Virus record (IMG/VR): IMGVR_UViG_2690316227_000007
Source of the DNA: a virus
Taxonomy: Duplodnaviria; Heunggongvirae; Uroviricota; Caudoviricetes
Strand: one strand, 5' to 3'
Length of the DNA stretch: 5,905 nucleotides
In this document: positions 1 to 5,905 of the stretch, piece after piece
Layout of the letters: each line of letters starts with the position of its first letter
Position numbering within the stretch: position 1 is the first letter of the stretch
The notes under the pieces: generated by a model
Seen by the model: only the letters and a program-made list of their open reading frames with translations
Told to the model about the DNA's origin: nothing
Databases searched by the model: none
Position numbers and translations under genes: made by a program

Positions 1-87
1 GAGTTGATGGCTCATGATGTCCCTCTGGGATGCGCTCCGGATGAATATGATGATCTCATATCAGGAACTTGTTCGCACCTTCCATAG
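1..87 (+). CDS. possible 3' end of a gene entering from the left edge (partial); product unknown
   Basis: Plus frame 1 is open from position 1 to TAG at 85-87 (28 sense codons); the other two plus frames hit stops within the first 17 nt. No start or RBS is visible inside the window, so this is weak evidence only. Confidence 0.15.
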   Translation, partial: ELMAHDVPLGCAPDEYDDLISGTCSHLP

Positions 88-272
88 AAACAAGCTTTAC
101 AACTTCATCAAAGTTTCTCAAATCCTAATCCACTTTGCAAATCCACTAACCATGCTGAATGCTTTCTGTTGTTAAACATATCCGCTGCTGGCACCAAGCA
201 GACAAACACACTAACTCTACCCTACTCCACAAAAGAGCCAATCAATATCTGAACTAATAAACTTTAATCTCA

Positions 273-695
273 TCACTTCAATAAATATCGAGCATTTCCC
301 TGATAGAATGCTAGTATGCGCTGCATAACTTCACTCTTCCGGCACTCGCGACAGATTATGTTCTGACGCCTGTCGTAGCGACGTATTTCTCCGTCAGGTA
401 ATGACCAGATAAGGTCCGGATCAACCGCAGATGGTTCCTTCAGCTTTGCCCTTGAGAGCTTTTTACGGGCATTTTGCCAGTCCTTACGCGCCTGTTCAGA
501 CGGGAATAACCCGTAACCAGAGTTGTATACATCGCCGCTGGCAACCAGCTCTCTTGCGAGAACGCTCATCAGATATCTTGTCGCACCTGTCTTGACTTCC
601 AGTTGCCGTAACGTCTCACGCCCACTCCGGCGTACGAGTTCAACAACCTGCCCTTTAATTTTTTCCCGCTCTTCTTGTGTAAAAACTTTTGCCAC
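273..695 (-). CDS. hypothetical protein, 140 aa; possible helix-turn-helix DNA-binding protein, function unknown
   Basis: Complete minus-strand ORF from the six-frame track. GTG start at 693-695 preceded by AGGAGG (plus 700-705) with a 4-nt spacer; TGA stop at 273-275. Begins 40 nt downstream of the replication gene stop, same strand. Charged, protein-like composition with a plausible HTH stretch (ETLRQLEVKTGATRYLMSVLAREL). No Walker A motif. No family recognised from memory. Confidence 0.6.
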   Translation of the reverse strand: MAKVFTQEEREKIKGQVVELVRRSGRETLRQLEVKTGATRYLMSVLARELVASGDVYNSGYGLFPSEQARKDWQNARKKLSRAKLKEPSAVDPDLIWSLPDGEIRRYDRRQNIICRECRKSEVMQRILAFYQGNARYLLK

Positions 696-735
696 AAGCC
701 CTCCTGAAAATTACCTCATGACCAGAAATTAACAC

Positions 736-1725
736 TTACCCCCTGAAGCCCGGCGGAATTTCGGTATCCGGCTCAGAAATATGATTCACACAACGCTGTA
801 CAGACGAACGCCCCAGGCGGATAACCAGTTCATCCCATTTTTCGCGAAGCTTTGACGGACTCATGATATTTTTTACCCAGAATGGATCCCGCTGCACCCG
901 ACCAAACATTTCACAAATTTGTCTGTGAGTTCTGCCATCCAGCATCCGCATTGTGCGCACGTCGTTGGCCCATGCGGTCCAGTTGGGTTCTTTCGGTCGC
1001 GAAATCTCGCCATCATCGCTGGCGGCCTGCTCGTAAAGACTCACGATTCGCCCCCAGATCCACTGCGCACACGCCAAATCTTCCTGGCTGCCCCACTGGC
1101 GTTTTTTCGCACTGAACACAACCGCGTCAGGGTGTCGGGTTAAAAAATCCTGTTCAACCGTCTGCGGGTCCGGTTGCGAAGCTTCCGGACGAGAAGTCTT
1201 TTTATTCTCTGTAGTAATCTCTGTTGTATTCTCTGTAGTAATCTCTGTTGTATTCTCTGTAAGATCATCAGGCCATTTTGACCCGATGACATTGAGTCGT
1301 TTTGAACCAATGGAGCGTTTCATTTTGACCTCTTCCATCGTGTCATTTTGACCTGATGGAGCGGCGCATTTTAAACCGATGGATTCGCTCAATTTGCCAC
1401 CATCTAAAAGCTCGCTCCCGTAGTTGATCGTGTAGAAATTGGTCATATCGCGCTTTGATTTATTGAGCTTTTCACAACGCAAAAGCCCCAGCGTTTTCAG
1501 ACTTGCAAACGCGCGCTTTAACGTTGACTCTGACCAGAATGGGAACTGTTCCAGCCATTGTTCCGTTGTGTTATAAATCCAGCGAACACCATCACATTCC
1601 ATGCCGGAGTTGGTATCTCTCAACCAGTAGTGCAGTTGTTGCAAAACAATGGCTTCGTTTAAGCCAATTTTCATTGCCAGCTGCGTGTTTATAACCAGTG
1701 GGCGTTCAGCAAAAAGAAGACTCAT
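736..1725 (-). CDS. phage replication initiation protein (O-like / replisome-organizer N-terminal domain with DnaT-like C-terminal tail)
   Basis: Long minus-strand ORF ending at TAA 736-738. The N-terminal ~100 aa (MSLLFAERPLVINTQLAMKIGLNEAIVLQQLHYWL...) resemble phage O-like DNA-binding domains. The C-terminus ...VNHISEPDTEIPPGFRG closely matches my recollection of the E. coli DnaT C-terminus (...SEPDSQIPPGFRG). Start is uncertain: ATG at 1723-1725 (weak GGATGG upstream, overlaps the upstream gene stop by 20 nt) is preferred; alternatives are TTG at 1779 (track) or ATG at 1672-1674. Confidence 0.8.
   Translation of the reverse strand: MSLLFAERPLVINTQLAMKIGLNEAIVLQQLHYWLRDTNSGMECDGVRWIYNTTEQWLEQFPFWSESTLKRAFASLKTLGLLRCEKLNKSKRDMTNFYTINYGSELLDGGKLSESIGLKCAAPSGQNDTMEEVKMKRSIGSKRLNVIGSKWPDDLTENTTEITTENTTEITTENKKTSRPEASQPDPQTVEQDFLTRHPDAVVFSAKKRQWGSQEDLACAQWIWGRIVSLYEQAASDDGEISRPKEPNWTAWANDVRTMRMLDGRTHRQICEMFGRVQRDPFWVKNIMSPSKLREKWDELVIRLGRSSVQRCVNHISEPDTEIPPGFRG
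1205..1264. repeat. five tandem 12-bp direct repeats (ttctctgtagta / atctctgttgta alternating) inside the replication gene
   Basis: Read directly: ttctctgtagta atctctgttgta ttctctgtagta atctctgttgta ttctctgtaaga. Encodes the peptide repeat TENTTEITTENTTEITTEN in the interdomain linker of the initiator. Confidence 0.8.
1274..1387. repeat. five ~23-bp iteron-like direct repeats (consensus cATTTTGACC-n-GATGGAgcg); putative origin of replication embedded in the initiator gene
   Basis: Cores cattttgacc at 1274, cgttttgaacc at 1298, cattttgacc at 1321 and 1344, cattttaaacc at 1367, at a regular 23-24 bp spacing, each followed by a GATGGA-like element. By analogy, the lambda origin lies as iterons within the O gene. 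Confidence 0.55.
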
Positions 1726-2227
1726 AATTCCATCCAGCTTTTTGTTGGTATTGCTGTCGATACGCAAGCTTGAAAGCAATTGCTTTTTCTATAAGTTCGT
1801 CAGTTTCACGATCTACAACGGCAGGATCTGCAAAAAGCAGTCCGGATTCCACCACATCGCCATATTCTTTATTTAACCCGGCGATCATGTACGTAATACT
1901 TTTTCCATCACTGATCTCACGATACAACCTGAAATCACTAATCCGGATAGCCTCCATAATCGCAGGCACTAGCGCCGTGAACTTTTCACGCTTATCCCTG
2001 GTGTCGATAGCCTTCCAGCGTTCGAATATCTTCACTCGATTAACGCCAAGCGCTCGCTGATCAACCGCGCCACCTTCATCTGTGACACGCTGAACATCGA
2101 TGTTCGGGCGCTCTTTCAAAGCCCAGAATGCTTCAGTGATTAATATCGTCGCCTGCTCCTGTGTCATTCCTGGTCGACATATCCAGGCATCCAGAGCCTC
2201 ACGAGCCTGTTCAGGAGTGATTTTCAT
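1706..2227 (-). CDS. 173-aa protein in the CII / YdaT position downstream of the Cro-like gene; putative regulator (YdaT-like), function unverified
   Basis: Complete ORF with ATG at 2225-2227 and TGA at 1706-1708. The start overlaps the dicC stop by 17 nt and the stop overlaps the preferred start of the replication gene by 20 nt, suggesting translational coupling. Assignment to the YdaT family is by position and size only, not by verified similarity. Confidence 0.65.
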   Translation of the reverse strand: MKITPEQAREALDAWICRPGMTQEQATILITEAFWALKERPNIDVQRVTDEGGAVDQRALGVNRVKIFERWKAIDTRDKREKFTALVPAIMEAIRISDFRLYREISDGKSITYMIAGLNKEYGDVVESGLLFADPAVVDRETDELIEKAIAFKLAYRQQYQQKAGWNYESSFC

Positions 2228-2441
2228 TGTTCAACCGCCCCGCCCGCTTCGTCTTACGATATTCATCATAAACTTTGGGATCATACTGAAGCTCCCCGCC
2301 AGATGCCTCCTGTAGACGCATCGCGCGACCTTCGGGAACTAAATCCCCTTTCCAGCTATAAAGCGAAGCCAAACGAATACCTGCTGCTTGTGCAAGTTTT
2401 GTTTTTGAACCGAAATACAAAAGAGCGTCAGTTTTAAGCAT
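2211..2441 (-). CDS. dicC: DicC, Cro-like HTH regulator (76 aa)
   Basis: ORF MLKTDALLYFGSKTKLAQAAGIRLASLYSWKGDLVPEGRAMRLQEASGGELQYDPKVYDEYRKTKRAGRLNNENHS matches my recollection of E. coli DicC in length and sequence. Divergent from dicA. ATG at 2439-2441 with AAGGTG about 7 nt upstream on the minus strand. Confidence 0.9.
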   Translation of the reverse strand: MLKTDALLYFGSKTKLAQAAGIRLASLYSWKGDLVPEGRAMRLQEASGGELQYDPKVYDEYRKTKRAGRLNNENHS

Positions 2442-2524
2442 TTAAAACACCTTTATTGTTAGTCATGACTAACAAAATAGATGTTAACAAAAACATAGTC
2501 AATACGATTTAGCATTAGCTAACT
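2442..2524. promoter_or_regulatory. divergent dicC/dicA control region: 20-bp perfect palindrome operator (2456-2475) and candidate dicC promoter
   Basis: TTGTTAGTCATGACTAACAA at 2456-2475 is a perfect 20-bp palindrome. On the minus strand, TTGACT (plus 2497-2502), a 17-nt spacer and TATTTT (plus 2474-2479) form a good sigma70-like promoter whose -10 and predicted start overlap the palindrome. The dicA promoter was not confidently located. Confidence 0.55.
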
Positions 2525-2932
2525 ATGGAAACAAAAAATTTAACTATCGGCGAACGCATTAGGTATCGTCGGAAAAACCTCAAACACACCCAAAGGTCTC
2601 TTGCTAAAGCCCTGAAAATCTCCCATGTGTCTGTATCACAATGGGAACGGGATGATAGTGAACCTACAGGGAAGAACCTTTTTGCCCTCAGCAAAGTATT
2701 GCAATGCTCACCAACATGGATTCTATTTGGCGATGAAGACAAGCAACCAACACCACCTGTTGAGAAGCCAGTTGCCTTATCCCCCAAAGAACTAGAGCTC
2801 CTTGAGCTGTTTAATGCACTGCCAGAATCAGAACAGGATACCCAGCTCGCCGAAATGCGAGCTCGAGTAAAAAACTTCAATAAACTCTTTGAAGAATTAC
2901 TAAAAGCCCGTCAGCGGACAAATAAAAGATAA
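2525..2932 (+). CDS. dicA: DicA, XRE-family HTH repressor (CI-like) of the dicB operon, 135 aa
   Basis: ORF METKNLTIGERIRYRRKNLKHTQRSLAKALKISHVSVSQWER... (135 aa) matches my recollection of E. coli Qin DicA almost exactly. HTH_3-type motif (QRSLAKALKISHVSVSQWE). Divergent from dicC. Confidence 0.93.
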   Translation: METKNLTIGERIRYRRKNLKHTQRSLAKALKISHVSVSQWERDDSEPTGKNLFALSKVLQCSPTWILFGDEDKQPTPPVEKPVALSPKELELLELFNALPESEQDTQLAEMRARVKNFNKLFEELLKARQRTNKR

Positions 2933-2966
2933 CATCATCAATGAGTTATCTTTTACCACATCAATC

Positions 2967-3021
2967 ATGTTAGCCATAACATACAAAATCACTTGACCTA
3001 TATGTTAGCCATGGCTAATCT
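2967..3021 (+). promoter_or_regulatory. dicB-operon promoter with operator-like palindromes
   Basis: -35 TTGACC at 2993-2998, 17-nt spacer, -10 TAATCT at 3016-3021. The perfect 14-bp palindrome TTAGCCATGGCTAA (3005-3018) overlaps spacer and -10. A related imperfect site ATGTTAGCCATAACAT lies at 2967-2982. The 11-mer atgttagccat occurs twice (2967-2977 and 3002-3012). Confidence 0.5.
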
Positions 3022-3098
3022 TATTTGCATCAACACACCGCACGGTGTTCTCAGCAAACAGTTCCGCTACCCCGGCGTTAAGGGGAAATGAGGTCAAC

Positions 3099-3254
3099 AT
3101 GGATACTATCGATCTTGGCAACAGCGAATCTCTGGTATGTGGCGTGTTCCCCAACCAGGACGGTACGTTCACCGCGATGACGTATACCAAAAGCAAAACG
3201 TTTAAAACCGAATCTGGAGCGCGTCGCTGGCTGGAAAGAAATTCAGGTGGGTGA
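3099..3254 (+). CDS. ydfA: YdfA, small Qin-prophage protein (51 aa), function unknown
   Basis: ATG at 3099 with GAGG 5 nt upstream. Product MDTIDLGNSESLVCGVFPNQDGTFTAMTYTKSKTFKTESGARRWLERNSGG matches recalled YdfA. The track ORF 3045..3254 is the same frame extended upstream to a GTG. Confidence 0.85.
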   Translation: MDTIDLGNSESLVCGVFPNQDGTFTAMTYTKSKTFKTESGARRWLERNSGG

Positions 3255-3255
3255 T

Positions 3256-3384
3256 ATGGATTTCGACACAATCATGGAAAAGGCTTACGAAGAATACTTC
3301 GAAGGTCTTGCCGAAGGCGAAGAAGCTCTCAGCTTCAGCGAATTTAAACAGGCACTTTCCAGTTCGGCAAAATCTAACGGCTGA
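3256..3384 (+). CDS. ydfB: YdfB, small Qin-prophage protein (42 aa), function unknown
   Basis: Not in the ORF track (below its length cutoff). ATG at 3256-3258, 1 nt after the ydfA stop, with AGGTGG upstream; TGA at 3382-3384. Translated by hand: MDFDTIMEKAYEEYFEGLAEGEEALSFSEFKQALSSSAKSNG, matching recalled YdfB. Confidence 0.8.
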   Translation: MDFDTIMEKAYEEYFEGLAEGEEALSFSEFKQALSSSAKSNG

Positions 3385-3413
3385 TAAGCGAAACAGCACC
3401 GCGAGGAATCAGT

Positions 3414-3632
3414 ATGCAGAAACGAGAACCCGTCATCATCGCGCCAGACTATACCGATGATGAACTTTATGAGTGGATGCGCCAGAAAATTAATGCAGCG
3501 CAGGATCTGAAATGGGCCAATGAAGCCAGGGCTAAGCAGGCTGAAAATCTGTCCGCTCTGGAGCAGGATATCACTAATCTGGAAAAAGCAGCGACATTAA
3601 GCATTGCCAGAATGATTACATACCCGCGTTAA
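3414..3632 (+). CDS. ydfC: YdfC, small Qin-prophage protein (72 aa), function unknown
   Basis: Track ORF MQKREPVIIAPDYTDDELYEWMRQKINAAQDLKWANEARAKQAENLSALEQDITNLEKAATLSIARMITYPR with GAGGA 6 nt upstream of the ATG. Position and size match ydfC of the dicB operon. Confidence 0.85.
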   Translation: MQKREPVIIAPDYTDDELYEWMRQKINAAQDLKWANEARAKQAENLSALEQDITNLEKAATLSIARMITYPR

Positions 3633-3973
3633 TAGCTAACCAACGAAGCTAAGGTTGGTAATTAAGGAGTTCTCCACGGATGAGGTGGAGTGCGTGCGCC
3701 GGACACGGGTGAGCATCCGGCACTGACAGTTTACTGAAAGGATATTTCCCTGAAAAGTCAGACCATAACGCGAAAGCGCACGGCGAGGTAGCTGGTTCAT
3801 AGATAGCCTGTCGTTAAATTTTCGTCGACCGTGCGCTTCCGGTTGTGGCAATCCGCGAAATGGCGCGGCGGTAAGTATGGCGGGGTTATTCCTTCCCCCG
3901 TTGAGGACACCGGGTTGTCAGGTTGACCATACGCTTAAGTGACAACCCCGCTGCAACGCCCTCTGTTATCAAT
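3633..3973 (+). other. hairpin-rich untranslated spacer between ydfC and dicF (probable DicF precursor / processing region)
   Basis: No plus-strand ORF over 21 codons with an ATG. Several perfect inverted repeats: 3672-3677/3685-3690, 3698-3703/3716-3721, 3774-3783/3829-3838 (10 bp), 3881-3885/3896-3900, 3912-3920/3940-3948 (9 bp). Confidence 0.5.
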
Positions 3974-4030
3974 TTTCTGGTGACGTTTGGCGGTATCAGT
4001 TTTACTCCGTGACTGCTCTGCCGCCCTTTT
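3974..4030 (+). ncRNA. dicF: DicF small regulatory RNA
   Basis: Sequence TTTCTGGTGACGTTTGGCGGTATCAGTTTTACTCCGTGACTGCTCTGCCGCCC followed by TTTTT matches my recollection of E. coli DicF (about 53 nt). Located between ydfC and dicB as in the Qin dicB operon. Ends are uncertain by a few nt. Confidence 0.85.
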
Positions 4031-4031
4031 T
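3989..4031 (+). terminator. Rho-independent terminator forming the DicF 3' end
   Basis: GGCGG (3989-3993) pairs with CCGCC (4021-4025), followed by C and a T5 run (4027-4031). Inner complementarity CAGT (3997-4000) / ACTG (4012-4015). Confidence 0.6.
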
Positions 4032-4200
4032 AAAGTGAATTTTGTGATGCGGTGAATGCGGCTAAGCGCACGCGGAACAGTTAAAACCAAAAACAGTGTT
4101 ATGGTTGGATTCTCTGTATCCGGCGTTAATTGTTAACTGGTTAACGTCACCTGGAGGCACCAGGCACCGCATCACAAAACTCATTGTTGAGGGCGCGATA

Positions 4201-4389
4201 ATGAAAACGTTATTACCAAACGTTAATACGTCTGAAGGTTGTTTTGAAATTGGTGTCACTATCAGTAACCCTGTATTTACTGAAGATGCCATTAACAAGA
4301 GAAAACACGAACGGGAGTTATTAAATAAAATATGCATTCTTTCAATGCTGGCCCGTTTACGTCCGATACAAAAAGGATGCTGGCAATGA
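4201..4389 (+). CDS. dicB: DicB, cell-division inhibitor (62 aa)
   Basis: ATG at 4201 with GAGGG 7 nt upstream. Product MKTLLPNVNTSEGCFEIGVTISNPVFTEDAINKRK... matches recalled DicB with a few substitutions near the C-terminus. The track ORF 4096..4389 is the same frame extended upstream to a GTG. Confidence 0.9.
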   Translation: MKTLLPNVNTSEGCFEIGVTISNPVFTEDAINKRKHERELLNKICILSMLARLRPIQKGCWQ

Positions 4390-4577
4390 ATACAGCATTT
4401 GCACTTGTTCTGACAGTTTTTCTTGTTTCCGGAGAGCCAGTTGATATTGCAGTCAGTGTTCACAGGACAATGCAGGAGTGTATGACTGCAGCAACCGAAC
4501 AGAAAATTCCCGGTAACTGTTACCCGGTCGATAAAGTTATTCACCAGGATAATATCGAAATCCCGGCAGGTCTTTAA
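4386..4577 (+). CDS. ydfD: YdfD, Qin-prophage lysis protein (63 aa)
   Basis: ATG at 4386-4388 overlaps the dicB stop (ATGA). Product MNTAFALVLTVFLVSGEPVDIAVSVHRTMQECMTAATEQKIPGNCYPVDKVIHQDNIEIPAGL has a hydrophobic N-terminal segment and matches recalled YdfD. An in-frame ATG at 4377 is an alternative start. Confidence 0.85.
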   Translation: MNTAFALVLTVFLVSGEPVDIAVSVHRTMQECMTAATEQKIPGNCYPVDKVIHQDNIEIPAGL

Positions 4578-4670
4578 AACAGTTCCGTAATAAATATCCG
4601 GTTTCATTCTTATATGCCAGCAATGGCAGGGATTTGTTCATCCTTAAATCTGTCATGAGGTTAAAACAAA

Positions 4671-5905
4671 ATGAGTAAAGTCTTTATTTGCGCCGCCATT
4701 CCTGACGAACTGGCAACAAGGGAAGAAGGCGCTGTGGCTGTAGCCACAGCTATTGAAGCTGGCGACGAACGCCGTGCTCGAGCAAAATTTCACTGGCAAT
4801 TCCTGGAACATTATCCGGCTGCTCAGGACTGCGCTTATAAATTTATTATCTGCGAGGATAAACCTGGCATACCCCGCCCTGCCCTCGATTCATGGGATGC
4901 TGAATATATGCAGGAAAACCGCTGGGATGAGGATTCTGCTTCTTTTGTCCCGGTTGAGACTGAATCCGATCTGATGAACGTCACTTTTGACAAGCTGGCC
5001 CCTGAAGTACAGAACGCTCTCATGGTTAAGTTCGACACATGTGAAAACATCACCGTTGATATGGTTATTAGCGCACAGGAATTGTTGCAGGAAGACATGG
5101 CAACATTCAACGGACATATCGTTGAAGCGTTGATGAAAATGCCAGAAGTTAACGCCATGTATCCGGAGCTTAAGCTGCATGCCATCGGGTGGGTTAAGCA
5201 TAAATGTAAGCCTGGTGCCAAATGGCCCGAAATTCAGGCAGAGATGCGCATCTGGAAAAAACGTCGCGAAGGTGAACGCAAGGAAACCGGAAAATACACG
5301 TCTGTTGTTGATCTCGCCCGCGCCAGAGTCAATCAACAGCACACTGAAAATTCAACAGGAAAAATCAGCCTGGTCATTGCTGCCATTCATCGCGAATACA
5401 AGCAGACATGGAAAACACTGGATGACGAACTGGCCTACGCTCTCTGGCCTGGTGATGTGGATGCCGGAAACATTGACGGCAGCATCCATCGCTGGGCAAA
5501 AAATGAAGTTATCGACAACTACCGCGAAGACTGGAAGCGTATCTCGGCATCAATGCGCAAACAGCCTGATGCCCTTCGCTACGACCGCCAGACTATTTTT
5601 GGCCTTGTCCGTGAACGTCCGATCGACATTCACAAAGACCCTGTGGCACTGAACAAATACATTACTGAATACCTGACTACAAAGGGCGTGTTTGAAGATG
5701 AAGGAACAAATCAGAGCGCAACTGATACTCTCTCGTCGCCAGTACCAGAAACTGATGCAGTGGAAACGGCAATTCCGGACAACGAAAAAACCGAATGCAA
5801 AGTGGAAGTCGAACCATCTGTAGAGCGTGAGGGGCCGTTCTACTTCCTCTTCACCGACAAGGATGGCGAAAAATACGGTCGCGCAAACAAACTTTCTGGT
5901 CTGGA
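4671..5905 (+). CDS. ydfE: YdfE-like protein, 5' part of a long ORF that runs off the right edge (at least 411 codons, no stop)
   Basis: Hand translation from ATG 4671 (GAGG 10 nt upstream) is open to the window end: MSKVFICAAIPDELATREEGAVAVATAIEAGDERRARAKFHWQFLEHYPAAQDCAYKFIICEDKPG..., N-terminus matching recalled YdfE. Absent from the ORF track because it has no stop inside the window. Confidence 0.8.
   Translation, partial: MSKVFICAAIPDELATREEGAVAVATAIEAGDERRARAKFHWQFLEHYPAAQDCAYKFIICEDKPGIPRPALDSWDAEYMQENRWDEDSASFVPVETESDLMNVTFDKLAPEVQNALMVKFDTCENITVDMVISAQELLQEDMATFNGHIVEALMKMPEVNAMYPELKLHAIGWVKHKCKPGAKWPEIQAEMRIWKKRREGERKETGKYTSVVDLARARVNQQHTENSTGKISLVIAAIHREYKQTWKTLDDELAYALWPGDVDAGNIDGSIHRWAKNEVIDNYREDWKRISASMRKQPDALRYDRQTIFGLVRERPIDIHKDPVALNKYITEYLTTKGVFEDEGTNQSATDTLSSPVPETDAVETAIPDNEKTECKVEVEPSVEREGPFYFLFTDKDGEKYGRANKLSGL

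Follow-up and report, generated by a model that had tools for sequence, protein, structure and literature searches.

The window analysed here is a stretch of 5,905 bp that matches E. coli chromosomes with 99.5% identity over 99% of its length. By the annotation of the best-matching record, it is the part of a DicA/Qin-type lambdoid prophage of E. coli that governs immunity and replication. The gene order of that record is given here in window positions, together with a promoter-like site:

2525-2932, plus strand: dicA
2474-2502, minus strand: promoter-like site TTGACT-17-TATTTT before dicC/cro, a hit of a consensus scan only
2441-2211, minus strand: dicC/cro
2227-1706, minus strand: YdaT-family, CII-like gene
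736-1725, minus strand: initiator gene of 329 aa with its ATG at 1725, PHROG 391
695-273, minus strand: DUF977/Ren-like gene, next after the initiator gene
Rightward: ydfA, ydfB, ydfC, the DicF RNA (3975-4026), dicB, ydfD and the start of a recE-like exonuclease gene

Consensus scan and gene order suggest that the site at 2474-2502 likely is the early promoter, whose transcript would cross the candidate origin described below. The prophage of the best-matching genome carries a frameshifted integrase, so this copy may be defective. The replication module is also present in the sequenced phage mEp460_ev081 and on a circular element of 43.7 kb, and neither in these two nor in the module here could we find a P, DnaC or helicase gene.

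The 329 aa protein matches PHROG 391 ('replication initiation O-like', 6e-97), which identifies it as the initiator, in the position of lambda gene O. Its open frame extends past the ATG at 1725 up to a TTG at 1779. RefSeq names the protein 'hypothetical protein' in most genomes. Pfam and NCBIfam scans assigned no domain to it except the DnaT tail. The following parts could be distinguished:

1411-1725, minus strand: N-terminal winged-helix domain, approximately aa 1-105 (AlphaFold2 pLDDT 83), presumed to bind the iterons
820-1155, minus strand: C-terminal domain, aa 191-302, homologous to lambda O (39% identity in tblastn, 35% in BLASTP)
739-801, minus strand: DnaT-like tail VQRCVNHISEPDTEIPPGFRG (positions 158-179 of the NCBIfam DnaT model; phmmer)

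The original prediction described the C-terminus as DnaT-like. This holds for only the last ~21 residues (VQRCVNHISEPDTEIPPGFRG), which match the very end of E. coli DnaT and, in phmmer, the PDB entries 2ru8, 6aep and 9zbt; the C-terminal domain itself is lambda-O-like. In BLASTP, residues 147–302 of the initiator align with residues 135–270 of lambda O (35% identity over 156 residues, E 2e-27), and the similarity to lambda O is limited to this segment.

An AlphaFold2 model of the N-terminal domain, built from 40 sequences, shows a winged-helix layout with a mean pLDDT of 83. In an independent Foldseek search, 4pql, 4ro3, 5kbj and 4pt7 ranked at the top or close to it. The best structural matches are N-terminal domains of RepA_N initiators, by a small margin over ordinary winged-helix regulators. 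None of 40 family members matched the Pfam RepA_N model (PF06970) at E ≤ 1, and only weak generic winged-helix matches were obtained. Because of the small margins and the missing Pfam match, we take this as a resemblance to RepA_N in fold and mode of action, though a close one, and not as membership. The initiator is a chimera of an N-terminal domain whose fold fits RepA_N initiators best, a lambda-O-like C-terminal domain and a DnaT-like tail. The N-terminal domain belongs to a large family, with 12,585 representatives of 50%-identity clusters (E ≤ 1e-10). Two proteins with characterised in-gene origins were considered as its homologues and discarded: BLASTP gave no support for TP901-1 Rep and no similarity to SPP1 G38P.

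Between the two domains, in the middle of the gene, lie six abutting units of 23 bp that run in gene sense from 1404 to 1266 and correspond to aa 108–154 of 329. One extra base precedes the last unit:

1382-1404, minus strand: iteron unit 1, degenerate, GATGGTGGCAAATTGAGCGAATC, in register with the other units
1359-1381, minus strand: iteron unit 2, CATCGGTTTAAAATGCGCCGCTC
1336-1358, minus strand: iteron unit 3, the best palindrome, CATCAGGTCAAAATGACACGATG
1313-1335, minus strand: iteron unit 4, GAAGAGGTCAAAATGAAACGCTC
1290-1312, minus strand: iteron unit 5, CATTGGTTCAAAACGACTCAATG
1266-1288, minus strand: iteron unit 6, CATCGGGTCAAAATGGCCTGATG

Five 23 bp repeats had been predicted here. All five are real, with cores at exactly the predicted positions (CATTTTGACC at 1274, 1321 and 1344, CGTTTTGAAC at 1298 and CATTTTAAAC at 1367; start-to-start spacing 24, 23, 23 and 23), but the degenerate unit at 1382–1404 brings the total to six. 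The 20-mer consensus given with that prediction proved too strict, as only two units fit it within three mismatches. When 60 units from ten loci were pooled, the consensus was CCATCAGGTCAAAATGACCCGAT; near-invariant positions are TCAAA, the G in TGA and the A..T on the flanks, and 9 of 10 position pairs are complementary about the central A. The unit is thus better described as a half-palindrome of 21–23 bp centred on AAA, ATCrGGTCA-AAA-TGACnnGAT.

The periodicity of 23 bp is far above chance. Self-identity at lag 23 reached 57 of 92 positions (from 1297), while the highest value obtained at any position and any lag of 13–39 averaged 40.9 (sd 1.5, maximum 47) in 200 dinucleotide-preserving shuffles. 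Counted over the whole window with up to two mismatches, the 11-mer core occurs 6 times against 2.5 expected, which alone is not significant; the signal consists in clustering and phasing. We found no further occurrence of the core in 17.8 kb of prophage.

Directly downstream of the iterons in gene sense, a second repeat array is followed by a short segment that occurs in every combination of gene modules:

1202-1261, minus strand: five 12-mers ACAGAGA(A/T)TA(C/A), i.e. ACAGAGAWTAM, candidate DNA-unwinding element
1166-1205, minus strand: joint of ~40 bp encoding KKTSRPEASQPDP, common to all cassette combinations

TRF reports 1203–1261 as a perfect tandem repeat (100% matches) of 24 bp × 2.5 or, equivalently, 12 bp × 4.7. 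The GC content of the 12-mer block (0.32) is the minimum across positions 600–2000, and the least stable 40 bp window of the gene lies within it (−45.5 kcal/mol, compared to a gene mean of −56.3 with an sd of 4.1). The 12-mer array and the adjoining iterons constitute one element. The tandem repeat had not been connected with the iterons in the original prediction. The joint could belong to the origin, or it could mark a site of recombination. DnaA boxes are absent near the candidate origin, and their number in the whole window equals chance. No promoter or terminator was found within 1100–1500, and no known RNA family covers the repeats; only DicF was matched, elsewhere in the window.

Using 25 loci from a scan of one genome per species, we tested whether the repeats are absent from homologues that keep the protein. 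This is not the case: every one of the 11 loci with this N-terminal domain keeps the core (G/A)GTCAAA(A/G)TGA, at distances of 23, 23, 23, 23 and 24 bp. The core of unit 3 is perfect in all of these homologues, and at the position of the degenerate unit 1, four loci (L008, L009, L011 and L017) have a good core, GAGGTCAAAGTGACC. Six of the 11 loci (L008, L009, L011, L012, L015 and L017) encode an unrelated C-terminal half of the SPP1 G38P type. Loci sharing the C-terminal half only (L007, L010, L013/L014, L018 and L021) lack the core. All of these except L013/L014 were examined for other arrays at the same position. L007 carries a 23 bp repeat in at least six copies, L010 the 15 bp sequence GTCAAAATCTGACCC six times, L021 palindromic GTGTCACTAnnnnAGTGACA elements 23/24 bp apart and L018 another repeat array.

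The same arrangement extends to distant relatives, whose N-terminal domains are 45–56% identical: a Bacillus isolate, a Bacillus MAG, Deferribacterales MAGs and S. aureus phage 96. Their A-tract palindromes (CTGTTCAAAATGAACAG, CAGTGCAAAATGACCAG and GGACAAAATGrCCCG) recur every 21–23 bp and are followed by two to three ACAGAGA(C/T)TA units, sometimes 11 bp apart. Owing to this 11 bp spacing, the 12-mers occupy different reading frames.

A first scan of IMG/VR returned near-identical relatives only and was used for population variation; a second one, begun with a distant sequence, yielded a wider sample of 36 loci whose N-terminal domains share under 85% identity. All 36 show a 20–24 bp periodicity in the linker above that of two control regions (mean 38.7 vs 26.5 and 27.1, of 66). 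In 35 of them, the 12-mer motif occurs between +330 and +560 nt, at a density of 9.3 per kb in the linker compared to 0.21 per kb elsewhere; it is mostly spaced by 12 bp (26 cases) or by 11 bp (10 cases).

We then considered whether selection acts on the DNA or on the encoded peptide. The six iteron units start in codon phases 0, 2, 1, 0, 2 and 2, and their translations differ (SIGLK, SGQND, EVKMK, SIGSK, VIGSK). Since the units are read in all three frames, a peptide repeat cannot explain them. The window and three further loci of E. coli type (L002, L004 and L006) were compared, in an ungapped alignment, with six relatives from Citrobacter, Enterobacter, Raoultella and Izhakiella. Identity at codon positions 1, 2 and 3 was as follows:

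N-terminal domain: 0.77, 0.91 and 0.44
Iteron cores: 0.88, 0.93 and 0.80
Iteron spacers: 0.72, 0.76 and 0.76
12-mer block: 1.00, 0.77 and 0.96

The asymmetry between codon positions that marks protein selection is gone in the repeats, where nucleotides are evenly conserved instead; in the spacers, positions 1 and 2 are conserved no better than position 3. With 44% identity at third positions of the N-terminal domain but 80% in the cores and 96% in the 12-mers, selection must act on the DNA.

Local DNA alignments with relatives whose C-terminus differs end at 1166; those with relatives whose N-terminus differs set in at 1205–1248 (L010, L007, L005) and, for L018, only at 1139. The mosaic breakpoints thus lie beyond the array and never between the N-terminal domain and its repeats. 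The co-occurrence of domain and repeats is partly due to linkage, because the N-terminal coding region and the iterons are adjacent. However, linkage does not explain why the motifs are retained beside near-saturated synonymous sites, nor where the breakpoints lie. From Enterobacteria to phages of Bacillus and Staphylococcus, iterons and 12-mers follow the N-terminal domain, whatever the C-terminal module.

Based on these comparisons, we consider it probable (about 80%) that this DicA/Qin-type prophage has its theta-type vegetative origin at 1202–1404, in the linker-coding part of the initiator gene. The original prediction had placed an iteron origin there, and all available computational tests agree with this reading: the reading frames, the constraint on third positions, the spacing in homologues, the other arrays of loci sharing the C-terminal half only, the adjoining unstable A+T-rich block and its alignment with the A+T-rich segment of lambda O.

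It is conceivable that the initiator binds the repeats for autoregulation, handcuffing (copy-number control) or exclusion and that the true origin lies elsewhere. The computed evidence fits iteron binding and origin firing alike, and plasmid and lambda iterons also mediate control and exclusion phenotypes. Cloned lambda origin DNA is inhibitory (PMC3349717), which counts in favor of this explanation. However, the least stable A+T-rich block adjoins the iterons and is kept with them across phyla, the arrangement aligns with the mapped lambda origin, and 17.8 kb of prophage contain no second iteron cluster. We therefore regard a purely regulatory role as improbable. The repeats could also be sites for another protein and serve, for instance, as a regulatory site or an internal promoter. 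Candidates would be a host factor, the DUF977/Ren-like protein and the CII-like protein of the YdaT family, and several small DNA-binding proteins are indeed encoded nearby. Such a role seems very improbable, as the repeats follow the N-terminal domain into elements of S. aureus, Bacillus and Deferribacterales that have different neighbours, and neither a promoter-like site nor DnaA boxes are present in 1100–1500.

It is harder still to ascribe the conservation to recent horizontal transfer, or to a recombination joint between gene modules, instead of to repeat function. The mosaic breakpoints just past the array (1166 and 1205–1248) and the 40 bp joint common to all cassette combinations would fit such a scenario. 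Yet third positions in the flanking N-terminal part are near saturation (0.44) while the repeats are not, so the region must be old and the repeats held constant, and the core motif persists in other phyla at 45–56% protein identity. Least credible of all is a repetitive low-complexity peptide linker with the DNA repeat as a mere by-product: strings such as SIGSK/SGQND and TENTTEITTEN do recur in the peptide, but this explanation is already contradicted by the frame analysis (the 23 bp period breaks the frame and gives different peptides, SIGLK, SGQND and EVKMK, in three frames), by the ten 12-mer spacings of 11 bp, which place the motif in different frames, by the loss of protein-type codon-position asymmetry in the repeats and by the dispensability of the equivalent pSK41 linker peptide (PMC5703833).

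Read as an origin, the element has one of its closest counterparts in lambda. The original prediction of a lambda arrangement with an unrelated repeat agrees with what we see, i.e. an array in the middle of the initiator gene that is positionally equivalent but differs in repeat sequence. Lambda has four iterons, ATCCCTCAAAACGAGGGA, at a spacing of 20, 24 and 23 within nt 349–435 of O, followed by an A+T-rich tract. In BLASTP, TENTTEITTENTTEITTENKK aligns over lambda TKDTITKEKRKDY, the translation of the lambda A+T-rich segment; since the 12-mer block is aligned with this segment, the whole arrangement is positionally equivalent to ori-lambda. Both origins have A-tract dyad iterons ~20–24 bp apart in mid-initiator gene and then an A+T-rich tract (PMC7466680). 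In lambda and Stx phages, the iterons are bound by O and the origin occupies the central part of the O gene; Stx phages carry six iterons (PMC7466680), the number also found here. The C-terminal domains are homologous (35–39% identity), and the gene order cro, cII-like, initiator, Ren-like is shared. Lambda differs in that its iterons and N-terminal domain bear no relation to those found here, for which no Phage_rep_O match was obtained. The module here has no P gene, and a DUF977/Ren-like gene comes next to the initiator gene. A DnaT-like tail closes the protein, and where lambda has simply A+T-rich DNA, the candidate unwinding block here consists of 12-mers conserved in sequence. The origin-recognition cassette, consisting of N-terminal domain and iterons, belongs to a different family from that of lambda.

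The N-terminal half of the comparison leads to RepA_N replicons (pSK41, pTZ2162) and V. cholerae PLE RepA, which provided the top structural matches and have a winged-helix N-terminal domain of ~110–120 aa. As here, semi-palindromic RepA_N repeats converge on poly-A and are located centrally in the rep gene (PMC7145576, PMC5703833), and in RepA_N plasmid replicons the origin encodes the linker and the C-terminal domain is swapped by host (PMC5703833). In pSK41, four Rep boxes lie centrally in rep and encode a dispensable linker, the N-terminal domain bends A-tract DNA and the C-terminal domain is host-specific (PMC5703833). Unlike these replicons, our element is from a phage and not a plasmid, its initiator has a lambda-O-like C-terminal domain, and the Pfam RepA_N model (PF06970) does not match.

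Two further phage systems share parts of this design. SPP1 oriL in gene 38 (G38P) likewise combines initiator-bound repeats and an unwinding element inside the initiator gene, and the oriL region suffices for in vitro replication (PMC5737612). In six enterobacterial relatives, a G38P-type C-terminal domain is joined to the N-terminal domain and iterons of the window type. The G38P N-terminal domain differs, however, in showing no BLASTP similarity, and SPP1 has its own loader and helicase. ORF015 of S. aureus phage 96 ('DnaD-like helicase loader') and related initiators of Bacillus and Staphylococcus have a homologous N-terminal domain (~46% identity), GGACAAAATGr units at 22–23 bp and ACAGAGACTA downstream. 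Phage 96 differs from our element in its other C-terminal half and in the phage helicase loader and DnaB-like helicase that follow the gene. A mapped origin was not found in the literature for this group of phages.

The element can thus be assigned, on sequence grounds, to the iteron origins of the lambda, pSK41 and SPP1 kind, and it is already known in general that an origin may lie within the gene of its initiator. What is new is the recognition cassette, the sequence-conserved 12-mer block and the chimeric, loader-less initiator. In the literature searched, neither this origin nor the mEp460 replication module is described, and no report of phage initiators with a DnaT-like tail was found.

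A possible course of initiation would be as follows. Dimers of the N-terminal winged-helix domain would bind the six half-palindromic iterons, which are phased at 23 bp and centred on A-tracts, and the resulting nucleoprotein complex would bend the DNA. The bent complex, together with supercoiling and transcription from the early promoter, could then melt the ACAGAGAWTAM 12-mer array. Finally, the lambda-O-like C-terminal domain and the DnaT-like tail would bring in the helicase-loading machinery of the host, a recruitment that we infer from the phage module having neither a loader nor a helicase gene.

Sequence-specific melting elements are known from other origins, where DnaA reads DnaA-trios and TrfA reads the oriV 13-mers. 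In the preprimosome, DnaT docks with its C-terminal domain on PriA and with its linker on PriB (PMC13377028). A more far-reaching reading would combine three propositions: that the 12-mers, conserved from Staphylococcus to E. coli phages, are no mere A+T-rich filler but are read by the initiator itself during melting, that its tail plugs directly into the replication-restart primosome of the host (PriA/PriB/DnaT, then DnaB-DnaC) and so replaces a loader, and that the N-terminal family is a very large, unannotated sister of RepA_N that is common in Gram-negative prophages. Taken jointly, we consider these speculative and rather unlikely to hold together.

The finding does not overturn existing knowledge of phage origins and is sound but largely expected. 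Its use lies mainly in annotation, since the N-terminal domain lacks a Pfam or NCBIfam model despite ~12,600 cluster representatives. The signature of this domain followed by A-tract palindromes at 21–24 bp and then by ACAGAGAyTA repeats could serve to annotate the origins of thousands of temperate phages from both Gram-negative and Gram-positive hosts, and it predicts replication specificity and incompatibility among co-resident prophages. The origin-recognition cassette recombines with different helicase-recruitment modules, and the initiator-only form with a DnaT-like tail is a possible route of host-helicase recruitment that does without a phage loader.

The element is also widespread within E. 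coli. A 301 bp origin segment is found in 1,816 of 5,426 complete genomes, nearly always on the chromosome, so that about one third of complete E. coli genomes carry an element whose initiator is nevertheless mostly 'hypothetical protein' in RefSeq. Most of the matches are 277 bp long, i.e. one 24 bp unit shorter. Of 79 close relatives from IMG/VR, all but one have three 12-mers (78), and the initiator is 321 aa long in 77. The window thus carries a 24 bp duplication relative to most relatives, and its five 12-mers are the result of a local duplication.

The window carries five copies of the 12-mer ACAGAGAWTAM (1202-1261), the candidate DNA-unwinding element, and the initiator that it encodes is 329 aa long. 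Three units are present in 78 of 79 close IMG/VR relatives, and the origin segment is matched over 277 bp in most E. coli genomes, as against 301 bp in the window. Judged from these sequence comparisons, the differences in copy number and length indicate that the window carries a 24-bp in-frame duplication inside the presumed unwinding element.

Many of the database gene calls for the initiator (proteins P0002-P0020) stop at 119-195 aa, within the iteron or 12-mer region. These short calls may reflect contigs that end at the repeats, or frameshifts. The copy in Shigella flexneri SFBU0723 (locus L016) is disrupted, with an open frame of only 95 aa from the start of the match. We also found the E. 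coli prophage initiator gene at 93-100% identity on contigs assigned by binning to Bacillota, Veillonella parvula and Collinsella MAGs (L003, L006 and L020). These contigs are most likely mis-binned and were left out of the cross-phylum argument.

Three further features of the window were annotated:

1166-1205, joint of about 40 bp, encoding KKTSRPEASQPDP; loci L005, L007, L008, L010 and L029
739-801, minus strand, DnaT-like tail of the initiator (…SEPDTEIPPGFRG), which closely copies the final ~21 residues of the host's DnaT
3975-4026, plus strand, DicF antisense sRNA (Rfam RF00039, 76.7 bits)

However the N-terminal and C-terminal cassettes are combined, the KKTSRPEASQPDP-encoding joint is present; it may form part of the origin or serve as a recombination joint. 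Relatives with other N-terminal domains have IPAGFRG as their C-terminal end, and we found no description of DnaT-like tails in phage initiators in the literature searched. A second downstream motif, GATCCGTCAGATAA, which encodes DPSDK, recurs in relatives whose N-terminal domains differ from that of the window (L005, L010, L013 and L018) and adjoins ACAGAGATTACT units in L005. It may represent an alternative unwinding-element cassette.

The proteins of L024, L025 and L026, from Deferribacterales and Proteobacteria MAGs, are about 800 aa long and carry the N-terminal domain in two tandem copies ahead of the repeat array, which in L024 consists of nine units of 21-22 bp. Two matched stretches were also seen in many top matches of the representative search with the N-terminal domain.

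DicF is an already known feature, and its position between ydfC and dicB is the same in the Qin prophage as in the window.

Follow-up and report, generated by a model that had tools for sequence, protein, structure and literature searches.

In phage lambda, gene O encodes a DNA-binding N-terminus, an origin-encoded linker and a C-terminal domain; four iterons are annotated within the gene, and P follows it. The Rac prophage of E. coli K-12 carries a lambdoid early-right operon (racR-ydaS-ydaT-ydaU-ydaV), in which the phage replication protein YdaU ends in ...VNTVSLPDSAIPPGFRG and the next gene encodes the DnaC-like YdaV. In the host, dnaT directly precedes dnaC. Among phage replication modules, Weigel & Seitz 2006 (FEMS Microbiol Rev) reportedly distinguish a category named 'initiator-solo'. 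A literature search for DnaT-like tails in phage, initiator-solo modules or YdaU gave nothing relevant.

The chromosomal pair DopC-DopE is a domesticated lambda O/P pair (Brezellec et al. 2017, PMC5509034). DopC joins an O-like N-terminus to a DnaT C-terminal motif, which was recognized by HHpred to 2ru8 (PMC5509034), and this combination indicates that O-type and DnaT-type pieces recombine. With respect to the host, a 2026 cryo-EM paper still states the handover from the PriA/PriB/DnaT preprimosome to DnaB-DnaC to be unknown, and proposes the N-terminal domain of DnaT, not its tail, as the recruiter of DnaB/DnaC (PMC13377028).

The locus studied here lies in a stretch of 5,905 nt, hereafter called the window, with the following genes and intergenic sites:

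273 to 695, minus strand: DUF977 / Ren-like gene, 140 aa (Pfam DUF977, E=2e-30; PHROG 142 'Ren-like exclusion protein')
696 to 735, minus strand: junction, a 40-nt spacer to the DUF977 gene; site of a 747-bp dnaC homologue in sibling loci
736 to 1725, minus strand: replication initiator gene, 329 aa (ATG start, stop codon at 736-738; open reading frame and RefSeq CDS)
1706 to 2227, minus strand: cII-like gene of the YdaT family (Pfam YdaT_toxin, E=1.4e-5; PHROG 163 'CII-like transcriptional activator', E=2e-40)
2211 to 2441, minus strand: dicC, cro-like, first gene of the initiator's operon (NCBIfam DicC, E=1.8e-47; annotation)
2525 to 2932, plus strand: dicA, immunity repressor, divergently transcribed (NCBIfam DicA, E=1.1e-70; annotation)

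The product of 736-1725 is a lambda-O-like replication initiator of a DicA/DicC-immunity lambdoid prophage of the mEp460/HannyBb type; the identical protein is annotated in RefSeq as 'hypothetical protein' (WP_000054502.1). It matches PHROG 391 ('replication initiation O-like') in full length, residues 17-329 falling on profile positions 11-298 of 298 (E=5.5e-97). Like lambda O, it is encoded in a rightward early operon behind cro and a cII-like gene, the 3' end of the latter overlapping the initiator start by 20 nt, and in Rac a YdaT/cII-like gene is likewise found just upstream of the replication gene. Within the initiator gene we distinguish these parts:

1411 to 1698, minus strand: N-terminal winged-helix domain, residues ~10-105 (AlphaFold2, pLDDT 82-93)
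1266 to 1381, no strand assigned: five iterons of ~23 bp, partly palindromic (direct-repeat families D2 and D3; spacing 23-24 bp)
1200 to 1271, no strand assigned: A/T-rich tandem array adjoining the iterons (Tandem Repeats Finder 1203-1261; repeat family D1)
1180 to 1398, minus strand: disordered linker, residues ~110-182 (pLDDT <50), whose coding DNA holds the origin elements
802 to 1167, minus strand: helical C-terminal domain of the lambda-O type, residues ~187-308
739 to 801, minus strand: disordered C-terminal tail, residues 309-329, VQRCVNHISEPDTEIPPGFRG (pLDDT 41-61), a copy of the DnaT tail

The protein thus consists of four parts, a winged helix, an origin-encoded disordered linker, a lambda-O-type helical domain and a tail of 21 residues. 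Its first three parts follow the order of lambda O, with a homologous C-terminal domain: this domain shares 34.6% identity over 156 aa with lambda O 135-270 (BLASTP, E=1e-26), and lambda O 180-270 matches the HMM of the initiator's family (E=7e-43). Its fold may weakly resemble that of DnaD/G39P. The N-terminal domain differs from that of lambda O. While lambda O matches Phage_rep_O (PF04492) with E=5.7e-36, Pfam returned no match for the initiator at E<=0.01, this family included. The best Foldseek matches of the domain in the PDB are nevertheless winged-helix domains of initiators, namely the N-terminal domains of staphylococcal plasmid RepA (4pql, 4pt7, 5kbj; E ~0.01-0.07), and the winged helix is presumably the iteron-binding domain.

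As in lambda, iterons and an A/T-rich region are located inside the initiator gene; however, five iterons of 23 bp are found here compared to four of 18 bp in lambda. Their consensus on the coding strand is CATCrGGTCAAAATGnnnnGATG, and the core GGTCAAAATG occurs at 1274, 1298, 1321, 1344 and 1367. The adjoining array is built from a 12-nt unit (TCTCTGTAGTAA, 4.7 copies) or, read differently, a 24-nt unit (2.5 copies), and its A+T content is 67% against 51.5% for the whole initiator gene. These repeats encode ...IGSKWPDDLTENTTEITTENTTEITTENKK in the linker. From this arrangement, the iterons are predicted to be the initiator-binding part of an origin and the array its DNA-unwinding element.

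The initiator ends in ...VNHISEPDTEIPPGFRG, and its last 21-22 residues align to E. coli DnaT 158-179, the invariant PD..IPxGFRG core included. SEPDTEIPPGFRG and SEPDSQIPPGFRG, which stand at the extreme C-terminus of the initiator and of DnaT, respectively, are identical in 11 of 13 positions. NCBIfam PRK02854 matches with E=0.003 at profile positions 158-179 of 179 only (17 bits, with a cut-off of 201), the DnaT chains 2ru8, 6aep and 9zbt of the PDB with E=0.009-0.03, and pairwise BLASTP against DnaT gives E=2e-8 with nothing aligned beyond the tail. Because many phage replication proteins carry the same tail at their C-termini, this is not a chance match. Conservation of the core R-D-x-N-x-x-S-x-P-D-x-x-I-P-x-G-F-R-G across 108 DnaT orthologues is 95% or higher. 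Furthermore, the tail is flexible or disordered in both proteins, as seen in DnaT by NMR (2RU8, PMC5778457) and in the initiator by a pLDDT mostly below 60.

The remainder of DnaT has no counterpart. Neither the N-terminal domain nor the acidic PriB-binding linker was found in the initiator with the NCBIfam profile and BLASTP, nor was the three-helix-bundle ssDNA-binding domain PF17948 (DnaT 89-154). No match to DnaT 84-157 emerged either when the C-terminal domain without its tail was compared profile to profile, the DnaT alignment having little depth since all orthologues retrieved by the protein search shared 71% identity or more. DnaT is a restart factor, and the window's protein an origin-specific initiator. 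The similarity to DnaT is therefore restricted to the disordered tail, which is a short linear motif and no DnaT domain. The initial annotation had noticed the DnaT-like C-terminus, correctly, and had expected a DnaT-type domain within the last 90 aa; the tail in this region matches DnaT, but the domain in front of it is of the lambda-O type and has no Pfam match. The tail is also what separates the protein from lambda O, which ends in ...LTNTDWIYGVDL. In Rac, the body of YdaU (DUF1376) is unrelated to the initiator, and its similarity to DnaT extends further (YdaU 211-285 on DnaT 111-179, 40% identity). DopC has a DnaT C-terminal motif but is chromosomal, has lost the iterons, lacks the O-type C-terminal domain and has a P-type partner, whereas in the initiator of the window both this domain and the origin are retained and a partner gene is missing.

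P follows O in lambda, and YdaV is kept as an own DnaC-type loader in Rac, but in the window the initiator is followed by the DUF977 gene, whose 140-aa product has no Walker A motif. The Walker A motif of E. coli DnaC reads GKPGTGKN, and a GK[ST] pattern misses loaders of this type; therefore we checked for absence by tblastn and phmmer with DnaC. No homologue of DnaC, DnaB or lambda P is present in the 5,905-nt window, nor in the stretch of the matching E. coli prophage that runs from the module to antiterminator Q inclusive. The initial annotation was thus right that the prophage encodes no loader of its own and that the downstream gene, DUF977/Ren-like by Pfam and PHROG 142, is none. Homologues of DnaC, DnaB and lambda P are likewise absent genome-wide (tblastn or Pfam) from the viable phages HannyBb (45 kb), the initiator of which is 93% identical to that of the window, and SfII (41 kb). 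Decay of a cryptic prophage as the cause of the missing loader was rejected since viable phages share the module, and with no helicase loader in the prophage or in these phages a host loader must be used. An in-gene origin without an adjacent helicase or loader gene is also what the 'initiator-solo' modules are said to have.

Siblings of the module help to place it. Among 79 IMG/VR loci with C-terminal domain and tail at least 94% identical to those of the window, about 40 have a DnaC homologue, which begins 6 nt behind the stop codon of the initiator and shares 50% identity with the E. coli protein (E=4e-90), and about 40 have DUF977 at this place. Initiator followed by dnaC homologue is the same order as in the dnaT-dnaC operon of the host. 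The window and sibling L009 are 99.6% identical through the initiator stop codon; then the dnaC-like gene is present in one and absent in the other, and the two sequences match again from the dnaC stop and the DUF977 gene's ribosome-binding site onwards. Such a clean polymorphism beside nearly identical DNA means that the loss or gain was recent. A loader gene directly downstream, the counter-case considered in the initial annotation, is absent from the window's own prophage but present in about half of the siblings. We propose to group these loci as DnaT-tail / DnaC-type replication modules, of which the window is a loader-less variant: the tail ending PD..IPxGFRG is present and the DnaC-family gene following it is absent. 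Sibling initiators have 321 or 329 aa, the length gap being one 24-nt repeat unit.

To compare tails with loaders, loci were collected by queries that favour tail-bearing proteins or dnaC, with numerous close relatives among them. The C-terminal-domain alignment as query retrieved near-identical loci only, the P0133 query 3 loci and the P0147 query 9, and locus diversity comes mainly from the P0181, P0126 and dnaC queries and from a DNA pattern scan. About half of the hits of this genome-wide scan were chance matches in unrelated phyla, none ending a real ORF, and were filtered out. In this collection 75 of 77 phage dnaC-like genes come after a protein ending IPPGF(R/S)G, and three unrelated architectures precede them, namely lambda-O-like initiators, a 406-aa family with identical tail, and YdaU/DUF1376. 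A DnaC homologue is the next gene in 50 of the 51 real tail-bearing ORFs of the genome sample, the remaining one lying at a locus edge. Of 117 viral ORFs ending IPPGFRG-stop, sampled without bias, 57 have a DnaC-like gene next, 45 have DUF977 and 11 some other non-loader, and in 4 there is no next gene or the contig ends; a lambda-P-like or DnaB-like gene follows none of them.

Other tails go with other loaders. All nine initiators with an NTDW tail, as in lambda O, and 32 of 34 with an HWNxxExW tail precede a P-like loader, and the 49 initiators upstream of DnaB-like helicases end in other, non-DnaT-like tails. Even within one lambda-O-like cluster, with bodies of 50% identity or more, tails of the DnaT type are followed by DnaC (49), DUF977 (22) or other genes (23) and never by P, HWN tails by P in 26 cases and never by DnaC. 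No DnaT-like tail beside a P-type loader was seen among the loci examined, and after dereplication to 22 clusters the tail-by-loader table reads 11/0 versus 0/5 (Fisher p=2.3e-4). Tail type thus covaries with loader type. Since the tail is encoded right beside dnaC, part of its association with dnaC could reflect physical linkage in mosaic phage genomes instead of contact between the proteins. The tail is also retained where dnaC is missing: SfII ends in ...DYSQIPAGFRG, other loader-less lineages in ...DTRIPEGFRG, and in SfII, the ECDTRIPEGFRG group and a 271-aa family, all loader-less, the IPxGFRG core is kept though the preceding residues have diverged. This conservation argues that the tail functions without a phage dnaC.

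On balance we favour, with slightly more than even confidence, the reading that the window encodes a lambda-O-like initiator with a DnaT-copy tail, which would engage the host DnaB-DnaC and serve as adaptor at its own origin without PriA/PriB/DnaT. By analogy with lambda O, the initiator would bind the iterons through its winged helix and oligomerise, and the A/T-rich repeats beside them would open. The flexible tails would then capture a DnaC-type loader bearing DnaB and bring the helicase to the opened origin. In many siblings this would be their own DnaC paralogue, encoded right after the tail. Because the window's phage has no such paralogue, the complex engaged by its tail is most likely DnaB-DnaC of the host. 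Judged from the sequence comparisons, docking to DnaC or to the DnaB-DnaC complex and use of the host DnaC are most likely, but the partner of the tail could equally be DnaB. The initiator would take over the adaptor role of DnaT at its own origin, where PriA, PriB and DnaT would be dispensable.

A wider version we offer only tentatively. The tail of DnaT and of the phage initiators may be a docking peptide for DnaC-type loaders, so that a swap of ~20 residues on a constant body switches between a DnaC-type loader, a lambda-P-type loader and a DnaB-type helicase; the host DnaT-DnaC may be a domesticated phage pair, and loader-less phages may take the host DnaB-DnaC directly. The comparison of tails and loaders makes the invariant flexible tail of DnaT a specific alternative candidate for the handover to DnaB-DnaC. 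It also gives a reading rule for phage replication modules, tail type predicting loader type, and would explain how one replication gene can suffice for a whole class of temperate enterobacterial phages, those of the mEp460/HannyBb and SfII/SfIV types. Should the rule fail, what remains is a lambda-O-like initiator, now correctly annotated, with an unusual tail.

The initial annotation had instead suggested that the tail brings in the restart primosome of the host, PriA/PriB/DnaT, and in this reading the complex would load DnaB at the phage origin via the host DnaC. The tail clearly stems from DnaT, a loader is missing from the phage, and phiX174, Mu and ColE1 do use the PriA primosome (PMC5778457). 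Moreover the C-terminal domain of DnaT docks on PriA, an involvement of tail residues not being stated there (PMC13377028). However, the window's initiator lacks both the parts of DnaT contacting PriB and the helical bundle, which is reported to form the filament on ssDNA and to dock onto PriA (PMC13377028). Tail and dnaC-type genes covary, and the same tail is kept by phages that have their own dnaC. Furthermore a mimic of DnaT would occupy the partner site of DnaT, and would compete with or replace it rather than recruit it. We therefore regard this explanation as unlikely, although it survives better than those that follow.

Less likely again is that the tail is an oligomerisation or DnaT-binding element, which would pack onto an adjacent subunit or onto host DnaT and so stabilise the initiator oligomer at the origin or nucleate a host DnaT filament on unwound DNA. 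A matching tail is present in the sequence of the 6aep entry, and the title of the 6aep paper is said to propose a new oligomerisation mechanism for the C-terminal domain of DnaT. DnaT 1-161 is dimeric and not trimeric, from which a model with contacts through the C-terminus was derived (PMC5778457), and the tail may therefore act in self-association. But at least five unrelated protein bodies bear the same tail and thus offer no common packing surface, and the switching of tails with loader type inside one initiator family is left unexplained.

The tail could also be a leftover of the recombination that removed dnaC, the helicase being loaded otherwise, e.g. by the O-type domain contacting DnaB or the host DnaC, or with the help of DnaA. 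The clean and recent polymorphism of dnaC described above would fit, as would the degraded prophage of the best-matching genome, but the loader-less form is carried by viable phages and the IPxGFRG core is retained in the distant loader-less lineages (SfII, the ECDTRIPEGFRG group and the 271-aa family), and so we consider this improbable, even more so than oligomerisation.

In a further reading, the DUF977 protein would take the role of lambda P, as a loader or adaptor without ATPase that has escaped recognition. Its position directly after the initiator and its rank as commonest neighbour of dnaC-less tail-bearing initiators (45 of 117 cases) might suggest this, but it is highly improbable and we reject it. 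In siblings the gene is also found behind dnaC, where such a function would be superfluous; SfII lacks it, as do 44 of the 45 other loader-less loci whose initiators bear the tail; and it belongs to a Ren-like family, lambda ren likewise following P and being no replication gene. The DUF977 gene is no loader, and the module does not require it.

As a side observation, the integrase gene of the prophage in the best-matching genome is frameshifted.

The initiator gene lies in an E. coli lambdoid prophage whose immunity is of the DicA/DicC (Qin) type. The window represents the early region of this prophage; among 5426 complete E. coli genomes, 683 contain one place that covers at least 80% of the window. 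The following features were found:

2211-2441, minus strand: dicC/cro of the early region
1706-2227, minus strand: cII-like/YdaT-family gene
736-1725, minus strand: initiator ORF, 329 aa, identical to a RefSeq CDS named "hypothetical protein"
1266-1381: five partly palindromic iterons of ~23 bp, spacing 23-24 bp, in the DNA coding for the initiator linker
1200-1271: tandem array of 12/24-nt units, 67% A+T, adjoining the iterons
273-695, minus strand: DUF977 / Ren-like gene, 140 aa
plus strand: dicA, ydfA/B/C, DicF sRNA, dicB, ydfD and the first part of a large exonuclease gene
3975-4026, plus strand: DicF antisense sRNA (Rfam RF00039, 76.7 bits, E=3e-16)

DicF is placed between ydfC and dicB, an arrangement shared with the E. 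coli K-12 prophage Qin. The initiator begins inside the cII-like/YdaT-family gene, its ATG lying 20 nt before the end of that gene (1706-1725); the longest ORF call begins at a TTG at 1779, and the ATG at 1725 is backed by RefSeq and by homologues. The same initiator is present at 93% identity in the sequenced phages mEp460_ev081, PhiR42_1 and HannyBb, and is annotated as 'Primosomal protein I' in the first of these. In each of the 15 E. coli genomes that match best, the alignment begins at base 84 and leaves out positions 1-83 of the window; the source genome therefore differs from them downstream of DUF977.

PHROG 391 ('replication initiation O-like') matches the initiator over its full length (E=5.5e-97). 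An AlphaFold2 model, built with a 101-sequence alignment, divides the protein into four parts:

residues ~10-105: winged-helix domain, confident
residues 110-182: linker, disordered
residues 187-308: helical C-terminal domain, confident
residues 309-329: C-terminal tail, disordered

Only the winged helix is matched by Foldseek against the PDB, the top matches being N-terminal domains of RepA initiators from staphylococcal plasmids (4pql, 4pt7, 5kbj). The C-terminal domain belongs to a widespread family (3034 representative proteins at E<1e-3), and judged by its sequence it is the C-terminal domain of lambda O: the family HMM matches lambda O 180-270 with E=7e-43, and initiator and lambda O are 34.6% identical across 156 residues. 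Iterons are annotated within gene O of lambda in the same layout, and from this arrangement we infer that the iterons and the A/T-rich array form a predicted origin within the initiator gene. The copy number of the 24-nt repeat unit differs among otherwise near-identical initiators (the window, the proteins P0001 and P0005, and locus L271). P0001 and P0005 lack one TENTTEIT unit and have 321 instead of 329 aa, so that the length of the predicted unwinding element (1200-1271) is polymorphic. The gene is a variant of a known, lambda-O-like kind of initiator, which resembles lambda O in architecture, C-terminal domain and in-gene predicted origin, but differs in the N-terminal Pfam family, the tail and the partner gene.

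The DnaT-like C-terminus noticed in the initial annotation is real for the last 21-22 residues, VQRCVNHISEPDTEIPPGFRG, which align to E. coli DnaT 158-179. Pairwise BLASTP of initiator and E. coli DnaT gives E=2e-8, the NCBIfam DnaT model matches with profile positions 158-179 only (E=0.003), and the PDB DnaT chains 2ru8, 6aep and 9zbt match the tail with E=0.009-0.03. The expected DnaT-type domain was not found: a Pfam scan of the initiator lacks PF17948 (DnaT itself scores 3.7e-21), and when the C-terminal domain family without its tail is compared with DnaT 84-157 by hhalign, the probability is 0.2%. A DnaT domain was thus rejected, the tail alone being common to both proteins, and so was membership in the DnaT family, because three of four defining features are missing. 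In DnaT the tail is described as a highly flexible 20-residue segment (PMC5778457); across 108 DnaT orthologues, conservation is 95% or more at R161, D162, N164, S167, P169, D170, I173, P174, G176, F177, R178 and G179.

As had been proposed, the 140-aa protein encoded downstream is not a loader; it is DUF977 / Ren-like. The search for a dnaC-like gene elsewhere was also negative: the best-matching E. coli prophage has no loader from the initiator module to the antiterminator Q, and the tblastn queries DnaB, lambda P, E. coli DnaC and a DnaC-like phage protein have no match in the complete HannyBb genome (45,272 bp). The other sizeable early proteins of HannyBb are assigned by Pfam to QueH, DUF968, DicB, DUF1391 and exonuclease. 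Shigella phage SfII represents a second, distant loader-less lineage with the initiator C-terminus ...YDNVDYSQIPAGFRG and no DnaC, DnaB, P or DUF977 homologue. Because complete phages share it, the loader-less state is no artefact of prophage decay. In the SfII/SfIV/mEp460_4F5 lineage a PerC-like gene of ~160 aa replaces DUF977 after the tail-bearing initiator (SfII_42, 4783-5268 of the SfII locus L003; 22 IMG/VR loci). DnaC-family loaders (E. coli dnaC, L005 3239-3976, and phage DnaC-like genes) carry the Walker A variant GKPGTGKN, which escapes the usual GK[ST] pattern, so that motif screens for 'no loader' can yield false negatives.

A DnaC-like gene directly after the initiator, which would speak against the initial proposal, is absent from the window and present in about half of its closest relatives. 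Among 79 loci with C-terminal domain and tail at least 94% identical to those of the window, ~40 encode a DnaC homologue of 246-248 aa with 50% identity to the E. coli protein (E=4e-90), starting 6 nt past the initiator stop, and the other ~40 have DUF977 in this place, as in the window. The window aligns to a sibling carrying dnaC with 99.6% identity as far as the initiator stop codon, and similarity picks up again at the dnaC stop and the DUF977 ribosome-binding site, so that dnaC is a clean presence/absence polymorphism. The 40-nt spacer between initiator stop and DUF977 start (696-735) ends in ...ATGAGGTAATTTTCAGGAGGGCTTGTG, a sequence similar to the one that closes the dnaC-like gene of the sibling and contains the ribosome-binding site after it (...GTGAAGTAATTTCAGGAGGACTTGTG). 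The spacer may have been left behind when dnaC was lost, or may mark a hotspot of recombination.

For several hundred phage loci, we assigned the gene following each initiator to a class. Beyond a conserved '...KLREKWD.L' helix, representatives of the C-terminal domain family have variable short tails, with several types in addition to these three:

DnaT-like: ...PD..IPxGFRG
NTDW: ...NTDW..G.., the tail of lambda O itself
HWNS: ...HWNS.EAWE..

In 163 loci with a lambda-O-type C-terminal domain, DnaT-like tails are followed by DnaC-like genes (40), DUF977 (42) or other non-loader genes (28, mostly PerC-like, also ParB-like and methyltransferases), and never by a lambda-P-like gene, which follows 9/9 NTDW and 32/34 HWNS tails. 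Conversely, 75 of 77 phage dnaC-like genes are preceded by a protein ending in IPPGF(R/S)G, and these proteins fall into three architectures unrelated to one another: 52 are lambda-O-like, 10 belong to a 406-aa family and 13 to YdaU/DUF1376. YdaU of the K-12 Rac prophage ends in ...VNTVSLPDSAIPPGFRG, is followed by the DnaC-like YdaV, and is 40% identical to DnaT 111-179 in residues 211-285. The 406-aa family has the identical tail QRCVNHISEPDTEIPPGFRG after an unrelated C-terminal region, and some of its loci have a dnaC-like gene while others lack it. In these replication proteins (L308 2268-3494, L312 and about 35 more IMG/VR loci) the tail equals the 20 residues of the initiator exactly, which indicates recombination precisely at the tail start.

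An unbiased DNA-pattern sample of 117 viral ORFs with IPPGFRG-stop gave the next genes DnaC-like (57), DUF977 (45), other non-loader (11) and missing or contig end (4), with no lambda-P-like or DnaB-like gene. It adds carrier families, among them phage proteins of 271 aa in which a true DnaT-like helix is present (FHHDQWQQKLARS). Phage proteins of 270-275 aa (IMG/VR; L387, L403, L410, L432, L446) have the C-terminus ...FHHDQWQQKLARSVQLSR...DVNAVPEPDSEIPPGFRG, a near-exact copy of the last DnaT helix plus tail, and no adjacent loader; these proteins and YdaU suggest a relationship between host DnaT and replication proteins of phages. When the pattern was scanned in one genome per bacterial species, 51 genuine tail-bearing ORFs were found, all in Enterobacterales (44 full dnaT, one truncated dnaT ORF, six prophage genes); other hits were chance matches, not ORF ends, and were left out. 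A DnaC homologue is next in 50 of the 51, the remaining one being at a locus edge.

Dereplication at 50% identity with tails removed left 22 clusters: 11 with DnaC and none with P for DnaT-like tails, five with P and none with DnaC for W-type tails (Fisher p=2.3e-4), linkage in mosaic genomes and biased sampling being real caveats. Within the largest lambda-O-like body cluster, DnaT-like tails go with 49 DnaC, 22 DUF977, 23 other and no P, HWN tails with 26 P and no DnaC.

The most economical reading of these patterns is that the ~20-residue tail would be a loader-specific docking peptide of the initiators, the DnaT type being specific for DnaC-family loaders or the DnaB-DnaC complex. As the tail is unchanged between phages with and without their own dnaC paralogue, and loader-less lineages diverged elsewhere retain the IPxGFRG core, the most likely role of the tail in the window is to capture host DnaB-DnaC at the phage origin. 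The partner could also be DnaB and not DnaC. The initiator would thereby stand in for DnaT and not recruit it. Both parts of the initial observation hold, but of the proposal of a recruited PriA/PriB/DnaT-DnaC primosome only the loader-less state and the DnaT-like tail are supported: in a cryo-EM study of 2026 the acidic linker of DnaT binds PriB, and its helical C-terminal domain forms the ssDNA filament and docks on PriA (PMC13377028), and the initiator has neither part. That study favours the DnaT N-terminal domain as DnaB/DnaC recruiter, whereas the phage data point to the tail. The interest of the gene lies in the tail/loader rule it exposes and in a testable prediction on the DnaT tail and DnaC.

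Chimeras of O and DnaT are already on record, since DopC joins an O-like N-terminus to a C-terminal motif of DnaT and has a P-like protein as its partner (Brezellec et al. 2017, PMC5509034). Some database records name these phage proteins 'primosomal protein'. Our search of the accessible literature found nothing on the tail motif, the DnaT-like end of YdaU or the link between tail and loader type. 'Initiator-solo' modules were reportedly defined by Weigel and Seitz in 2006.

Forty-nine initiators directly upstream of a DnaB-like helicase gene have other, not DnaT-like, tails, and may represent a third initiator-partner pairing. These proteins (L097-L165, IMG/VR), matched by the N-terminal domain of protein P0181, lack the lambda-O-type C-terminal domain and end in none of the three tail types; the representative of their main cluster ends in ...EVREGDRDDR.

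Follow-up and report, generated by a model that had tools for sequence, protein, structure and literature searches.

An STnc100/PasD-like RNA fold between dicF and dicB with a lengthened, covarying closing helix that is probably cut by RNase III

DicF and DicB are toxic inhibitors of cell division that are both made from one transcript, so that the way in which this transcript is divided decides their ratio. In the window analysed here, a stretch of 5,905 nucleotides of viral DNA (IMG/VR record IMGVR_UViG_2690316227_000007) which carries the early-left and immunity region of a Qin-like lambdoid prophage, the spacer between dicF and dicB is bracketed by a long-range inverted repeat. This raises the question of what the repeat and the sequence enclosed by it are, and whether it is here that the transcript is cut.

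The identity of the flanking genes is given by a match of Rfam RF00039 (DicF) to 3975-4026 at 76.7 bits and by a match of the dicB product to Pfam PF05358 (DicB) at 126.9 bits. Positions 3960-4215 have 100% identity with E. coli strain EFF60 and 97.7% with K-12 MG1655, and since there are no indels relative to K-12 a single offset (1645407) places DicF at 3975-4027 and the end of its 72-nt species at about 4046. Sequence related to 3960-4215 is present in 4633 of 5426 complete E. coli genomes, at a median of two places per genome. An earlier note on this DNA, made from the letters alone, had the repeat begin just after the DicF terminator and end 10 nt before the dicB Shine-Dalgarno, and this setting is borne out by the two matches and by the GAGG at 4189 (Table 1).

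Table 1. Features of the immunity region and of the dicF-dicB spacer, in window coordinates unless another sequence is named.
Feature	Position	Strand	Remarks
dicC	2211-2441	minus	
dicA	2525-2932		followed by the ydfA, ydfB and ydfC ORFs
DicF sRNA, 53-nt form	3975-4027	+	mapped from dicF of NC_000913.3 (1649382-1649434), offset 1645407
U-tract of the DicF intrinsic terminator	4027-4031	+	terminator hairpin ends the 53-nt form
5' arm of closing helix	4034-4054	+	perfect 4040-4054; A4039 mismatched; 4034-4038 paired
STnc100/PasD-like core	4055-4164	+	from the RF02076 alignment
Core hairpin	4057-4060/4067-4070	+	loop GCUAAG
Core junction helix	4073-4076/4119-4122	+	encloses variable hairpin
Core hairpin	4123-4131/4139-4147	+	
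Core hairpin	4150-4154/4160-4164	+	abuts closing helix with no unpaired base
3' arm of closing helix	4165-4185	+	perfect 4165-4179; C4180 mismatched; 4181-4185 paired
dicB Shine-Dalgarno GAGG	4189-4192	+	10 nt past the perfect 3' arm; read from the sequence
dicB coding sequence	4202-4389	+	62 aa and stop; ATG 4202 internal to ORF 4096-4389
dicB in NC_000913.3	1649609-1649797		annotation corresponding to dicB of the window

There are some further features of this region. From GTG 4096 an ORF of 97 aa runs in frame into dicB, extending it upstream through the structured element described below, and the title of the paper by Cam et al. fits such an extension. In the divergent intergenic region between dicC and dicA there is a near-palindrome at 2446-2485 (20-nt arms, 85%, no spacer), which is probably an operator of the immunity switch. 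Within an ORF of 347 aa on the minus strand (736-1779), the peptide repeat TENTTEITTENTTEITTEN arises from short tandem DNA repeats at about 1180-1260, which, by analogy with lambdoid replication-initiator genes, may be iteron-like. Genes of this kind are presumably lacking in the K-12 Qin prophage, which would mean that the prophage behind the window is more complete.

The repeat is made up of TTTTGTGATGCGGTG (4040-4054) and its exact reverse complement CACCGCATCACAAAA (4165-4179), 15 bp with 110 nt between the arms, as the earlier note had read it. In a repeat search the pair reaches 19 nt at 95% (4036-4054/4165-4183), and with RNAduplex the helix goes on to 4034/4185, interrupted only by the A4039·C4180 mismatch and with five further pairs beyond it (4034-4038 with 4181-4185), the paired positions summing to 8219. 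The window has only three inverted repeats of at least 12 nt with arms at most 400 nt apart, this being one. When perfect inverted repeats with arms up to 400 nt apart were sought in 300 dinucleotide-preserving shuffles of the window, none of the 300 had one of 15 bp, the maximum being 14 bp in 3 shuffles; these shuffles, with the covariation described below, rule out a chance origin.

Both the minimum-free-energy and the centroid folds retain the helix, whether 4035-4185 is folded (-61.0 kcal/mol, z = -6.7) or the longer 3975-4215, and the K-12 version folds likewise. In K-12 and most relatives the helix is 21 contiguous bp, whereas in the window it is interrupted by the A·C mismatch, which most relatives lack. 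With the 5-bp hairpin 4150-4164, which it directly adjoins, it makes up approximately two turns of double-stranded RNA, and an intramolecular helix of about two turns (approximately 20 bp) is what a substrate of RNase III is expected to have.

The earlier note had described the 110 nt between the arms as a loop with further hairpins in it. Instead, a match to Rfam RF02076 and covariation point to a conserved STnc100-like fold. In a permissive Rfam scan, 4038-4178 matches STnc100 (RF02076) at model positions 21-154 of 206, with 38.6 bits (E = 3.5e-7 for the stretch searched), which is below the gathering threshold of 47 bits. The copies of the Qin, Rac, P1 and L247 types all score 34-43 bits (38.6 in the window, 34.4 in K-12, 42.6 in Rac, 43.0 in the P1-type copy), compared with 67-161 bits for canonical copies, and a relative with the long helix, L013 from Pseudescherichia, passes the threshold at 47.8 bits. 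That the Qin-type copy falls just below the Rfam threshold would account for the K-12 copy being without annotation.

The window has the architecture of the RF02076 consensus, with a closing helix, a first hairpin, a terminal CCNGG hairpin and the conserved linkers, and the eight innermost pairs of the repeat, 4047-4054/4165-4172, are those aligned with the 8-bp closing helix of that consensus. Across 69 distinct relatives, pairing in core helices 3-6 is 91-100%, and double-sided changes occur in them. In the case of the two inner hairpins that had been noticed earlier, CCTGG/CCAGG is as described (4150-4154/4160-4164), but CGTTAA/TTAACG had been placed one base off and is really at 4124-4129/4141-4146, the covariation-supported helix around it being 4123-4131/4139-4147. 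Taken on sequence and predicted fold, the dicF-dicB spacer is a divergent branch of STnc100/PasD, and the repeat is the closing helix of this fold.

STnc100 is a prophage sRNA family, related according to a 2026 preprint to PasD, which has been detected by Hfq RIL-seq. The features shared by STnc100/PasD and the window are the closing helix GGUG/CACC, an AAU linker, a first hairpin whose loop is of UAAGCG type, and, joined directly to the 3' strand, a terminal hairpin CCNGG-AGGCA-CCNGG. They differ in several respects. The first hairpin is GCGGC...GCACGC in the window and CCCCC...GGGG in STnc100, the closing helix has 21 positions rather than 6-10 bp, and the window copy is embedded in an operon without the terminator module, whereas STnc100 is a stand-alone sRNA gene with its terminator. 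The match stops at model position 154, so that the 3' terminator of the model (positions 155-206) is absent from the window copy and the dicB ribosome-binding site comes next. The 22-nt motif TCACCNGGAGGCACNNGGCACC, common to the window and STnc100, is present at no fewer than 120 loci in each of two collections, IMG/VR viral contigs and species-representative genomes; in the latter the matches listed are mostly from Enterobacterales (Kosakonia, Enterobacter, Pantoea, Rahnella, Klebsiella, Salmonella, and others).

Other identities for the spacer were considered. A simple consensus scan of 3600-4450 found no promoter-like site on the + strand, and a dicB promoter inside the spacer was rejected on this basis. 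The single terminator-like match of the scan, 4104-4124, is inside the core rather than after the element; it lies within the variable hairpin, is no better than shuffles, and was not accepted as a terminator. The multi-way junction is somewhat cloverleaf-like, but ARAGORN finds no tRNA in 3900-4300 and there is no CCA end, and a tRNA-like element was therefore discounted.

The length of the closing helix sets the window and its closest relatives apart. Among 179 unique cores from the motif matches listed, it is usually 6-10 bp (range 4-12), and among the matches listed a helix of 15 bp or longer is found only in the branch with the first hairpin GCGGC...GCACGC. A second scan, for this hairpin, gave 26 distinct long arm pairs of 15-26 bp. 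The cognate arms of these 26 pairs have a mean duplex energy of -30.2 kcal/mol (range -35.9 to -26.0), compared with -18.9 kcal/mol for non-cognate combinations, made from arms of different types with left arms differing by at least 4 nt, of which 4.7% reach the worst cognate value.

There are double-sided changes at many positions of the stem. The Qin arms GAUGCGGUG/CACCGCAUC and the arms GGUGUGGUG/CACCACACC found in Scandinavium and Pseudescherichia differ by compensatory changes, and in L173 the GUGAA/UUCAU of the Qin arms is replaced by GCGAA/UUCGC. The outer half of the Klebsiella-type arms (L064, GGCUUUGCAAUACGGUG/CACCGCAUUGCAAAGCC) differs in sequence and still pairs, except for one A·C mismatch. 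In a MAFFT alignment of 69 distinct sequences, scored against a structure specified by the analyst, 92.4% of cells are paired, compared with 34-39% for slid partners; covariation scores 0.203, compared with 0.03-0.07 slid, a value that is reached by 0 of 500 shuffles. Double-sided changes are present at 17 pairs, and RNAalifold independently recovers the inner nine pairs of the helix. The Klebsiella-type 3' arms are one column out of register in this alignment, which makes the 81.5% pairing of the outer helix an underestimate. The long-helix sequences are interrelated and the counts are not of independent events; the substitutions show that the helix has been maintained by compensatory change across prophage lineages and is under clear selection.

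Folding energy does not indicate the strand in the window, the minus strand folding at -58.7 kcal/mol compared with -61.0 kcal/mol for the + strand, and the strand was therefore assigned from G·U pairs in relatives. Within the inner helix these have G·U in 37 cells and are unpaired in 3. Two of the changes seen in K-12, C4050U and C4168U, each turn a pair of the + strand into G·U and would each give an A·C mismatch on the other strand. Such changes, which preserve pairing through G·U, mean that the structure is one of RNA, on the dicB strand.

The same observations bear on the possibility that the feature acts as DNA. It could then be a palindrome bound by a protein, form a cruciform, mark the ends of a small mobile element as its terminal repeats, or link phage gene modules for recombination. 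The element, about 150 bp in length, does lie before unrelated genes, in prophages of the Qin, Rac and P1/P7/D6 types among others, as would a module-boundary sequence. However, its substitutions keep pairing in a manner that suits only one strand, arms of different sequence still pair, the internal hairpins covary, and the published RNA data are rnc-dependent, all of which makes a DNA-level explanation highly improbable.

These published data concern the K-12 locus. A 72-nt form of DicF made from the full-length transcript by RNase III is attributed to Faubladier, Cam and Bouché (1990) by PMC5069750 and PMC9438474, and the RNase III site between dicF and dicB is attributed to the same paper in PMC2777011 and PMC5371410; the 5' end of DicF is made by RNase E according to Balasubramanian (2016) and a 2022 review, citing Faubladier (1990). 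A 2009 review includes the dicA-dicF-dicB intergenic region among the classic RNase III substrates. Going by these citing papers, an RNase III site after DicF has been in the literature since 1990 and is largely already known. If the quoted length is counted from 3975, the 3' end of the 72-nt species is at approximately 4046 (3975 + 72 - 1), the seventh base of the 15-nt 5' arm, these lengths being second-hand.

Gordon (2017) compared per-base RNA-seq coverage between the wild type and an rnc deletion strain, and Table S1 of that study has an entry at location 1649470, 'intergenic dicF-dicB', with 0/0 reads in the two wild-type replicates and 26 in the deletion strain, marked 'Known? Yes'. Converted from NC_000913.3, this location is position 4063 of the window, within the region bracketed by the arms. 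The signal of 26 reads is one of low expression, and the coordinate is a peak of the coverage ratio rather than a cleavage site. All of these rnc-dependence data come from the K-12 locus, which is 97.7% identical to the window.

A 2023 study of the operon (PMC10448788) confirmed an RNase III cut upstream of DicF that gives a 190-nt DicF precursor its 5' end; only this upstream site is treated there, and the downstream one goes unmentioned. The transcripts that it reports are of 813/814, 1,146 and 1,608 nt. Upstream of DicF there is a second inverted repeat (3771-3783/3829-3841, 13 nt, 92%) within a wider stem, 3763-3848, that folds as a long interrupted stem (-37.4 kcal/mol, z = -2.4). A 190-nt precursor ending at 4027-4031 would start at about 3838-3842, within the 3' arm of this stem, which is probably the other published RNase III site.

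Taken together, the evidence makes it probable that the arms are the extended closing helix, or 'processing stalk', of an STnc100/PasD-like RNA placed after the DicF terminator and ahead of dicB, and that this helix is cut by RNase III. Upon read-through of the DicF terminator the arms would pair, over 15 bp, a mismatch and 5 bp in the window and over 21 contiguous bp in K-12. RNase III would then cut the closing helix, in the 5' arm at about 4046 if the quoted length of DicF is followed, and, as the staggered cuts of this enzyme leave 2-nt 3' overhangs (PMC6212723), a second cut would be expected near 4174/4175. The dicB-ydfD message would be left with a leader of about 27 nt and with its ribosome-binding site intact, the 72-nt DicF would perhaps be trimmed back to the terminator hairpin, and a core of about 128 nt (approximately 4047-4174) would be excised. 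The absence of wild-type reads at 4063 suggests that this core is probably unstable, although such libraries often lose small RNAs. The proposal of the earlier note, that the arms pair in read-through transcripts and that RNase III thereby separates DicF from the dicB mRNA, thus finds support in the quoted 72-nt DicF, in the RNA-seq data of Gordon (2017) and in the covariation. The cut may also set the 5' end of the dicB mRNA and its rate of translation, as that note further suggested, and DicB output may be raised or lowered by it.

The helix might mainly serve to release, or to close, a functional STnc100/PasD-like RNA of approximately 4047-4174. RNase III would then excise this core much as it does with rRNA precursors, giving a separate RNA with a role of its own, the separation of DicF and dicB being a by-product. 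The core matches RF02076, in the case of L013 above threshold, and both STnc100 and PasD are reported as prophage sRNAs, the latter seen by Hfq RIL-seq. The quoted 72-nt end lies immediately 5' of the 8-bp closing helix of Rfam, and a cut at the base of this helix would leave a core with a closing helix of canonical length, which, as far as the second-hand length can be relied upon, is suggestive of core release. The core has zero coverage in the wild type and reads only in the rnc deletion strain, which speaks against its persisting as a stable RNA after excision, albeit in libraries from which small RNAs may be lost; the window copy is also without model positions 155-206, which include the terminator, and STnc100 itself has no known function. 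This explanation, which in part overlaps with the processing stalk, appears unlikely as the main one.

A further alternative is that the structure controls the translation of dicB or the stability of its message without being cut, for instance by keeping the ribosome-binding site within or beside a rigid helix. In phage lambda, cIII is controlled by the binding of RNase III without cutting. In the window the extended helix ends 4 nt before the Shine-Dalgarno, and beyond it the U-tract of DicF, 4029-4033, can pair weakly with UUGAG at 4187-4191. This outer pairing consists of A-U and G·U pairs only and is not conserved in the Rac, Klebsiella and other branches, where the ribosome-binding site is 9-45 nt past the helix. 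The idea that the DicF U-tract sequesters the dicB ribosome-binding site was set aside, as the pairing is weak in the window and not conserved, and control without cleavage is considered quite improbable overall.

The context of the element in relatives is in line with a processing stalk. In Rac-type prophages a long-helix element follows a DicF-like RNA with its terminator and comes just before kilR. In one such case (L003, 1452-1691) the order is a DicF-like RNA (41.1 bits, below threshold), a terminator, an STnc100-like element (42.6 bits) and kilR. The Rac-type helix has 10 bp, a bulged A and 12 bp, and in L002, also of Rac type, an IS1 has inserted between the element and kilR. In other lineages the long-helix element is upstream of an Ash/Rha protein, a 94-aa protein, or small hydrophobic proteins. 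The start codon is 32-66 nt after the end of the core (4168 in the window), which is approximately 10-45 nt past the extended helix.

In the P1/P7/D6-type phage-plasmids a short-helix copy, with 9 bp, is found just upstream of a TerB-family gene that follows tRNA-Asn and tRNA-Thr (for example L004, 1501-1616, phages P7 and D6, and many plasmids of about 90 kb). In L247 (8010-8232) and similar IMG/VR loci, an element with a 9-bp helix is immediately upstream of a DicF-like RNA, and not downstream of it. In a crude classification of 213 unique cores, which are related sequences so that the counts are descriptive rather than independent tests, a ribosome-binding site and ORF come first after 48 of 51 long-helix cores and a terminator after none of the 51, while a terminator comes first after 71 of 155 short-helix cores.

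In L023 (3012-3424) a long-helix element precedes an ORF with an Ash/Rha domain, the DNA of which matches isrK (61.5 bits) and C4 antisense RNA (75.7 bits); these matches link the element to a module like P1-type immI or Gifsy isrK. Two or three copies of the STnc100 motif are present within 0.3-4 kb of each other, among the matches listed, in L132, L138, L158, L179, L188, L199, L040, L051, L074, and others, and in four unrelated contigs (L138, L158, L179, and L199) the spacing is an identical 484 bp. Such loci with several copies suggest that the element has been used more than once between small gene cassettes.

The nearest known system is the dicF-dicB RNase III site of K-12 Qin itself, which is the same locus with the same helix and, by the quoted length, has the 72-nt DicF end in the 5' arm. 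The window differs from it in having C rather than T at 4050 and 4168, giving Watson-Crick rather than G·U pairs, C rather than T at 4180, giving a mismatch rather than a pair, and, in the ribosome-binding region, G rather than A at 4193. The hairpin of the phage lambda N leader and the processing stalks of 16S and 23S rRNA are likewise long-range helices, of an early phage operon and of precursor transcripts, that are cut by RNase III, and in lambda an effect of RNase III on the translation of N has been demonstrated. There is no sequence relationship with these, the likeness being that an upstream RNA is removed and a short leader left, or that an enclosed RNA is excised. In the RNase III-matured sRNAs ManS of Salmonella and CJnc190 of Campylobacter (PMC11745405, PMC8687705), it is RNase III, and not RNase E alone, that sets an end of the sRNA within a longer transcript, as it is quoted to do for DicF. 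Unlike these, DicF has an intrinsic terminator as its main 3' end, and the RNase III end is an alternative on read-through transcripts.

What is added here to the known site is that the supposed loop is an STnc100/PasD-like fold, and that its closing helix is specifically lengthened, and covaries, in the branch that is embedded in operons. The RNase III cut would thus fall in a helix that is under selection in many prophages. It is tentatively proposed that the sRNA terminator, stalk, STnc100/PasD fold and ribosome-binding site form a portable phage unit placed before toxic or accessory early genes (dicB, kilR, the Ash/Rha protein, small membrane proteins), which may uncouple these from the upstream sRNA and perhaps also free an RNA of about 128 nt that has gone unnoticed. 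Given that the RNA enclosed in the dicF-dicB spacer has the STnc100/PasD fold, the well-studied dicBF operon could be a tractable system for this fold.
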